From Nannocystales bacterium (lineage in GTDB: Bacteria; Myxococcota_A; Polyangia; Nannocystales; Nannocystaceae), in the NCBI GenBank assembly GCA_050633305.1, contig JBOEGF010000007.1, positions 224,001-288,000 of the forward strand: 64,000 bases of DNA, given 5' to 3'. The position numbers and the translations under genes are program-made. Under the pieces are notes generated by a model that did no database searches, was not told the origin of the DNA, and was given only the letters and a program-made list of their open reading frames with translations. This document shows, piece after piece, positions 1 to 64,000 of the stretch (position 1 is the first letter of the stretch; every line of letters starts with the position of its first letter).

Positions 1-246
1 GGCAACCGAGGAGGTGTTCGCAATGTTCCCGGCGACGCGAATGACGAACAACTCTCCGAGTCCAGCGTCAAACGCGAATTCTGGGACGACGCGGGAGTCG
101 GCACAGCTGAGGATGATCGCGTCGGGGGCTTGGCCGCTGGTCAGTGCGGTCCGGCGCGCGCTGTCTTGCAGCTTGCCGTCGAGCTTGTCTGCAACGAAGC
201 GGGCATTGCCAGCCTCGAGCCGCTGAAGGGTTTGTTCGATGGACAT
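1..246 (-). CDS. Beta-class carbonic anhydrase (N-terminal part; runs off the window)
   Basis: Not in the ORF track. Manual translation from ATG 246: MSIEQTLQRLEAGNARF...GQAPDAIILSCADSRVVPEFAFDAGLGELFVIRVAGN. Has the beta-CA CxDSR and GELFVxRxAGN motifs. Confidence 0.9.
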   Translation of the reverse strand, partial: MSIEQTLQRLEAGNARFVADKLDGKLQDSARRTALTSGQAPDAIILSCADSRVVPEFAFDAGLGELFVIRVAGNIANTSSVA

Positions 247-412
247 CTCGAGCGCAGCGTAGCAGCCCCGGACGAAACCTGACACGGCCAGCGCTTAGGA
301 TCTTCCGTCTGTGGAGCCCTGGGCGCGTCCCGGTGTGGCGCCCTTCGGGTGCCGGAGTGTCATCGAGCACGGGGCCCGGCTGTGTCGCGGTCGTCTTGAT
401 ACCGTGCAGCCG

Positions 413-1912
413 ATGAGTTCGTTGCCGATCACCACCCGCCATGGCAAAGCGCTGTCTGCCTCCGGGCGCCGCCCGCCCGATGCTCCGGTGTGGATCGACG
501 AGATCGACAATCCCTACCTGCACGGGTTGTTCGCACCGATTCAGACCGAGTTGCAGACCGACCAACTCACGGTCGTCGAAGGCGAGCTTCCCCGGGACCT
601 CCGCGGTGGATATTTCCGCAACGGCCCCAACGCAGCACGTGCGCCCAAGAATCGCTACCACTGGTTCGACGGCGACGGAATGGTGCATGGGATCTGGTTC
701 GAGGACGGCAAGGCCCGCTATGCGAATCGTTATGTGGGCACGGCGGGGCTTCAGTTGGAAGCCGAGCGCGACACGACGATCTGGCCCGGCGTCCTGGGGC
801 CCTTCGACTTCTCTGCGCCGTTGGGGCCGCTCAAAGACACGGCGAACACCGACCTCATCGAAGTGAACGGACGCCTGCTGGCGCTTTGGTACGAGTCGGG
901 AAAACCCTACGTGCTCGATCCCAACACGCTGGAGCCTCAGGGGATCGAGGACTTCGGCGGGCGCCTCACGTTTCCGTTGTCGGCACACTCCAAGGTGGAC
1001 CCCAACAGCGGGGACTTCATCTTCTTCAGCTACGGCGACCGGCCACCTTACATGCGCTACGGCGTGCTCACGGCGCAGGGCCAGCTGCATCACGTCGACA
1101 TCGACCTTCCGGGTCCTCGTCGGCCGCACGACATCGGGGTGACGCCTCGCTTCTCCATTCTCCACGACTTCCCGGTGTTCTACGATCCCGAGCTCTTTGC
1201 GAAGAAAGGGAAGCGAGTCCCGCTGTTTCATCCCGAGGTCCCGACTCGCTTCGGCGTCATTCCGCGGTTGGGCACCAACGAGGACGTGCGCTGGTTCGAG
1301 TGCGAACCCTGCTACATGCTGCACGTCGTCAACTGTTGGGAAGAGGGCGACTGGGTCGTGATGGTCGGATGCCGGACCGCGGATCCGTCGCTTCACCCCG
1401 ACCCCGAGGACGGCCGGATCGCCGCCATGCTCAGCGGCCTCAAGCTGCAGGCCAACCTCTATCGCTGGCGGTTGAACATGAAGTCCGGCGCCGTCGAGGA
1501 GGGGCCGCTTGATGACTCGAACGCCGAGTTTCCGATGATCCGTCCCTCGGTCATGGGGGAGGCGAATCGGTGGGCATACCTGCAACACATCCCCCACGAA
1601 GTGCCTGCGACGTTTGAGGGCCTGATGAAGTTCGATGTGCGATCCGGCGCCTCGACGGCGTTCCAGTACGGACCGGGCGTGTTCGGAAGCGAGAGCCCGT
1701 TTGCCCCCCGGCCCGATGGTGACGAAGAAGACGACGGTTACCTGGTCACGTTCGTCACCGACACCGCCGACTGGAGCAGCGCATGTCTGGTCTTCGATGC
1801 CCGTGACATCGCCCAAGGCCCACTCGCCAAGGTCGCGCTTCCGCAGCGGGTTCCGGCTGGTTTTCACGCGATCTGGATCGACGGAGCGGTTCTCGATGGC
1901 GCTGCGTCCTGA
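413..1912 (+). CDS. Carotenoid oxygenase family (CCO / lignostilbene dioxygenase-like) protein
   Basis: RNGPN and HWFDGDGM motifs; four candidate Fe-ligand His (AHSKVDP, PHDIG, LHVVN, GFHAIW); ESPFAP and DDGYL. Start taken at ATG 413 (ORF track starts at 311). Confidence 0.9.
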   Translation: MSSLPITTRHGKALSASGRRPPDAPVWIDEIDNPYLHGLFAPIQTELQTDQLTVVEGELPRDLRGGYFRNGPNAARAPKNRYHWFDGDGMVHGIWFEDGKARYANRYVGTAGLQLEAERDTTIWPGVLGPFDFSAPLGPLKDTANTDLIEVNGRLLALWYESGKPYVLDPNTLEPQGIEDFGGRLTFPLSAHSKVDPNSGDFIFFSYGDRPPYMRYGVLTAQGQLHHVDIDLPGPRRPHDIGVTPRFSILHDFPVFYDPELFAKKGKRVPLFHPEVPTRFGVIPRLGTNEDVRWFECEPCYMLHVVNCWEEGDWVVMVGCRTADPSLHPDPEDGRIAAMLSGLKLQANLYRWRLNMKSGAVEEGPLDDSNAEFPMIRPSVMGEANRWAYLQHIPHEVPATFEGLMKFDVRSGASTAFQYGPGVFGSESPFAPRPDGDEEDDGYLVTFVTDTADWSSACLVFDARDIAQGPLAKVALPQRVPAGFHAIWIDGAVLDGAAS

Positions 1913-2333
1913 AGACCTCGTCGGCACCTGGGAACTCGAGGTGTTCGAGGTCGAGCTCGCGGACGGAAGGCGGGTGTTCCCGATGGGAGCCGACGCCCGC
2001 GGGAGCCTGATGTACACCGAGGATGGAAGGATGTCGGCGACGCTCAGCGCTGCCGAGCGCGCGCCGCTTTCGGTGCCACGCCTCGAGGCGTTCGCGCGTG
2101 CGCCCTCGTCGGAGAAAGCCGCTGCGTTCGACTCGTATCTCGCGTACGTGGGCCGATACACGGTCGAGCCCGGCGCTGTTGTGCATCATGTCGAACTCGC
2201 GTCGGTGCCCAACATCGTCGGCGCGAACCAGCGGCGAGACGCGACCCTCGAAGCAGACCACCTCACCCTGCGGTACGCCGTCGATGGCGACCGAGGCTCT
2301 CGACACAACACTTTGCGATGGCGACGCTCGTAG
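1896..2333 (+). CDS. Lipocalin-like domain protein
   Basis: LVGTWEL...G.LMYT.DGRMS...YLAYVGRY...VVHHV pattern typical of bacterial lipocalin-like proteins; overlaps both neighbours. Confidence 0.75.
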   Translation: MALRPEDLVGTWELEVFEVELADGRRVFPMGADARGSLMYTEDGRMSATLSAAERAPLSVPRLEAFARAPSSEKAAAFDSYLAYVGRYTVEPGAVVHHVELASVPNIVGANQRRDATLEADHLTLRYAVDGDRGSRHNTLRWRRS

Positions 2334-4012
2334 ACTCCTGGTTCTCTTCTCACGCGCCGCGCCTGGAGCGAGCGGTGCAGGCCTGCGCAACGCGAGAAGC
2401 GTGGACGCCGTTCGTCGAGTCCCCCTCAGGGAAGCTGCACCCCCCGGGAGCCAAGGACGCGGGGCTCGAGTGGTTCCAGTCCGTGCTGGGCCGCTCGTTC
2501 CCGCTCTCGATGCCAGGGGAAGTCGGACGCACCGGGGCCGAGGTTTCGCCCTACAGCAGAGAGTCTCTGGGCATCGATTACCCCAAGGTCGAGGTCGACC
2601 CGTTGATGGCCGCAGCCCAGGCGGCCATCCCGACGTGGCGCAAGGCATCGATGCAGACCCGGGTTGGCGTGTGCATGGAGATCCTGGACCGGCTCGCTCA
2701 GGACGTGTTCGCGAACGCGTTTGCCACGATGCACACCGCAGGGCAGGGGTTCATGATGAGCTTCGCGGGAAGCGGCGCAAACTCGCTCGATCGGGGCCTC
2801 GAGGGGCTCGCCTTCGCGTACAAGGCCATGAAGGACATCCCCACCGAAGCGGTGTTCGAACGTCGCTTTGGCGGGGAGGTTGTTCGACTGCGCAAGCGCT
2901 ACCGCCTGATGCCGCGTGGGGTGGCGGTCGTGGTGTCATGCGGTTCCTACCCCGCCTGGAATGCGTACCCAGCCTTGTTCGCAAACCTGGCCACGGCCAA
3001 TCCCGTCGTGCTCAAGCCGCATCCGGAGTGCATTCTCCCGATGGCCCGCGCGGTACAGATCGCTCGCGAGACCATCCTCGAGGCTGGGTTCGACCCGAAC
3101 CTGGTCACGTTGGCGGCCGATACCCGGGCTGAGCCGGTCACGAAAGAGCTGCTGAAGCACCCACAGACCGCGATCATCGACTTCACGGGGAGTCAGCGGT
3201 TTGGGGCCTGGATCGAGGCGAACTGCGGGCATGCGGACGTGTACACAGAGACTGCAGGGTGCAATGCGGTTGTGGTCGAGTCTGCCCGGGCACTTGAGCC
3301 CGTGCTCGATGCGATCGCGCAGAGTCTGTGTCTGTTCTCCGCACAGATGTGCACCGCGGCGCAGAACATCTTCGTGCCGGCCCTGGGCGTGCGCGTGGGT
3401 GATTCTCGGGTGCTTCCGGACGCATTTGCGGCAGGACTGGTGGAGGCCATCGACCGAATGCTGGCAGACCCGAAACACGCGGCGGGCATCTGCGGTGCGC
3501 TGCAAACCGATACGATCGAGGCGACGCTTCACCGGCTTGGTTCGCATCCCGGCGTGGTCCGTCCGAGTAAGCCGTACGCGCATCCGCAGCATCCCAATGC
3601 TCGCACCGCGACTCCGTTGGTGCTTCGCACGTCGGCGCCAGACTCTATCTACCAGCAGGAACACTTCGGTCCGGTTGGGTTCGTGATCGAAGCGCACGAC
3701 CGCGAGCATGCGCTCGCACAGGCGGCGCACGACGCAGGGCATTTCGGCTCGATCGCCAACTACGCCTACTCGGTCGACCCCGCGTTCCTCGAGGCCATCG
3801 AAGACGCGTTCGCGGACCACGGCGCCTCGGTCGGAATCAACCTGCTCGGGCAGCGGCCGATCAACTTCACGGCAGCGTTCAGCGACTATCACGTCACCGG
3901 GCTCAACCCCGCCGGAAACGCCTGCCTCACCGACCTTGCGTTCGTCACCCGACGCTTCCGCATCGTGCAATCCAAGACTGAAGAACCATGCCTCGCATCG
4001 ACGACATCCTGA
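2318..4012 (+). CDS. paaN: PaaN-like aldehyde dehydrogenase
   Basis: 564 aa; MHTAGQGFMMSFAGSG, VLKPHP, IDFTGS, YTETAG, QMCT (catalytic Cys), EHFGP, AAFSDYHVTGLNPAGNA. Confidence 0.85.
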   Translation: MATLVDSWFSSHAPRLERAVQACATREAWTPFVESPSGKLHPPGAKDAGLEWFQSVLGRSFPLSMPGEVGRTGAEVSPYSRESLGIDYPKVEVDPLMAAAQAAIPTWRKASMQTRVGVCMEILDRLAQDVFANAFATMHTAGQGFMMSFAGSGANSLDRGLEGLAFAYKAMKDIPTEAVFERRFGGEVVRLRKRYRLMPRGVAVVVSCGSYPAWNAYPALFANLATANPVVLKPHPECILPMARAVQIARETILEAGFDPNLVTLAADTRAEPVTKELLKHPQTAIIDFTGSQRFGAWIEANCGHADVYTETAGCNAVVVESARALEPVLDAIAQSLCLFSAQMCTAAQNIFVPALGVRVGDSRVLPDAFAAGLVEAIDRMLADPKHAAGICGALQTDTIEATLHRLGSHPGVVRPSKPYAHPQHPNARTATPLVLRTSAPDSIYQQEHFGPVGFVIEAHDREHALAQAAHDAGHFGSIANYAYSVDPAFLEAIEDAFADHGASVGINLLGQRPINFTAAFSDYHVTGLNPAGNACLTDLAFVTRRFRIVQSKTEEPCLASTTS

Positions 4013-5172
4013 TCCTGGACGGAGCCCGCACCGCGGTGGGGGCGTTCCTCGGTGGCCTCAGCCGTGTCACCCCAACCTCGCTCGGCGTGGCTGCGGCCAC
4101 CGGTGCGCTACGCAGGGCCGGCATTGAACCGGAACGTATCGACGCGACGATCTTCGGCAACGTGCTCCAGTCGGCCAAAGACTCGGTGTACCTCGCACGC
4201 CACGTGGGTTTGCAGGCGGGTGTCCCCGAAGACCGCCCCGCGTTGGTCGTAAACCGGGCGTGCGCCTCGGGCCTCGAGGCCGTGATTCAAGGCGCGAAGG
4301 CGATGGCCGTGGGCGAGGCAGGCTTCATCCTCGCGGGCGGGGCCGAGAACATGAGTCTGACGCCGTACGCGATGCGTGGGGTCCGTCAGGGCTGGAAGAT
4401 GATCAAGTCGGACGTCGACGACATGCTGTTCAGCGCGTTGTTCGATCCGATGGCCGGGTGCTCGATTGGAGAGACCGTGGAGCATCTGGCGGCGGAGCTG
4501 GGCATCACGAGACAGGAGGCGGACGCGATGGCGGTGGAAGGGCAGCGCCGCGCCGCAGCGGCCGTGGCCGGGGGCGTCTACGCGGAGGAGATCGTACCCG
4601 TGACCGCAGGAAGTCGCCGAAAGCCCGTGGTGGTCGAAGTCGATGAGGCGCCCCGTCCGGAGTCCACGATGGAGATGCTCGCGGGACTGCCCGGGCTCTA
4701 CGAAGGCGGCATCAACACGGCTGGTAACTCCTGCGGACTCAACGACGCAGCCGCCGCCGTGGTCATGGCGACCGCAGACGCAGCAAAGGCAGCCGGTGCA
4801 ACGGCACTGGGGCGAGTGGTCAGCTGGGCCAGCGTGGGCGTGGCCCCCAAATCGATGGGGCTGGGTCCGATCGAGGCGAGCCGGAAGGCGCTGGGTGATG
4901 CGGGGCTTTCGGTGAGCGACCTCGACGTCATCGAGCTCAACGACTCCTTCGCAGTGCAGTCCGTCGCGGTTCAACGGGCGCTGGAGTTGGACCCGAGCAA
5001 GGTGAATCCGAACGGCGGGGCGGTCGCGCTGGGGCACCCGATGGCGGCGACCGGGACGCGTCTGGTGCTCTCGGCGCTGTACGAACTCCGCCGGAGGCAG
5101 GGACGGTACGCGTTGGCCACGGTGTGTGTGGGCGGCGGCCAAGGGACAGCCATCGTGCTCGAGCGGGTCTGA
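3988..5172 (+). CDS. Thiolase (acetyl-CoA C-acyltransferase)
   Basis: NRACASG, GHPMAATG and CVGGGQG catalytic motifs; NDSFA where NEAFA is usual. Confidence 0.92.
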   Translation: MPRIDDILILDGARTAVGAFLGGLSRVTPTSLGVAAATGALRRAGIEPERIDATIFGNVLQSAKDSVYLARHVGLQAGVPEDRPALVVNRACASGLEAVIQGAKAMAVGEAGFILAGGAENMSLTPYAMRGVRQGWKMIKSDVDDMLFSALFDPMAGCSIGETVEHLAAELGITRQEADAMAVEGQRRAAAAVAGGVYAEEIVPVTAGSRRKPVVVEVDEAPRPESTMEMLAGLPGLYEGGINTAGNSCGLNDAAAAVVMATADAAKAAGATALGRVVSWASVGVAPKSMGLGPIEASRKALGDAGLSVSDLDVIELNDSFAVQSVAVQRALELDPSKVNPNGGAVALGHPMAATGTRLVLSALYELRRRQGRYALATVCVGGGQGTAIVLERV

Positions 5173-5229
5173 GCGCCGTGACTGGCACGGACCGGTTGTG
5201 TCCGGACGGGGAACGGGCAACCCTCGGGC

Positions 5230-6021
5230 GTGACCACTGCCGACCGTCCCCGAATTCGGACCGAAGTCCACGGCGCCGTCTTGCTGCTCGTCCTCGACCG
5301 CGCGGAAAAACGAAACGCGTTCGACCTGCGGATGCTTCGCGAGCTGGCGGAAGCGCTGACCCGCTACGAGACGGACGAGGCGCTTCGTTGTGCAGTGTTG
5401 GCGGCAGATGGCGAGCACTTCACGGCGGGTTTGGATCTCGCGGAGGTCGGGCCCGCGGTCGCTGATGGTGCGTCGTTGTTCCCCGATGGCGCAGTCGACC
5501 CGCTCAACATGCACCCACCACTGCGTCGCAAGCCTCTGATCATGGCGGTCCAGGGCTGGTGTCTGACGATCGGCATCGAGCTGTTGCTCGCCGCCGACAT
5601 TCGACTGGCCGCGACGGGGACGCGCCTCGGGCAGATCGAGATCAATCGCGGCATCTTTCCGTTTGGTGGTGCCACGGTCCGGCTTCCCCAGATCGCGGGC
5701 TGGGGGAATGCGATGCGTTGGCTCCTCACCGGAGATGTCTTCGACGCCCAGGAGGCGCTGCGTATTGGGCTCGTGCAGGAGGTGATTCCGGAGGCTTCGC
5801 TGCGAGCACGGGCGCTGGAACTCGCGGCGACGGTTGCCAAGCGGGCACCGTTGGGCGTGCAGGCGACGCTTGCCTCCGCGGCCCAGGCCGAGCTGCAAGG
5901 CCACCAAGCGGCGATCGACGGGTTACTCCCCACCGCCATGAAGCTGATGGCGAGTGAGGACGCCGCCGAGGGGCTTCGCTCGTTCGTCGAACGTCGAGAC
6001 GGCGTGTTCACCGGCCGCTGA
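5230..6021 (+). CDS. Crotonase/enoyl-CoA hydratase family protein
   Basis: KRNAF, FTAGLDL, GIELLLAADIR, EINRGIFPFGGAT, AEGLRSFVERR. Confidence 0.9.
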   Translation: MTTADRPRIRTEVHGAVLLLVLDRAEKRNAFDLRMLRELAEALTRYETDEALRCAVLAADGEHFTAGLDLAEVGPAVADGASLFPDGAVDPLNMHPPLRRKPLIMAVQGWCLTIGIELLLAADIRLAATGTRLGQIEINRGIFPFGGATVRLPQIAGWGNAMRWLLTGDVFDAQEALRIGLVQEVIPEASLRARALELAATVAKRAPLGVQATLASAAQAELQGHQAAIDGLLPTAMKLMASEDAAEGLRSFVERRDGVFTGR

Positions 6022-6087
6022 ACTCGCGGAGATTCGGACGAGGAGGCGGTGTGGGCGGTCGATGCCGTCGTACACTTCGACCGTCCG

Positions 6088-7860
6088 ATGTCCCTCGAGA
6101 CCGAACCCTTCCGCACGCTTCTTGAAGACCTCGCGTTCGTCGTGTTCGACGTGCTGAAGCAGCCGGACCGGGCGGAGCATGAGCCGCTGATCGAGGCGGC
6201 GATTCGCTTGGCCGCCGAACGGTTTGCCACACATGCGGCCAAGTCCGATGCCCACGAACCAACGTGGGATGGCGAGCACTTGCACCTCATCCCAGAGATT
6301 CAGCAAGCGCTCCGCGAGTTCATCGACGGAGGATTCCTCGCCGCTCCATTCCCGGAGTCCGATGGCGGGTTGGGGCTCCCGTACACGGTCTATCAATCGA
6401 TGATGGCCGCGTTCCAAGCCGCAAACCCGGGAACCTGCGCCTACCCGTTTCTCACCTCGGCGGCGGCCAACCTGTTGCGGGTGTTTGGAAGCGAGTCGCA
6501 GAAGGGGCGGTTCATGCGACCGATGATCGACGGGCGTTTCTTCGGGACGATGTGCTTGTCCGAGCCCCACGCCGGTTCCTCGCTGGCGGACATCCGTTGC
6601 CGAGCGCTCCCGCAGCCCGACGGCACGTTCCACCTCGAGGGAGACAAAATGTGGATCTCGGCCGGCGAGCACGGTCTCTGCGAGACGATCGTGCACTTGG
6701 TCCTTGCACGGCTGCCCGATGCGCCCGACGGGGTCCGCGGCATCTCGTTGTTCCTGGTGCCGCGCAATCAGGTCGCGGAGGACGGGACGGTGGGCCCACG
6801 GAACGGCGTGTCGCTGATCGGTCTCAACCACAAGATGGGCTACCGCGGGGCGGTCAACACGGCGCTGGCGTTCGGCGCCGACGCGCCGGCCGTTGGGGAG
6901 TTGGTCGGTGCTCCGAACCAGGGCCTTGCCGCGATGTTCCACATGATGAACGAAGCCCGTATCGGTGTGGGGCTAGGGGCGGCGATGATCGGCTACGCCG
7001 GCTACCGCGTCTCGGTGGCCTACGCTCGTGATCGAGTTCAGGGGCGTCACCCCGATGAGAAGGGCGGGAAGGCGGTCCCCATCGTGGAGCACGCCGATGT
7101 CCGGCGCATGCTGTTGACCCAGAAGGTCTACGCCGAGGGGGGGATGGCGTTGACCCTGTACTGCGCGCGTCTCGTCGACGATGCGCAGGCGGCATCCGAC
7201 GACGAATCGAAACGGCGATGCGCCGACCTCCTCGGGATGCTCACCCCGATTGCGAAAGCCTGGCCGTCCGAGCATGGACCGATCGCCAACGACCTGGCCA
7301 TTCAAGTCTTCGGGGGCAGTGGCTACACGCGCGACTACCCGGTTGAGCGCTACTACCGAGACAACCGTCTCAACCCAATTCATGAGGGCACCAACGGAGT
7401 GCAGGGGTTGGACCTGCTTGGGCGAAAGGTCATGCAGGACCGGGGGCGGGCCTTCGGTCGACTCTGCTCGAAGGTCCAATCGGCGATCGAGCGGGCGGGA
7501 GGGTTCGACGAACTCGCGGACGACCGAGGGGCGCTGGCCCACGCGTTGGGCCGTGTCGTCGAGACCACCGGGATCCTGGGCACGGCCGCTGCGGCTGGGA
7601 AGGTTCGGTTGGCGCTGGCGAACGCGACCGAGTATCTGCACATGCTCGGGCACGTGGTCGTGGGTTGGATGTGGCTCGAGCAGGCGATGGCGGCGATTAC
7701 GGGGCGTGACGCAGGGACCACCGACCCAGACTTCGCTGCCGGCAAGATCCACGCATCGCGGTTCTTCTGCCGCTACGAGCTTCCCAGGGTCGACCGACGG
7801 GCCACGCTCTTGAACAGGCTCGACGACACCACGATGACGATGCCGGATGCCGGGTTCTAA
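6088..7860 (+). CDS. Acyl-CoA dehydrogenase (long type with C-terminal domain)
   Basis: GTMCLSEPHAGSSL, GDKMWIS, HKMG, MFHMMNEARIG, QVFGGSGY, IHEGTNG. Start at ATG 6088 (GTG 6049 possible). Confidence 0.9.
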   Translation: MSLETEPFRTLLEDLAFVVFDVLKQPDRAEHEPLIEAAIRLAAERFATHAAKSDAHEPTWDGEHLHLIPEIQQALREFIDGGFLAAPFPESDGGLGLPYTVYQSMMAAFQAANPGTCAYPFLTSAAANLLRVFGSESQKGRFMRPMIDGRFFGTMCLSEPHAGSSLADIRCRALPQPDGTFHLEGDKMWISAGEHGLCETIVHLVLARLPDAPDGVRGISLFLVPRNQVAEDGTVGPRNGVSLIGLNHKMGYRGAVNTALAFGADAPAVGELVGAPNQGLAAMFHMMNEARIGVGLGAAMIGYAGYRVSVAYARDRVQGRHPDEKGGKAVPIVEHADVRRMLLTQKVYAEGGMALTLYCARLVDDAQAASDDESKRRCADLLGMLTPIAKAWPSEHGPIANDLAIQVFGGSGYTRDYPVERYYRDNRLNPIHEGTNGVQGLDLLGRKVMQDRGRAFGRLCSKVQSAIERAGGFDELADDRGALAHALGRVVETTGILGTAAAAGKVRLALANATEYLHMLGHVVVGWMWLEQAMAAITGRDAGTTDPDFAAGKIHASRFFCRYELPRVDRRATLLNRLDDTTMTMPDAGF

Positions 7861-7863
7861 GGC

Positions 7864-9099
7864 CTACGCATCCGTTGCCAACCGACGCCCCAGGAGGGCT
7901 CGCAAGGCGGGGGTCGGGGCGGCATCCAAGGCAAGCGTGCGGTGGTGTGCTGCCTCTGCTTCGTGGCCACAGCGGCGGTGCAGGTCCGCGAGGACAGCGA
8001 ACCACTGGAAGGATCCGTGCAACCATGAAGGCGGGGCGACGCGTTGGAGAAACGCGAGGCCGTCTTGCGGACCACTGCATTGGGCGATGGCGACCGCGTG
8101 CCCGAGCCGGTGCGTCGCCGACGGGGCCACACGCTCCAGCAGCGCGTAGCAGGCCACGATGCGGTCCCACCTGGTTTCTTCGAACGTCGGCGCTCGGCAG
8201 TGTTCCGCGGCGATCCCTGCCTCCGCATGGTAGCGGCTGAACGTGTCTCCGGTCGCCGCGCTGGCAAGCCACCGCATGCCGGTTGCGATCGCCTGCGCGT
8301 CCCACAGGCTGCGGTCCTGTTCGCTCAGCAGCAACAGACCTCCCACGCCGTCGTCACGGGCGCTCATGCGGGCCCGGTGCAGAAACATCAGGGCGACCAA
8401 GGCCGAGGTCTCCGGAGTGGGTGCGCCCGCGTGTTCGGCCAGCAGGGTCCCCAGTCGGATGGCCTCGTCACACAAGTCGACCCGCATCGATTCGTCGGCG
8501 CGGACGGACGCGTACCCTCCGGTGAAGAGCAGGTGCAACACCGCCCGTACCGCGGGGACGCGTTCGCGCAGGTCGTCCTCGGTGAGCGTGCCCAGGCTTA
8601 GGCCGACGGACTGGAGCTTGGCTCGGGCACGTTGGAGCCGCTTGTAGACGTTGGCTTCGGTTAAAAAAAGGTGCTCGGCGAGTTCGGCGACCGTGAGCCC
8701 GAAGAGGATTCTCAACGACAGAATGCGCTGAGCATCGCTGGGTAGGGTCTCGTGGCAGCAGGCGAACAGCATCGCGAGCTGAGCATCACGAACCTCCCCA
8801 CGAAGCCAGGTGTCGGGAGCGGGCGCGACTTCGTCGGTGGGGGTGCTGACCAAGGCGGCAGCCCGCCGTCGTTGTGTCCGGAGCCGGTCGATGACCGCGT
8901 TGTTGGAGGCTCGAAACAACCACGCCGCGGGGTTGTCGGGAACCCCGCGGGTTGGCCACGTCGCTAACGCGGACGTCCACGCGGACTGGACCGCATCCTC
9001 GACCAGTTCCACGTGTTGCATACCGACGCGGGCGGCGAGCATCGACACCACGCGTCCGTACTCGCGTCGGTAGACGCGTTCGAGAAGTGCGCCCGTCAA
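7864..9099 (-). CDS. ECF sigma factor with C-terminal TPR-like extension (ECF42-like)
   Basis: EDAVQ...W...GVPDNPAAWL (region 2); LFACCH; region 4; LFTGGY; LLLSEQDRSLWD; YHAEAGIAAEH; 411 aa; lies downstream of a DGPF/YciI gene. Confidence 0.85.
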   Translation of the reverse strand: MTGALLERVYRREYGRVVSMLAARVGMQHVELVEDAVQSAWTSALATWPTRGVPDNPAAWLFRASNNAVIDRLRTQRRRAAALVSTPTDEVAPAPDTWLRGEVRDAQLAMLFACCHETLPSDAQRILSLRILFGLTVAELAEHLFLTEANVYKRLQRARAKLQSVGLSLGTLTEDDLRERVPAVRAVLHLLFTGGYASVRADESMRVDLCDEAIRLGTLLAEHAGAPTPETSALVALMFLHRARMSARDDGVGGLLLLSEQDRSLWDAQAIATGMRWLASAATGDTFSRYHAEAGIAAEHCRAPTFEETRWDRIVACYALLERVAPSATHRLGHAVAIAQCSGPQDGLAFLQRVAPPSWLHGSFQWFAVLADLHRRCGHEAEAAHHRTLALDAAPTPALRALLGRRLATDA

Positions 9100-9434
9100 G
9101 GTGTGTGAATCTCGATGACCTCAACGCCGGAGCCGGGCTTGACGAGGCCGGGGCAGGCGCTCGCGACCTCGATCGCTTGGTCGAGCGACTCGGCGGAGAC
9201 GATCATGTAGCCCCCGACCAGGTCCTTGACCTCGACGAGCGGGGCATCGGTTTTGGCGTCGGAGGTGACGAGCTTTCCGTTGCCGAGTTTTCCGCCGAGG
9301 TCGACGAGGTTGGCCTCGAACTTCTTCATCCAGCCCTGGAAGGCGGCGTACCAGTCCTCCATGTTGCCGCCCGCAGGGGCTGGCTGGGGGTCTGCGGCGG
9401 GGATGCTGCGTTGCATGCAAAGGTATTTGGGCAT
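9096..9434 (-). CDS. YciI/DGPF family protein
   Basis: TDAPLVEVKDLVGGYMIV.A.SLD.A..A..CP...VEV, a DGPF-like motif; overlaps the sigma start by 4 nt. Confidence 0.85.
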   Translation of the reverse strand: MPKYLCMQRSIPAADPQPAPAGGNMEDWYAAFQGWMKKFEANLVDLGGKLGNGKLVTSDAKTDAPLVEVKDLVGGYMIVSAESLDQAIEVASACPGLVKPGSGVEVIEIHTP

Positions 9435-9499
9435 CTCGGGTTCCTTTTCGTTGGGGCGGATGGCTCGCTTGTCGCGAGTCCCGCGTTGTTCGCTCCCAT

Positions 9500-9526
9500 G
9501 ACGCGCCGGGACGCCGAACTTGGACA
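9500..9526 (-). promoter_or_regulatory. Putative ECF42-type autoregulatory promoter
   Basis: Minus strand reads TGTCCA-N17-CGTC about 66 nt upstream of the yciI start; resembles the TGTCGA...CGTC-type ECF42 promoter. Confidence 0.5.
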
Positions 9527-9590
9527 CCGCTCCTCAAGAAAATCGTCGCCCCAGTTTCGCACGTCCTCGCGAGGAGCCTACACGGGGGCC

Positions 9591-10292
9591 CTACTCAGGA
9601 CGTGACTCCGCGGGCAACGCGGCTGGGGGCAGCGAAAGCCAGCGAAAAGCGTGCAACAGGGCCTGTTTTCCCCCGGTCTCGACCACGTCTCCGTGGGCCA
9701 TGACGATCCGGTCGAAGTCCCAGTTGGCGATCTTCGCGAGGTCCTCTCGGGCCAAGTCTCGGCGCATGCCGATCTTTTCGAGGATTGTGACCGAGCAGCC
9801 GGGGTACCCCCCTGCGCAGCGCATCGCCATCCGCGTCATCCACGGCGCGTTACGCGAGATGTTGAAGACCAAGTCGCTCACCAGGAGCGTACGGCTGGGC
9901 TTGTGGAGCAGGACGACCTCGTTGGTCATCGAAAAACACCGAAGGACGTAGGTCTCGACTTCGTCTCCGAATGGACGGGTGCCGCTGCTGAGCACCCCCT
10001 CGAATCGGACGTCCGAGCGTTTGTCCGGGAGGCCGGGCGCACCCCACCCATCGAGGCCCGCGTCGATCCACGGACCGATGTACATGTGGTGGAAGAGGTT
10101 CGGCGCGACGGCCCAACGCGGCGTGCCGATGTTCTCGACGACCGAGGGCGGGACTGCGACGGGCGAGTGCACGAGCAGGCCCTCACCAAGCTCGAGCACG
10201 GTCATACGCGTCCCAAGCTCGAGGCCAAGAAACCGCTGCGGGGCGTCGAGGACGTGGACGCCGGGGGCGATGGTGTTGAGGCTGCTCATCAT
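9591..10292 (-). CDS. DUF4336-like protein (metallo-beta-lactamase-like fold)
   Basis: GTRMTV, VHSPV, VAPNLFHH, EVVLLH.PSRTLLVSDL, WDFDRIVMAHG. Confidence 0.75.
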   Translation of the reverse strand: MMSSLNTIAPGVHVLDAPQRFLGLELGTRMTVLELGEGLLVHSPVAVPPSVVENIGTPRWAVAPNLFHHMYIGPWIDAGLDGWGAPGLPDKRSDVRFEGVLSSGTRPFGDEVETYVLRCFSMTNEVVLLHKPSRTLLVSDLVFNISRNAPWMTRMAMRCAGGYPGCSVTILEKIGMRRDLAREDLAKIANWDFDRIVMAHGDVVETGGKQALLHAFRWLSLPPAALPAESRPE

Positions 10293-10406
10293 CGGTGACG
10301 GGTCCCCGCCGAACCCGAGTGTACCGCTCGAGGTGATTTCGCAAGTCCGGACCCTGCGGCGTAACCCACACCTTTGCGGGGGAGTACCCCGTGCGAGGCA
10401 ATCGAG

Positions 10407-11111
10407 ATGACGAATACGAAGCGAATCGCCCTCGTGGTTGGCGTTGGCCCTGGACTCGGAACCGCAACCGCTCGGCGTCTTCACGCCGATGGGTACCGGG
10501 TTGCGGTGGCGTCCCGAGACAAGGACCGCCTCGCGGGGCTGGCCGAAGAACTCGACGGCTTCGCGGTCGCCATCGATGCGACCGATCCGGCCTCCGTCGA
10601 GGCAGGGGTGGCGACGGTTGAGGAGACCCTGGGCCCGATTCATACGGTGGTGTGGAACGTGGGCGGTGGTGTCTTTGGGACCCTCGAGTCGGTCGATACC
10701 GACGGTCTGGATTTGGCTCTGGGCACCAACACCCGGGGTCTATTCGTCCTCGCCAAGCGGCTTCTGCCGCAGATGGCGGAGCGTGGCGACGGGGCACTGG
10801 TCGTCACGGGTGCGACCGCCTCACTTCGTGGCAAACCCTTGACCACCGCGTTTGCAGCGGGCAAGGCGGCACAGCGTTCCCTGACCCAGTCGCTCGCCCG
10901 TGAGTGGGGGCCCAAGGGGGTTCATGTGGCCCTGGTGATCGTCGACGGGATGGTCGACCTTCCGACGACCCGTGCGCGCATGCCCGAGCGGCCGACGGAA
11001 GCTTTCCTCTCGCCGGACGGATTCGCGGGCGCCGTCTCGTTCCTGCTGGGCCAGCCCCGCAGTGCGTGGACGTTCGAGCTGGACCTCCGGCCGCATGTCG
11101 AAGCTTGGTAG
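10407..11111 (+). CDS. Short-chain dehydrogenase/reductase
   Basis: VVGVGPGLG, TGATASLRG, FAAGKAAQRSL.QSLARE, HVALVIVDG, WTFELDLRP. Confidence 0.9.
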   Translation: MTNTKRIALVVGVGPGLGTATARRLHADGYRVAVASRDKDRLAGLAEELDGFAVAIDATDPASVEAGVATVEETLGPIHTVVWNVGGGVFGTLESVDTDGLDLALGTNTRGLFVLAKRLLPQMAERGDGALVVTGATASLRGKPLTTAFAAGKAAQRSLTQSLAREWGPKGVHVALVIVDGMVDLPTTRARMPERPTEAFLSPDGFAGAVSFLLGQPRSAWTFELDLRPHVEAW

Positions 11112-11435
11112 CTACTTGGCGACGAACTCGACCCCTTCACGCAGCAGCGCATGCCAGCGCTTGCGGTCGAGGGCGGGCACGGAGAGCCATTCTTTGAAGA
11201 TCTTGCCGCCGGGTCCGAACGGCCGGCCAGCGCCGTCCTCGACAAGCTCGGAGACCCGTTGCTTGGGCAGCTTCACCACGAGGCCCGAGCCCTTGTAGTC
11301 GACCAGCGCGAGGAACTCCTTCCCGACCCGAAGACATGCGCCGCCCATGATCGTCCCTTCGACGACGCGGCCGTCTTCTCCCTGCAGCTCGCCGGCGAGG
11401 TCCCAGAACAGCTCTTCTGCGGTCACGTCGTGCAT
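11112..11435 (-). CDS. Small conserved protein, TfoX/YjbR-like fold (tentative)
   Basis: GTIMG..CLRV.KEF...LVVKLP..RV.ELV..G.G.PF.P.G...KEW pattern. Confidence 0.55.
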   Translation of the reverse strand: MHDVTAEELFWDLAGELQGEDGRVVEGTIMGGACLRVGKEFLALVDYKGSGLVVKLPKQRVSELVEDGAGRPFGPGGKIFKEWLSVPALDRKRWHALLREGVEFVAK

Positions 11436-11497
11436 GGTCCCATGACGAACGACGGTCCCGGAACCCGACACGACGGCCGATTTTTTCGCCCGGCGTT

Positions 11498-12469
11498 TCA
11501 AGCCATGTTGGCCAGGGACGCCTTGCCATGTCGGAGCTCGCCGATGTCGGGTCGGTCCGCCCGCTCCCCGATGCAGGCCCGAAACACATCGAGGTAGCTG
11601 GGCGCGCATGCGTCCGGATGCTCTTCGTAGAAACCCCGCGCCTCGAGAAGCGCGTGCGCCCTGGGCAAGTTGTAGCCGGGCACGCTGGGGAAGAAGTGGT
11701 GCTCGCAGTGGTAGTTCACGTAGTTGGGCGCGATCAACGTGCGCGCGAGCCAACCTGCCCTTGTCGTGCGTGCGTGCAGCCGGGGTTCCTTACTCAGAAG
11801 GTCGGGAACGTTTCCGTGTTCACCCATGACACGAAGCCGGAGGCACAGGGGCACCACGAAGATGAACCCGGCCCACCAGGCGGCGTAGGCCCAGGGCATG
11901 CCGAGCAGGTACAGGCCACCGAACATGGCCGTGTGCACCACAACGGAGGTCAGCCGGCCATGGCGGACCGTCATCGCGATCAGATAGAGACCATCGCGGA
12001 CCCCAGTTCGTCCGCTGAGGTCGCGTACCAATTTGCGTCGCATGCTCGCCGGCTTCACCGGGTAGGCGTGGACGAAGGGCAGGTCGGGGTCCTCGAGTGT
12101 GCCCGCGTGCCGATGGTGCGCGAGGTGGCCGTTGCGGTAGGTGTCGAAGTCGATCAGGGTCGGCCCCGAGAACAGCCATCGGCCGAGCACGCGGTTGAGC
12201 GCAGGGGTCCGGAACAGCGCGTTGTGGGCGGCGTCGTGGATCAGGATGCCGAGCCCCACGTATCGCCCGGCGAGGATGACCGCGGAGACGATGAACGTGA
12301 CCGGGTGCGGCCACAAACCGAGCAACGCGAAGGCGCCCGCAATGACGCCGAAGTTCGCCAGGACCTCAACGCTCGCCCGGAGGTCGGAGGTCTCCGTGAG
12401 CGAGGCGGTCTCCTCTCGGGAGAGGAAGTCCCGGACGCGGGCTCGACTATGAATATCTCGAACACCCAT
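11498..12469 (-). CDS. Fatty acid desaturase family protein
   Basis: Three His boxes (HDAAH, HLAHH, HCEHH) and hydrophobic segments; start at 12469 or 12475. Confidence 0.85.
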   Translation of the reverse strand: MGVRDIHSRARVRDFLSREETASLTETSDLRASVEVLANFGVIAGAFALLGLWPHPVTFIVSAVILAGRYVGLGILIHDAAHNALFRTPALNRVLGRWLFSGPTLIDFDTYRNGHLAHHRHAGTLEDPDLPFVHAYPVKPASMRRKLVRDLSGRTGVRDGLYLIAMTVRHGRLTSVVVHTAMFGGLYLLGMPWAYAAWWAGFIFVVPLCLRLRVMGEHGNVPDLLSKEPRLHARTTRAGWLARTLIAPNYVNYHCEHHFFPSVPGYNLPRAHALLEARGFYEEHPDACAPSYLDVFRACIGERADRPDIGELRHGKASLANMA

Positions 12470-12477
12470 GAACATAA

Positions 12478-12506
12478 AGTGTCGATCGGTGTTACTGTAG
12501 TGTCAA
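12478..12506 (-). promoter_or_regulatory. Putative sigma70 promoter of the desaturase, overlapping phased RGTGTY repeats
   Basis: Minus strand TTGACA(12506-12501)-N17-GACACT; plus-strand AGTGTC/GGTGTT/AGTGTC at 12478/12488/12499. Confidence 0.45.
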
Positions 12507-12519
12507 GGCAGCTGAGCCC

Positions 12520-13344
12520 ATGCCCAAGCCGAAGGACGCATTTTCGGCCCGGCTGGCGAGTCCAGTGACCGCCAAGCGGGCGATTCTCGCGGCGTTGACT
12601 GCAACGCAGCGTGCGCTTAGTACCGCTCAACTTCGACTCTGCGGAGCGCTGTTCGACGTGGAAGGGCCCGCGGTCCGGGTGGCCCTGGGTCGGCTTGTGG
12701 ACAAAGGAGACGTCGTTTCGCAAGGCGAGGGTGTCTACAAGATCGGGCCCAAGGGGGAGGCTATCGCGCAGGCGATCCGGCGCTGGCGCGACCTCCCGCG
12801 ACTCGACAGATCGTGGAACGGCGAGTGGATCGCGATTCACACCGCGCACCTGGGCCGCAGTCGTCGGCCGCAGCTGAGACGTCGAGAACGGGCGTTGTCC
12901 CTGTTTGGGTTTGCGAGTGTGACGGATGGGCTGTGGACACGCCCCGACAACCTTCGCATCGAGCCCGCCGCACTGGCCTCGCGGTTGTTCGAACTCGGGC
13001 TCGAACCGGAGGCAATCCTCGTCGTCGGTGCTCGGTTCATCGCAGAGCCGGCGCAGGGGCTTGGGTGCCTATGGGACAAGGAGACGATCGAGGCTGGCTA
13101 CGTGGCTGCGGAGTCCGCGATGGCGAGTTGTCTCGAGGGGTTCGAGCGGGCGAGTCTCAAGGAGCGGGCGCGAGGCACCGCGACGATCGGGACCGCGGTG
13201 ATCGGGATGCTCAGCTTCGATCCTCTCTTGCCGCGCGAACTCTTGGACGCGGACCTGCGCGGCGCGGTTCATCGCCGCATGTTGGAGTTCGATCGCATCG
13301 GGAAACGGGCGCTCGTAGCGTACTGGCAGGACCACGGCTGCTGA
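12520..13344 (+). CDS. PaaX family transcriptional regulator
   Basis: N-terminal wHTH (VRVALGRLV..G...GEGVY), WNGEW, ALSLFGF, GLWTRPDNL, DPLLPRELL. Confidence 0.85.
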   Translation: MPKPKDAFSARLASPVTAKRAILAALTATQRALSTAQLRLCGALFDVEGPAVRVALGRLVDKGDVVSQGEGVYKIGPKGEAIAQAIRRWRDLPRLDRSWNGEWIAIHTAHLGRSRRPQLRRRERALSLFGFASVTDGLWTRPDNLRIEPAALASRLFELGLEPEAILVVGARFIAEPAQGLGCLWDKETIEAGYVAAESAMASCLEGFERASLKERARGTATIGTAVIGMLSFDPLLPRELLDADLRGAVHRRMLEFDRIGKRALVAYWQDHGC

Positions 13345-13356
13345 CACCGCGCCACC

Positions 13357-13698
13357 CTAGGCCTTCTTCACGATCGAGCTCTTGAGCTTCATCGGGCCGA
13401 ACCCGGGGATCTTGCAGTCGATGTCGTGGTCGCCGTCGACGAGGCGAATGTTCTTCACCTTCGTACCCGCCTTGAGGGCGCTCGCGGCTCCCTTGATCTT
13501 CATCGTCTTGACGACGATCACATCATCGCCGTCGACGAGCACGTTTCCGACCGAGTCTCGGATGCCTGTGTCGGCTGCGGTGGTCGACTCCTCCTCGGCG
13601 GGCGACCATTCGTGGGCGCACTCCGGACAGACGAGCAGAGCACCATCGGGATAGGTGTGCTGCGATCCGCACTTGGGGCAGGGAGGCAGGTCGTCCAT
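13357..13698 (-). CDS. yjdM: PhnA/YjdM zinc-ribbon protein
   Basis: LPPCPKC.S..TY.DG.LLVCPECAHEW; DSVGNVL.DGD; KAGTKVKNIRLVDGDHDIDCKI.GFG.M.LKS. Confidence 0.92.
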   Translation of the reverse strand: MDDLPPCPKCGSQHTYPDGALLVCPECAHEWSPAEEESTTAADTGIRDSVGNVLVDGDDVIVVKTMKIKGAASALKAGTKVKNIRLVDGDHDIDCKIPGFGPMKLKSSIVKKA

Positions 13699-13812
13699 GG
13701 GCGGGACTGTGCCTGCTGCAGGGAGGCTGGTCCACAGACTGCACGGGGCACGACGCCGAGGCATCGTTGGGGGAGCTGCAGGCTCGATGACACCTGCGGA
13801 TCTCGTGTTCGC

Positions 13813-14406
13813 TCAGCTCTGGTTGAGATCCAGCCACTTCTGGATCGCGGCGGAGGGCTTGTACGCCCGCATTCGTTCCAACAGCGTGGCGGGGTCCGGG
13901 GCGTCGAGCAAGAGCGTGCGGTTGTCTGCGCGAAGCAGTTCGTCCTGCACCGCTCGGCCGAGCCACGTCAGCAGTCCGTCGTAGTACCCATCGACGTTGA
14001 GCAGTCCGATCGGCTTCGCGTGAATGCCCAGCTGCGCCCACGTCGTCACCTCGGCGAGTTCCTCAAGCGTACCGAACCCGCCTGGCAGCGCGACGAAGGC
14101 GTCCGCCAGCTCGAACATCTTGGTCTTCCGCTCGTGCATGGAGCTGACTTCGATGAGCTCGGTGAGCCCTCGGTGCGCGATCTCGCGAGGGAAGAGCTGG
14201 GTCGGAATGACGCCGCGCACCGTGCCCCCGCGCGACATCACGGTATCGGCGATGAGCCCCATCAGACCGACGGTTCCGCCCCCGTACACAAGCTCGAGCC
14301 CCTCGTCCGCGAGCCGCTCCGCCAGCGCTCGAGCGGTCTTGGTGATCGCGGAGTTGGTTCCCGGAGAGGACGCACAGTAGACGCAGACGCGGCGAAGCTC
14401 GGCCAT
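13813..14406 (-). CDS. LOG family nucleotide phosphoribohydrolase (TIGR00730-like)
   Basis: VCVYCASS, LVYGGG.VGLMG, MHERK, ALPGGFGTLEE, TWAQLGIH.KP. Confidence 0.92.
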   Translation of the reverse strand: MAELRRVCVYCASSPGTNSAITKTARALAERLADEGLELVYGGGTVGLMGLIADTVMSRGGTVRGVIPTQLFPREIAHRGLTELIEVSSMHERKTKMFELADAFVALPGGFGTLEELAEVTTWAQLGIHAKPIGLLNVDGYYDGLLTWLGRAVQDELLRADNRTLLLDAPDPATLLERMRAYKPSAAIQKWLDLNQS

Positions 14407-14504
14407 GAGCGAGGACGCTAGCATCCGCGCACCGGCCCGATACGGAACTCTCGCCGAATGGCTTGCAATGTCGTGCCTGCGCCTTATGCAAGCACCAGGA
14501 CGCC

Positions 14505-14927
14505 GTGACTTCAGCACAAGAGACGAATGCTCAGACGATCATGGTGGTCGACGATGACCTTATGGTCCGGCGCCTCCTCGAACGCTTCCTGACGAGCGCC
14601 GGTTACCAGGTCGTCGTGGCGGCGAGCGGGTTCGGGCTGAGCGGGAAGGTGAGGGAGACCCAGCCCGCCCTGTTGCTGCTCGATGTGAACATGCCCGGAC
14701 TACGCGGCGATGCCGCGCTGTCGATCCTCCAGCAGCTCGGGCAACGCTTCAATTCCCTCGACGTGCCGGTGGTTTTTCACAGCGGCATGGGAACCGCCGA
14801 GCTCGATCGGCTGGCGCGGACCCACGGCGCCGCGGGCTTCCTCCGAAAGCCAGCCGGACGCGAGCAGCTTCTCGAGTTGGTGGAGTCGGTGCTGGACCAA
14901 TCGGGTGCGCAGCTCGCCGTCCAGTAG
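14505..14927 (+). CDS. Single-domain response regulator (receiver only)
   Basis: VVDDD, LLLDVNMPG (phospho-acceptor Asp), HSG, FLRKP; start uncertain. Confidence 0.85.
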   Translation: MTSAQETNAQTIMVVDDDLMVRRLLERFLTSAGYQVVVAASGFGLSGKVRETQPALLLLDVNMPGLRGDAALSILQQLGQRFNSLDVPVVFHSGMGTAELDRLARTHGAAGFLRKPAGREQLLELVESVLDQSGAQLAVQ

Positions 14928-14975
14928 CGGCGGTTGACGGCATCGAACTCGCGCGAGACCACGGCCGACAACCAC

Positions 14976-15004
14976 AAAAAAAGACCCACTCGAAAGTGGG
15001 TCTT
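14976..15004 (-). terminator. Rho-independent terminator after tRNA-Asn
   Basis: AAGACCCACT-CGAA-AGTGGGTCTT hairpin followed by a T-run on the minus strand. Confidence 0.85.
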
Positions 15005-15008
15005 GAAG

Positions 15009-15082
15009 CTCCTCAGCACGGACTCGAACCGCGGACCTAGGGATTAACAGTCCCCCGCTCTAACCAACTGAGCTACTGAGGA
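15009..15082 (-). tRNA. tRNA-Asn(GTT), CCA not encoded
   Basis: Reverse complement TCCTCAGTAGCTCAGTTGGTTAGAGCGGGGGACTGTTAATCCCTAGGTCCGCGGTTCGAGTCCGTGCTGAGGAG folds as a cloverleaf with anticodon GTT. Confidence 0.95.
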
Positions 15083-15093
15083 ATAGGGCGCGC

Positions 15094-15123
15094 TTCATAC
15101 CGCTCCGAGCCCCGCCGCGTCAA
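15094..15123 (-). promoter_or_regulatory. Possible sigma70 promoter of tRNA-Asn
   Basis: TTGACG-N18-TATGAA just upstream of the tRNA. Confidence 0.4.
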
Positions 15124-15288
15124 CCCTCGGAAACAAGTCTTCTGCAATACCCTCTAAACCGCCCTTCAGAGGCCCTTCTGGTGGCCCGCGTGTCGCCGAG
15201 GTCCGGCTTGCGCAGAGTGCGAGAAAACGTCGCGGTCGACCGGCGGAGGGGATCCCCCGGTTGGAGCGGCCGTGCGTCTGCGTGACCC

Positions 15289-15855
15289 TTGGGCGTGACC
15301 GATGAGCAGAGGGGGCCGGGGCCGAAAGGGGTTCCCCAGGTGGTGGGCCCATCACCCTCCACCCTGCTTCGCATCGATGATGACGAACGGATCTGCTCGG
15401 AGGGCGTCGACCATCGGGTCGTCCAGTGGCGCAACGTGCTGTTCACGCACTGGTTCGCCCCGGTGTCGGTGGGCGGGTTGGCTGCCTGTGAGAGCGCGAG
15501 CTTCGACCTGGCCTCCCGGAACCCGATGGGGGTCGTGGTGTTCAACGTGATCGAGTTCGGGCTGCAGATCCCGGACCCTGCGGCTCGCAAGAAGGCCTCC
15601 GCGGTGCTGGCGAGCACCAGTGGGCACGTCCGGGTGACCACGACGGTGATCCCCGGCGAGGGGTTCTGGGCCTCAGCTGCTCGGGCGAGCGTGGCCACCA
15701 TTACGCTGCTGTCCCGCGCGGGTCATCCACATCGCGTGTTCTCGACGACGAACGACGCTTCTCACTTCGTGCTCCCGTTTGTCACACCCGAGAAGACTCC
15801 GCGGGCCCATCTGCAAAGCGCGCTGAGCCGGCTCGCCCACCGCCACCAGGCCTGA
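15289..15855 (+). CDS. Hypothetical protein (STAS/SEC14-like myxobacterial family, tentative)
   Basis: P.PAARK...V..GEGFWASAAR...RVF.T...A pattern; start uncertain. Confidence 0.55.
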   Translation: MGVTDEQRGPGPKGVPQVVGPSPSTLLRIDDDERICSEGVDHRVVQWRNVLFTHWFAPVSVGGLAACESASFDLASRNPMGVVVFNVIEFGLQIPDPAARKKASAVLASTSGHVRVTTTVIPGEGFWASAARASVATITLLSRAGHPHRVFSTTNDASHFVLPFVTPEKTPRAHLQSALSRLAHRHQA

Positions 15856-15867
15856 TGGCCTTCGGCG

Positions 15868-17109
15868 CTAGGTGGTCTTGGAGCGGGCTCGGTCGGGGCG
15901 CAAGATCAGCAGCGCGGCGATGCATGTGACGCCGAGCGCTCCGCCGGCCCCCAGCGCACCGGGCATGCTCCACCCCGCGGCAGCCGAGAGCAGCCACGAC
16001 GAGACGGTCACGGCTCCGAGCAGCCGCGCGCGCTCCAGAGGCCACGCCCAGCCACGACCCTCAGCCATGCCCAAGATGGCGGCGAACGTCGCGATGAGGA
16101 CCGCGCCCGCGGCTGCGAGTTGAAGCGGGTTGAGGCTGTGCTCGAAGAACACGACGACGCCCATAGCACCGCCGGCCAGGCCGAAGTGCGCGAGAAGGTA
16201 GGCCCGCAGCCTGGGCGCGACCGCTGGCCGGTACTTCTCGTAGGTGCGGCGGTCGACCTTGGGCTCAGGCTCGGCGACGCCGTGCGGCAGCCAGGCCGGG
16301 TGCGCAACCCAGGCCCACAGTCGCTCGCGAGTCGTGGAGGCGAGCCGACCCAAGGTGATGATGCGGCTGATGTGCACGAAGTTGGCCCACAGCGGGCTGT
16401 AGCTCCGTAGGGGGACCGTGGTGCCGTAGACGGGCGGCTCGACCTCGGGCTCGAAGGTTCCAAACAACCGGTCCCAGACGATGAGCACCGCGCCGTAGTT
16501 CTTGTCGAGGTACTGCGGGTTGACCCCGTGGTGCACGCGGTGGTGGCTGGGCGTGTTGAGCAGCCACTCCACCCAGCGGGGGCCCTTGTCGACAACCTGG
16601 GTGTGAATCCAGAATTGGTAGAACCGGTTGATGCCGTACGCGGCGAGGTAGACGACTGGGGAGACGCCGAGCAGGGCCAGCGGGGCGTAGAAGAAGAACC
16701 AACTGACGGGTTCGAACAGGGGCTGACGAAGCGCCACCGCCAGGTTGTAGTCCTCGCTTTGGTGGTGGACGCCGTGCACCGCCCACAACACGTTCACGAC
16801 GTGGCTGACGCGATGCCACCAGTAGAACAGGACGTCGACGCCGACAATGCCGAGCAGCCACGGCCAGGGGCCGGCCTCGTCCCATGTGATCAGGCGCGCG
16901 TGTTCAAACAGCCAGACGTACGCGGCGACGAAGACGAGCTTGAGCACCAACTCACCGGCTTGAAACACGGTGCCGCAGGCGAGGTCGCTCAGCGCGGTGC
17001 CGAACGCGTAGAGATCTTGGCGCCGCTTGCGGGCGATCCATGCCTCGAGCAGGGTCGCGCCCAAGAAGATCGGGACCGCCAGCGCGGCCCAGTTGTATTC
17101 GCCGTCCAT
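15868..17109 (-). CDS. Sterol desaturase family, alkylglycerol monooxygenase (AGMO)-like
   Basis: YWWHRVSH, WAVHGVHHQSEDYNLAVALRQ, YQFWIHT, NTPSHHRVHHG.N..Y.DKNYG..LI.WDRLFGTF; C-terminal TM extension. Confidence 0.85.
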   Translation of the reverse strand: MDGEYNWAALAVPIFLGATLLEAWIARKRRQDLYAFGTALSDLACGTVFQAGELVLKLVFVAAYVWLFEHARLITWDEAGPWPWLLGIVGVDVLFYWWHRVSHVVNVLWAVHGVHHQSEDYNLAVALRQPLFEPVSWFFFYAPLALLGVSPVVYLAAYGINRFYQFWIHTQVVDKGPRWVEWLLNTPSHHRVHHGVNPQYLDKNYGAVLIVWDRLFGTFEPEVEPPVYGTTVPLRSYSPLWANFVHISRIITLGRLASTTRERLWAWVAHPAWLPHGVAEPEPKVDRRTYEKYRPAVAPRLRAYLLAHFGLAGGAMGVVVFFEHSLNPLQLAAAGAVLIATFAAILGMAEGRGWAWPLERARLLGAVTVSSWLLSAAAGWSMPGALGAGGALGVTCIAALLILRPDRARSKTT

Positions 17110-17345
17110 CGCTCGCCTGCGTTCAGTGTGCCGCGTGGTGCCCGTTGTCGCCAGCGCGAGGGTCGGTGGGATCGATCTGCCCGGGGGCCGTCTGCTTCGG
17201 AGGCCGCTTTAGGGCCATCCGGCACGGATCGGTCCAGGTGTCCCCGCATCGGCCGTCTTCGGGCGTCGCTGTGGTGTTGCGCCGCCCCAGGCCCGAACGC
17301 AGAGACCTGTTGCGGGACCAAGGCTGGCCCCGCGAAAGCAGACCC

Positions 17346-19865
17346 ATGGGCGACGACGTCATTCGGCCTCTCCGTAGCGACTCCACCCGTGCCGTGGCCC
17401 AGCCCCCTGAGGGCAGCGGCGGCACAACAACCGAGAAAGCGGGCCTGGCCGCGCTGCTCGGCAGCTGGTTAGGCTTGCTGCGGCGGTACAGATGGGTGGC
17501 GGTGGGTGCAGGTGTGCTTACCCTCGCGCCGTTCGTCCTGTTCGGGTTCTTCGCGCTGCCGTCGTACTCGAGCGCGGGGGTTGTGCAGGTGTCCAACGAG
17601 GGCAACAGCGCGATGCCGATGCTCGACTTCATGGGGGAGTTGGGCGGGTCCCAGGTCGACACCGAGGTGGAGATCCTCCGGCGGCGCGAAGCTGTTGTCG
17701 AGACGTTTACCTCGCTCGGCCTGCATGTGATCGACCCCAAGCGTCCGTGGATGGTGACGCCCCAGTGGGCCGTTGCGACGGGAAAGCAGAGCCCGACGCC
17801 GCCGTGGCTGGCATCGCTCCGCGGCTCGTTGGCGTTCGCCCAGCTGGCGCCCGAGCGTTTCGAAGGGGTGACGATCCGCATCGAAGCGACCGACGAGTCG
17901 AGCGTCGCAGTCGCGGTGGGAGAGCCCGGTGCGGCGGAAGAGTTCACCCTCGCGGTGGGCGACACGCTCGAGACCGATGGGCTGGCGCTGTCGTTTGCAA
18001 CCCTCCCCGGCGAGATTGGCGTTCCCAACACCATCTACGTGGAGACCGAAGGCGAGCTGCTCGACCGCCTGCTGCCGCAACTGTCCGTGGCGCCGGTCGG
18101 CAACCGCGACCACGCAACCGACTTGGTCGCCGTCCGCTTCCTCCACGCCGACCGTTTTGTCGCGCAGGCTGTCGTTGACGACCTCATGCGGAGATACCTC
18201 CAACAGAGCCTCGACTGGCAGGCCACGGGCGCATCGAAGTCCGCGGAGTTCATCCGCCAGCGTCTCGAAGATGCTGACGAGGAACTCGCGGTTGCCGAGC
18301 AAGAACTCCGAGAGTTCTCCGAAGCGGAGCACGCGGTGCAGCTCGACACGCAAGCCAAGGTCACCATCGAGAGTGTCTCGATGATCGAGGCCGAGCTCCG
18401 CCAGGCGGATGTCGAGGCTGCAGTGCTCGGGTCGCTCCACAAGGGGCTCCGGACCCGTCTCAAGAAGGGGGAGGGCGCCCACCTCACCGCCAGCTTCATT
18501 GCGGACCCCGTGCTGGCCGCGTCGATCGGCGCGCTGACCGAGGCGGAGACGCGCGCGGCGACGCTGTCGGCATCGCTGACCCCCGACCACCCCAAGCTGG
18601 TCGAGATCAACCGCCGGCTGAGGCAGCAGCGCAAGCAGGTCGGGCGTCTGCTGGGCACCGCGCGGAAAAACGTCGGCAGCCGGATGGCCAACCTGCGCCG
18701 AGAGCGAGATGCCGCGGCAGCCGTGCTCACCGACTTCCCCGCGAAGAACCTCCAGCTCGCACGTCTGATGCGGGACGTCGAGGTCAGCCAGAAGCTCTAC
18801 GCGTTCCTGCTGGAGCGCTACCGTGAGGCCGAGATCCTCGAGGCCTCCACGACGATCGACAAGCGTATCGTCGAGAGCGCAAACGTGCCGCACGACATGG
18901 CCTCGCCCCGCCGTGTTCGAATCTGGGCGTCTGGTCTCGCCGCCGCGGTGATGCTCGCGCTTGGTACTGCGTGGCTCTCCCACGCCCTACGACGCCGACT
19001 CTCCTCGGTTGACGATGTCGCTGCCGAGTTCGACTTCGGTGTCTACGGGGTGGTGCCCAAACTCGCGGAAGCGACGAAGGCCTCGCAGCGCGACAACTCC
19101 CGTCTTCCGCATCAGGCGATCTGGGCCGAGACCCATTCGCCCGCTGCCGAGGCGTTCCGTGCCCTGTGCGTGTCCGTGACCCTGACGCCCGCGGAGGCGG
19201 GTCGAGGCCGCGTCATCGCGCTCTCCTCCAGCCAGCAAGGCGAAGGAAAGAGCACCGTGGTCTCCAACCTCGCGATCTCCTTGGCACGCTCGGGTTCTTC
19301 GGTGCTCGTCGTCGACCTCGACCTCCGGCGCCCCGTCCAGCACCGCGAGTGGAGGGTCAAGCGTGACCGCGGATTCACGAACCTGCTCGCGCACGGCAAT
19401 GTCGCCGACTTTGCCGACTTCGTCCGCCCCCAAGAATGCGGTGTCCATGTCCTCACCGCCGGCCAGCGGGTACCCGACTCGCTGCCGTCACTCATGTCGC
19501 CCAAGCTCGGCGAGATGATCGAAGCGGCTCGCCTCCGCTACGACTACGTCCTGCTGGACAGTGCGCCCTCGTTCGTCCCCGATGGCTCGGTCGTCGCCCA
19601 ACACGCCGACCTCCTCTTGGTGGTCGCTCGCCCCGGCGTCCTTCAGCGGGCCCATGCCCGTCGCGCCCGCGTGGTGTGGAACCGCCTCGGAGCGCCCAAG
19701 GGCTTGGTGCTCAATGCCGTCGAGCGTGAGCACGGCGGTGACGATGGGTACTACTACTACGGTGGAGGCTACGCCTACTCGTCCGACTACACCCAGTCCC
19801 CGACCGAGGCCGATGAGTCTCAAGACGACGATGCCAAGTCCGACGACATCGCAGTTGCTTCCTGA
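17346..19865 (+). CDS. wzc: Wzc-type polysaccharide co-polymerase / BY-kinase
   Basis: Two TM segments flanking a periplasmic coiled-coil region (PDHPKL); Walker A SQQGEGKST, A' VDLDLRRP, B LLDSAP; Tyr cluster GYYYYGGGYAYSSDY. Confidence 0.88.
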   Translation: MGDDVIRPLRSDSTRAVAQPPEGSGGTTTEKAGLAALLGSWLGLLRRYRWVAVGAGVLTLAPFVLFGFFALPSYSSAGVVQVSNEGNSAMPMLDFMGELGGSQVDTEVEILRRREAVVETFTSLGLHVIDPKRPWMVTPQWAVATGKQSPTPPWLASLRGSLAFAQLAPERFEGVTIRIEATDESSVAVAVGEPGAAEEFTLAVGDTLETDGLALSFATLPGEIGVPNTIYVETEGELLDRLLPQLSVAPVGNRDHATDLVAVRFLHADRFVAQAVVDDLMRRYLQQSLDWQATGASKSAEFIRQRLEDADEELAVAEQELREFSEAEHAVQLDTQAKVTIESVSMIEAELRQADVEAAVLGSLHKGLRTRLKKGEGAHLTASFIADPVLAASIGALTEAETRAATLSASLTPDHPKLVEINRRLRQQRKQVGRLLGTARKNVGSRMANLRRERDAAAAVLTDFPAKNLQLARLMRDVEVSQKLYAFLLERYREAEILEASTTIDKRIVESANVPHDMASPRRVRIWASGLAAAVMLALGTAWLSHALRRRLSSVDDVAAEFDFGVYGVVPKLAEATKASQRDNSRLPHQAIWAETHSPAAEAFRALCVSVTLTPAEAGRGRVIALSSSQQGEGKSTVVSNLAISLARSGSSVLVVDLDLRRPVQHREWRVKRDRGFTNLLAHGNVADFADFVRPQECGVHVLTAGQRVPDSLPSLMSPKLGEMIEAARLRYDYVLLDSAPSFVPDGSVVAQHADLLLVVARPGVLQRAHARRARVVWNRLGAPKGLVLNAVEREHGGDDGYYYYGGGYAYSSDYTQSPTEADESQDDDAKSDDIAVAS

Positions 19866-21105
19866 GCTGTCCCGGCGGGGCAGCTTCGGGTGGACACTCG
19901 TCGGGCGCATCATCTACGGCCTCGCCCAATGGGGAACGCTGGTGCTCGTGGCGAAGCTGGGCTCGGTCGCCGACGTGGGTCGGTTCTCGCTGGGGCTCGC
20001 GGTGACCGCCCCGGTGATGGTGTTCTGCAACATGCACCTGCGGAACCTCTACGCGACCGACTCTACGGGTCGCTTCAGTTGGTCGACCTACGGTCAGGTA
20101 CGTCGAGTGACGGCGCTGGTCGGGTTGCTGGTGTGCTCCGTAATGGCGGCATCTGTGTATGAGGGCACCGCTGCCTGGGTCATTGCAGCCGTGGCGCTGG
20201 CGAAGTCGGTCGAGATGCTCGAGGACCTCCGCTACGGAGTGTTTCAGCGCTTCGGTCGGATGGACGGCTTCAGCAAGTCTCTGATCCTTCGTGCGGTTGC
20301 CGGGTTGGGTGCCTTGACCGCCGTGATGGTCACGACGGGCGAGCTTCCACTTGCCGTGTTGTGCATGGCGGCGGCGTGGGCCGCGGTGTGGTTGCTGCAC
20401 GACCGGCCGCGCTCCGACGCGTTGCTTGACGCCCGGGGCCAGTCCCGCGGGGCGACACGTGGCTCGCCGCGAGGTCTCGTTCTGATGGCGCTCCCGATGG
20501 GCCTGATGTGGTTGGTCGATTCGCTCAACCAGAACCTGCCGCGCTACGTCGTCGAGGCCAACCTCGGCGAGGAGTCGCTCGGCTTCTACGTCCCCATGAC
20601 GTACGTCGTGACGGTGGGGAGCGCGTTTGTCTTTGCGCTGGGAGCCCCTGTGGCTCCGCGACTGGCCCGCCATGTTGCCGAGCGCAATGCCTCCGCCTTC
20701 GCCAAGATGGCGCTCGGGTTGTTCGCGCTCGCCGCTGCGATGGGCGGCGCAGGGGTCCTCGTGGCGGCGACGGTGGGGGACGTGCTGCTTGGTCTCGCCT
20801 ACGCCGAGTCGTTCGCTGCGTACCAGCCCGAGTTTGTGTGGATCATGATCGGTGGCGCGATGCACTTCGTGCTCGCGTTGTCGATGTATGCGTTGACCGC
20901 CGCCCGGCTTCTCAAGACACAAGCCGCGCTGTACATCGCAGCCGCGACCACGACGGGAGTTGCTGCGATGGCCTGGGTGCCATGCAGCGGCCTGATGGGG
21001 GCGGCCAAGGCGAGCGCGCTGGGGCTCACCGTCGGCGCCTCCGGAGCGGTGCTTGCGGTGATGATCGCGTGGCTCCGGATCAGGAGTGGAGGTCCTCATG
21101 CATAA
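19831..21105 (+). CDS. wzx: Wzx-type oligosaccharide flippase
   Basis: Polytopic membrane protein; AQWG.LV..AKLGS..DVG.FSLGLA, PRYVVE..LG...LGFY; located between wzc and wzy. Confidence 0.8.
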   Translation: MPSPTTSQLLPELSRRGSFGWTLVGRIIYGLAQWGTLVLVAKLGSVADVGRFSLGLAVTAPVMVFCNMHLRNLYATDSTGRFSWSTYGQVRRVTALVGLLVCSVMAASVYEGTAAWVIAAVALAKSVEMLEDLRYGVFQRFGRMDGFSKSLILRAVAGLGALTAVMVTTGELPLAVLCMAAAWAAVWLLHDRPRSDALLDARGQSRGATRGSPRGLVLMALPMGLMWLVDSLNQNLPRYVVEANLGEESLGFYVPMTYVVTVGSAFVFALGAPVAPRLARHVAERNASAFAKMALGLFALAAAMGGAGVLVAATVGDVLLGLAYAESFAAYQPEFVWIMIGGAMHFVLALSMYALTAARLLKTQAALYIAAATTTGVAAMAWVPCSGLMGAAKASALGLTVGASGAVLAVMIAWLRIRSGGPHA

Positions 21106-22276
21106 CGATGAACCGCAGCGACAGGTCGCTTGGGCGACGGCAATCGGGATGGCGTTGTTCATCCTCTCGGGCCGATGGAGCTTGGCTCGAATGGGGTTTG
21201 GAGAGACCAGCGCGTTGTTCGAGCCCCGCGCGTGGATCGTCGTGGGTTTGGCGGCGATCGCCTACTCCCCGGCGCTGGGTCGAACGCTCGAGATGGAGCC
21301 GGTACTGCGGACCAATGTCGGCGCAGCCGCGGCATTCTTGGGCTACCTGGTCACCTCGGTGCTCTGGGCACCCAGCTCGGACCTCCCCTGGACCAAAGCG
21401 TACGAGATGCTGCTCATCCTGGTGGCGCTCACGTCCGTGGCCAGGATTGCGCGATGGACCGGTCCAACGCTGCTCATCAACCGGTTCTGGGACGCGCTCG
21501 CAGGCGCGCTCGGGCTGATGGGTGTGCTGGGACTCCTCTCGTGGATCGGTGGCACCGGAGAGAGACTCGCCGTGGCCGGCGGTGGCCCGAACGTGTTCGG
21601 CCGCAACATGGCGGTGTTGTTGATGTTGAGCCTGTCGGCGATTCTTGCCGGACGCCGAAAACGAACGCTGTGGCTCTGTGCCGCAGCTCTCGGGGCGGTG
21701 CTGGCGCTGCTCTCCGGATCGCGCGGGGCGATCGTCGGCATGATGGTCGGAACCGCGACCCTCGTCTACGCCAAGCGCATCCCCGTGGGTCGCTTCGTGA
21801 AGATCGCGTTGGGCCTGGTCGTGTTCGGATGGTTCGTCGTCACGTTCACGGACGTTGGCCAGTCGGCATTGCACTCGTTCGAAGAACGGTTCCTGGTACT
21901 CACCCTCGAGGAGCGCCACGACGCTGGCAGGATGGACATCTACATCCATGCTTGGGAGATGGGGCTGGAGGCTCCGCTCGTCGGACAAGGACTCGCAGCA
22001 TTCGCCGCCAATGGGTTTCACGTCTACCCTCACAACATCGCGCTGGAGGCGTTCTGCGAGGGCGGTCTGATCTCGGTCGTCCTTCTCGGCGCGATGCTGG
22101 GCCCGCAGCTTTGGCGGGTGTTCTCGGACAACGCAGACCTCTACGCGCGCGACCTGTGTGTGCTGCTCGTCTTGCTGATGTCCGCGTCGTTCACGGGGGA
22201 CTTCTACGACTCGCGCGGGGTCATGCTGGTCGCCCTGCTCGTGTCCATGCGTCGTCGGCACCCGGCTAGGCTTTGA
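21098..22276 (+). CDS. O-antigen ligase/polymerase (Wzy) family
   Basis: GGGPNVFGR, LSGSRGA, R..IY..A, PLVGQG, YPHNIALE...EGGL. Confidence 0.85.
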   Translation: MHNDEPQRQVAWATAIGMALFILSGRWSLARMGFGETSALFEPRAWIVVGLAAIAYSPALGRTLEMEPVLRTNVGAAAAFLGYLVTSVLWAPSSDLPWTKAYEMLLILVALTSVARIARWTGPTLLINRFWDALAGALGLMGVLGLLSWIGGTGERLAVAGGGPNVFGRNMAVLLMLSLSAILAGRRKRTLWLCAAALGAVLALLSGSRGAIVGMMVGTATLVYAKRIPVGRFVKIALGLVVFGWFVVTFTDVGQSALHSFEERFLVLTLEERHDAGRMDIYIHAWEMGLEAPLVGQGLAAFAANGFHVYPHNIALEAFCEGGLISVVLLGAMLGPQLWRVFSDNADLYARDLCVLLVLLMSASFTGDFYDSRGVMLVALLVSMRRRHPARL

Positions 22277-22291
22277 GGACCGAGGTCGCCC

Positions 22292-22729
22292 TCAAAGCCC
22301 GGCGAGTTCGCGCAGCGAAGCCGCGAGCGCGGCCACCCGGGTCACGCTACGAGGGATGACGAGCACGGTGTCGTCGCCCGCCAACGTGCCCAGGATGTCG
22401 GGGTGTCGCATGGAGTCGAGGTCGAAACCGACAGCCTGCGCTCGGCCGATCCGGGTTCGCAGCAGGAGCATGGACTCGTTGTGCATCACGTCCTGCACCA
22501 TGTCTGCATCGAATGCAGCCGTTGTCTCGGCCAGCAGGTGGTACGCGAACTCCCCGTCGGCGCGTTGCCGGCGTTGAGCGCTGAGGGACTTGAGGTCGCG
22601 ACTTATCGTGCTCTGTGTCGCGTCAAAACCCCTTCCGCCCAGCAGGTCGCAGAGCTCCTGCTGGGTCCCGGTTTGACCGCTGAGCAGCAGCTGTTTGAGC
22701 GCAAGCCGGCGTGCCTTCGCGCCCTTCAT
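22292..22729 (-). CDS. argR: Arginine repressor
   Basis: TQQEL...L...GF.ATQSTISRDLK; LRT..G.AQ; ILGTLAGDDTVLVI; start ATG 22729 overlaps the argJ stop. Confidence 0.93.
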   Translation of the reverse strand: MKGAKARRLALKQLLLSGQTGTQQELCDLLGGRGFDATQSTISRDLKSLSAQRRQRADGEFAYHLLAETTAAFDADMVQDVMHNESMLLLRTRIGRAQAVGFDLDSMRHPDILGTLAGDDTVLVIPRSVTRVAALAASLRELAGL

Positions 22730-24645
22730 GCCAACGCCTGCCGGGTGATGAGCGTGCCGATCCCTTCGTCGGTGAACAGCTCGCCGACGACGGCATGGGG
22801 AATCCGGCCGTCGATGGCGTGAAAGGCCGAAATCCCGCGCTTGGCTGCGTGTCGGGCCAGGACCAGGAGTTCCGCGTCGGTCGCATCGAACCGACCGCGT
22901 TCGAGACCCGTGAGGAACGTGTCCGGAGAGAGTCGTTGGACAAGCCCATGTTTGTCGCGCAGTCCTCCATCTGCGGCGAGCACGATGAGCTTTTGGATGC
23001 CGAGCTTCAGGGCGAGGTCGACCGTTGCGTCGGGCGCGGGCTCGGTCTGGGAGAGCAAACACAGGTGGCCGCGGTCCAGCAGGTTGCTGATGTTCACCGC
23101 ATCGGTCGCGACACTCGCCGCGAATCGTCCTGCCTGCCGCATGTGTTCGGCGATGGACTCGACGGCAGCCGCCGAGGGGAGCAAGGCCACCGGCTTGAGG
23201 CCCGCATCGAGGCACAGCTCCAGGTCGTGTGCCAGCGTCGCGATGGGGGCATCGAGTTTCTCGAGGTTGGGAAGCACCACCATCACCCGCATCCCGGTGA
23301 ACCGCCGAACGTAGGACAGGCCTTCGCACAGCAGCTGATGCTTGAGCCGGGGCGAGTACGCCGCGAGGGAGAGGTTGCGCGAGACGGCGCCGCTGCGACT
23401 GACCTCGATCTGCTTGGACTCGTCGGCGTTGATGCGCACGTAGTCGTAGCTGAGGTCGCAGCCGTACGCGGTGGAGGAGGCAGTCCCTCCCATGCCGACG
23501 TCGATGCTCCAATGGACTTCGGTTTGTTGAAGTCCGGCGCGAAGGGAGGCGCTGTTGTGCCCGAGCTTGGGTCCGGAGCGGTCGTAGAGCAGGGTGCCTT
23601 GTGCGTGAATCGTGAGCGCGCCGGGGTCCAGCTGCAGCCCGTGGTCTGCCGCGACTTGACCGATCGCCATGCTCACGCGGCCCCACTCGGGCTGACCTGC
23701 AAATGCGCTGCACTTGACCAGGCTGCTGCGACACACGCCCCGCGCGAGGTCCCGGGCGATGGACTCGGTGGGTGCGCCGGTGACCTCGACTTCGATGAGG
23801 CGCGTCGCGCCTTCACCATCGCGGGCCACTTGCTTGGCGAGCGAGCGCAAGACCCCATCCAGGGCCTCGGCGAACACGGCCTCGGCGGCGTCCCCCTCGA
23901 CATGGAGCCCGGAGGCACCGTTGGCCAGCGCCAGCACCATGTCGTTGGTCGAGGAGTCGCCGTCGACGGTGATCGCGTTGAAGGTTCGGTCGACGGCGGG
24001 GGCGAGCATGGCCTGCAGCCTGGCCGGGGCGATGGCCGCGTCGGTCAACAAGAATCCGAACGTCGTGGCCATGTTCGGGTGGATCATGCCCGAGCCCTTG
24101 GCGACCCCGAGTACGCGCACGGGCGCGTGCTGGCCTGGCAGCTCGATGGTGGTGTGGGCCACCTTGGTGCAGGTGTCCGTGGTGAGAATCGCCTTGGCGA
24201 ACTCTCGGGGGTCGTCGGCAAGCTTGCTCTCGAACTCGCTGGCGGCCTCCTCGATGAGTTCGACCGGGAGTGGCACCCCGATGATCCCGGTCGATCCGGT
24301 CAGAACCGTATCAACCTCGAGTCCCAGCGCGGTGGCGGCTGCGGTGGCCATGCGGAGGTTGTCTTCAACGCCGGTGGGTCCGGTCATCGCGTTGGCGTTG
24401 CCGCTGTTGATCAGCACGGCTCGCATTCCGTCGGCCGGCAGTGCGGCGGCATTTCGTTCAACACAGGCGGCGCGGACCCGGTTCTGCGTGAAACAGCCGG
24501 CGACGACCGCGGGTCGATCGGAGACCAGCAGCGCGAGGTCGGGCCGGGCGTGCTTGATCCCACAGCGCGTCCCGGCGAAGCGGAACCCTGCGATGGGGAA
24601 CGAGGGCGCCAGGTCGGTGTGGATGGTGAGGTCGGTGGTGCTCAT
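22726..24645 (-). CDS. argJ: Ornithine acetyltransferase ArgJ fused to a degenerate acetylglutamate-kinase-like domain (639 aa)
   Basis: INSGNANA.TG, STGIIG, ILTTDT, KGSGMIHPNMAT, FNAITVDGDSSTND, DGEGAT, GCDLSYDYVRIN; then EGLSYVRRF...HAIDGRIPHAVVGELFTDEGIGT. Confidence 0.9.
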   Translation of the reverse strand: MSTTDLTIHTDLAPSFPIAGFRFAGTRCGIKHARPDLALLVSDRPAVVAGCFTQNRVRAACVERNAAALPADGMRAVLINSGNANAMTGPTGVEDNLRMATAAATALGLEVDTVLTGSTGIIGVPLPVELIEEAASEFESKLADDPREFAKAILTTDTCTKVAHTTIELPGQHAPVRVLGVAKGSGMIHPNMATTFGFLLTDAAIAPARLQAMLAPAVDRTFNAITVDGDSSTNDMVLALANGASGLHVEGDAAEAVFAEALDGVLRSLAKQVARDGEGATRLIEVEVTGAPTESIARDLARGVCRSSLVKCSAFAGQPEWGRVSMAIGQVAADHGLQLDPGALTIHAQGTLLYDRSGPKLGHNSASLRAGLQQTEVHWSIDVGMGGTASSTAYGCDLSYDYVRINADESKQIEVSRSGAVSRNLSLAAYSPRLKHQLLCEGLSYVRRFTGMRVMVVLPNLEKLDAPIATLAHDLELCLDAGLKPVALLPSAAAVESIAEHMRQAGRFAASVATDAVNISNLLDRGHLCLLSQTEPAPDATVDLALKLGIQKLIVLAADGGLRDKHGLVQRLSPDTFLTGLERGRFDATDAELLVLARHAAKRGISAFHAIDGRIPHAVVGELFTDEGIGTLITRQALA

Positions 24646-25589
24646 GGCAACGCGCGAGTCATGGGTGGCACGTCGTTTCCGACGTGGGTAAGGGGCAGAG
24701 GCAACCCCGCGTCTGGGGGCAGGTCGAGCCAGAGGTTGAGGTTGGTGAGCGCTTGGCTTGCGGCCCCGCGCATGAGGTTGTCGATGGTCGCGAACACTGG
24801 AACCAGGCCGCCGTCGTCCGCGGGTCCCACGGCGATGACCGCCTGGTGGCTGCCGACGACATGCGCGACGCCGAGGCCCGGTCCGGGTTCGGGGAGGACC
24901 GTGACGTACGGCTGATCCTCGTAGTGGTGCTGGAGCGTTTGCAGCACGTGTTCGGGGGACCGGGTTGGCTTGACGAACGCCGTCACCAAGATCCCGCGGA
25001 CGATCGGCAGCAGCTGCGTCACGAAAGTCACCGGCGCGCCGAGGTGGCGGGCGATCTCGGGGATGTGCTTGTGACTGCCGACCTTGTACGGAAACGTATT
25101 GCCGAACAGCGCGCTGAAGTGAAGGTCGTCCCGCGGCGTCTTTCCTGCGCCCGAGGTCCCGCTGGCCCCGACGACGGCGATCGGGGACGCTTCGATCGCC
25201 TCGGCGCGCAGGAGCGGCGCGAGGCTGAGCAGGGTTGCGGTGGGATAACAGCCCGGGTTTGCAACGACCGCAGCATCCGCACTTGGCGCGCCCCACAGCT
25301 CGGGGATCCCGTAGTGGATCCCTTCTTCGAGGCGGTGGGCCCCGGAGAGGTCGAGCACTTTGATCCCCGCGGACGTCAGGGCCTCGGTCCACGCGGCGGC
25401 GGGGCCATCCGGGATCGCGAGCGCGACCGCGCGGGATTCGCGGAAGCAGTCGACAGCGTCCGGCGTCGGATCACGGTGGACGGCTGGGAGGGGCTTCATG
25501 CACGGATGGTGCATGAGAAGCGCATGGAGAACCTGGCCCGCGTATCCGCGCGAACCCACGATCCCGATAGTGTTAGACGCGGAATTCAT
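24642..25589 (-). CDS. argC: N-acetyl-gamma-glutamyl-phosphate reductase
   Basis: GSRGYAG, DLSGAHRL, YGIPEL, VANPGCYPT, SGTSGAGK, HKHIPEI, IDNLMRGAASQA. Confidence 0.93.
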   Translation of the reverse strand: MNSASNTIGIVGSRGYAGQVLHALLMHHPCMKPLPAVHRDPTPDAVDCFRESRAVALAIPDGPAAAWTEALTSAGIKVLDLSGAHRLEEGIHYGIPELWGAPSADAAVVANPGCYPTATLLSLAPLLRAEAIEASPIAVVGASGTSGAGKTPRDDLHFSALFGNTFPYKVGSHKHIPEIARHLGAPVTFVTQLLPIVRGILVTAFVKPTRSPEHVLQTLQHHYEDQPYVTVLPEPGPGLGVAHVVGSHQAVIAVGPADDGGLVPVFATIDNLMRGAASQALTNLNLWLDLPPDAGLPLPLTHVGNDVPPMTRALP

Positions 25590-25716
25590 CCCGTTGTACC
25601 CTTGGCCGGCTTCGTTCTACTCCGGCGGTCGGTGGGTCGCAACATGAACCATGGCACCGGAAGCATGCGCATGGACACGGTTGTTCATGCAGGCTCGATT
25701 TTGTACGAATTCACCC

Positions 25717-25745
25717 TTGACTCCACCCGCGCCTTGAAGCAGTAT
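25717..25745 (+). promoter_or_regulatory. Possible sigma70 promoter of tRNA-Gly
   Basis: TTGACT-N17-CAGTAT ending 12 nt before the tRNA. Confidence 0.4.
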
Positions 25746-25757
25746 CCGCATCCCTTC

Positions 25758-25833
25758 GCGGGAATAGCTCAGTTGGTAGAGCGCAACCTTGCCAAGGTTG
25801 AAGTCGCGAGTTCGAATCTCGTTTCCCGCTCCA
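25758..25833 (+). tRNA. tRNA-Gly(GCC)
   Basis: GCGGGAATAGCTCAGTTGGTAGAGCGCAACCTTGCCAAGGTTGAAGTCGCGAGTTCGAATCTCGTTTCCCGCTCCA; anticodon GCC; CCA encoded. Confidence 0.97.
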
Positions 25834-25835
25834 AG

Positions 25836-25869
25836 AAAACGCCACGTCCTCTTCAGGACGTGGCGTTTT
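25836..25869 (+). terminator. Rho-independent terminator after tRNA-Gly
   Basis: Perfect hairpin AAAACGCCACGTCCT-CTTC-AGGACGTGGCGTTTT. Confidence 0.88.
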
Positions 25870-25977
25870 CGCTTTGATTTTCCAGAGGATCGCGCGTTGC
25901 GCCGAGGCGTGCGGCGGTGGCTCGGTCGCTTGGCCGCAGTATGGTCGCCCAGTTTGCTACGTTGCTCATCGATCGTG

Positions 25978-27393
25978 ATGCGCCCGATTCATCTGTGCAC
26001 CTCCTTGCTCGTCGCCCTTGGGCTGACGGGGTGCCCAAGCTCCGAGCATGACGACGCCGCGCCGCCGCGCGTGCGGATCGATGCGGAGCGCTACCGGGTC
26101 CCGCTCCTGGGCCAGGAGTACGCCCGCGGAGGCGAGACTCCGCTGGTCACGGTCGTCCTGTACACCGACTATGCCTGCCCGCCATGCGGTCGCACTTGGT
26201 CGGTCATGGACAACCTCCTGGAAGACTACGGGCAGGACCTCCGGGTGATCTTCCGATCATACACGGTCCCGGGCTTTGGCAAGGGCGAGGAGGCGGTCGA
26301 AGCCGCCTTTGCGGCTGGGGAGCAGGGGAAGTTTTGGGAGATGCATGCCGAGCTGTTTGAGCACATCGGTGCCTTCGATCGCCCGACGTTGCGCAAGCAT
26401 GCCCAGGCAGTCGGTCTGGACGTCCCGAAGTTCATGGATGATCTGGACACAGGAGCCCACGCAGGGACGCGGATGCGTCACCGGCGGGAGGCCAAGCGCC
26501 TGGGAATCGTGGGGCTTCCGGTCGCGTTCGTGAATGGCCTGTACATGGCCGGGTACGCCGAGGAAGCGACCTGGCATGCAATCCTCGACGAAGAGATCGC
26601 GCGCTCCAAGGACCTGCTCGCAGCCGGCACGCCTCGGGCCGAGTTGTACGACAAGGTGATGGCCTCGGCGTCGAGCAAGCGAGTCTCTGCGCCCAAGGGG
26701 GCGAAGAAGCTTCAAGAAGAGCTGGCGGACAAGCAGAAGCTCACCAACCCGCCCATCAACCTCGTGGCGCCCACCCACGATGCTCGCTACAGCATCGAAC
26801 CGGGTGAATCCGCGCCGCTGGGCCCCGACACGGCCCCCGTCCAAGTTGTCGAGCTGCTCGACTTTCAGTGTCCCTACTGCCGCAACGCCCACGAGGAGTT
26901 GTTGGAGTTGCGGGAGAAGCACGGTGACGACGTGCAGTTTGTTGTGCGTCACGTGCCGCTGGAGATTCACACTGCCGCCAAGGGGGCGGCAAAAGCCTCT
27001 GTTGCCGCGGGCAAGCAGGGCAAGTTCTGGCCCTATCACGACGCGATCTTTGCTCGCGAAGGCGCGCTGGATCGCAGCGCCTTCATCGCGATGGCCACGG
27101 AGCTGGGGCTCGACGTCGAGCAGTTCAAGGCCGACCTCGACAGCACGCCCGTCGCCCAGGCCGTGGACGACGACTTGCGGATCTCCCTCCGGCTCGGTGT
27201 CGTCGCCACACCCGGCTTCTTCATCAACGGCCGGTACGTCAGTGGGTTCCGACCGGGGCGACTCGGTGGCGTCATCCAAGAAGAACTCGACGCTGCAAAC
27301 AAGCTCGCCGAAGAAGAGGGGGTCCCCCGAGACCAACTCCGGGCCCGTCTGCTCGACGGCGCCATCGGCCCCGAAGGATATCCAAACCCGTGA
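25978..27393 (+). CDS. Lipoprotein with two DsbA/thioredoxin-like domains
   Basis: Lipobox LTGC; DYACPPC...GLP and DFQCPYC...ATP; QGKFW motifs. Confidence 0.85.
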   Translation: MRPIHLCTSLLVALGLTGCPSSEHDDAAPPRVRIDAERYRVPLLGQEYARGGETPLVTVVLYTDYACPPCGRTWSVMDNLLEDYGQDLRVIFRSYTVPGFGKGEEAVEAAFAAGEQGKFWEMHAELFEHIGAFDRPTLRKHAQAVGLDVPKFMDDLDTGAHAGTRMRHRREAKRLGIVGLPVAFVNGLYMAGYAEEATWHAILDEEIARSKDLLAAGTPRAELYDKVMASASSKRVSAPKGAKKLQEELADKQKLTNPPINLVAPTHDARYSIEPGESAPLGPDTAPVQVVELLDFQCPYCRNAHEELLELREKHGDDVQFVVRHVPLEIHTAAKGAAKASVAAGKQGKFWPYHDAIFAREGALDRSAFIAMATELGLDVEQFKADLDSTPVAQAVDDDLRISLRLGVVATPGFFINGRYVSGFRPGRLGGVIQEELDAANKLAEEEGVPRDQLRARLLDGAIGPEGYPNP

Positions 27394-28157
27394 CCACGCT
27401 TCGCATCCTCTCCTCGCTCGCCTTCGCGGCGACGCTCGTCCTCGGTGGTTGCAACAAGAAGAGCGCCGGCCCCGATCCCAAGTACGACAAGCCGGTCGCA
27501 CACATGAACGACGTCGACGACGCCCACGCTGAGCTGGCGCGTGGCGATGGCGACCGGGTTCGGGCGACGTACAAGCCGACCGACGGTATTCGGGGCGCCG
27601 CTGAGCCGCTGGTCACCATCGTCGAGTACAGCGACTTTCAGTGCCCGTTCTGCGGCACCTTCGCGCAGACCGTGCACGAACTCGAGGCGGTCTATCCCGA
27701 AGACCTGCGTGTCGTGTTCCATCAGTTCCCGATGCCCATGCATCCCCAGGCACCCCTCGCTGCCAAGGCTGCCATCGCAGCCCAGACGCAGGGACGGTTT
27801 TGGGCGATGCACGACCACATGTTTGCGCATCGGGCCTCGTTGTCCCGAGAGCAGCTCGTCGAGGCCGCCGGTTCCTTGGGCCTGGACAAGGCGCAGTTCG
27901 AGACCGACCTCGACAGCGAGGAGACCGAAGCGCGACTCAAGCTCGAGAAAACTCTGGGTCGCCGGTTGGGGGTCCGCGGAACCCCATCGTTCTTCATCAA
28001 CGGGCGGAGTTTCTCCGGCGCGATGGATGCTCAAGCGCTCGGCGCGATCATCGATGAAGAGCGCGCGTTCGCGAAGAAGCTGATGGACGCTGGCGTGCCA
28101 CGCAACGAGGTCTACGCCCGAATCATGCGTGCGGCGAAGGTCGCCGGCGCGCGCTGA
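27390..28157 (+). CDS. DsbA/thioredoxin-like lipoprotein (one domain)
   Basis: Lipobox LGGC; SDFQCPFC; QGRFW.MHD; GVRGTPSFFING. Confidence 0.88.
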   Translation: MTTLRILSSLAFAATLVLGGCNKKSAGPDPKYDKPVAHMNDVDDAHAELARGDGDRVRATYKPTDGIRGAAEPLVTIVEYSDFQCPFCGTFAQTVHELEAVYPEDLRVVFHQFPMPMHPQAPLAAKAAIAAQTQGRFWAMHDHMFAHRASLSREQLVEAAGSLGLDKAQFETDLDSEETEARLKLEKTLGRRLGVRGTPSFFINGRSFSGAMDAQALGAIIDEERAFAKKLMDAGVPRNEVYARIMRAAKVAGAR

Positions 28158-28170
28158 GAGGCCCGATTTC

Positions 28171-29580
28171 ATGAGCGAGTCCCCCGAGACCACCGAGTCC
28201 ACTGACGACAAGAAGTCCAGTTCCGGGCCCCTGATGGGGGTGTTGGCGTTCCTCATGGCGCTGGGCTTGGGGTTCCTCATTGGCCGGGTCGTACAAGACG
28301 ACTTCGACGGCCCACCCGTCCTCGACGATGACACCCGCTACGACGTGGACCTACGCGGGGACGAGCCAGTCCGTGGTCCCGAGAACCCGCTGGTCACCGT
28401 TGTCGAGTTCGCGGACTACCAGTGCCCGTACTGTGCGCGGGCCCGCCAGCCTCTCGAGGATGCGATGGCGAAGCGCGACGACGACGTCCGCCTCATCTAC
28501 AAGCACTTCCCGCTCCCGGGTCACCGGCTCGCATTGCCGGCGGCGAAGGCCGCTTGGGCCGCGCATCAGCAGGGCAAGTTTTGGGAGATGCACAAGGACC
28601 TGTTCGAGGCCAACTCCTCGGTCAAGGACATCGCCGCGCGTGCGGAGGCGATGGGGATGGATCCCGAGGTGTTTCTTCGCGACTACGCCAGTCCGGCCGC
28701 AGCGAAGGCGGTCGATGATGACATGCTCGCCGGCGCCAAGCTGGGTGTGACGGGTACGCCGGTCTTCTATGTCAACGGGCATCGCTACGTGGGCTTTCGG
28801 GACAAGGGGCAGTGGACCGAGGTCCTCGAGTTCGAGGCCGACAACGCTGAGCGACTGATCGACGCGGGGACGCCCAAAGAGGGCGTGTACGCGAAGCTCA
28901 TGCAGGGCGCAGTGAAGCAGCGCCGCAGCCGAGATCCCAATCCGCCCAAGCCCGCGCCGCAGCCTGGCGGCCTCGACCCCGACGTCACCTATCGTGTCGA
29001 TGTCGCGGGCCGACCCGCGCTGGGCCCTGCCGACGCCTTGGTCACCGTCGCCGTCTTCAGCGACTTTCAGTGCCCCTACTGCGGTCGGATCGCGCCGTCG
29101 CTACGCGAGCTTGCCGAGTTGGAGAAGGGGGTGCGTGTGGTCTCGATGCAGCTCCCGATCCCTTCGCACCCGCGCGCTCATGATGCGGCGAAGGCCGCGC
29201 TGGCTGCACAGAAACAGGGCAAGTATTGGGAGATGCACGACAAGCTGTTCGAGGTCCGGGAGTCTCTCGGGTCGGCCGACTTCTCCGCGATCGCGGAGGA
29301 GTTGGGCCTCGATGTCACGCAGTTCGAAGCAGACCTGCAGGACGAGGCGATCGAGGAGCAGGTTCGAGCGGACGTCGAGATGGCGCGAGACCTGGGCGTT
29401 CGCTCGACCCCGGCCACATTCGTCAACGGACACTACGTTCGAGGTGCTGTTCCCATCAAGACGCTCCGTCAGGCCGTCGCAGCGCAGCGTCCAATGGCGC
29501 AGGCGCTCGTCGACGCGGGGACGCCGATGGCGGGCGTCTATGAGGCGCTCATGGCCGAAGCCGCCGTGGCTGAGCAATGA
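28171..29580 (+). CDS. Membrane-anchored protein with two DsbA-like domains
   Basis: N-terminal TM; DYQCPYC...GTP and DFQCPYC...STP. Confidence 0.88.
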   Translation: MSESPETTESTDDKKSSSGPLMGVLAFLMALGLGFLIGRVVQDDFDGPPVLDDDTRYDVDLRGDEPVRGPENPLVTVVEFADYQCPYCARARQPLEDAMAKRDDDVRLIYKHFPLPGHRLALPAAKAAWAAHQQGKFWEMHKDLFEANSSVKDIAARAEAMGMDPEVFLRDYASPAAAKAVDDDMLAGAKLGVTGTPVFYVNGHRYVGFRDKGQWTEVLEFEADNAERLIDAGTPKEGVYAKLMQGAVKQRRSRDPNPPKPAPQPGGLDPDVTYRVDVAGRPALGPADALVTVAVFSDFQCPYCGRIAPSLRELAELEKGVRVVSMQLPIPSHPRAHDAAKAALAAQKQGKYWEMHDKLFEVRESLGSADFSAIAEELGLDVTQFEADLQDEAIEEQVRADVEMARDLGVRSTPATFVNGHYVRGAVPIKTLRQAVAAQRPMAQALVDAGTPMAGVYEALMAEAAVAEQ

Positions 29581-30482
29581 GTGCAGATTCTGCTACCGTC
29601 CGAGGCGTGAGCGAGGCGAAGCCCCAGGCCCGGACCGGTCCCGATGCGTTCGGGATGCTCGTCTATGTGCTGTACATCGGCGTGGGCGGTCTGTTGGTCT
29701 TCATGTTCGCGTGGTCGCTGCGCGGTGCCGTCGAGACTCAGAACGCGTCGATCTGTGGCGCGCTTCGACCCGAGTTTCGCTCCCGGGTCACTCCGACGGT
29801 CACCCGCGGCGGGAGCCCGGTCTCCGACGCCGTGTTCAACCCCGACGCGAAGGGGAACGGTGTGGGCACGACGAGCCAGTCCGGTGAACTCTCGTTGCTG
29901 CTCCCGCACGGTCCCCAAGAGATCGTCGTCGTTGCCCCTGGGATGGAGGAGCCCGTACGGTTCGCGCTCGACCTGCCCGGGAGCGAAGAGCTTGCTGTCG
30001 CGTTCGACCTCGACACCGGAGTCGCATCGATCGGCGAGCGCGAGCCGTTCATGGCCCCCGAGTTCACCGCCCAAGATCTCGAGGGCAACGAAGTCTCGTT
30101 GGCGGACTTCCGCGGCAAGTTGGTGCTCGTCAACTTCTGGGCGACCTGGTGCGAGCCCTGCATTACCGAGTGGCCCCAGTTTGACCAACTCGCCCAACGG
30201 CTCGGTGACCGGGACGATGTCGTCATCCTGGCTGTGAGCATCGATGAGAAGCGGGAGGATGTCGCTCCGTTCCTCGAGCGAATGTCGTTGCAGGGGACCG
30301 GCGTGAAGGTGCTCTGGGACCCTTCAACCTCGATCAACAAGGCGTACGGCAGCGACAAGATTCCCGACTCGTTCTTTGTCGACGAGAACGGGAAACTCTC
30401 CTCGGCATTCGTCAACGTGCGCAAGTGGGGCAACCCCGAGGCGTATCACTGCGTGGACGGAACCGTCGGCCTCGGAAAATAG
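29577..30482 (+). CDS. TlpA/CcmG-like thiol:disulfide oxidoreductase with N-terminal TM and extra domain
   Basis: APEF...DLEG..VSLADFRGKLVLVNFWATWCEPC..E.P; IPDSF.VD. Confidence 0.88.
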   Translation: MSADSATVRGVSEAKPQARTGPDAFGMLVYVLYIGVGGLLVFMFAWSLRGAVETQNASICGALRPEFRSRVTPTVTRGGSPVSDAVFNPDAKGNGVGTTSQSGELSLLLPHGPQEIVVVAPGMEEPVRFALDLPGSEELAVAFDLDTGVASIGEREPFMAPEFTAQDLEGNEVSLADFRGKLVLVNFWATWCEPCITEWPQFDQLAQRLGDRDDVVILAVSIDEKREDVAPFLERMSLQGTGVKVLWDPSTSINKAYGSDKIPDSFFVDENGKLSSAFVNVRKWGNPEAYHCVDGTVGLGK

Positions 30483-30547
30483 ACCGACGGGCAATGGTGT
30501 CCTCTTGGGACACTCCATCCCCGCGTCGAAGGCGGGTCCCACCGGCG

Positions 30548-31513
30548 TCAGCGCGGGTCGGCCAGCCACGCCAGCAGCTGCGCGGGCAGGGTGGGGGGCG
30601 CGTGGGAAGACAGCTGCGGCGCTGGGAGTCCGACGTGGCCGCCGCGGTCGAGCATGACCGTGCGCAGCGACTCTCCAGCGGCGTTCAGTGAGGGCAACAC
30701 GGCTGGACCGGGGACCATCGGATCGAACGGCGAGCCGACGTACAGGGCTGGGCAGGCGAGGTCGCGCAGGTGGGGCCCGACGCTCATGCTGCGGTGATAG
30801 TCGGTCACGTCGGTGAACCCGAAACGGGGCACGACGACGGTGCGGTCCCAGTCGCGAATGGTGCGGACCGCATCGACGGTTTCCCACGAGGACGGGACCC
30901 GGGGACCCGAGCCGTGGCGATCGACGACGGCCAGGTAGGCGTCTTTGAGGGCTCCCAGCACGTGGTGGCGGTACGGAAATGCACGCGTGCGGTCGATCGC
31001 TTCGCAAGAGGTGGCGAGGTCGAGCGGGGCACTCACCGCCACGACGGCTTTGAGTTGCTCGAGCGGTTCGAGGGCGAGGCGGAGCGTCGCATGTCCGCCC
31101 AACGAGACGCCCACGACGTGAAGCGTCTCGTGCCTGGCGAGCTCGGGGCTCCGCAGCGCGGCGCGGAGGTCTTGCGCGAGGCCTGCGTGGTAGACGTCCT
31201 CACCATCACCGTTTGCGCCGCGCAGGTCGATGCGCAGACTTGACCAGCCCCGGTCTGCGGCAGCCTTCGCCAGCCCGCGGCAGTAGCCGCTTTGTGACGA
31301 CCCCCCGAGGCCGTGAACGATCAACACCGCGTCCCGTTCGTCCGCCGATCGGGCATAATGGCCGGTCAGACGAGCGGTGTCACCGGCGGTTCCCGGAACA
31401 TCGAGGGCCCACGCCGTGCTGGCGGGAACCTCGACCGGCTGGACCCGATGGCGCGCGTCGGCGAGAATTGTCCAGGCGTGTCCTCCTAGGACACCCGCGA
31501 TGTGCCGGAGCAT
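30548..31513 (-). CDS. Alpha/beta hydrolase (YheT-like)
   Basis: VHGLGGS, YHAG, GVSLGG nucleophile elbow, DPMV, GGHVG. Confidence 0.85.
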   Translation of the reverse strand: MLRHIAGVLGGHAWTILADARHRVQPVEVPASTAWALDVPGTAGDTARLTGHYARSADERDAVLIVHGLGGSSQSGYCRGLAKAAADRGWSSLRIDLRGANGDGEDVYHAGLAQDLRAALRSPELARHETLHVVGVSLGGHATLRLALEPLEQLKAVVAVSAPLDLATSCEAIDRTRAFPYRHHVLGALKDAYLAVVDRHGSGPRVPSSWETVDAVRTIRDWDRTVVVPRFGFTDVTDYHRSMSVGPHLRDLACPALYVGSPFDPMVPGPAVLPSLNAAGESLRTVMLDRGGHVGLPAPQLSSHAPPTLPAQLLAWLADPR

Positions 31514-31516
31514 CGG

Positions 31517-32266
31517 CTACTCGATGACGGCGTTGCCGGCTTGGTCGGACGTGTACCCACCTTCGACGAGGCCGTCGAGGTCGCAGTAGACCCACGTTGC
31601 ACCGCCGTCTCCGGAGACCCGGGCTGCGTAGTCGTACGTGCCCACGTCGCCGAATTGCAGGTCGCCTTGGTATTCGTCGTTGTCGGGCTGTCCTACGTCG
31701 TTGCCGTTCCAGCCGACGTTCCCGGCACCCGATACCCAGCTCCAACCATCGACAGCAGGGTCGGAGGCGTCCGCGCCATACCCGAATTCGACTTCCAGCA
31801 AGGCGTCCGAGTCGTTCCCCGGCGTTTGGTCCGTGAGTCCTTCGACGTAGAGGCGGGCGTATACCGTCGTGACGGTCACGGTGCTCCCCTCGATTGTTCC
31901 GGGGAACTGGAGGTTGCACCACTCGACGTCCCACGCGGCACTGCCGGTGGTGCCATCGCTCGTCGAGCTCGACGTGCTGGTGGTCCCCGACGACGAGGTG
32001 CCGTCTGTGTCGGTCCCCGACGACGAGGTGCCGTCGGTATCCCCACCGGTCGAAGCATCCGTCCCCGAGCTGCTCGAGGTCGAGCCGTCCGTGGTTGGAT
32101 CCGGCGTCGTGTCGGTCACCGACGTCACAGGGATCGTCGTCGCGACCTCATCGGTTGTTGCCGCGTCGTCTCCGGTGGTCCCACTCTGGGCCGGGCCGGT
32201 GTCATCATCGCAGGCAGACAGCGCGATCGCGCAGGCGAGCATGGGCAGGCAAGCCTTGCTGTTCAT
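31517..32266 (-). CDS. Lipoprotein with Ser/Thr/Gly-rich linker and C-terminal beta-rich domain
   Basis: Lipobox LSAC; long T/S/D/G linker; WCNLQFP...NDEY...YDYAAR.SGDGGATWVYCD domain. Confidence 0.75.
   Translation of the reverse strand: MNSKACLPMLACAIALSACDDDTGPAQSGTTGDDAATTDEVATTIPVTSVTDTTPDPTTDGSTSSSSGTDASTGGDTDGTSSSGTDTDGTSSSGTTSTSSSTSDGTTGSAAWDVEWCNLQFPGTIEGSTVTVTTVYARLYVEGLTDQTPGNDSDALLEVEFGYGADASDPAVDGWSWVSGAGNVGWNGNDVGQPDNDEYQGDLQFGDVGTYDYAARVSGDGGATWVYCDLDGLVEGGYTSDQAGNAVIE
31982..32035. repeat. Coding tandem duplication (GGTCCCCGACGACGAGGTGCCGTC x2, 30-nt period)
   Basis: Encodes the DGTSSSGT repeats in the lipoprotein linker. Confidence 0.8.
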
Positions 32267-32475
32267 GAAGTCACGGTACCAGGAGCGATCGGCTGCGCGC
32301 ATAAGATGCGCCGTTCCTACCATCGAGCGGGTCACGAACGTTCGACGCGATTCGCGATCGATGAGGTAGCGGTTCGCCAGAGGTCCTCTGCGGCCTTGCG
32401 CCAACGGCTCAAACGTCGCTGTAGCGTGTCAGGCGCAGCGTTGACCGCCTCAACGGTTAGCGCTAGAACCCGCCC

Positions 32476-32937
32476 GTGCCGAGCGTGGAACCCGCAGAGC
32501 CCTCTGGGCTCAAGCTTCGCTGGGTCTTGGGTGGAATCGCCATCCTCGTCGTTGCGATGGGGATCGCCGGCTACATGCAGCTGGTCCGAAGCCGTGATCA
32601 CTTCGCGGCGACGACCGAAAAGATGGACGCGCTGGGCAAGACGGTCGACACCGAAGGCTGCATCACCGCGGTCCTCGACTGGCATGCGAATTGTGAGGCC
32701 AACAAGCCGCTTTGTGATAACGGCGTGCCAATGGTCATGACCCACTGCCTCCTCGGTCGGGACCGGACCAGCACGTGCGAGACCGTCGACCTGTCCTCTG
32801 CGAAGGCTAAGTGGGTGTTCGATACTTGCCAAGAACGGGGAACCCCCTGCTCCAATCGCAAAACTTGCGCGTGTGCTAGCGCATACCGGGCTATCGACAG
32901 TTTCTGCCGACACGGGCAAGAAGGGGTCGCGCTGTGA
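32476..32937 (+). CDS. Membrane-anchored Cys-rich hypothetical protein (10 Cys)
   Basis: N-terminal TM followed by 10 Cys; its stop overlaps the ctaB start (GTGA). Confidence 0.7.
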   Translation: MPSVEPAEPSGLKLRWVLGGIAILVVAMGIAGYMQLVRSRDHFAATTEKMDALGKTVDTEGCITAVLDWHANCEANKPLCDNGVPMVMTHCLLGRDRTSTCETVDLSSAKAKWVFDTCQERGTPCSNRKTCACASAYRAIDSFCRHGQEGVAL

Positions 32938-33797
32938 AGACTCCAAGCCGAACCGCCGACCTCGTCGCGCTGACCAAGCCATCCATCACCCGGATGTGTC
33001 TGATGATGGCCGGGGGCGGCATGGCGCTCGCGCCCGGCTCGGTCGACTGGGTCACGGGCGTCTCCACCTTCGTGGGTGTCGGCCTGGCTGTCGGTGGCGC
33101 CAACGCGTTCAACATGTGGTGGGAGCGCAACACCGACGGGCTGATGTCCCGGACCAAGCGGCGTCCCTTGCCGACCGGCCGGGTCCGGGCGGCGACTGCC
33201 TTCAAATTCGCGGCGGCGCTCAGCCTCGCTTCGCTCGTCGTGCTGGCGCTGGGCACCAACGTGCTCACCGCGGTTCTCGCCGCGCTCGCCATCTTCAGCT
33301 ACGTCGCCGTCTACACGCCGCTCAAGTACAAGACGCCCTCCGCCCTCATCATCGGAGCGGTGCCCGGTGCGGCGCCTCCTCTTCTGGGTTGGACCGCGGT
33401 CACCGACAGCGTCGATCCTCCCGCGATCGTCCTGTTTGCGATCTTGCTCGTGTGGCAGTTGCCGCACTTCATCGCGATCGCGATCTATCGCAAGCAGGAG
33501 TACGCGCGGGCCGGCATCAAGGTGGTTCCGCTTGTCCGCGGTGAGCCCATCGCGAAGATTCAAGCCGTCGCCTGGGCGCTGGTGCTCGTGCCGCTGACGC
33601 TTCTGCTCGTCCCGGTCGGTGGGGCAGGGCTCATCTACTTCGTTTCGGCCGCGCTGCTCGGTGCCGCGTTCTTGGGTTGGAGTTTCACCGGCCTGGACAA
33701 TGACGCCGGCGTTCGATGGGCTCGCAACTACTTCCTCGCTTCGCTGGTGTACCTGCCAGCGCTCACGTTGGCGTTGGTCGCCGACGTGTTCCTCTAG
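32934..33797 (+). CDS. ctaB: Protoheme IX farnesyltransferase (heme o synthase)
   Basis: LTKP, NMWWER.TD.LM.RT..RPLP.G, YTPLK, GAVPGA.PPL.GW, WQLPHF.AIA, Y..AG. Confidence 0.93.
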   Translation: MKTPSRTADLVALTKPSITRMCLMMAGGGMALAPGSVDWVTGVSTFVGVGLAVGGANAFNMWWERNTDGLMSRTKRRPLPTGRVRAATAFKFAAALSLASLVVLALGTNVLTAVLAALAIFSYVAVYTPLKYKTPSALIIGAVPGAAPPLLGWTAVTDSVDPPAIVLFAILLVWQLPHFIAIAIYRKQEYARAGIKVVPLVRGEPIAKIQAVAWALVLVPLTLLLVPVGGAGLIYFVSAALLGAAFLGWSFTGLDNDAGVRWARNYFLASLVYLPALTLALVADVFL

Positions 33798-33842
33798 GGC
33801 GTTCTTCGCCCATCGCTTTTCGACCGTACCCCCGGGTTTCCC

Positions 33843-34526
33843 ATGGCCGCGCCTCCCCCAGACTTCGAGCCCCCCGCCTGGCTGGAGTTCCTACGTCGCC
33901 ACATTTGGGTGATCATGGGCGGCCTCGCGGTCGTCACGATCACCTTGCTGCGCCCCTACATGCGTCACATTCCGGACCCTCCGGAGGTGATGTTCACGCT
34001 GCCGAGTGACTACGCGTTGGTCGACCACGAAGGTCGACCGTTCAACCCGGAGACGCTCAAAGGAGAGGTGTGGGTGGCGGGCTTCGTGTTCACCCGGTGC
34101 CCGAGCAGTTGCCCCGCGGTGACCCGCGCGATGCAAGACCTCTACGCCCGGTTCGAACGCAACAGCGTCAACGTGAAGATGGTCTCCTTCTCGGTCGATC
34201 CCGAGTACGACACCCCCGAGGTCCTGGGCGCCTATCACGACGAGTTTGCGACCGAGGACGACGAGGCGTGGCGGTTCGTGACCGGCGACCTGCCGGCCGT
34301 CACCGCACTGCTCGAGGGTGGCTTCAAGCTCGGCGTTGGCGACCGGACCGAAGTCGACGGTCTCTTCGACATCGCGCACTCCACCAAGCTCGCCCTCGTC
34401 GATGGCGATGGGAACGTGCGCGGCTTTTACGGGCTCGATCCGACGCCCAGCGTGGATGGGGGGCTCGACGAACTCTATGAGCGAGCCGACCGCGTGATGA
34501 TGATGGAGCGGAGCAAGCGGAAATGA
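33843..34526 (+). CDS. SCO1/SenC copper chaperone
   Basis: FTRCPSSCP (CxxxC), SVDPEYDTP, HSTK.ALVD. Confidence 0.9.
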   Translation: MAAPPPDFEPPAWLEFLRRHIWVIMGGLAVVTITLLRPYMRHIPDPPEVMFTLPSDYALVDHEGRPFNPETLKGEVWVAGFVFTRCPSSCPAVTRAMQDLYARFERNSVNVKMVSFSVDPEYDTPEVLGAYHDEFATEDDEAWRFVTGDLPAVTALLEGGFKLGVGDRTEVDGLFDIAHSTKLALVDGDGNVRGFYGLDPTPSVDGGLDELYERADRVMMMERSKRK

Positions 34527-34963
34527 CGCGCTGCGCAGCACTCGTTGCGGTGGCCGCAGCCACTGCCTCCGTCTCCGCCTGCGAGGAGGATCCCCCCAAG
34601 TTCTCGGCGCCGATGGTGCTCGGAGGCGAAGAGGTTCCCGCGGAGGTGCTCAATGCCGGACATCGCAGCTTCGAGATGCGCTGCGCGAGCTGTCACGGCC
34701 GGGATGGGTCAGGGCAGGGCCCCGCATCCTCCGGCCTGGCCCACCCGCCGCGTGACTTTCGACAAGCCGACTTCAAATACAAGTCGGTCGCCGATGGGGC
34801 ATTGCCTTCCGACGAGGATCTCGACATCACCATCCGCAACGGCAAGCTCGCCAACGGGATGCCCGCGTTCAGCGGCCTGTCGGACGACGACCGGCACGCA
34901 ATCATCCAGTATCTCAAGACCTTCTCGCCCCGCTGGGCCGAGGCAAAGCCGGAGGCATCTTGA
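34523..34963 (+). CDS. Monoheme cytochrome c (probable lipoprotein)
   Basis: Lipobox-like VSAC; CASCHG..G.G.GP; PPRDF; GMPAF. Confidence 0.88.
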   Translation: MTRCAALVAVAAATASVSACEEDPPKFSAPMVLGGEEVPAEVLNAGHRSFEMRCASCHGRDGSGQGPASSGLAHPPRDFRQADFKYKSVADGALPSDEDLDITIRNGKLANGMPAFSGLSDDDRHAIIQYLKTFSPRWAEAKPEAS

Positions 34964-35112
34964 TGATGACGATGGCTCGGTCGACCCACTTTCGAAGCGA
35001 TCATGATCCCTGCGCGAATCGCCGCGGTGATCAGTCTCTCGAACACCTTGCTCATCAACCCCAGGTGGCCGCGGAAACGCGGTTCTCCAGGCTTTCAAAG
35101 CGCATTCCCTTG

Positions 35113-35131
35113 TTGCGGCAACCTGTCGCAA
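35113..35131. promoter_or_regulatory. RegA/PrrA/RegR-like operator upstream of actA
   Basis: Imperfect inverted repeat TTGCGGC-AACCT-GTCGCAA matching GCGnC-N5-GnCGC. Confidence 0.5.
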
Positions 35132-35376
35132 TTGATAGGGTCCGCGCCGGATTCAGCGGGATGTACGCACTTCTTTCCGCCGCGACAGGCACCCCTCGTG
35201 GTTGCTCTCTTTGCTGTACGGATTTCCGTAGGGCGAAGGGCGTCGTTGAATTCGGTTTCGCGGATTCCGCGACTCTCTGCACACCCACCCCATCAAACGT
35301 CGGGGACGACGAACTTGTTTCTTCGCGCACTCGCGAAGTCTTCGAGTCCATGCAGTCCCCCAGGACGGTGAACTAG

Positions 35377-36045
35377 ATGCCTGCCATCTTCCCTCGCTGG
35401 ACGAACACTCTCCCAGTCGTACTCGGACTGATCGCTCCCATTCTCGGAGCCGGCGCCATCTTCACGGTTTGGTACTGGTTCTCACCGCAATACACCGACG
35501 TCGGCTATCAGCCGGCTCAACCGGTGCCGTACAGCCACAAGCTGCACGCGGGTGAGATGGGGATGGACTGTCGCTACTGCCACAACACTGTGGAAACTGC
35601 GGCCGTTGCGGCGATCCCGCCCACGCAAACCTGCATGAACTGCCACGACGGTCTCGTGCAGACGACGAACCCTGGCGGCCCCTACGAGGGCCGGATCGCC
35701 AACCTCAAGAAAAGCTGGGAGACCGGCGAGGCTGTCGAATGGGTTCGCGTCCACATGCTTCCGGACTACGCGTACTTCAACCACTCGCCGCACGTGGCGG
35801 CAGGGGTTGGCTGCGCGAGCTGTCACGGGCGTGTCGACCAGATGGTCGTCGTCTCGCAGGACCAACCACTTTCCATGGGCTGGTGCCTGGATTGCCACCG
35901 CAATCCCAAGCCCAACCTCCGCCCGCTCGACCAGGTCACGAACATGAACTGGAACTCGGACGCAGAAAACTACGATCCGGACCGCGACCCCGAGCGCAAG
36001 CGCAAGGTCAACCCGCCGGTCCACTGCTCGGGATGTCACCGATAG
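35377..36045 (+). CDS. actA: Alternative complex III pentaheme cytochrome c subunit
   Basis: N-terminal TM; QPVPYSHKLH; five CxxCH (CRYCH, CMNCH, CASCH, CLDCH, CSGCH). Confidence 0.93.
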   Translation: MPAIFPRWTNTLPVVLGLIAPILGAGAIFTVWYWFSPQYTDVGYQPAQPVPYSHKLHAGEMGMDCRYCHNTVETAAVAAIPPTQTCMNCHDGLVQTTNPGGPYEGRIANLKKSWETGEAVEWVRVHMLPDYAYFNHSPHVAAGVGCASCHGRVDQMVVVSQDQPLSMGWCLDCHRNPKPNLRPLDQVTNMNWNSDAENYDPDRDPERKRKVNPPVHCSGCHR

Positions 36046-36064
36046 TCCCCGAGGGGTTTTACCG

Positions 36065-39000
36065 ATGAAGAAGCTCAACGTCGTCAATGGCAAGGCCGCC
36101 CCGCAGCGCCTCGGCCCCATCCAACCCCAGGGTGAGGTGGCCAACCGAGTCGTGCAGCGTGGGTCGCAGTTCTGGCGGAGCCTTCAGGGCCGTTCAGAAA
36201 GCCCGCAGGAAAAAGATGCTCACGCCGACACGTGGAAGGAGTTCCCCGAGGGAGCCGAAGAGCTGGAGATCCCAGCCGACGGTGTCTCTCGCCGGAACTT
36301 CTTCGGCCTGATCGGTTCGGGCGCAGCGCTGGCAGGGGTCTCGATGACCACCACCGGCTGCATCCGCAAGCCGCAGGAAAACATCCTTCCGTTCAAGACG
36401 CGCCCCGAGGATGTCATCCCGGGCAAGCCGATGTTCTACGCGTCGGCCTTTGCGCTCGGCGGGTCGGTCGAGGGCGTCGTGGTCGAGAGCCACGACGGCC
36501 GTCCGATCAAACTCGAAGGCAACGGAAACCACTCCGGCTCGGGCGGAGCCACCTCGCTGTACGCACAGGCGTCGATCCTGGATCTCTACGATCCGGACCG
36601 CAGCCGGATGCCCATGAAGGACGGCGAGATCAGCGACTGGAGCGCGGCGCGAGCCGGCCTCACGACGCTGCTCGACGGAAAGAGCAAGGCAAAGGGCGCG
36701 GGCTTGGCGTTTGTCGTTCGCGACATGCCTTCGCCGACCAACCGCAGCTTGCTCGCCAGCATGAAGCAGCGGTACCCGCAGGCGCGATTCTTCGACGGCG
36801 ATTCGCTGCGCAACGCGCAATCGGTCGCGGTTGCGGAAATGCTCGCCGGCGACGGCGCTCGGTTCCGTTACTCGCTCGAGGGAGCCAAGGTCATCGCATC
36901 GTTCGATGCCGACTTCCTGGGTTCTAACTTCGAAGACGGCAACCGACTCTCGCGAGAGTGGTCGGGCACCCGCCAGGTCGTCGGTCCCACTGACCCGATG
37001 TCCCGGCTGTACGTCTTCGAGCCGCACCTGAGCAACACCGGCATGATGGCCGACCACCGGGCACGCATCCGCGGCAGCCAGGTGGGCGACGCGCTCATCG
37101 CACTCGCCAAGGCCCTCATGGGTGGCAAGTACGACGCGGTCAAGGCACCCCCGGGCTTCTCGGTCGACGCGCTCCCCGCCGTCCAACTCGACGAGGGCAC
37201 CCAGGCCGTCGTCGAGGTGTTGGCGCAAGACCTTGCGGAGGCCGTCGAGAACGACCGCTGCAAAGAAGCGGCGGCTGCGGCGGCTGCCGGGGCAAAGCCC
37301 TCGCGATACCGTCCGCTCTGCAAGTCTGCCGTCATGGTCGGCGAACGTCAGCCCATGTGGGTCCACGCCCTCGCGGCTGCGATCAACTCGGCTGTCCGCA
37401 ACACCGGCACCATGGTGCGCTGGCGGTTCGACCGCTCGGCCGTCCCGCTGGAGACGCTCACCGCGCTCTCCGAGGGACTCGGCAAGGACATCGACACGGT
37501 CGTCTGCGTCGACACCAACCCGGCATACGACGGGCTCTCCGACCACGGATTGGCTGAGAAGCTGACCGCGGCGACAACGATCCACCTCGGCCTGTACCGA
37601 GACGAGACGGGCGCGCTCGCCAACTGGCACCTGCCCATCTCCCACTTCCTCGAGGCCTGGGGCGACGCGGAAAGCACGGATGGGACCATCGCCATCGTGC
37701 AGCCGCTCATCGATCCGCTGCACGACACGTACAGCGACACCGAGCTGCTCCATCTGATTGCCACGGGCAAGCTCGACCGCGGAAGCGCGGTCCTGAAGAA
37801 GTTCTGGAAAGGCCAGCTCGGTCCCAGCTTCTCCGACAAGACATGGCGCCGCTGGCTCCACGACGGCGTCGTCACCGGAGCACCGCGCGAGGTCAACATC
37901 CCGCCGCTCTCCAACTGGGAGAAGATCCCGCCGGCTGTCACCGAAGGGCGCAAGCCGGTCGAGGGGATGGAGATCAACTTCCACCTCGACCCGACGCTTG
38001 CCGACGGTCGCTACGGAAACAACGCGTGGCTTCAAGAGCTGCCGCATCCGGTCTCCAAGCTCGCTTGGGACAACGCGGCGTACGTCTCGCCTGGGACCGC
38101 GAACAAGCTTGGCGTTGCCAACGAAGACTTGGTCACCGTCACGGTGACCGGGGGCGGTTCGATGGAACTCCCCATCTTCATCATGCCGGGCCAGGCGACC
38201 GACACCGTGTCGATCAACATCGGCAGCGGCCGCACGGTCGTCCGCTGGGATGGCGACGAGGGCGTGGTCTCCAAGGGCGCCGGCTTCAATGCCAATGTCG
38301 CGCGGAGCTCGGCCTCGGCTTGGATCGCAGGCGGAACGCTCGCGAAGGCCAGCGGAACCTACGCCCTGGCCAACACTCAGGATTACGGCTCGCTCAAGCC
38401 GCCTGCGTACCTCAACAACTTCAAGGAGCGCCCCATCGTGCTCGAGGCCACCACGGAGGAGTTCAGCGCCGAGCCGAACTTCGTCGAGAAGGCCAACTTG
38501 ATGGACGAGGAGCGCCTCCGCCACCTGTGGGAGCCTCCGAAGCTCACGGGCAAGCAACAGTGGGGCATGAGCGTCGACCTCAACACGTGCACCGGCTGCC
38601 TGAGCTGTGTGGTCGCGTGTCAGGCCGAGAACAACATCGCCGTCGTCGGCAAGGAGCAGGTCATCAACGGCCGCGAGCTCCACTGGATTCGACTCGACCG
38701 CTACTACCGCGCGGTCGACCCCAAGACCCGTCACGACGAGTCCTGGGAGAACATCGACGACGTCGAGGCTGCGATCCAGCCCATGTTCTGCCAGCACTGC
38801 GAGTCGGCTCCCTGTGAGTCGGTCTGCCCGGTTGCCGCCACCGTCCACAGCCCCGAGGGGCTCAACGACATGGTCTACAACCGCTGCATTGGCACGCGGT
38901 ACTGCTCGAACAACTGCCCGTACAAAGTGCGGCGGTACAACTTCTTCAACTACAACCTCGGCCTGCGACCCGGCGACTGGAAGATCTATCGCCAGGACGA

Positions 39001-39465
39001 CCAGACCCGAAAAGGCCTGGAGCGCGAGGACGCCTGGCTTCGCCAGATGCAGAAGAACCCGGACGTCACCGTCCGCTTCCGCGGCATCATGGAGAAGTGC
39101 ACGTACTGCGTGCAGCGCATCAACGCGCAGAAGATCGAAGCCCATGTGGCCGGCAAGGATGTCGTCGAAGACGGCAAGATCCTCACCGCCTGTCAGCAGG
39201 TCTGCCCGACCGGCGCCATGGTCTTCGGAGACATCCACGACCCCGACAGTGCAGTGAGCAAGGCGAAGCGTTCGCCTCGCAACTACGCGGTGTTGCGTGA
39301 CCTCAACACGCAGCCCCGGACCACGTACCTCGCTCGCATCCGCAACCCGCACCCGACGCTGGGCGCGATTCGCAAGAAGGCCGAGCAGGACTTCGCAGCC
39401 TCTCAAGGCGAGACCCCCGCGAGCAGCGATGCCGCAGCGGCCGAGCAGACTGGGGAGCATCACTA

Positions 39466-39466
<1 letters not shown>
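36065..39466 (+). CDS. actB: Alternative complex III subunit B (molybdopterin-oxidoreductase-like + Fe-S domain, Tat signal)
   Basis: FWRSL; SRRNFF Tat motif followed by [80 protein letters not shown]. Confidence 0.93.
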
Positions 39467-41236
<1,770 letters not shown>

Positions 41237-41244
<8 letters not shown>

Positions 41245-41776
41245 GCGCCCCAAAAGCTTCGGTCTTCTGGCCGAATACGAAACTCCGCATGACCTGTATC
41301 ACGCGTGTGAGCAGGTCCGAGACGCCGGCTACGCTGCCTGGGACGCCTACACCCCGTTCCCGGTTCACGGGCTCGAGAAGGCGATGGGCCTTCGCGCGTC
41401 GCTCGTGCCTTGGATCGTCTGTGTGATGGGCTTCTCCGGTGCTGCACTCGGCTTCTTGATGCAGTACTGGATGTCCGCGGTGGACTATCCGCTGATCATC
41501 GCCGCCAAGCCGATGAACAGCTACCCGGCATTCGTGCCCGTCACCTTCGAGCCCGGCATTCTGCTCGGTTCGTTCGGGGCGGTGTTCGGAATGCTGGGGC
41601 TCAACAAGCTCCCGCAGCTGTATCACTCGCTCTTCAACTCGAAGAACTTCGCTCGGGTCACGGACGACCGCTTCTTCATCGCGATCGAAGCGCGCGACCC
41701 CCGGTACCACACCGACGACACGACCAAGTTTCTCGAAGAAACCGGCGCCGTGAGTGTCGAGGAGGTCGAGGAGTAG
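41237..41776 (+). CDS. actD: Alternative complex III subunit D (DUF3341)
   Basis: [34 protein letters not shown]. Confidence 0.9.
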
Positions 41777-41778
41777 AG

Positions 41779-42453
41779 ATGTCTTTCATGCATCGATCTT
41801 TCGTAGCCTTCGCGCTGGTCGGCCTTGCAGGCTGTTGGGGCAACTACTCCGATTCGCCTCCTGTCCACCTCCAGCAGAACATGGACCTGCAGGAGCGGGG
41901 CGAGGCTCAAGAGCGCAACCAGTTCTTCGACGACGGTCGTGTGATGCGGACTCCGCCCACCGGCACCGTCGCGGTCGGCTTCCTCAAGGATGACGACCAC
42001 CTCTGGAGAGGCATCGACGACCAGGGCAAGCTCGCGGCAACACTGCCTGAAGGCATGACGCTCAACGCCGAGCTCCTCGCGCGTGGCGAGGACCGCTACA
42101 ACATCTACTGCGCGCCATGCCATGGCGAGCAGGGCCGCGGCGATGGCATGGCCAACCGTCGTGTGGCGGATGGCTTCGCGCAGGCCCCCGCCAACTTCCA
42201 CGACGAGCAGTACCAACCGGCACCGCTCGGCTACCTCTTCAAAGTCGGCTCCGAGGGCTACGGCGTGATGAAGGGCTACACGGCCCAGATCCCCGACCCC
42301 AAGGACCGCTGGGCAATCGCTGCCTGGGTCCGCGTGCTTCAGGTGTCGCACCGTTCCAACAAGGCCGAGGTCCAGAAGCAGTTGGCCCAGGCCGGCAACG
42401 CACCCGCCAAAGCCCAAGGCAAGACTCAAGCCAGGAACGGAGCCGCAAAATGA
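41779..42453 (+). CDS. actE: Alternative complex III monoheme cytochrome c lipoprotein
   Basis: Lipobox LAGC; MR.PP.GTVA; RYNIYCAPCHG; G.M.GY; DRWAIAAWVRVLQ. Confidence 0.9.
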   Translation: MSFMHRSFVAFALVGLAGCWGNYSDSPPVHLQQNMDLQERGEAQERNQFFDDGRVMRTPPTGTVAVGFLKDDDHLWRGIDDQGKLAATLPEGMTLNAELLARGEDRYNIYCAPCHGEQGRGDGMANRRVADGFAQAPANFHDEQYQPAPLGYLFKVGSEGYGVMKGYTAQIPDPKDRWAIAAWVRVLQVSHRSNKAEVQKQLAQAGNAPAKAQGKTQARNGAAK

Positions 42454-43691
42454 GCGCTCACGACGAACCAGTTGTCCGCCCCGAACAGGTGAACATCTCC
42501 GGCAGCTCCATGTGGAAGAAGCTTCCCATGATCGCTGGCGTGATCGGGATCCTCGCCCTCGCAGGTGCCTTCGGGATGAAGGGGGAGCACGACGAAGGCT
42601 TCTACTTCTCGTACCTGACCTCCACCATGTTCTGGCTCGCGCTGAGCCTCGGTGGGCTGTTCTTCGTGCTGGTGCAGCACGCGGCCCGAGCGGGCTGGTC
42701 GATCGTCGTCCGACGAATCGCCGAGAACATGGCGCTGACGTTGCCGATGATGGGGCTGCTGATCCTGCCCGTCATCTTCCTGGGCGCGCATGACCTGTTC
42801 CACTGGACGCACACCGAGGTCGTCTCCTCGGACCCGATGCTCTCGTGGAAGGAGCCGTTCCTCAACGAGAGCAGCTTCCAAGTCCGGGCGTTCATCTACA
42901 TCGCCGTCTGGTCGATCTTCGGCATCTTCTACTGGCGCACATCGACGTCGCAAGACGACGCGAGCGGGAAGGCCGTCGAAGAGAAGAGCCACAAGATGCG
43001 CTGGGCCGCCCCGCTGGGCATCGCGGTCTTCGCTCTGTCGCTGACGTTCTCGGCCTTCGACTGGCTGATGTCGCTCGACCCGCACTGGTTCTCGACCATC
43101 TTCGGCGCGTACTACTTCGCGGGCGCAGTGGTCTCGACCCACGCCTTCATCGCACTGCTCGTCATCCTCTTGCACCGCAGCGGCTACCTCCGCGGCGTGG
43201 TCACGAAGGAGCACTTCCACGACCTGGGCAAGATGATGTTCGGATTCACGGTGTTCTGGGCGTACATGGCGTTCTCCCAGTACATGCTCATCTGGTACGC
43301 GACCATTCCTGAGGAGACCGAATGGTTCAGCTACCGCGGAGCAGGGGACTACCTCGCGCTCTCGATCGTCCTGGCGTTCGCTCGCTTCGTGTTCCCGTTC
43401 CTCGGGCTCATCTCGCGACACATCAAGCGCAACCCCAAGACGCTCGCGTTCTGGGCAGTGTGGATTCTGATCGCAGAGTTCATCGACATGTTCTGGCTGA
43501 TCGACCCCGTGGGCCCGCACAACGCTGGCAACCATCACCCCTCGATCGAGTTCGGGCTGGTGGACATCCTCTGCTTCGTCGGTATCGGTGGCCTGTGGCT
43601 CGCCGTGATGACCTGGGGGCTGTCGCGCAAAGCGCTCGTCCCCGTCAAAGATCCCCGACTCGCTGAGTCGGTTCACTTTGAGAACTTCTAA
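42450..43691 (+). CDS. actF: Alternative complex III subunit F
   Basis: Polytopic; AGWS...RR, LFHW, FDWLMSLDPHWFSTIFG, HDLGK..F.F..FWAY..FSQY.LIWY..IPEE. Confidence 0.9.
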   Translation: MSAHDEPVVRPEQVNISGSSMWKKLPMIAGVIGILALAGAFGMKGEHDEGFYFSYLTSTMFWLALSLGGLFFVLVQHAARAGWSIVVRRIAENMALTLPMMGLLILPVIFLGAHDLFHWTHTEVVSSDPMLSWKEPFLNESSFQVRAFIYIAVWSIFGIFYWRTSTSQDDASGKAVEEKSHKMRWAAPLGIAVFALSLTFSAFDWLMSLDPHWFSTIFGAYYFAGAVVSTHAFIALLVILLHRSGYLRGVVTKEHFHDLGKMMFGFTVFWAYMAFSQYMLIWYATIPEETEWFSYRGAGDYLALSIVLAFARFVFPFLGLISRHIKRNPKTLAFWAVWILIAEFIDMFWLIDPVGPHNAGNHHPSIEFGLVDILCFVGIGGLWLAVMTWGLSRKALVPVKDPRLAESVHFENF

Positions 43692-43716
43692 GGCCACTTC
43701 CTGAGCGAGTTCCGAT

Positions 43717-44928
43717 ATGAGCGAAGAACACGGACACAACGACGGAGCCCATGAGATCGACAACATGCCCGCAGGGCGTCTTGTCACGATTCTCACGATC
43801 CTGGGCTCCCTGACTCTCGGGCTGTGCTTCGGCGTCATCCAGCTGTTCAACGAGCAGGTGCGCCAGATTCAGGGCGAGCGAGCCGAAGGCGGGAATGCCT
43901 CCGAGCTGGCGTACGCCGCCGAGATGGCTGCGATCGCGGACGGGTACGGCCAGTACGAGATCGTCAAGCCGGTCGGTGAGGGCAAGCCGGACAAGGTGAC
44001 GACCCGCTACTTCATGCCGGTGGGCAAGGCCTCACAGCAGATTCTCGACAACCCGGCTCTGCTTGCCGGTCAGCGCCCGGCGAAGGATTGGGCGGGGACC
44101 GGCACGGGCAAGAAGGTTCAGGAGTGGGGCGGCTTGCCCAGCGTCACCCCGAAGAAGCCCGACGCCAAGGCCCTGGGCGACGTCAAGAAGGCCGCCGACA
44201 AGAAGGGCCCTCGCGAGCACCGCTTCTCGTTCGCGATCAGTGGCGAGGATCTCGTGCTCCTCGGCGAGGTGCCGTCCGAGGCCGACAGCAAGGCGCTCGA
44301 GGGCGCTGCCAAGAAGACCCGCTTCGGCGACAAGGTGCGCAACAAGCTCAAGGTCACCAACGCACCGGGCAAGCCCGGGTTCGACAGCGCCTACAAGCGG
44401 GCGTTGGCGGCGGTGGCTCTGATGAGCTCGGGGAACGCCAAGTTCACGGCCGGCAAACTCTCGATGACCGGGTTTGTCCCGGATGCGAACAAAGCCAAGT
44501 TCGACGAGCTCTCGCAGGCTGCAGGTGGACCGCCGATGGGGAAAATCGAGGTCGCCAGCACCGAACTCGCCGACGACTGCGACAAGAAGTTCGCCAAGGC
44601 GTTGAAGCGGCCAATCCGTTTCGGAACCGCGAGCGCCGACATCGACGAGAAGTCGATGAAGACCCTCGACAAGCTGGCGGCGATCGCCAAGGAATGCCCC
44701 GGACGTTTTGTGGTCGAGGGCCACAGCGACAACGAGGGCATGCCCGACGCCAACAAGCAGCTCAGCCTTCAGCGCGCCAACGCCGTGTCTGCATCGCTGC
44801 AGGAAAAAGGTGTTGAGAAGAAGCGCCTGCGGGCAAAGGGCTACGGCCAAGAGCGCCCGCTCGTTCCCAACGACAACGATGCCGGTCGGAAGAAGAACCG
44901 TCGCATCGAAATCCACATCGCCCGCTAG
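43717..44928 (+). CDS. ActG-position membrane protein fused to BON-like and OmpA-like peptidoglycan-binding domains
   Basis: Single N-terminal TM; YG.Y...RYFMPVGKA; LVLLGEVPS...VRNKLKV (BON-like); IRF...SA.I, VEGHSD, N..LS.QRA..V, GYGQERP, NRRIE (OmpA_C). Confidence 0.8.
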   Translation: MSEEHGHNDGAHEIDNMPAGRLVTILTILGSLTLGLCFGVIQLFNEQVRQIQGERAEGGNASELAYAAEMAAIADGYGQYEIVKPVGEGKPDKVTTRYFMPVGKASQQILDNPALLAGQRPAKDWAGTGTGKKVQEWGGLPSVTPKKPDAKALGDVKKAADKKGPREHRFSFAISGEDLVLLGEVPSEADSKALEGAAKKTRFGDKVRNKLKVTNAPGKPGFDSAYKRALAAVALMSSGNAKFTAGKLSMTGFVPDANKAKFDELSQAAGGPPMGKIEVASTELADDCDKKFAKALKRPIRFGTASADIDEKSMKTLDKLAAIAKECPGRFVVEGHSDNEGMPDANKQLSLQRANAVSASLQEKGVEKKRLRAKGYGQERPLVPNDNDAGRKKNRRIEIHIAR

Positions 44929-44955
44929 TCACCGTCTCTGCCGGACCCCTTCGTC

Positions 44956-45885
44956 ATGCCCCGTCTCTTCGACAGCCTGCTGACCCGCCTCGCGGGGATC
45001 GTGTTCGCGTTTGCGTTCGCGACCCTTCCGGCGTGGGCCCAGGCCGAGCCAGCGCAACCGCTGTCTCCGGAGATGCGGGCGATCGAGGTCTCGGAGCACA
45101 AGGGGTCGAAGATCGATCCCGAGCTTTCCTTCGTCGACCACACTGGAAAGTCTGTCACCCTCGGGGACTACCTCGACGGCGATCGGCCGGTCCTGCTCAC
45201 GCTGAACTACTTCCGCTGTCGTGTGGTGTGCAGCGTTCAGCTCAACGGCCTCGCCGATGCGTTGGCGGAGCTCGACTGGACCGCGGGGGACGGCAACTTC
45301 CGCATCGTCACCGTCTCGATCGATCCCAACGAGACCCCCGCGGATGCTCGTAAGAAGCGGGACACGATTCTCGCTGCCGTCGACAAGGGTGACGACGTCG
45401 ACTGGCAGTTTCTGACCGGTTCGTCGATCCAGATCCGGGCGCTGTCCGAGCAGCTCGGTATCAGCTACGCCTACGACGCCGAGCAGGACCAGTACGCACA
45501 CCCTGCGGTGGCGATGTTCTTGTCCCCCGAGGGCAAGATCGCTCAGTACCTCTACGGTCTCACCTTCATCCCGCGGGATGTGAAGTTCGCGCTCATCGAG
45601 GCGAGCGAAGGTAAGATCGGTTCTCCCATGGAGCAGCTCTACCTGAGCTGTTTCGCCTACGATCCCACGATTGGGCGGTATGGCCCGTTCGCGTTCGGCA
45701 TGGTCCGACTCGGCGGCGTGCTCACCGTTCTTGTGTTGGGAAGTTTCCTGTTCGTGTTGTGGCGTCGCGACCGTCGCCGCAGCGCAGAAGAATCCTCCTG
45801 GATGCAGTTGCCCTTCGTTCACGAACGAAGCGGCTCCCCTGACCCGATGGACCCCTCCAAACGAAAAGGCGAGGTAGCGAAGTGA
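44956..45885 (+). CDS. SCO family protein (ACIII/oxidase-associated)
   Basis: YFRCRVVC (CxxxC), VSIDP.ET, QYAHPA, YLYG, CFAYDP..GRY, C-terminal TM. Confidence 0.88.
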   Translation: MPRLFDSLLTRLAGIVFAFAFATLPAWAQAEPAQPLSPEMRAIEVSEHKGSKIDPELSFVDHTGKSVTLGDYLDGDRPVLLTLNYFRCRVVCSVQLNGLADALAELDWTAGDGNFRIVTVSIDPNETPADARKKRDTILAAVDKGDDVDWQFLTGSSIQIRALSEQLGISYAYDAEQDQYAHPAVAMFLSPEGKIAQYLYGLTFIPRDVKFALIEASEGKIGSPMEQLYLSCFAYDPTIGRYGPFAFGMVRLGGVLTVLVLGSFLFVLWRRDRRRSAEESSWMQLPFVHERSGSPDPMDPSKRKGEVAK

Positions 45886-46973
45886 TCCTCTCCCTATTCA
45901 CGGCACCCGAAAACGCCGCCGCACCACCCCCAGTAGAAGGCGCTGCCGACGCTGCCGCCGAAATGGCTGCTGCCGCTAGCCAAGCTCCACTTCCTCCGGT
46001 CGAGACCGCACACCCCTGGGCGATGCCCACGGCGGCGTCGACCTTTGCCGAGGATACGGACAACCTCTACTTCTTCATCACCGCGCTCGACACGCTGTTC
46101 TTCGTGTTGATCATGGGAGCGATGGGGTACTTCATGTGGAAGTACCGTCGTCGCAGCAAGGACCAGAAGACCAGTTCGATCACCCACAGCGGCGTGATCG
46201 AGTTCCTCTGGAGCGCAATCCCGACGGCGCTGCTGCTCGTGATCTTCGTCTGGGGCGAGTGCGACTTCGTGCGCCAATCGGTCGCGCCGGCCGACCCGCT
46301 GGAAGTCCGGGTGACCGGGCAGAAGTGGTACTGGACCGTCGAGTATCCGAAGTACCCCGGTGTGTCGCTCAACTCCTCCACCGAGGAGCCCGCGCTCACG
46401 TTGATGGTGCCCAAAGGCAAGCCTGTGCGGCTCACGATGACGTCCACGGATGTCATCCACTCGTTCTTCGTGCCAGCGTTCCGCGTGAAGCGTGACGTCG
46501 TGCCGGGTCGCTACACGCAGATCTGGTTCGAAGCGACGCGGATCGGCGAGTTCAACCTGTTCTGCACCGAGTACTGCGGGGACTTCCACTCGCAGATGAC
46601 TGGTGTCGTCAAAGTCCTCGAGCCCGACGACTTCGAGCGAGCATTGATCGAGGCCGGCGTGCTCACGCAGGAGGAGGGCGAGTCGATGGCTGCCTACGGC
46701 GAGCGCATCTACAAGCGCCGCGGGTGCGTGGCTTGTCACTCGGTCGACGGGACCGATGGGACGGGTCCTTCCTGGCAGGGACTCTACGGTCGTACCGAGA
46801 GCCTCTCGGACGGAAGCACGGTCAAGGCCGAGGACCAGTACATCAAGGACTCCATCTACGAGCCCAACAAGCAGGTCGTCACGGGGTTCGCCCCTCAGAT
46901 GCCGAGCTACCAGGGCCAACTCGACGACTCGCAGGTCACGGCCGTGATCGAGTACATCAAGACGCTCAAGTAG
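45882..46973 (+). CDS. coxB: Cytochrome c oxidase subunit II with fused cytochrome c (caa3-type)
   Basis: Two TMs; GQKWYW; DVIHSF; CuA motif [13 protein letters not shown]-terminal CVACH...MPSY. Confidence 0.95.
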
Positions 46974-46992
46974 CGCCCACGGAGACATCGCC

Positions 46993-48615
<1,623 letters not shown>

Positions 48616-48657
48616 CGCCTGGATTGTGAATCGAAAGACTGCAGAGGGACCTTACTG

Positions 48658-49344
48658 ATGGGTGACCACGCAAAACCGGCGAAGAACCATGCGTTCTTCC
48701 AGCACCACTTCAACACCGTCGGGCAGCAAGCCGGCGCGGCCAAGATGGGCATGTGGCTCTTCTTGGCGACCGAAGTGCTCATGTTCTCAGGCCTGTTCTT
48801 GGCCTACTTCGTCGTCCGGGCCCTGTACCCCGAGATGGTCTTGAGCTCGCACGAGCTTCTCGACAAGACGATGGGCGGCATCAACACCGTCGTGCTGCTC
48901 ACCTCGAGCTTCACGATGGCCATGGCCGTCCGCTACGCCCAGCTCGGTGACAACAAGCGCTGCGCGACGCAGCTGCTCATCACCTTGGCCTGTGCCTTCA
49001 TCTTCCTCGGCGTGAAGTACGTCGAGTACACGGGGAAGTTCTCGCACGGGATTTTCCCGGGCGGCTACTTCCACTACGACGAAGCCGCTCAGTACGCGCA
49101 CAGCCACGGACACAGCTTCCGCGGCCTGCCGCACGTCTTCTTTGGCTTGTACTTCGTGATGACGGGCCTGCACGGCGTGCACGTGCTTGCGGGTATCGGA
49201 GTCATCGTCTGGGTCTACCTTCGTGCCAAGCGGGGCGACTTCAAGGACGGCTACTACGCACCGGTCGAGAACGTGGGCCTGTACTGGCACATCGTCGACC
49301 TGGTCTGGATCTTCCTCTTCCCCCTGCTTTACCTCGTGAAATAG
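48658..49344 (+). CDS. coxC: Cytochrome c oxidase subunit III
   Basis: [50 protein letters not shown]. Confidence 0.94.
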
Positions 49345-49353
49345 GAGAGCGAC

Positions 49354-50115
49354 GTGGCTGATAACAACGACAACAAGCTCTTCTTCGGCGGCAAAGCAGC
49401 CGACGACTTCGTCGAGTGCCACGAGCACATCTCGCCGGTCTCGATGTACCTCAAGGTCCTCGCGGCGCTATTTGTGCTGACCGGGCTCACCTACGCGGTC
49501 TCGTACGCGAACCTGGGGCCAGCATCGCTCCCGGTCGCGATGGTCGTCGCAGCCATGAAGGCCACGCTCGTGAGCGCGTTCTTCATGCACCTCATCTACG
49601 ACGACAAGTTCCACGTCTTCATCTTTGGGGCGTCGCTCTTGTTCGTGGGGATCTTCTTCACGTTCACCATCTTCGACCTTGAGTCGCGGGATCGTCTGAG
49701 CGAGGCGCAGGCCACCGACTTCCGGCGCGCCGACGGCGGCTGGGACGACATGGGTCGGATGGGCGCGGCAACCAACACCGAAGCCAGCCGGCCCGCGTGC
49801 TCCGACGGCACGGTGCCGATGTGCGACCAGACCTTCGCGGTCTGCAACGGCGAGGACGCGCATGGCGGCGAGGATTTCTTGGTCCGCCGGATCGAGAACG
49901 AGTGCTTCGTCTCCGAGATGGTCCCCTCCGTTGGCGCCGACGGAAAGCCGGTTCTCCAGGACGGCGTCGCCGTGATGGTCGATGCTGGCTGCGTGCTGCC
50001 CAAGCTGGGTTGCGTCAACCCGCACACCGCGGAAGGCCACAAGGCTTCGGCTGCCAAAGCCGCTGCGCCCGCCGAGGGCGAGGCCGCCGCGGAAGCGCCC
50101 AAGCCCGCGCACTAA
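49354..50115 (+). CDS. coxD: Cytochrome c oxidase subunit IV with Cys-rich C-terminal extension
   Basis: Y.KV..AL.VLT..T, KATLV..FFMHL; three TMs; then a ~140-aa tail containing six Cys. Confidence 0.85.
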   Translation: MADNNDNKLFFGGKAADDFVECHEHISPVSMYLKVLAALFVLTGLTYAVSYANLGPASLPVAMVVAAMKATLVSAFFMHLIYDDKFHVFIFGASLLFVGIFFTFTIFDLESRDRLSEAQATDFRRADGGWDDMGRMGAATNTEASRPACSDGTVPMCDQTFAVCNGEDAHGGEDFLVRRIENECFVSEMVPSVGADGKPVLQDGVAVMVDAGCVLPKLGCVNPHTAEGHKASAAKAAAPAEGEAAAEAPKPAH

Positions 50116-50140
50116 CACCGAGGGCCGGCCTTCGGTCACC

Positions 50141-50169
50141 AAGCCGCGTTCCGATGGGAGCGCGGCTTT
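50141..50169 (+). terminator. Probable terminator after the act-cox operon
   Basis: AAGCCGCGTTCC-GATG-GGAGCGCGGCTTT hairpin (one G-U pair), preceded by a second small hairpin at 50118-50135. Confidence 0.65.
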
Positions 50170-50329
50170 GGTCGTTCTGGGGGCTGGCCCCCGCAGCCGG
50201 CGTCATCCCACACCCCGAGTGACGATGCATCGGTGGCGCTGGGTTCGCGGGTGAGGCAAGCGGTCGCTACTGATGGCCTGATGGGCTGCCAGCGGCTCCA
50301 CACTGTGGCACCCTGGAGTCGTGCGCCTT

Positions 50330-51415
50330 GTGAAACTGCGCCGCACGACGGAGCCGCGCGCTTCGTCGGCGCCGGCCCATGTCTCCGTGAACGGTTCGGT
50401 CGACCTCGTCGATCGCACCGACCGGCGCGTGCGCTACTTGCGGATTTCACTCCTGGATCGGTGCAACTACCGATGCACCTACTGCATGCCCGACGAGCCG
50501 ATGGAGTTCGGCGCGCGGGATGAAGTCCTCCGGCTTGAAGAGGTGGTCACGCTCGCGGCCGCTTTCGCGCGTTGGGGTGTCGACCGAGTTCGCCTGACCG
50601 GGGGCGAGCCCACACTCCGGCGCGGCCTGGTCGATCTGGTCGGTAACCTCTCCGGGCTGGAGACCGAGTCCGGAAAGTCGCTGCAGGTCGTGATGACGAC
50701 CAACGCCGAGCGACTGGAGCCGCTGGTCGGTCCGTTGCGGTCCGCTGGGCTCCATGGGCTGACGGTCTCGCTGGACAGTCTCGACCCAGAACGTTTCGCC
50801 CGCATCACCCGGCGCGGCAATCTCGTCAATGTCCTCGCGGGGCTCGACGCGGCAGCGAGTGCGGGCTTTGACCACGTCAAGCTGAACACCGTGGCCATCA
50901 AGGGCTTCAACGACCACGAACTCGCCGACTTGGCGCAGTTCGCTTGGGCTCGTGGAATCACGCCGCGCTTCATCGAGCAGATGCCGATGAGCGGAGGGGC
51001 CACGTTCATGCCCGGGGAGATGATGTCGGCGCACGAGGTGCGTGCGGTCGTCGAACGGGGCCTTGGAGCCGCCGTGGTCGCGGATTCTGGAGACGGCGTG
51101 CGCGGGCAGGGCCCCGCGTCGTACTGGCGCGTGGAGTCGGGCCCGTGGGCGGGTCGCCGCTTGGGCACGATCGGGGCGCTCACCGAAAACTTCTGCGCCA
51201 GCTGCAACCGCCTGCGCGTGTCGGCGACCGGGCAGCTCCACGGTTGTCTGGCACGTGATGAAACCGGAGACCTACGCGCAGCCCTTCGGGGCGGCCAAGT
51301 CGGAGACGTCGAGCGCGTGGTACAGCGCGTGCTCGTCACCAAACGCGACGCGCACGCATTCGGCCTCGATGGCCGGGGCGGGCCGCGCAAAGCAATGATG
51401 AGCATCGGGGGATGA
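50330..51415 (+). CDS. moaA: GTP 3',8-cyclase (molybdenum cofactor biosynthesis)
   Basis: YLRISL.DRCNYRCTYCMP, RLTGGEP, RFIEQMP, FCASCNRLR.SA.G.L.GCL, C-terminal IGG; start uncertain. Confidence 0.92.
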   Translation: MKLRRTTEPRASSAPAHVSVNGSVDLVDRTDRRVRYLRISLLDRCNYRCTYCMPDEPMEFGARDEVLRLEEVVTLAAAFARWGVDRVRLTGGEPTLRRGLVDLVGNLSGLETESGKSLQVVMTTNAERLEPLVGPLRSAGLHGLTVSLDSLDPERFARITRRGNLVNVLAGLDAAASAGFDHVKLNTVAIKGFNDHELADLAQFAWARGITPRFIEQMPMSGGATFMPGEMMSAHEVRAVVERGLGAAVVADSGDGVRGQGPASYWRVESGPWAGRRLGTIGALTENFCASCNRLRVSATGQLHGCLARDETGDLRAALRGGQVGDVERVVQRVLVTKRDAHAFGLDGRGGPRKAMMSIGG

Positions 51416-51419
51416 ATCC

Positions 51420-51863
51420 ATGGCACTGAGTCTCGGAAGCAAAATTGGAATCGGAGTCGTCGTTCTGGGCGCGGTTGGCTATCTGGTGCTCTCCGACCCC
51501 GGCGAGGGGGTGCTGGAGTACGTCTACGCCGAGAAGGTCGTCGCGACCCCAGAGGCCTACCAGGGCCGAACGATCCAGGTTCACGGAACAGTGGTCGAAG
51601 GGACCATCTCCAAGAAGAAGGGCACGACCGGGGACTACCGGTTCACGATCGAGAGCGCCGGGGAGCGGCTCGCGGTGCACTTCACCAACATCCCGCCCGA
51701 CACATTCCAGGAGGGAGGCGAGGTCGTTCTGACCGGCCGCCTCTCCGAGTCAGGGAACCTCTTCGAGTCCGATGAGATGTCGGCGAAGTGCCCCTCGAAG
51801 TACGAAGAAGAAGACAGCGTCAAGCAAGACGGTCCGGCTGGAATCAGCCCCTCTCGCACCTGA
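51420..51863 (+). CDS. ccmE: Heme chaperone CcmE, CxxxY variant
   Basis: N-terminal TM; G.V..G, PPDTF..G.EVV..G, AKCPSKY. Confidence 0.88.
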   Translation: MALSLGSKIGIGVVVLGAVGYLVLSDPGEGVLEYVYAEKVVATPEAYQGRTIQVHGTVVEGTISKKKGTTGDYRFTIESAGERLAVHFTNIPPDTFQEGGEVVLTGRLSESGNLFESDEMSAKCPSKYEEEDSVKQDGPAGISPSRT

Positions 51864-51959
51864 GCCGCACCCGACCTGCACTTCGCTGGCGGATTCCCGT
51901 CAACGCGGTACGGCGCACCTGTCTGTGCGCACGATGGTCCACACCACCTCGAGTTCCCC

Positions 51960-54050
51960 ATGACGATCTCCACGCTCGGCACCGTCACGATTCTTCTGCT
52001 GTTCCTGCTCACGCTGGCCACGGCATCCATGGCCGCGTTGGCTGCCCACAGCCGCTCCGAGCGGCTGCTCGAGGGCGCGACTGCAGGCATGCACGCCATC
52101 TTCGGTCTGGCCGCGCTCTCGTCTGCGTTGCTGGTCTACGCGTTTCTGGCCGGCGATTACAGCATCCAATATGTCCAACACAACGGGCACCCCGCGATGC
52201 CGATCTTCTACAAGGTCACCGCGTTCTGGGGGTCGCTCGACGGCAGCTTGCTGTTCTGGGTGTTGTTGCTGTCGCTGTTCAGTTCGCTGGCGATTCGGGC
52301 CAACGCCAAGCGGCACCGTGAGCTCATCCCGCATGCGGTCTTGGTGCTCGCGATCATCCTCGGATTCTTCACGGCGTTGCTGGTCTTCCTCAAGAACCCG
52401 TTCAACCCGTTCCTGATCGCCGACGCTGACCTCCCCGCCCCCCAGGGCAAGGGGATGAACCCGCTGCTGCAAAACCCCTACATGATCTGTCACCCGCCGA
52501 GCCTGTACCTCGGGATGGTGTCGCTCGCCGTCCCCTACGCGTTCGGGATGGCGGCGATGATCACGGGCAACGTCGATGCGCAGTGGCAACGCAGCATGCG
52601 TCGCTGGGTGTTGTTCAGCTGGCTCTTCCTGGGCACCGGCCTGATGCTCGGCGGTCTGTGGGCCTATGAAGAACTGGGGTGGGGCGGATACTGGGCCTGG
52701 GATCCCGTGGAAAACGCCGGGTTGTTCCCGTGGCTGACCTGCACCGCATTCCTTCACTCGGTCATGGTCCAAGAGCGCCGCGGCATGTTGAAGGTCTGGA
52801 ACCTCGTGCTCGTCATCGCGAGTTTCTGGCTCACGATCTTCGGCACCTTCCTCACCCGCAGCGGTGTGGTGCAGAGCGTTCACGCGTTCGGGGAGGACCC
52901 GCAGCTCGCGTGGACCTTCGGCATCTTCATGGTGTTCATCCTGATCGTCTCGTTCGGCCTGCTGTTCTGGCGACTGCCGCTGTTGCGCTCCCGCAACGAG
53001 CTCGAGAGCGTGCTCAGCCGGGAGTTCGCCTTCCTACTCAACAACTGGCTGTTCTTGTTGGCCGCGTTCTTCGTGGCCGGCGCGACGATCTACCCCACGC
53101 TCCGCGACTGGACCGGCATCCTGGCCACGGACCACGAGTGGCTTCGGGAGATCACGTTCTCGGTCGGCATGTTCGACGAGAAGGACTGGATGGCCAACAT
53201 GGCCGCCGGGCGACCGGCCTACGATCGCATCACGATTGGCCCGTCCTTCTACAACAAGTACATGGTGCCGGTCGGACTGGCGCTCGTGTTCCTCACCGGC
53301 GTGGGCCCCTTGGTCGCGTGGCGCAAGTCGAGCACCGAGTCTTTGGTCAAACAGTTCCTGATGCCGCTCATCGTCGGCTCGGTGACGGCCGTCGTTGCAT
53401 TTGTCGCCGTGGACCAGATTCACGACGTCAGCATCGGCATCGCCGGGACGACCTGCTTCGGCCTGTGCGGGTTCACCATGTGGACCATCATTCAGGAGTT
53501 CTATCGGGGCGTGTCTGTACGACGCCGGGGCCGGCAGCAGTCGGTACTCGACGCGCTGATCGGTCTCATCTCCCGGGCTCGACGTCGCTACGGCGGCTAC
53601 ATCGTGCACTTGGGCATGGTGCTGATGTTCTTCGGGTGGGCGGGCAACGCATACGGCATCGAACGGAAGATCAGCATCTCACCCGGTGAGAAGGTCGACC
53701 TCGGCCCCTACGAGATCCGGCACGACGGCACGCTGGCGTCCGAAGACTGGCAGAAGGACATGCTCTCGGTGAAGTTCACCGTCTTGCAACGAGGGGAGAT
53801 CGTCGACGAGCTGACGCCTGCGAAGTGGTGGTACTACCAAAGCCCGGACATGCCCACGACCGAGGTGGCTCGCCACATGACCATCGGCGGCGACGCATAC
53901 ATCTCGATCGACGATGTCGACATGACGACGGGCTGGACCCGCGCAAACCTCTACTACAACCCGCTGGTGAACTGGGTGTGGCTCGGCTTTGGCATCATGA
54001 TCATGGGCGGCATCATCTGCATCGGCACGAGCAAGACGGAAGGCGCCTGA
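51960..54050 (+). CDS. ccmF: Cytochrome c heme lyase CcmF
   Basis: WG...GSLLFW, GMNPLLQN..M..HPP.LY, WAYEELGWGGYWAWDPVEN, HS, FLTRSG..SVHAF, YGGYIVHLG, NPLVNWVW.G. Confidence 0.95.
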   Translation: MTISTLGTVTILLLFLLTLATASMAALAAHSRSERLLEGATAGMHAIFGLAALSSALLVYAFLAGDYSIQYVQHNGHPAMPIFYKVTAFWGSLDGSLLFWVLLLSLFSSLAIRANAKRHRELIPHAVLVLAIILGFFTALLVFLKNPFNPFLIADADLPAPQGKGMNPLLQNPYMICHPPSLYLGMVSLAVPYAFGMAAMITGNVDAQWQRSMRRWVLFSWLFLGTGLMLGGLWAYEELGWGGYWAWDPVENAGLFPWLTCTAFLHSVMVQERRGMLKVWNLVLVIASFWLTIFGTFLTRSGVVQSVHAFGEDPQLAWTFGIFMVFILIVSFGLLFWRLPLLRSRNELESVLSREFAFLLNNWLFLLAAFFVAGATIYPTLRDWTGILATDHEWLREITFSVGMFDEKDWMANMAAGRPAYDRITIGPSFYNKYMVPVGLALVFLTGVGPLVAWRKSSTESLVKQFLMPLIVGSVTAVVAFVAVDQIHDVSIGIAGTTCFGLCGFTMWTIIQEFYRGVSVRRRGRQQSVLDALIGLISRARRRYGGYIVHLGMVLMFFGWAGNAYGIERKISISPGEKVDLGPYEIRHDGTLASEDWQKDMLSVKFTVLQRGEIVDELTPAKWWYYQSPDMPTTEVARHMTIGGDAYISIDDVDMTTGWTRANLYYNPLVNWVWLGFGIMIMGGIICIGTSKTEGA

Positions 54051-54051
54051 C

Positions 54052-54759
54052 GTGCCCAGCACTGTGTCTGACTCTCGCTCCGCGCTGATGCGCTGGGGCG
54101 CCATCGCCTTGGTCGGTAGCGCAGGCTTTGTCGCGTTCCTCTCGATGTCCGCGGGCGCTCGGCTCGATGTCGCCACGGGCGGTCTCGTGGTCGGTGCCGC
54201 CGCGCTGGTCTTCAGCTTGGCCACACTGTTCAAGATGGTTCAGGTCCTCTCGCGACCTCGGGCGGCGCTGGGAATCGGCTCGCGCGGACTCGGCGGGGCC
54301 AGCCGGTCCCAGCTCCGGGAGGAGAAGCGCCGGCTTCTTCGGGCGATCAAGGAACTCAAGTTCGACTTCGAGATGGGCAAGCTCTCGGAGACCGACTTCA
54401 CCGACGTCAAGCAGACGTACGAGCTTCGGGCGATCGAAGTGATGCGCCAGCTCGACGGCGTACGAAAGGTTCACCCCGAGGTCTACGCCCTGCTCGAAGG
54501 GCGTGGGCTCACCGATGTCCTCCCCGATGGAGTCGAGCCGGCCGACGCACCGGAGCCGGCCGAGGCATCCGAGCCCGAGCCCGAGCCCGAGCAGAAGGAC
54601 GCGACCGAGTCTTCTCGCCCAGCTGACGCTGCCGACGACGACGACGACGCTGGCGCAGAGACGGACGACTCCGTGGCGCTCATCTGTGGCGCTTGCTCCG
54701 GCGCCAACGACCCGGACGCCAAGTTCTGCAAACACTGCGGCAAGGAAATCTCGGCATGA
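54052..54759 (+). CDS. Membrane protein with CcmI-N-like helical region and C-terminal zinc ribbon
   Basis: Two TMs; L.EEK..LLRAIKEL.FD..MGKLS..DF; acidic linker; CGAC...NDPDAKFCKHCG. Confidence 0.7.
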   Translation: MPSTVSDSRSALMRWGAIALVGSAGFVAFLSMSAGARLDVATGGLVVGAAALVFSLATLFKMVQVLSRPRAALGIGSRGLGGASRSQLREEKRRLLRAIKELKFDFEMGKLSETDFTDVKQTYELRAIEVMRQLDGVRKVHPEVYALLEGRGLTDVLPDGVEPADAPEPAEASEPEPEPEQKDATESSRPADAADDDDDAGAETDDSVALICGACSGANDPDAKFCKHCGKEISA

Positions 54760-56663
54760 AGACTCACGCTCTGTGTAGCGCCGCCCTCGCGGCCACGATT
54801 TCCATCTCCATCGGGGGAACGACCGCCCACGCGGCACCGCCTCCGATGATGGATCCGTCCGCCATGTCGGGCATCCCCAGGCCCGACCCCAAACTCGCGC
54901 CTGGCACCGTCACGGTTCGCTGTCTCGGGAAGGCGGGCTTCTCCGCACCCGCGGTCGACACCGACGTCACGCTCGAGGTCACCGGGCCCGACGGCAAGGT
55001 GTCCTCGTTCACGGGCAAGACCCAAGAGCAGGGCCGGGCAACGTTCGACGAACTCTCCGAGCTCATCGGTGGGACCGCAGTCGCCAGTGTGATGCTCGGT
55101 GGCACCGAGGTGAAGTCCGGCTCCATCACGTTGTTGCCCGGAGCTGGAACCGCGGTCATGCTGGTCGAGGGAGCCTCGGCACCCGCCGCAGCGCCCGCGC
55201 GTCCGCCGGCCGCAACCGGCGGCGAGCCAGCCATTCCCGCGCCCGGAAACGCGTTCCCGCTCGAGGGGATGGAGGTCGGAAGCCTCACTGTCGGGACGTT
55301 CGATCTCGAGGCTCGGAAGCCCGTCCCCAGCGTCGTCGTCAAGCTGACGATCACACCGCCACAGGGGGAGGCAATCGTGCGGGAGCTGACAACCGACGCT
55401 CGCGGCAAGGCGGTCTTCGACAAGCTGGCGCCCCCCGATGTTCCTGCGGGGAGCACGATGGCCGCCGAGGCTCTGCTCGTCGAAGGCGGGACGCTCCGTA
55501 AGAGTCAGCCGTTCTCCATGTCGGCGGACAAGGGGATGGCGCTGGTGTTGGCCGAGGGTGCCGAGCAGTTCCAGGCTCCGTCCGGACAACAGGCCCAACC
55601 GCCTGCGAAAGCAAAACGCCAGCCGTTGGCGCCGCCAAGGATTCTCCGGACGCTGCCCACCGGGACGGTCCGAGTGTCGCTGCGGGACGCCAATGACCAG
55701 CCCATCGCCAACCAGAAGCTGATCGTGGTCAAGAAGGCGGCCACCGGTGCTGTTCAGGAGGTTCGCGCCGTCAGTGGGCCCGATGGGTCTGCGACGATCA
55801 AAGGCATTCCGGTCAAGCAGGACTCGCTGTATTTCGTCCGGACGGCCTACGGAGACGCGCCGTACGAGAGCGCGTTCTTTGGGATGGACGACCGCGGGGG
55901 CATCGATGTGCAGATGCGCCTCTTCGAGACGACCCGCGATCCCAGCGTCGTGCGTGCCGCGGTGCAGTACGACCTCCTCGAGGGGGAGAACGACCTCGCG
56001 CAGATCGTCCAGATTTTCGAGGTGGTCGTCGATGGCGACAAGGCGTTTTGGGACCCCGAGCTCCGCATCGAATCGATGGACGGGTCCAAAGGGTTCACGG
56101 TGCTCCGTCCGGCCGAGGGCTTCTTGGACCACGAGGAGAAGGCTCCGTACGCGACACTCCACGGCCCCATTCCTCCGGGCAAGCTGACCAACCTCTCCAC
56201 CGGCTACCTCTTTGAGCACAGCGGCACCATCGACTTCGAGTGGGTGGCGCCCTTCGACCTTGTTCAAGCGACGGTGCTTCAAGACGAACGCCTCGAACTC
56301 GAGGCTGCGGGCAAGACCCTGGGCGAACACGATTCGCCGGTTCCCGGACGCGTGGTGTGGGCGCTTCCGCAGCACAACCGTGGGGATACGGTGTCGTTCA
56401 CGATGACGAATCTTCGTCACCGTGACCCGCTCGTGAAGAACATCGCGTGGTGGTCCTTGGGTGGCTTTGCGGTGCTCACGATGTTCGGACTCATGCGGGC
56501 GCGCCCGACGAAGAAGGACCAGCTCCAGGCCCAGCGCGATCGGTTGCTTCAGGACCTCGCCGCCGCCAAAGGGGACACCGCCCGCAGTGAGGCGCTGCTC
56601 TCCGAGCTCGATCGCGTGGTTCGTCAGCTCGAGGTGCTCGAGTCGCCTCCGACCGCTTCGTAA
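54756..56663 (+). CDS. Secreted, C-terminally anchored protein with repeated carboxypeptidase-regulatory-like beta domains
   Basis: Signal peptide (AHA); three G[TS][VL]xV...T/S...G.A.F/I repeats; C-terminal TM followed by an amphipathic helix. Confidence 0.7.
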   Translation: MKTHALCSAALAATISISIGGTTAHAAPPPMMDPSAMSGIPRPDPKLAPGTVTVRCLGKAGFSAPAVDTDVTLEVTGPDGKVSSFTGKTQEQGRATFDELSELIGGTAVASVMLGGTEVKSGSITLLPGAGTAVMLVEGASAPAAAPARPPAATGGEPAIPAPGNAFPLEGMEVGSLTVGTFDLEARKPVPSVVVKLTITPPQGEAIVRELTTDARGKAVFDKLAPPDVPAGSTMAAEALLVEGGTLRKSQPFSMSADKGMALVLAEGAEQFQAPSGQQAQPPAKAKRQPLAPPRILRTLPTGTVRVSLRDANDQPIANQKLIVVKKAATGAVQEVRAVSGPDGSATIKGIPVKQDSLYFVRTAYGDAPYESAFFGMDDRGGIDVQMRLFETTRDPSVVRAAVQYDLLEGENDLAQIVQIFEVVVDGDKAFWDPELRIESMDGSKGFTVLRPAEGFLDHEEKAPYATLHGPIPPGKLTNLSTGYLFEHSGTIDFEWVAPFDLVQATVLQDERLELEAAGKTLGEHDSPVPGRVVWALPQHNRGDTVSFTMTNLRHRDPLVKNIAWWSLGGFAVLTMFGLMRARPTKKDQLQAQRDRLLQDLAAAKGDTARSEALLSELDRVVRQLEVLESPPTAS

Positions 56664-57400
56664 TGGACGAAACGGCCCTGCTCAGCCTCCGCGACATCAG
56701 CAAGCACTTCGGTCGCTTGGCGGTGTTGCGTGGGCTGGATCTCGATCTGCGAGCCGGCGAAATCGTCGGCCTCATCGGGGCCAACGGCGCGGGGAAGAGC
56801 ACGTTGTTGTCGATCATCGCTGGGCTCATGCCACCCAGTCGGGGTCAGCGACTGTTCGCTGGAAGTGAAGGCGTCGGACCGCAGGAGCGAGCCCGGTTCG
56901 CTGTCGTCAGCCATACCGCGCAGACCTACCCGCGACTGACGGCGCTTGAGAATCTCGAACTCTTCGCGAAGCTGCGCGCGCATGCCGGCTGCCACAGTGA
57001 GCCGTTGTTGCCGACGCTCGACAAGCTCGGCTTGGGCTACGCAGCACAGCGGCAGGCCGGCACCTTCTCCCGCGGGATGCTCCAGCGCCTGGCGCTGGCC
57101 CGCGCGCTGCTCGGCAAGCCCGAGATGTTGCTCCTCGACGAGCCATTCACCGCACTCGATCGGCCCGGACGAAGCCTGCTGGCCTCGGTGCTCGCGCAGG
57201 AGCGCGACCGCGGCGCTGCGATCCTGCTGATCTCGCACGACCTCGAAGCTCTGGTCTCGGTCGCGGACCGCGTGGTGCTGCTCGAAGAAGGTGTGATCGC
57301 CGGAGCGGTGCCTCGCGCCCCCGATGGGGAGACCTTTGGACCCCGGGTCCGGGAGTTGGCGGGTCGGATGCCCGCGGTCCGGGTCGAGGCAGAGGCGTGA
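56663..57400 (+). CDS. ccmA: Heme exporter ATP-binding subunit
   Basis: GANGAGKST, LTALENL, FSRGMLQR, LLLDEPFTALD, ISH. Confidence 0.88.
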   Translation: MDETALLSLRDISKHFGRLAVLRGLDLDLRAGEIVGLIGANGAGKSTLLSIIAGLMPPSRGQRLFAGSEGVGPQERARFAVVSHTAQTYPRLTALENLELFAKLRAHAGCHSEPLLPTLDKLGLGYAAQRQAGTFSRGMLQRLALARALLGKPEMLLLDEPFTALDRPGRSLLASVLAQERDRGAAILLISHDLEALVSVADRVVLLEEGVIAGAVPRAPDGETFGPRVRELAGRMPAVRVEAEA

Positions 57401-57465
57401 GCACATCGGTTGGTGCCGCGGGGTGTCCGGCCAGCGAGTCTGGCCGTGCTACAACCTTTCTCGGC

Positions 57466-58194
57466 ATGGTGGCGCTCCGTCAAGCGTGGCTGCTGGCGGT
57501 CAACGACCTCCGGCAGGAAGCTCGGGACCTCGAGCTGATTCTAACGTCCTCGTTCTTCAGCTTGGTCGTGCTGATCATGCTTGGCATGTCGTTCTCCGCG
57601 CTTGGGGTGTCGTCTCAACCTCTCGCCGTGCCGGGGATGCTCTGGTTGTCCGTCGCGTTTGTCGGCGCGCTGACCTTGGGTCGCATCTTCACCCGGGAGC
57701 GGGAGTTCGACACGCTGCGTGCGTTGCTGGTCGCCCCGGTCGAGAGGGTCTCGATCTATTTGGCCAAGGCGTTCGTGACCCTGGTGATCCTGTTGGGCTG
57801 CTCGCTGATCACCGTGCTGGGGCTCACGCTGTTGTTTCCTGCGGCGCAGCCGTTTGCGGACCGGCCGGTGGCCACCGCCGCACTCGTGCTCATGGGGTGC
57901 ACCGCCTACGCGGGCGTCGGCACCTTGTTCGCCGCCGGCTTGGCGAGCAGCAGCGGCAAGAATGTCCTGCTGTCGGTCATCCTCTACCCGTTGACCATGC
58001 CCTCGTTGCTGTTCGCGCTGGTGGCCACCCGGTCGCTGCTCGAAGGGCACGAATCCTTCTCCACCTACCTGGGACAGCTCACCGCGACCAACATCTTGGC
58101 GTTTGTCGTTGGGGCATGGCTGTTTGAGCCCGTCCTCGTGGGCGTGCCCCAAAAACGCCGCGGTACCGCTCGTGCCGCCCGGAGGCGTCGATGA
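57466..58194 (+). CDS. ccmB: Heme exporter permease
   Basis: DLR.E.R, PGMLW, F.RERE..TL..LL.AP, LL.VI.YPL..P; start 57466 (57397 possible). Confidence 0.85.
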   Translation: MVALRQAWLLAVNDLRQEARDLELILTSSFFSLVVLIMLGMSFSALGVSSQPLAVPGMLWLSVAFVGALTLGRIFTREREFDTLRALLVAPVERVSIYLAKAFVTLVILLGCSLITVLGLTLLFPAAQPFADRPVATAALVLMGCTAYAGVGTLFAAGLASSSGKNVLLSVILYPLTMPSLLFALVATRSLLEGHESFSTYLGQLTATNILAFVVGAWLFEPVLVGVPQKRRGTARAARRRR

Positions 58195-58922
58195 AAAAAA
58201 TCCTCCCGATCGCCTTTCTAGGCACGGCCGCACTGATCTTCCCGGTCAGCGTGAAGACCATCTTCCTCGACACACCGATCGAGAACCAGATGGGCACCGT
58301 GCAGAAGATCTTCTACTTTCACGTGCCGCTGGCTTGGATCATGATGCTGCTTGCTGTGGTGTGCGGCGTTGCAGCGGGCATCCAGCTTCGCCGGGACTCC
58401 AAACGAGCCGAAGCCGTGTCCATCGCGGCGGCAGAACTCGTGTTGGTCACGGGCCTGGGCGTGTTGATCACGGGCCCGATCTGGGGGCACGCGACGTGGG
58501 GCAAGGCCTGGACTTGGGATGCGCGTCAGGTCTCGACTGGGCTGCTGTGGCTGATCTTTGCCGCGTACGTCCTGGTCCGCCACTACGGTGCGGCGGGGTC
58601 GGAGCGGCTCGCCGCGGCGCTCGCAATCTTCGGGGCGATCGATGTCCCGGTGATCTACTACGCGGTCAAGATCTGGAAGACGACGCACCCTTCCAACGAT
58701 GTGGCCGGCTCGCTTCCCGCGAGCATGTGGGCCGCGTTGTGGCCCGCACTCATCGCCTTGCTGCTCACCTCGATGGCGCTCTTGCTGATCCGGGTGCAGC
58801 AAGAACTCACGGACGTGACCCTGGATGAAGCTTGGGTCGACCTCGACGACGCCGGCGCGAGCAAAGCTGAACCCGCCGATGAACCCGCTTCCGGATCCAC
58901 TCCGGGATTAGGAGACGCCTGA
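58191..58922 (+). CDS. ccmC: Heme exporter/WWD protein
   Basis: KIFYFHVP.AW, TGPIWG..TWG..WTWDAR, W.T.HP. Confidence 0.9.
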   Translation: MKKILPIAFLGTAALIFPVSVKTIFLDTPIENQMGTVQKIFYFHVPLAWIMMLLAVVCGVAAGIQLRRDSKRAEAVSIAAAELVLVTGLGVLITGPIWGHATWGKAWTWDARQVSTGLLWLIFAAYVLVRHYGAAGSERLAAALAIFGAIDVPVIYYAVKIWKTTHPSNDVAGSLPASMWAALWPALIALLLTSMALLLIRVQQELTDVTLDEAWVDLDDAGASKAEPADEPASGSTPGLGDA

Positions 58923-59173
58923 TGGCTGCCCCCGCACAAACTCCCCCGAGCGACGAGTACGAACCCGTCAAGAATCTCGACCAGCAGACGATCGCTTGCG
59001 TCCGTGCCTGTGAGTCCGAGGCGGCGGCCAAGACCGCTTCTGACTACGAGCACATCGTCTGGGCCTACGGCGTCATCTGGAGCCTATTCGCGATCTATGG
59101 CGTCATGCTCTGGCGCCGCGGCTCGCGGCAGGCCATCGAAGTCGCCGACCTTCAGCGTCGCCTGTCCTCCTAG
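58922..59173 (+). CDS. ccmD: CcmD-like small membrane protein
   Basis: AYGVIW.LF.IY..ML TM followed by a basic/coiled tail; directly after ccmC. Confidence 0.65.
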   Translation: MAAPAQTPPSDEYEPVKNLDQQTIACVRACESEAAAKTASDYEHIVWAYGVIWSLFAIYGVMLWRRGSRQAIEVADLQRRLSS

Positions 59174-59180
59174 GCCGCCC

Positions 59181-59357
59181 ATGACGCTCGCCCACTTCAT
59201 CTACATCCCCGTCCTTCTCGGCGTGGGGTTGGTCATCGGCTTCGTAGTCGGTGGGCGGGCCGCGACCGGTGACAAGGCTGAGGCTGACCACAAGGCCCAG
59301 CGACGGGCCGCACGGGCCGCCCGGCGGGCCGCCCGAGACCGCGGCGCCTCCGAGTAG
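59181..59357 (+). CDS. Small single-TM hypothetical protein
   Basis: MTLAHFIYIPVLLGVGLVIGFVVGGRAA followed by an Arg/Ala-rich tail; starts 7 nt after ccmD. Confidence 0.6.
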   Translation: MTLAHFIYIPVLLGVGLVIGFVVGGRAATGDKAEADHKAQRRAARAARRAARDRGASE

Positions 59358-59475
59358 AACTGCAGTCAGGCCCGTGCGTTCGTGCAGCGCATCCCGGTGG
59401 GGATGCCTGGCGTTGTGCGGACCCTTCGGGTGTGGTCGTGGCGAACCGCCGGGAGGGTCTGCTAGACAGGCTCTG

Positions 59476-60621
59476 ATGTTCACGCCGGCATATTCCGAAG
59501 ACTCGCTCGCCTTGGCCGACACCGCGCGAAAGTTCGCGAAGGAGTCGATGATCCCGGTCGCTGGCAAGTACGACGAGCTCGGCCAAATGCCGATGGAGGT
59601 GTTCCAAGCGGCGTGGGAACTCGGACTGATGAACGTCGAGCTTCCCGAGTCGGTTGGCGGGCTCGAGGTCAGCACCGTCGAGGGCTGTCTCATCGCCGAG
59701 GAGTTGGCCTACGGCTGCGCGGCGATCTCCACCAGCATCGTATGCAACCATCTGGGGGCCCTGCCGCTGATGATCGGTGGCACGCAGGAGCAGAAAGAGA
59801 CGTGGCTGACCAAGCTCTCCGAGGAGATGTGCTTCGTCAGCTACGCCTGCTCAGAGCCCGAGGCCGGGTCCGACGTGGCTGCGATGCGGACGAAGCTGGT
59901 CAAGGACGGGGATGGGTGGATCCTCAGTGGGCAGAAGCGGTGGATCACCAACGCTGCCCACGCCAAGTTCTACACAGGCTTCGCGACCATCGACCCCACG
60001 CTTGGCCACAAGGGCATCACGGGATTCGTCGTGTCGGCGGATGCCCCCGGCGTGAGTGTCGGGAAAAAAGAGAACAAGCTCGGACAGCGAGCGTCGAGCA
60101 CCTGCGACGTGTTGTTCGACGACGTCAAGCTGGGGCCCGAGAACATCATCGGAGAGGTGGGGCGCGGCTTCTCCATCGCGATGGAGACCTTCGACAAGTC
60201 TCGTCCGATGATTGCGGCGCAGTGCGCTGGCCTCATCCGCCGTGCCTTGGACGAGTCGGTCAAGTACGCGAAGGAGCGCAAGACGTTCGGCGTGCCCATC
60301 GCTCAGCACCAGGCCATTCAGTTCATGATCGCGGAGATGGCGATGGCCCACGAGACCACCCGCTTGCTCTACAGCAAGGCCGCGTGGGAGGTCGACAATG
60401 GGGTCAAGCGGACCAGTACATCGGCGATGGCCAAGGCGATGGGCGCCGACCTGGCCATGAAGGCTACGACCGATGCGGTGCAGATCTTCGGCGGCTACGG
60501 GTACACGAAGGAGTACCCGGTCGAGAAGCTCATGCGTGACGCCAAGCTGATGCAGATCTACGAGGGCACGTCGCAGATTCAGCGACTCGTCATCGCGAAG
60601 AACATCCTCGTGCGCGGATGA
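59476..60621 (+). CDS. Acyl-CoA dehydrogenase (medium/short-chain-like)
   Basis: SEPEAGSDV, GQKRWITN, KLGQRAS, FDKSRP, RKTFG.PI, QIFGGYGY..EYPVEK.MRDAK..QIYEGTSQIQR. Confidence 0.93.
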   Translation: MFTPAYSEDSLALADTARKFAKESMIPVAGKYDELGQMPMEVFQAAWELGLMNVELPESVGGLEVSTVEGCLIAEELAYGCAAISTSIVCNHLGALPLMIGGTQEQKETWLTKLSEEMCFVSYACSEPEAGSDVAAMRTKLVKDGDGWILSGQKRWITNAAHAKFYTGFATIDPTLGHKGITGFVVSADAPGVSVGKKENKLGQRASSTCDVLFDDVKLGPENIIGEVGRGFSIAMETFDKSRPMIAAQCAGLIRRALDESVKYAKERKTFGVPIAQHQAIQFMIAEMAMAHETTRLLYSKAAWEVDNGVKRTSTSAMAKAMGADLAMKATTDAVQIFGGYGYTKEYPVEKLMRDAKLMQIYEGTSQIQRLVIAKNILVRG

Positions 60622-61442
60622 GTACGGTCCCCCAGTCGCTCCCCATCGGAGTGTTTGATTCCGGTGTTGGTGGACTGACCGTCCTGCGTGCGCTCCGCGA
60701 AGCGTTGCCGAACGAATCGTTCCTCTATCTGGGGGACACCGCACGGCTTCCTTACGGGACCAAGAGCTCGAACACCGTCGAGCGCTACGCGAAACAGTCC
60801 GCGCAAGTCTTGGTCGAGCGCGGGGTGAAGTTGCTGGTCATCGCGTGCAACACGGTCTCCGCCGTCGCGGTCGAGACCCTGCGTGATCGCTTTGGACCCC
60901 TGCCGGTCGTGGGCGTCGTCGAGCCCGGCGCAGAGGCGGCATGTGGTGCGACCTCGTCCGGCCACATCCTCATTACCGGGACCGAAGGCACCGTCCGCGG
61001 TGGTGCATACGAACGTGCGATCAAGCGGCGGCGGCCCGAAGCCGTCGTGCTCGGTCAGCCATGCCCGCTGTTCGTCGCCCTCGCTGAGGAGGCGTGGACC
61101 CAGGGGGATGTTCCACAGCTGGCGGCTCGCCGCTACCTGGCTCCCCATTTGGCTTCGGACCCCGCGCTCGACACGGTGGTCCTCGGCTGTACCCATTTCC
61201 CCGTGCTCGCGGGTGTGGTCCAGCAGGTGGTGGGGCCAGAGGTGACCGTGGTCGACTCGGCCATGACGACAGCCTCCGCGGTTCGGTCCCTCCTACAGGA
61301 GCTTGGGCTCTCCTCGCCGAGCCGCGAACCCGGTAAGCTCGCGTTGCTTGCGACCGACGACGCTGAACGTTTTGCCCGGGTCGGGTCGGGTTTCCTCGCG
61401 ACGACGCTTCACGCTGAAGACGTAGAATTGGTCGACCTGTGA
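60618..61442 (+). CDS. murI: Glutamate racemase
   Basis: IGVFDSGVGGLTV, GDTARLPYG.K, VIACNT, LGCTHFP. Confidence 0.95.
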   Translation: MSTVPQSLPIGVFDSGVGGLTVLRALREALPNESFLYLGDTARLPYGTKSSNTVERYAKQSAQVLVERGVKLLVIACNTVSAVAVETLRDRFGPLPVVGVVEPGAEAACGATSSGHILITGTEGTVRGGAYERAIKRRRPEAVVLGQPCPLFVALAEEAWTQGDVPQLAARRYLAPHLASDPALDTVVLGCTHFPVLAGVVQQVVGPEVTVVDSAMTTASAVRSLLQELGLSSPSREPGKLALLATDDAERFARVGSGFLATTLHAEDVELVDL

Positions 61443-61480
61443 TAGCCTCGCAACGGCGTATGCGGCGCTGTTCTCGGACG

Positions 61481-62392
61481 ATGTTTCGTTCTCGCTCCTC
61501 GCGTGCTTGGAGCCTTGCGTTGGCCACGAGCATGCTCGGCGGCGCGTTGATGGTGACCCCGGAGCCCGCGCATGCACGCACGGCCGCCCTGGCTGTCGAG
61601 AGCACGCCCGAGGAGCTCTACGACGAAGGTCGCAAGGCCTATCGGCTTGGGGACTTCGAGACGGCGGTCGACAAGTGGGAGAAGGCGTACGACCTCTCCG
61701 ACAACGGCCTGCTGCTCTACAACATCTCCCTGGCCTACAAGGGGCTGTACACGATCTCCAACGACCTCGCCGACCTCCGGCGCGCCCGGGCGATCTTGGA
61801 CAACTTCATCAAGGTCGCCAAGGCCAACGCGGATATCGATCCCGACGATGCTCCCGAGCGGCTGGTCGAGCTCGACGCGATGATCGCCGAGGCCGAGAAG
61901 GCCGCCGAGGACGACAAGCCACCCCCGCCCGTGGTCGTTCAGCCCACCGAGGGCGACGAGCTACGCGAGAAGATGGGCCCGGACGCGGGTCGAAACCTTC
62001 GCCTGGCCGGGATGGGCACGATGGTCGGAGGCGGCGCGATCGCGCTGACCGGCGTCGCGCTTGCGGCGTTTTATGGCATCAAGGGGCAGGAGTTCAGCTC
62101 CAAGCTCGGGAACTCCCTCGAAGCGCAGAACAGCTGCGAAGACGACCCGTCGGACTCGAATTGCGAACGCTTCGACGGCGAGATCGAGACGTGGCGGAAC
62201 AACGGCAACGAGGCCAACACCTTGTCGGTCGCCATGGGCCTCGGCCTCGGCGGGGTCGGCGTCGTGGCGCTGGTCGCGGGTGGTCTCGTCTTCCACGAGG
62301 GCAACAAGCGCACCAAGCAGTGGGAGCGCGGCCTCGCCAATCTCCGAGTTTCGCCGACCCGGCGTGGACTCGTGCTGACGGGTCGATTCTAG
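61481..62392 (+). CDS. TPR-containing exported/membrane protein
   Basis: Signal peptide; LYDEGRKAY..GDFE.A...WEKAY..LLYNI (TPR); two Gly-rich hydrophobic segments; ends L.LTGRF; start uncertain. Confidence 0.7.
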   Translation: MFRSRSSRAWSLALATSMLGGALMVTPEPAHARTAALAVESTPEELYDEGRKAYRLGDFETAVDKWEKAYDLSDNGLLLYNISLAYKGLYTISNDLADLRRARAILDNFIKVAKANADIDPDDAPERLVELDAMIAEAEKAAEDDKPPPPVVVQPTEGDELREKMGPDAGRNLRLAGMGTMVGGGAIALTGVALAAFYGIKGQEFSSKLGNSLEAQNSCEDDPSDSNCERFDGEIETWRNNGNEANTLSVAMGLGLGGVGVVALVAGGLVFHEGNKRTKQWERGLANLRVSPTRRGLVLTGRF

Positions 62393-62763
62393 GCGACCCA
62401 GCCACCCCGCGTCTCCGCTCTGTGGGCGGCGCTCGGATGGCGGAGATCGCTCGCCATCGTGCGAATGCTCAACGCTCCGGAAAACCGTCCCACGTCTCGC
62501 CCGATGGGGTGCTCGGGGCGTAAGCCGCCTCAGGCAACACCGTTGAACCCTCCCAAGGTGGACTCCCTACCAAAACGCACTGCGGCGCGAAGCCATCCCG
62601 GACCCGGTGCGAGTAGCGGCATCCTTGTGATATACGAGCGCAGCCCGAAAATTTGGGCCCCTGGGATGGTGTATCGAAGTTTTCGACACCGAAGGTCCTC
62701 ATGCTCACTGCACCCCACGCACCTGATTTCAAGAGTGACCCCAGGCCCGAGAAGGAGCCCATC

Positions 62764-64000
62764 GTGAACCGCGCTCGTTCGCTCAAGACACTTTTCCTGA
62801 CTCTGCCGTTGTCGGTCTGCGCCCCTGTCGCTGGTCTCGCCGCGACCGGTGCCATCTTGCTCGCTCCCCAGTCCGCCCAAGCCGCTGAAAACGGCTCGAT
62901 CAGCGGAGTGGTGACCAACGACAAGACCGGCGAGCGGATGGCCAACGCCATCGTGGTCCTTCAGTGCAACTGCCTCCAGGGCACGCGCGAGGCTACGACC
63001 AACTCCAACGGGCTGTACGCGTTCAAGTCGCTGCCTCCAGGTACCTACACGATCCAGGTGCTCGCAGGCCAAGCCGACGTCTCGAAGGTCACGACCCTTC
63101 CGCGTGGCGCGAAGTTTCGCGCGAACTTCAAGATCGACCCGAACAACGAGTTCAAGCGAACCATTCGGGTCAAGCCCGTCGCGGTCAAGCAGGACACGTC
63201 GGTCGGGCAGTCCATCTCGATGGACGAGTTCCGCAACATCCCGGTTGGTGAGAGCGCGGGGCGAGACTTCACGCAGGTCGTCGAGGCTTCGGCGACTGCA
63301 TCTCGGGACTCCGCTGGAATCTCGCTCGCGGGTACGACTTCGGCCGAGTCCAAGTACACGGTCGAAGGCGCGAACGTGAACAACCCGAGCTTCGGTACGG
63401 TCGGTGCTTCGATCGTTCAGGAGTTCATCGAAGAGGTCGACGTTCAGGAGTCGGGCTACGCGGCCGAGTTCGGTGGTGCAGCCGGTGGGCAGGTCTCCGC
63501 CCGTCGAATCTCGGGCACCAACAAAGTTCGTGGTGTTGCGCGCTTCACCTACACGCCTCGTCTGGCGCAGCCGCGGTTCATCCTCGCCACGGACAACGCC
63601 GTCCGGGCGGTTGAGGTTCCCGATTACCTCCTGCAGGGTGTCGTCGCTGCCAGTGGTCCGATCATCAAGGACAAGTTGTTCTGGTCGGCAGCCATCTCGG
63701 CCACGGGCGGTCGCGCTTCGCTGATTCAGTCCTTCTATTCGCGCGTGGACAAGGACGGTTCCGGCGGCTACGAGGATTGCCCCTACACCAACGGCGACTT
63801 CGACTGCGTCGACGGTGGCGACTACATCCAGACCGAGAAGTTCGCTGAGCAGCGGTTCCGGACTGGAAGCGTCGGCATCGGATACCAGATCGGTATCGAC
63901 TGGGCGATCAACCCCAAGCACCGTATCCGGGCCACGGTCCGTGGCGGTCCGGGCTTCCAGCGTCGCTCCTATCGCCGGCCTGCGCTCAACCTCGACCCGT
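62764..64000 (+). CDS. Oar-like TonB-dependent receptor (N-terminal part; runs off the window)
   Basis: Not in the ORF track. GTG 62764 follows AGGAG; signal peptide; GSISGVVT...LPPGTYTI (carboxypeptidase-regulatory domain); plug motifs RDF, GISLAG....ESKYTVEG.N, EFIEEV.V...GYAAEFGGA.GG; GPIIKDKLFW. Confidence 0.88.
   Translation, partial: MNRARSLKTLFLTLPLSVCAPVAGLAATGAILLAPQSAQAAENGSISGVVTNDKTGERMANAIVVLQCNCLQGTREATTNSNGLYAFKSLPPGTYTIQVLAGQADVSKVTTLPRGAKFRANFKIDPNNEFKRTIRVKPVAVKQDTSVGQSISMDEFRNIPVGESAGRDFTQVVEASATASRDSAGISLAGTTSAESKYTVEGANVNNPSFGTVGASIVQEFIEEVDVQESGYAAEFGGAAGGQVSARRISGTNKVRGVARFTYTPRLAQPRFILATDNAVRAVEVPDYLLQGVVAASGPIIKDKLFWSAAISATGGRASLIQSFYSRVDKDGSGGYEDCPYTNGDFDCVDGGDYIQTEKFAEQRFRTGSVGIGYQIGIDWAINPKHRIRATVRGGPGFQRRSYRRPALNLDP

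Follow-up and report, generated by a model that had tools for sequence, protein, structure and literature searches.

The window analysed here, a stretch of 64,000 nucleotides of Nannocystales DNA, carries a respiratory super-operon in which genes for UbiA, Sco and a cytochrome c precede those for ActA to ActF of alternative complex III (ACIII), followed by an ORF of 403 codons, by genes for Sco, CoxBACD and MoaA, and then by those for CcmE and CcmF. The genes around the ORF are as follows:

35377-36045: actA, identified by Pfam, NCBIfam and PDB matches
36065-39466: actB, identified by the same three sources
39466-41244: actC, identified by the same three sources
actD: identified by Pfam PF11821 (E 7e-65)
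actE: between actD and actF, its stop overlapped by the actF ATG at 42450
42450..43691, + strand: actF (PDB 6f0k_F, E 2e-82), with its true start at ATG 42450
43717-44928, + strand: the 403-aa ORF, with an ATG start and a TAG stop
44956..45885, + strand: sco (SCO1/SenC; Pfam PF02630, E 8e-11), followed by coxBACD

The original prediction had placed this ORF between actF and sco/coxB, and there it lies, 25 nt from the end of actF (43691) and 27 nt from the start of sco (44956). A terminator-like hairpin at 43655-43671, within the 3' end of actF, is taken as incidental; the region holds 18 such sites against 11.1 +/- 3.8 in shuffled sequence.

The gene is real and conserved, because its full-length orthologues form 22 clusters (54-88% identity) and all of its regions are conserved: mean pairwise identity among orthologues is 64-87% for every region, similar throughout the protein. 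A gene fusion created by assembly, or another artefact of this kind, is ruled out, since all seven genomes of one myxobacterial genus share the fusion and it recurs in 22 more protein clusters. A look-up of sequencing runs listed no RNA run with this sequence, and two DNA runs contained 0.36 and 0.08 of its sampled words. The protein consists of a His-rich N-terminus, a single transmembrane (TM) helix, a periplasmic core, a linker of about 50 residues, a BON-type domain and an OmpA_C domain; its cysteines are at positions 37, 288 and 327, and a CxxCH redox cofactor motif is found nowhere in it. Its parts are encoded as follows:

43717..43779, + strand: residues 1-21, acidic N-terminus rich in His, with H-E-I-D at 12-15, predicted cytoplasmic
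43780..43848, + strand: residues 22-44, sole TM helix (Kyte-Doolittle peak 2.2, no other segment above 1.6)
43849..44064, + strand: residues 45-116, periplasmic core conserved in the post-ActF (ActG-like) family, with YGQYEIV and RYFMPVGKA..DNPALL
44065..44214, + strand: residues 117-166, Lys/Pro/Gly-rich linker with conserved W125 and EWGG (136-139)
44215..44559, + strand: residues 167-281, BON-type alpha/beta domain of six strands and three helices, like the centre of ArfA/Rv0899
44560..44928, + strand: residues 282-403 and the stop codon, OmpA_C-like domain with GHSD, LSLQRA, NRRIE and Cys288/Cys327

The motifs that the original prediction had named (YG...RYFMPVGKA, GHSD, LS.QRA, NRRIE) are all present in the sequence, and the one TM segment that it had seen in the N-terminal part is the hydrophobic segment 22-44. 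Modelled by AF2 from 62 aligned sequences (pLDDT 88.5), the N-terminal module forms a long helix (19-58, pLDDT 96-99), a second helix (61-75), a hairpin (78-84/93-99) and a last helix (102-116), with YGQYEIV at 77-83 and RYFMPVGKA at 97-105. The TM segment contains neither Asp nor Glu, and eight of its residues (L29, L32, T33, L34, V40, Q42, L43 and F44) do not vary among 11 sequences from five genera. All 62 family members have E13 and D15, and at least 90% of them have H12; the divergent members L090-L092 lack this His-rich motif. The protein is predicted to be oriented N-in/C-out, because homologues carry a C-terminal cytochrome c and because of the invariant Cys pair and the OmpA domain.

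Residues 1-135 define a protein family of their own, newly recognised here. Its 49 loci found in Myxococcota, without exception, lie immediately downstream of actF: matches came from 26 of 301 sampled genomes (26/26 directly 3' of actF) and from 23 named loci, Nannocystis bainbridge among them (23/23). Next after the module come Sco and/or CoxB in 25/26 and 23/23 of these loci, respectively, and sco adjoins it in 24/26 and 22/23. Searched against 1.84 billion proteins (E<=1e-3), profile A3 retrieved 100 representatives of 51-332 aa, the exception being the fusion cluster P0012 (404 aa). Other searches added little: a word-index search for shorter proteins with residues 1-145 gave one 120-aa fragment, the same kind of search with profile A8 gave nine proteins, three of them already among the profile A3 matches, a cluster look-up of ten distant members returned just the name 'hypothetical protein' and Myxococcota, and the ESM Atlas, queried with residues 1-140, offered no lead (best score 0.82, clusters without names). 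Pfam detected no meaningful family in the 62 members (16 families matched one or two members each, best E 0.0045) and found OmpA in none of them.

The usual form of the family is a stand-alone protein of 105-270 aa, and what follows the module varies by lineage: nothing, a Pro/Ala-rich tail, a cytochrome c domain, or BON and OmpA. Stand-alone relatives such as the N. bainbridge protein (L064) share the slot and have a homologous N-terminal module, and they end after 'GW.HPDD' or continue into a Pro/Ala-rich tail or a cytochrome c, whereas the window protein continues into BON and OmpA. In sister genera the protein in the slot measures 200-250 aa and has, at the position of BON+OmpA, a Pro/Ala-rich tail of 70-150 residues, a comparison for qualitative use only, since automatic ORF picking after actF mis-called several high-GC loci. 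Three members (L075, L079, L087) carry cytochrome c domains (Pfam E 4e-8 to 4e-11), and no sco or cox match was obtained in the ~800 nt downstream of their genes; therefore the post-ActF protein travels with ACIII.

Is this module ActG? The original prediction had called it an ActG-position subunit, and the first ~116 residues of this single-pass inner-membrane protein would indeed be the small post-actF protein of Myxococcota, likely a homologue of ActG. The slot, occupied after actF in every locus, and a chain of profiles speak for this identity, but no direct match was obtained and the closing link is marginal. In hhalign, alignment A4 (window N-terminus first) and A9 (short myxobacterial forms) match at 97.0% (E 9e-11, 109 columns), A6 and A7 at 97.2%, and A3 and A9 at 59% (E 9e-5, 25 columns only). 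Profile A9, run against 177,635 PDB sequences, then has Chloroflexus ActG (8k9e_G) as its top match at E 0.012, and profile A8 finds the same chain at E 0.14, both values being marginal and resting on about 30 residues. Direct searches found no ActG, neither by phmmer with residues 1-168 nor with profiles A3 and A6.

The remaining comparisons are those of motif, topology and position. The motif that the original prediction had named, YG..RIPI.RAM, exists in the short or divergent myxobacterial forms (L095, RFRIPIQRAMDLVV) and in the solved Chloroflexus ActG (8k9e_G, SYGYTMEGKVHIPIDRAMDLIVERGL); the general C-proximal pattern, '..YG....G.v.IPI.RAM.LvV', corresponds in the window protein to RYFMPVGKASQQIL, in the short forms to RFRIPIQRAMDLVV and in 8k9e_G to VHIPIDRAMDLIVE. 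PDB labels as ActG chain G (112 aa) of four ACIII entries from Chloroflexus aurantiacus (8K9E, 8K9F, 8X2J and 9ILT), and the name is also used in Rhodothermus marinus. ActG is described as a membrane protein in which a single TM helix is predicted and a redox cofactor motif is absent (PMC5928083), and the window protein agrees with this description as well as with the slot between actF and sco/cox, the gene order described for C. aurantiacus being actG-sco-cox (PMC3150298). The window protein differs from ActG in its length (403 aa against ~110), in its added linker, BON-type and OmpA_C domains and His-rich HE.D N-terminus, and in that it resembles the solved ActG solely via intermediate profiles. 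Fold searches with the N-terminal model listed no ACIII chain, whether by Foldseek (0 matches at E<=1e-3), by a VIA wide search (best Z 5.0, all long-helix matches) or by VIA on the Foldseek list (best Z 3.5); a single helix with a small domain is hard to match, and the absence of an ACIII chain does not mean different folds. When ActF (alignment A5) was modelled together with residues 1-135 (alignment A4), the predicted complex scored 0.00, in a run without controls that is uninformative either way. On balance the N-terminal module is likely homologous to ActG, by way of the chained profiles that end in the Chloroflexus protein.

The last ~237 residues form an ArfA-like module. The linker is of low confidence in the full-length model (pLDDT <50), has a mean identity of 64% among orthologues and stands where stand-alone relatives have their 'GW.HPDD' end or Pro/Ala-rich tail. 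The BON-type domain that follows is modelled with strands at 170-175, 178-185, 207-213, 238-244, 247-254 and 274-281 and helices at 188-199, 222-235 and 256-266 (pLDDT 82-93); the central domain of Rv0899 is likewise described with six strands and three helices (PMC6151718). Pfam BON (PF04972) matches the window protein over 176-214 at E 4.5e-4 and 20.9 bits, below the cut-off of 27, and matches 22/23 orthologues at E<=0.01 (best 6.5e-6). The original prediction had described BON followed by a complete OmpA_C with a Cys pair, in the manner of ArfA/Rv0899, and this description is borne out: PDB 2l26 (ArfA) is matched by HMMER over residues 171-400 (E 2e-13) and by Foldseek over 253 columns (E 4e-11).

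This likeness opens an alternative that we hold to be rather unlikely, namely that the protein is an envelope protein of the ArfA/OmpA type which uses an ActG-like helix as a mere anchor and is co-expressed with the respiratory genes without residing stably in ACIII. BON and OmpA would then stabilise or sense the envelope, phospholipid and wall, under the osmotic, pH or oxidative load that accompanies respiration. ArfA (Rv0899, OmpATb) of Mycobacterium tuberculosis has the same order of membrane anchor, BON-superfamily domain and OmpA-like C-terminal domain (PMC6151718), a BON domain is reported to bind phospholipid in DolP (PMC7806268), and the 20 OmpA_C matches in genome G000 suggest that the domain is promiscuous there. 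The same alternative draws on the R. marinus map, in which ActG has no density (PMC5928083). Together with the act clusters that have every subunit gene except actG, as the same study describes, this also weakens the case for a fixed subunit, because ActG may be loosely bound or dispensable. Yet the N-terminal module is more than a hydrophobic anchor, its TM helix and core being conserved across many families in an invariable slot, and arfB- or arfC-like partners are not adjacent, the neighbours being actF and sco. The window protein differs from ArfA in that its anchor is the ACIII-slot module and its operon that of actF/sco rather than arfABC; identity between them is about 26%, and the comparison does not point to a function in releasing ammonia or in adapting to acid.

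The OmpA_C domain itself is complete, Pfam OmpA (PF00691) matching residues 302-395 (E 1e-21, 77.4 bits against a cut-off of 27.2) and all 23 orthologues, PDB 5wtp being matched at E 2.5e-17 and Foldseek superposing 5wtl (E 2.5e-11, rmsd 1.2 over 116 columns). It shares its fold and the GH.D...N..LS..RA...NRR.E pattern with Pal, the OmpA C-terminal domain, YiaD and YfiB; those are outer-membrane barrels or lipoproteins, whereas in the window protein a module from a respiratory operon provides the anchor, and it lies in the inner membrane. In Acinetobacter baumannii OmpA, the Asp of GH.D and the Arg of LS..RA reportedly contact diaminopimelate. With GHSD at 335-338, LSLQRA at 349-354 and NRRIE at 394-398, the window protein retains both residues and hence the canonical Asp/Arg motif, and we infer that it would bind peptidoglycan through Asp338 and Arg353. 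Across the 23 orthologues C288 and C327 are both present in 23/23, R353 in 21/23 and D338 in 13/23. The predicted canonical peptidoglycan binding is not uniformly selected among orthologues, because 10/23 lack Asp338 and 2/23 lack Arg353; where Asp338 is replaced, NRRIE is degenerate as well.

These substitutions lend something to an explanation that we consider unlikely: the OmpA-like domain would no longer be a wall anchor, and the whole C-terminal extension would serve as a periplasmic spacer or protein-docking arm that reaches, for instance, a partner in the outer membrane or the periplasm or a soluble carrier of electrons. It would then be the counterpart of the Pro/Ala-rich tails that sister genera have in the place of BON+OmpA, and the cytochrome c domain found at that position in other lineages fits such a role too. 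Against it stand the full GH[ST]D...LS..RA...NRRIE signature, kept in the window protein and in 6/7 genomes of the genus, the near-constant Arg353 and the strong OmpA score. As for the distribution of the fusion, which the original prediction had left to be surveyed, it is genuine but confined to that one genus: the other genomes of the family (G007-G023) gave no full-length match (best E 5e-23 or weaker). The wall tether is not needed for ACIII function, because the fusion is so confined.

The proximity to sco suggests yet another possibility, although one to which we give little credence, that the post-ActF protein is a transient assembly or maturation factor for ACIII or for the caa3 oxidase beside Sco, the OmpA domain merely localising it. 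The near-constant adjacency of sco, the conserved His-rich N-terminus with its invariant E..D and the act clusters without ActG could be read in this way. But maturation of CuA and of haem c is periplasmic, whereas the His-rich motif would lie in the cytoplasm and is missing in the divergent members. The cytochrome c-fused members, moreover, stay beside actF, the next ~800 nt giving no match to sco or cox, and ActG is a named chain of the Chloroflexus ACIII structures.

We favour a reading in which the 403-aa protein is a subunit of ACIII, a residence predicted on the model of chain G in the Chloroflexus structure; its N-terminal helix and core would seat it there. The OmpA_C domain would then hold ACIII non-covalently to peptidoglycan, and the ~50-residue linker would let it reach the wall. 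As a result ACIII, perhaps with the adjacent caa3 oxidase, would be immobilised or positioned relative to the sacculus, as MotB and PomB anchor flagellar stators. That the protein sits in ACIII through its N-terminal helix and core and tethers the complex to peptidoglycan seems to us about evenly balanced between true and false, and the original prediction, which proposed this anchoring and suggested that it could position proton-motive-force generation or couple respiration to the envelope state, is partly supported overall. The broader form is more tentative: a PMF-generating ACIII, probably with the caa3 oxidase, would be fastened to the sacculus through a subunit of its own, and ActG, far from being a small vestige, would be a modular adaptor arm to which different lineages have added a cytochrome c, a Pro/Ala spacer that spans the periplasm, or an anchor to the wall.

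To our knowledge, ActG is the least understood subunit of ACIII and has no assigned function. Its slot in Myxococcota is filled by a conserved anchor that bears interchangeable periplasmic modules, which suggests that ActG is an attachment point on ACIII; if true, the modular reading would be a first handle on its purpose. A text search of the literature returned no paper combining 'alternative complex III' with 'peptidoglycan-binding', and of the two papers matching 'alternative complex III' and 'OmpA' one concerns just an ompA promoter. If it is real, the peptidoglycan-binding form would apparently be the first case, as far as searched, of a respiratory complex that has a dedicated tether to the wall, and it would matter for lateral mobility, for the way supercomplexes are organised in a diderm and for where respiration is placed relative to the envelope.

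There is also an architectural parallel with MotB and PomB, matched by NCBIfam and PDB over residues 295-401, which similarly combine an N-in single TM helix, a periplasmic linker and an OmpA-like domain that ties an energy-converting complex of the inner membrane to the wall. A MotB-like stator is itself ruled out by the TM helix, which is free of acidic residues, and by the flanking genes scanned, among which there is no motA/pomA neighbour. The partner of the window protein would also make, rather than consume, the proton-motive force.

The gene that follows actF starts 25 nt after the actF stop and ends 27 nt ahead of sco. Domain and PDB matches bear out its original placement between actF and sco/coxB, as well as the names given to the flanking act and cox genes:

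43717-44928, + strand, ORF of the 403-aa window protein
Upstream, ActA, multihaem cytochrome
Upstream, ActB, molybdopterin-like part plus 4Fe-4S domains
Upstream, ActC, NrfD-type membrane subunit
Upstream, ActD (PF11821, E 7e-65)
Upstream, ActE, monohaem cytochrome c
Directly upstream, ActF (PDB 6f0k_F, E 2e-82)
Downstream, in this order, Sco, CoxB, CoxA, CoxC and CoxD

The true start of actF is ATG 42450, which overlaps the actE stop. The upstream flank continues with UbiA, a second Sco and a cytochrome c, the downstream flank with MoaA, CcmE and CcmF; set between act and cox/ccm-type genes, with UbiA, Sco and MoaA beyond, the ORF is therefore part of a respiratory super-operon. The genome carries one ActD copy and hence a single alternative complex III (ACIII).

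Several details of this operon deserve mention in their own right. Upstream of actA, a UbiA-family (haem O synthase-like) gene (32934-33797) precedes the second SCO1/SenC gene (33843-34526), a small cytochrome c gene (34523-34963) and a 138-aa ORF without Pfam match (34960-35376); within 33843-35376, neighbouring genes either touch or share 4 nt. The CoxD ORF (49354-50115) encodes 253 aa with a COX4_pro match limited to residues 34-101, and alignments with its relatives stop at about residue 125-135, so either the second half of the protein is peculiar to this lineage or the ORF has been called too long. The oxidase genes are separated from ccmE/ccmF by a gene for a MoaA-like radical SAM protein of molybdenum cofactor synthesis (50321-51415), even though ActB counts as a relation of molybdenum enzymes that lacks molybdopterin. 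The last actF codons contain a GC-rich 7-bp hairpin with a T-rich run behind it (43655-43671), which might dampen read-through to the ORF or might be a chance feature.

The N-terminal module of the window protein (~116-135 residues: a His-rich start, a TM helix and a short periplasmic core) has a distribution of its own. The single predicted TM segment is there (residues 22-44), as is every sequence motif originally listed, each in its place. Full-length matches come only from the window's genus (7/7 genomes, its own included); in other genomes of the same family the match is limited to residues ~3-145, and four loci fetched from them keep the window's order, actF-X-sco-coxB, X being 200-250 aa long and ending in a Pro/Ala-rich tail where the window protein has BON+OmpA. 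Searching 1.84 billion representative proteins with a narrow module profile (A3) returned 100 matches at E<=1e-3, all of 51-332 aa save the cluster of the fusion itself (404 aa). Pfam offered no meaningful family for the module: a scan of 62 members brought up 16 families, each in 1-2 members (best E 0.0045), and OmpA was absent from them.

Ahead of the TM helix, in what is presumably the cytoplasmic part and often behind a His run, 'GGHE[IV]D' is almost invariant (window 43750-43761; module alignments A4, with the window protein as first row, and A6). E13 and D15 are invariant in the 62 members, and the motif, which may contact a metal or a partner, is missing in the most divergent forms (L090-L092). 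In one family of genomes (f41), the post-ActF proteins carry a very acidic, presumably cytoplasmic N-terminal extension of 90-150 residues ahead of the TM helix, and the core motif reads 'Y[RQ][MV]PV', then 'HP[LM]G':

L029:1054-2091, acidic-extension form
L036:1489-2355 (-), acidic-extension form
L037:1300-2037, acidic-extension form
L027:1543-2310 (-), acidic-extension form

In a first survey, covering 301 evenly sampled Myxococcota genomes, ActF was found in 148 (E<=1e-50) and the module in 26, each time directly 3' of actF (26/26). The next gene is sco in 24; of the other two, one has coxB alone and one neither within the flank. An independent search through named genome records found 23 module loci, all in Myxococcota and including Nannocystis bainbridge BB15-2, with the module between actF and sco or coxB in 23/23. 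Identical slot proteins show that some genomes occur in both surveys, so the 49 places represent fewer than 49 independent genomes.

Another ten actF loci were inspected, from lineages without a profile match. Four encode a single-TM protein with an 'IPI.RAM'-type motif: in L095 it is 109 aa long and ends ...RFRIPIQRAMDLVVRDGL, and in L090-L092 a Pro/Ala tail follows the motif. In L075, L079 and L087 the same N-part runs on into a monohaem cytochrome c domain at the C-terminus (Pfam Cytochrom_C, E 4e-8 to 4e-11), with no sco/cox matches in the ~800 nt downstream; in L082 the contig end truncates a related ORF, the slot gene of L083 is unrelated, and L094 ends at actF. The A4 profile detected an additional cytochrome c fusion, L042 (CxxCH motif):

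L075:2698-3333, cytochrome c fusion
L079:802-1473 (-), cytochrome c fusion
L087:2728-3378, cytochrome c fusion
L042:1501-2220, cytochrome c fusion

Such fusions could provide an extra electron-output arm tethered to ACIII, and the module's C-terminus would be periplasmic because some homologues carry cytochrome c there. At the sequence level, profile-profile comparison ties the divergent slot forms to the module family (A6 versus A7, 97.2%, E 3e-11; A4 versus A9, the short myxobacterial forms, 97.0%, E 9e-11, 109 columns), whereas the narrow A3 reaches only 59% against A9. Forms joined by profiles and differing in their C-termini therefore suggest a conserved anchor (N-terminus, helix, short periplasmic core) with a lineage-specific C-terminal module. 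We found no description of interchangeable modules in the ActG slot in the literature searched, which lay largely outside subscription journals.

The proposed kinship with ActG stands in part: the slot is the same, but the window protein itself gives no direct match. Sousa et al. (2018; PMC5928083) describe ActG as cofactor-free with one predicted TM helix, as lacking density in the R. marinus map and as the sole subunit missing from some act clusters. Our reference, Chloroflexus ActG (chain G of PDB 8K9E/8K9F/8X2J/9ILT), was not reached by searches with the window protein's N-terminus or narrow profiles; a broad profile (A8) listed 8k9e_G at E 0.14, and A9 placed it first among 177,635 PDB sequences (E 0.012, marginal and over a short stretch), its ...LLNSYGYTMEGKVHIPIDRAMDLIVERGL aligned with the family motif. 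Structure searches with the N-terminal model listed no ACIII chain, which weighs on neither side, a helix plus small domain being hard to match. Since the top match belongs to the same complex that the neighbouring genes encode, and has a like length (112 aa versus 109 aa for the short myxobacterial form) and the same topology, we consider homology to ActG quite probable despite the marginal E value.

The C-terminal part is made, like the whole protein, of domains of known kinds. The predicted complete OmpA_C with its Cys pair holds up (Pfam OmpA, residues 302-395, E 1e-21; Cys288 and Cys327 invariant in 23 orthologues), and the top matches among solved structures are OmpA-like domains, led by 5wtp (E 2.5e-17) and followed by Pal, PomB, YfiB and OprF. 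The BON-like call fares less evenly, falling under the Pfam gathering score in the window protein and reaching E<=0.01 in 22/23 orthologues, with the fold in its favour: an AlphaFold2 model built on the 23 orthologues, confident from residue 166 to the C-terminus, has six strands and three helices at 170-281, then the OmpA fold. The Rv0899 central BON-superfamily domain is described with the same elements (PMC6151718). Residues 171-400 align with 2l26, an NMR structure spanning two domains of Rv0899/ArfA (E 2e-13), and Foldseek returns OmpA-like domains plus 2l26 across 253 columns. GHSD, LSLQRA and NRRIE are all intact, and we equate Asp338 and Arg353 with the pair through which OmpA-like domains contact diaminopimelate. 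The combination of TM module, BON and OmpA in the ActG slot did not appear in the same literature.

Alongside the observed architecture, synteny, modularity and intact OmpA signature, we infer that the window protein resides in ACIII and is tethered to peptidoglycan. The N-terminal helix and core would be seated in ACIII in ActG's manner, the ~50-residue linker before BON (pLDDT below 50) would let BON+OmpA reach the sacculus, and the OmpA domain would hold peptidoglycan non-covalently, thereby fixing ACIII, perhaps with the adjacently encoded caa3 oxidase, relative to the wall. Against a wall tether count the replacement of Asp338 in 10/23 orthologues and Arg353 in 2/23, with NRRIE degenerate in the same sequences, and the possibility that ActG is loosely bound; the canonical signature is kept in 6/7 genomes of the window's genus. 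Restriction of the fusion to one genus makes such a tether an embellishment, not an ACIII requirement. The BON domain might add a phospholipid contact, as in DolP (PMC7806268). The nearest working analogy for a wall-anchored complex is MotB/PomB, to which family the protein does not belong because it has neither an acidic TM residue nor a MotA neighbour.
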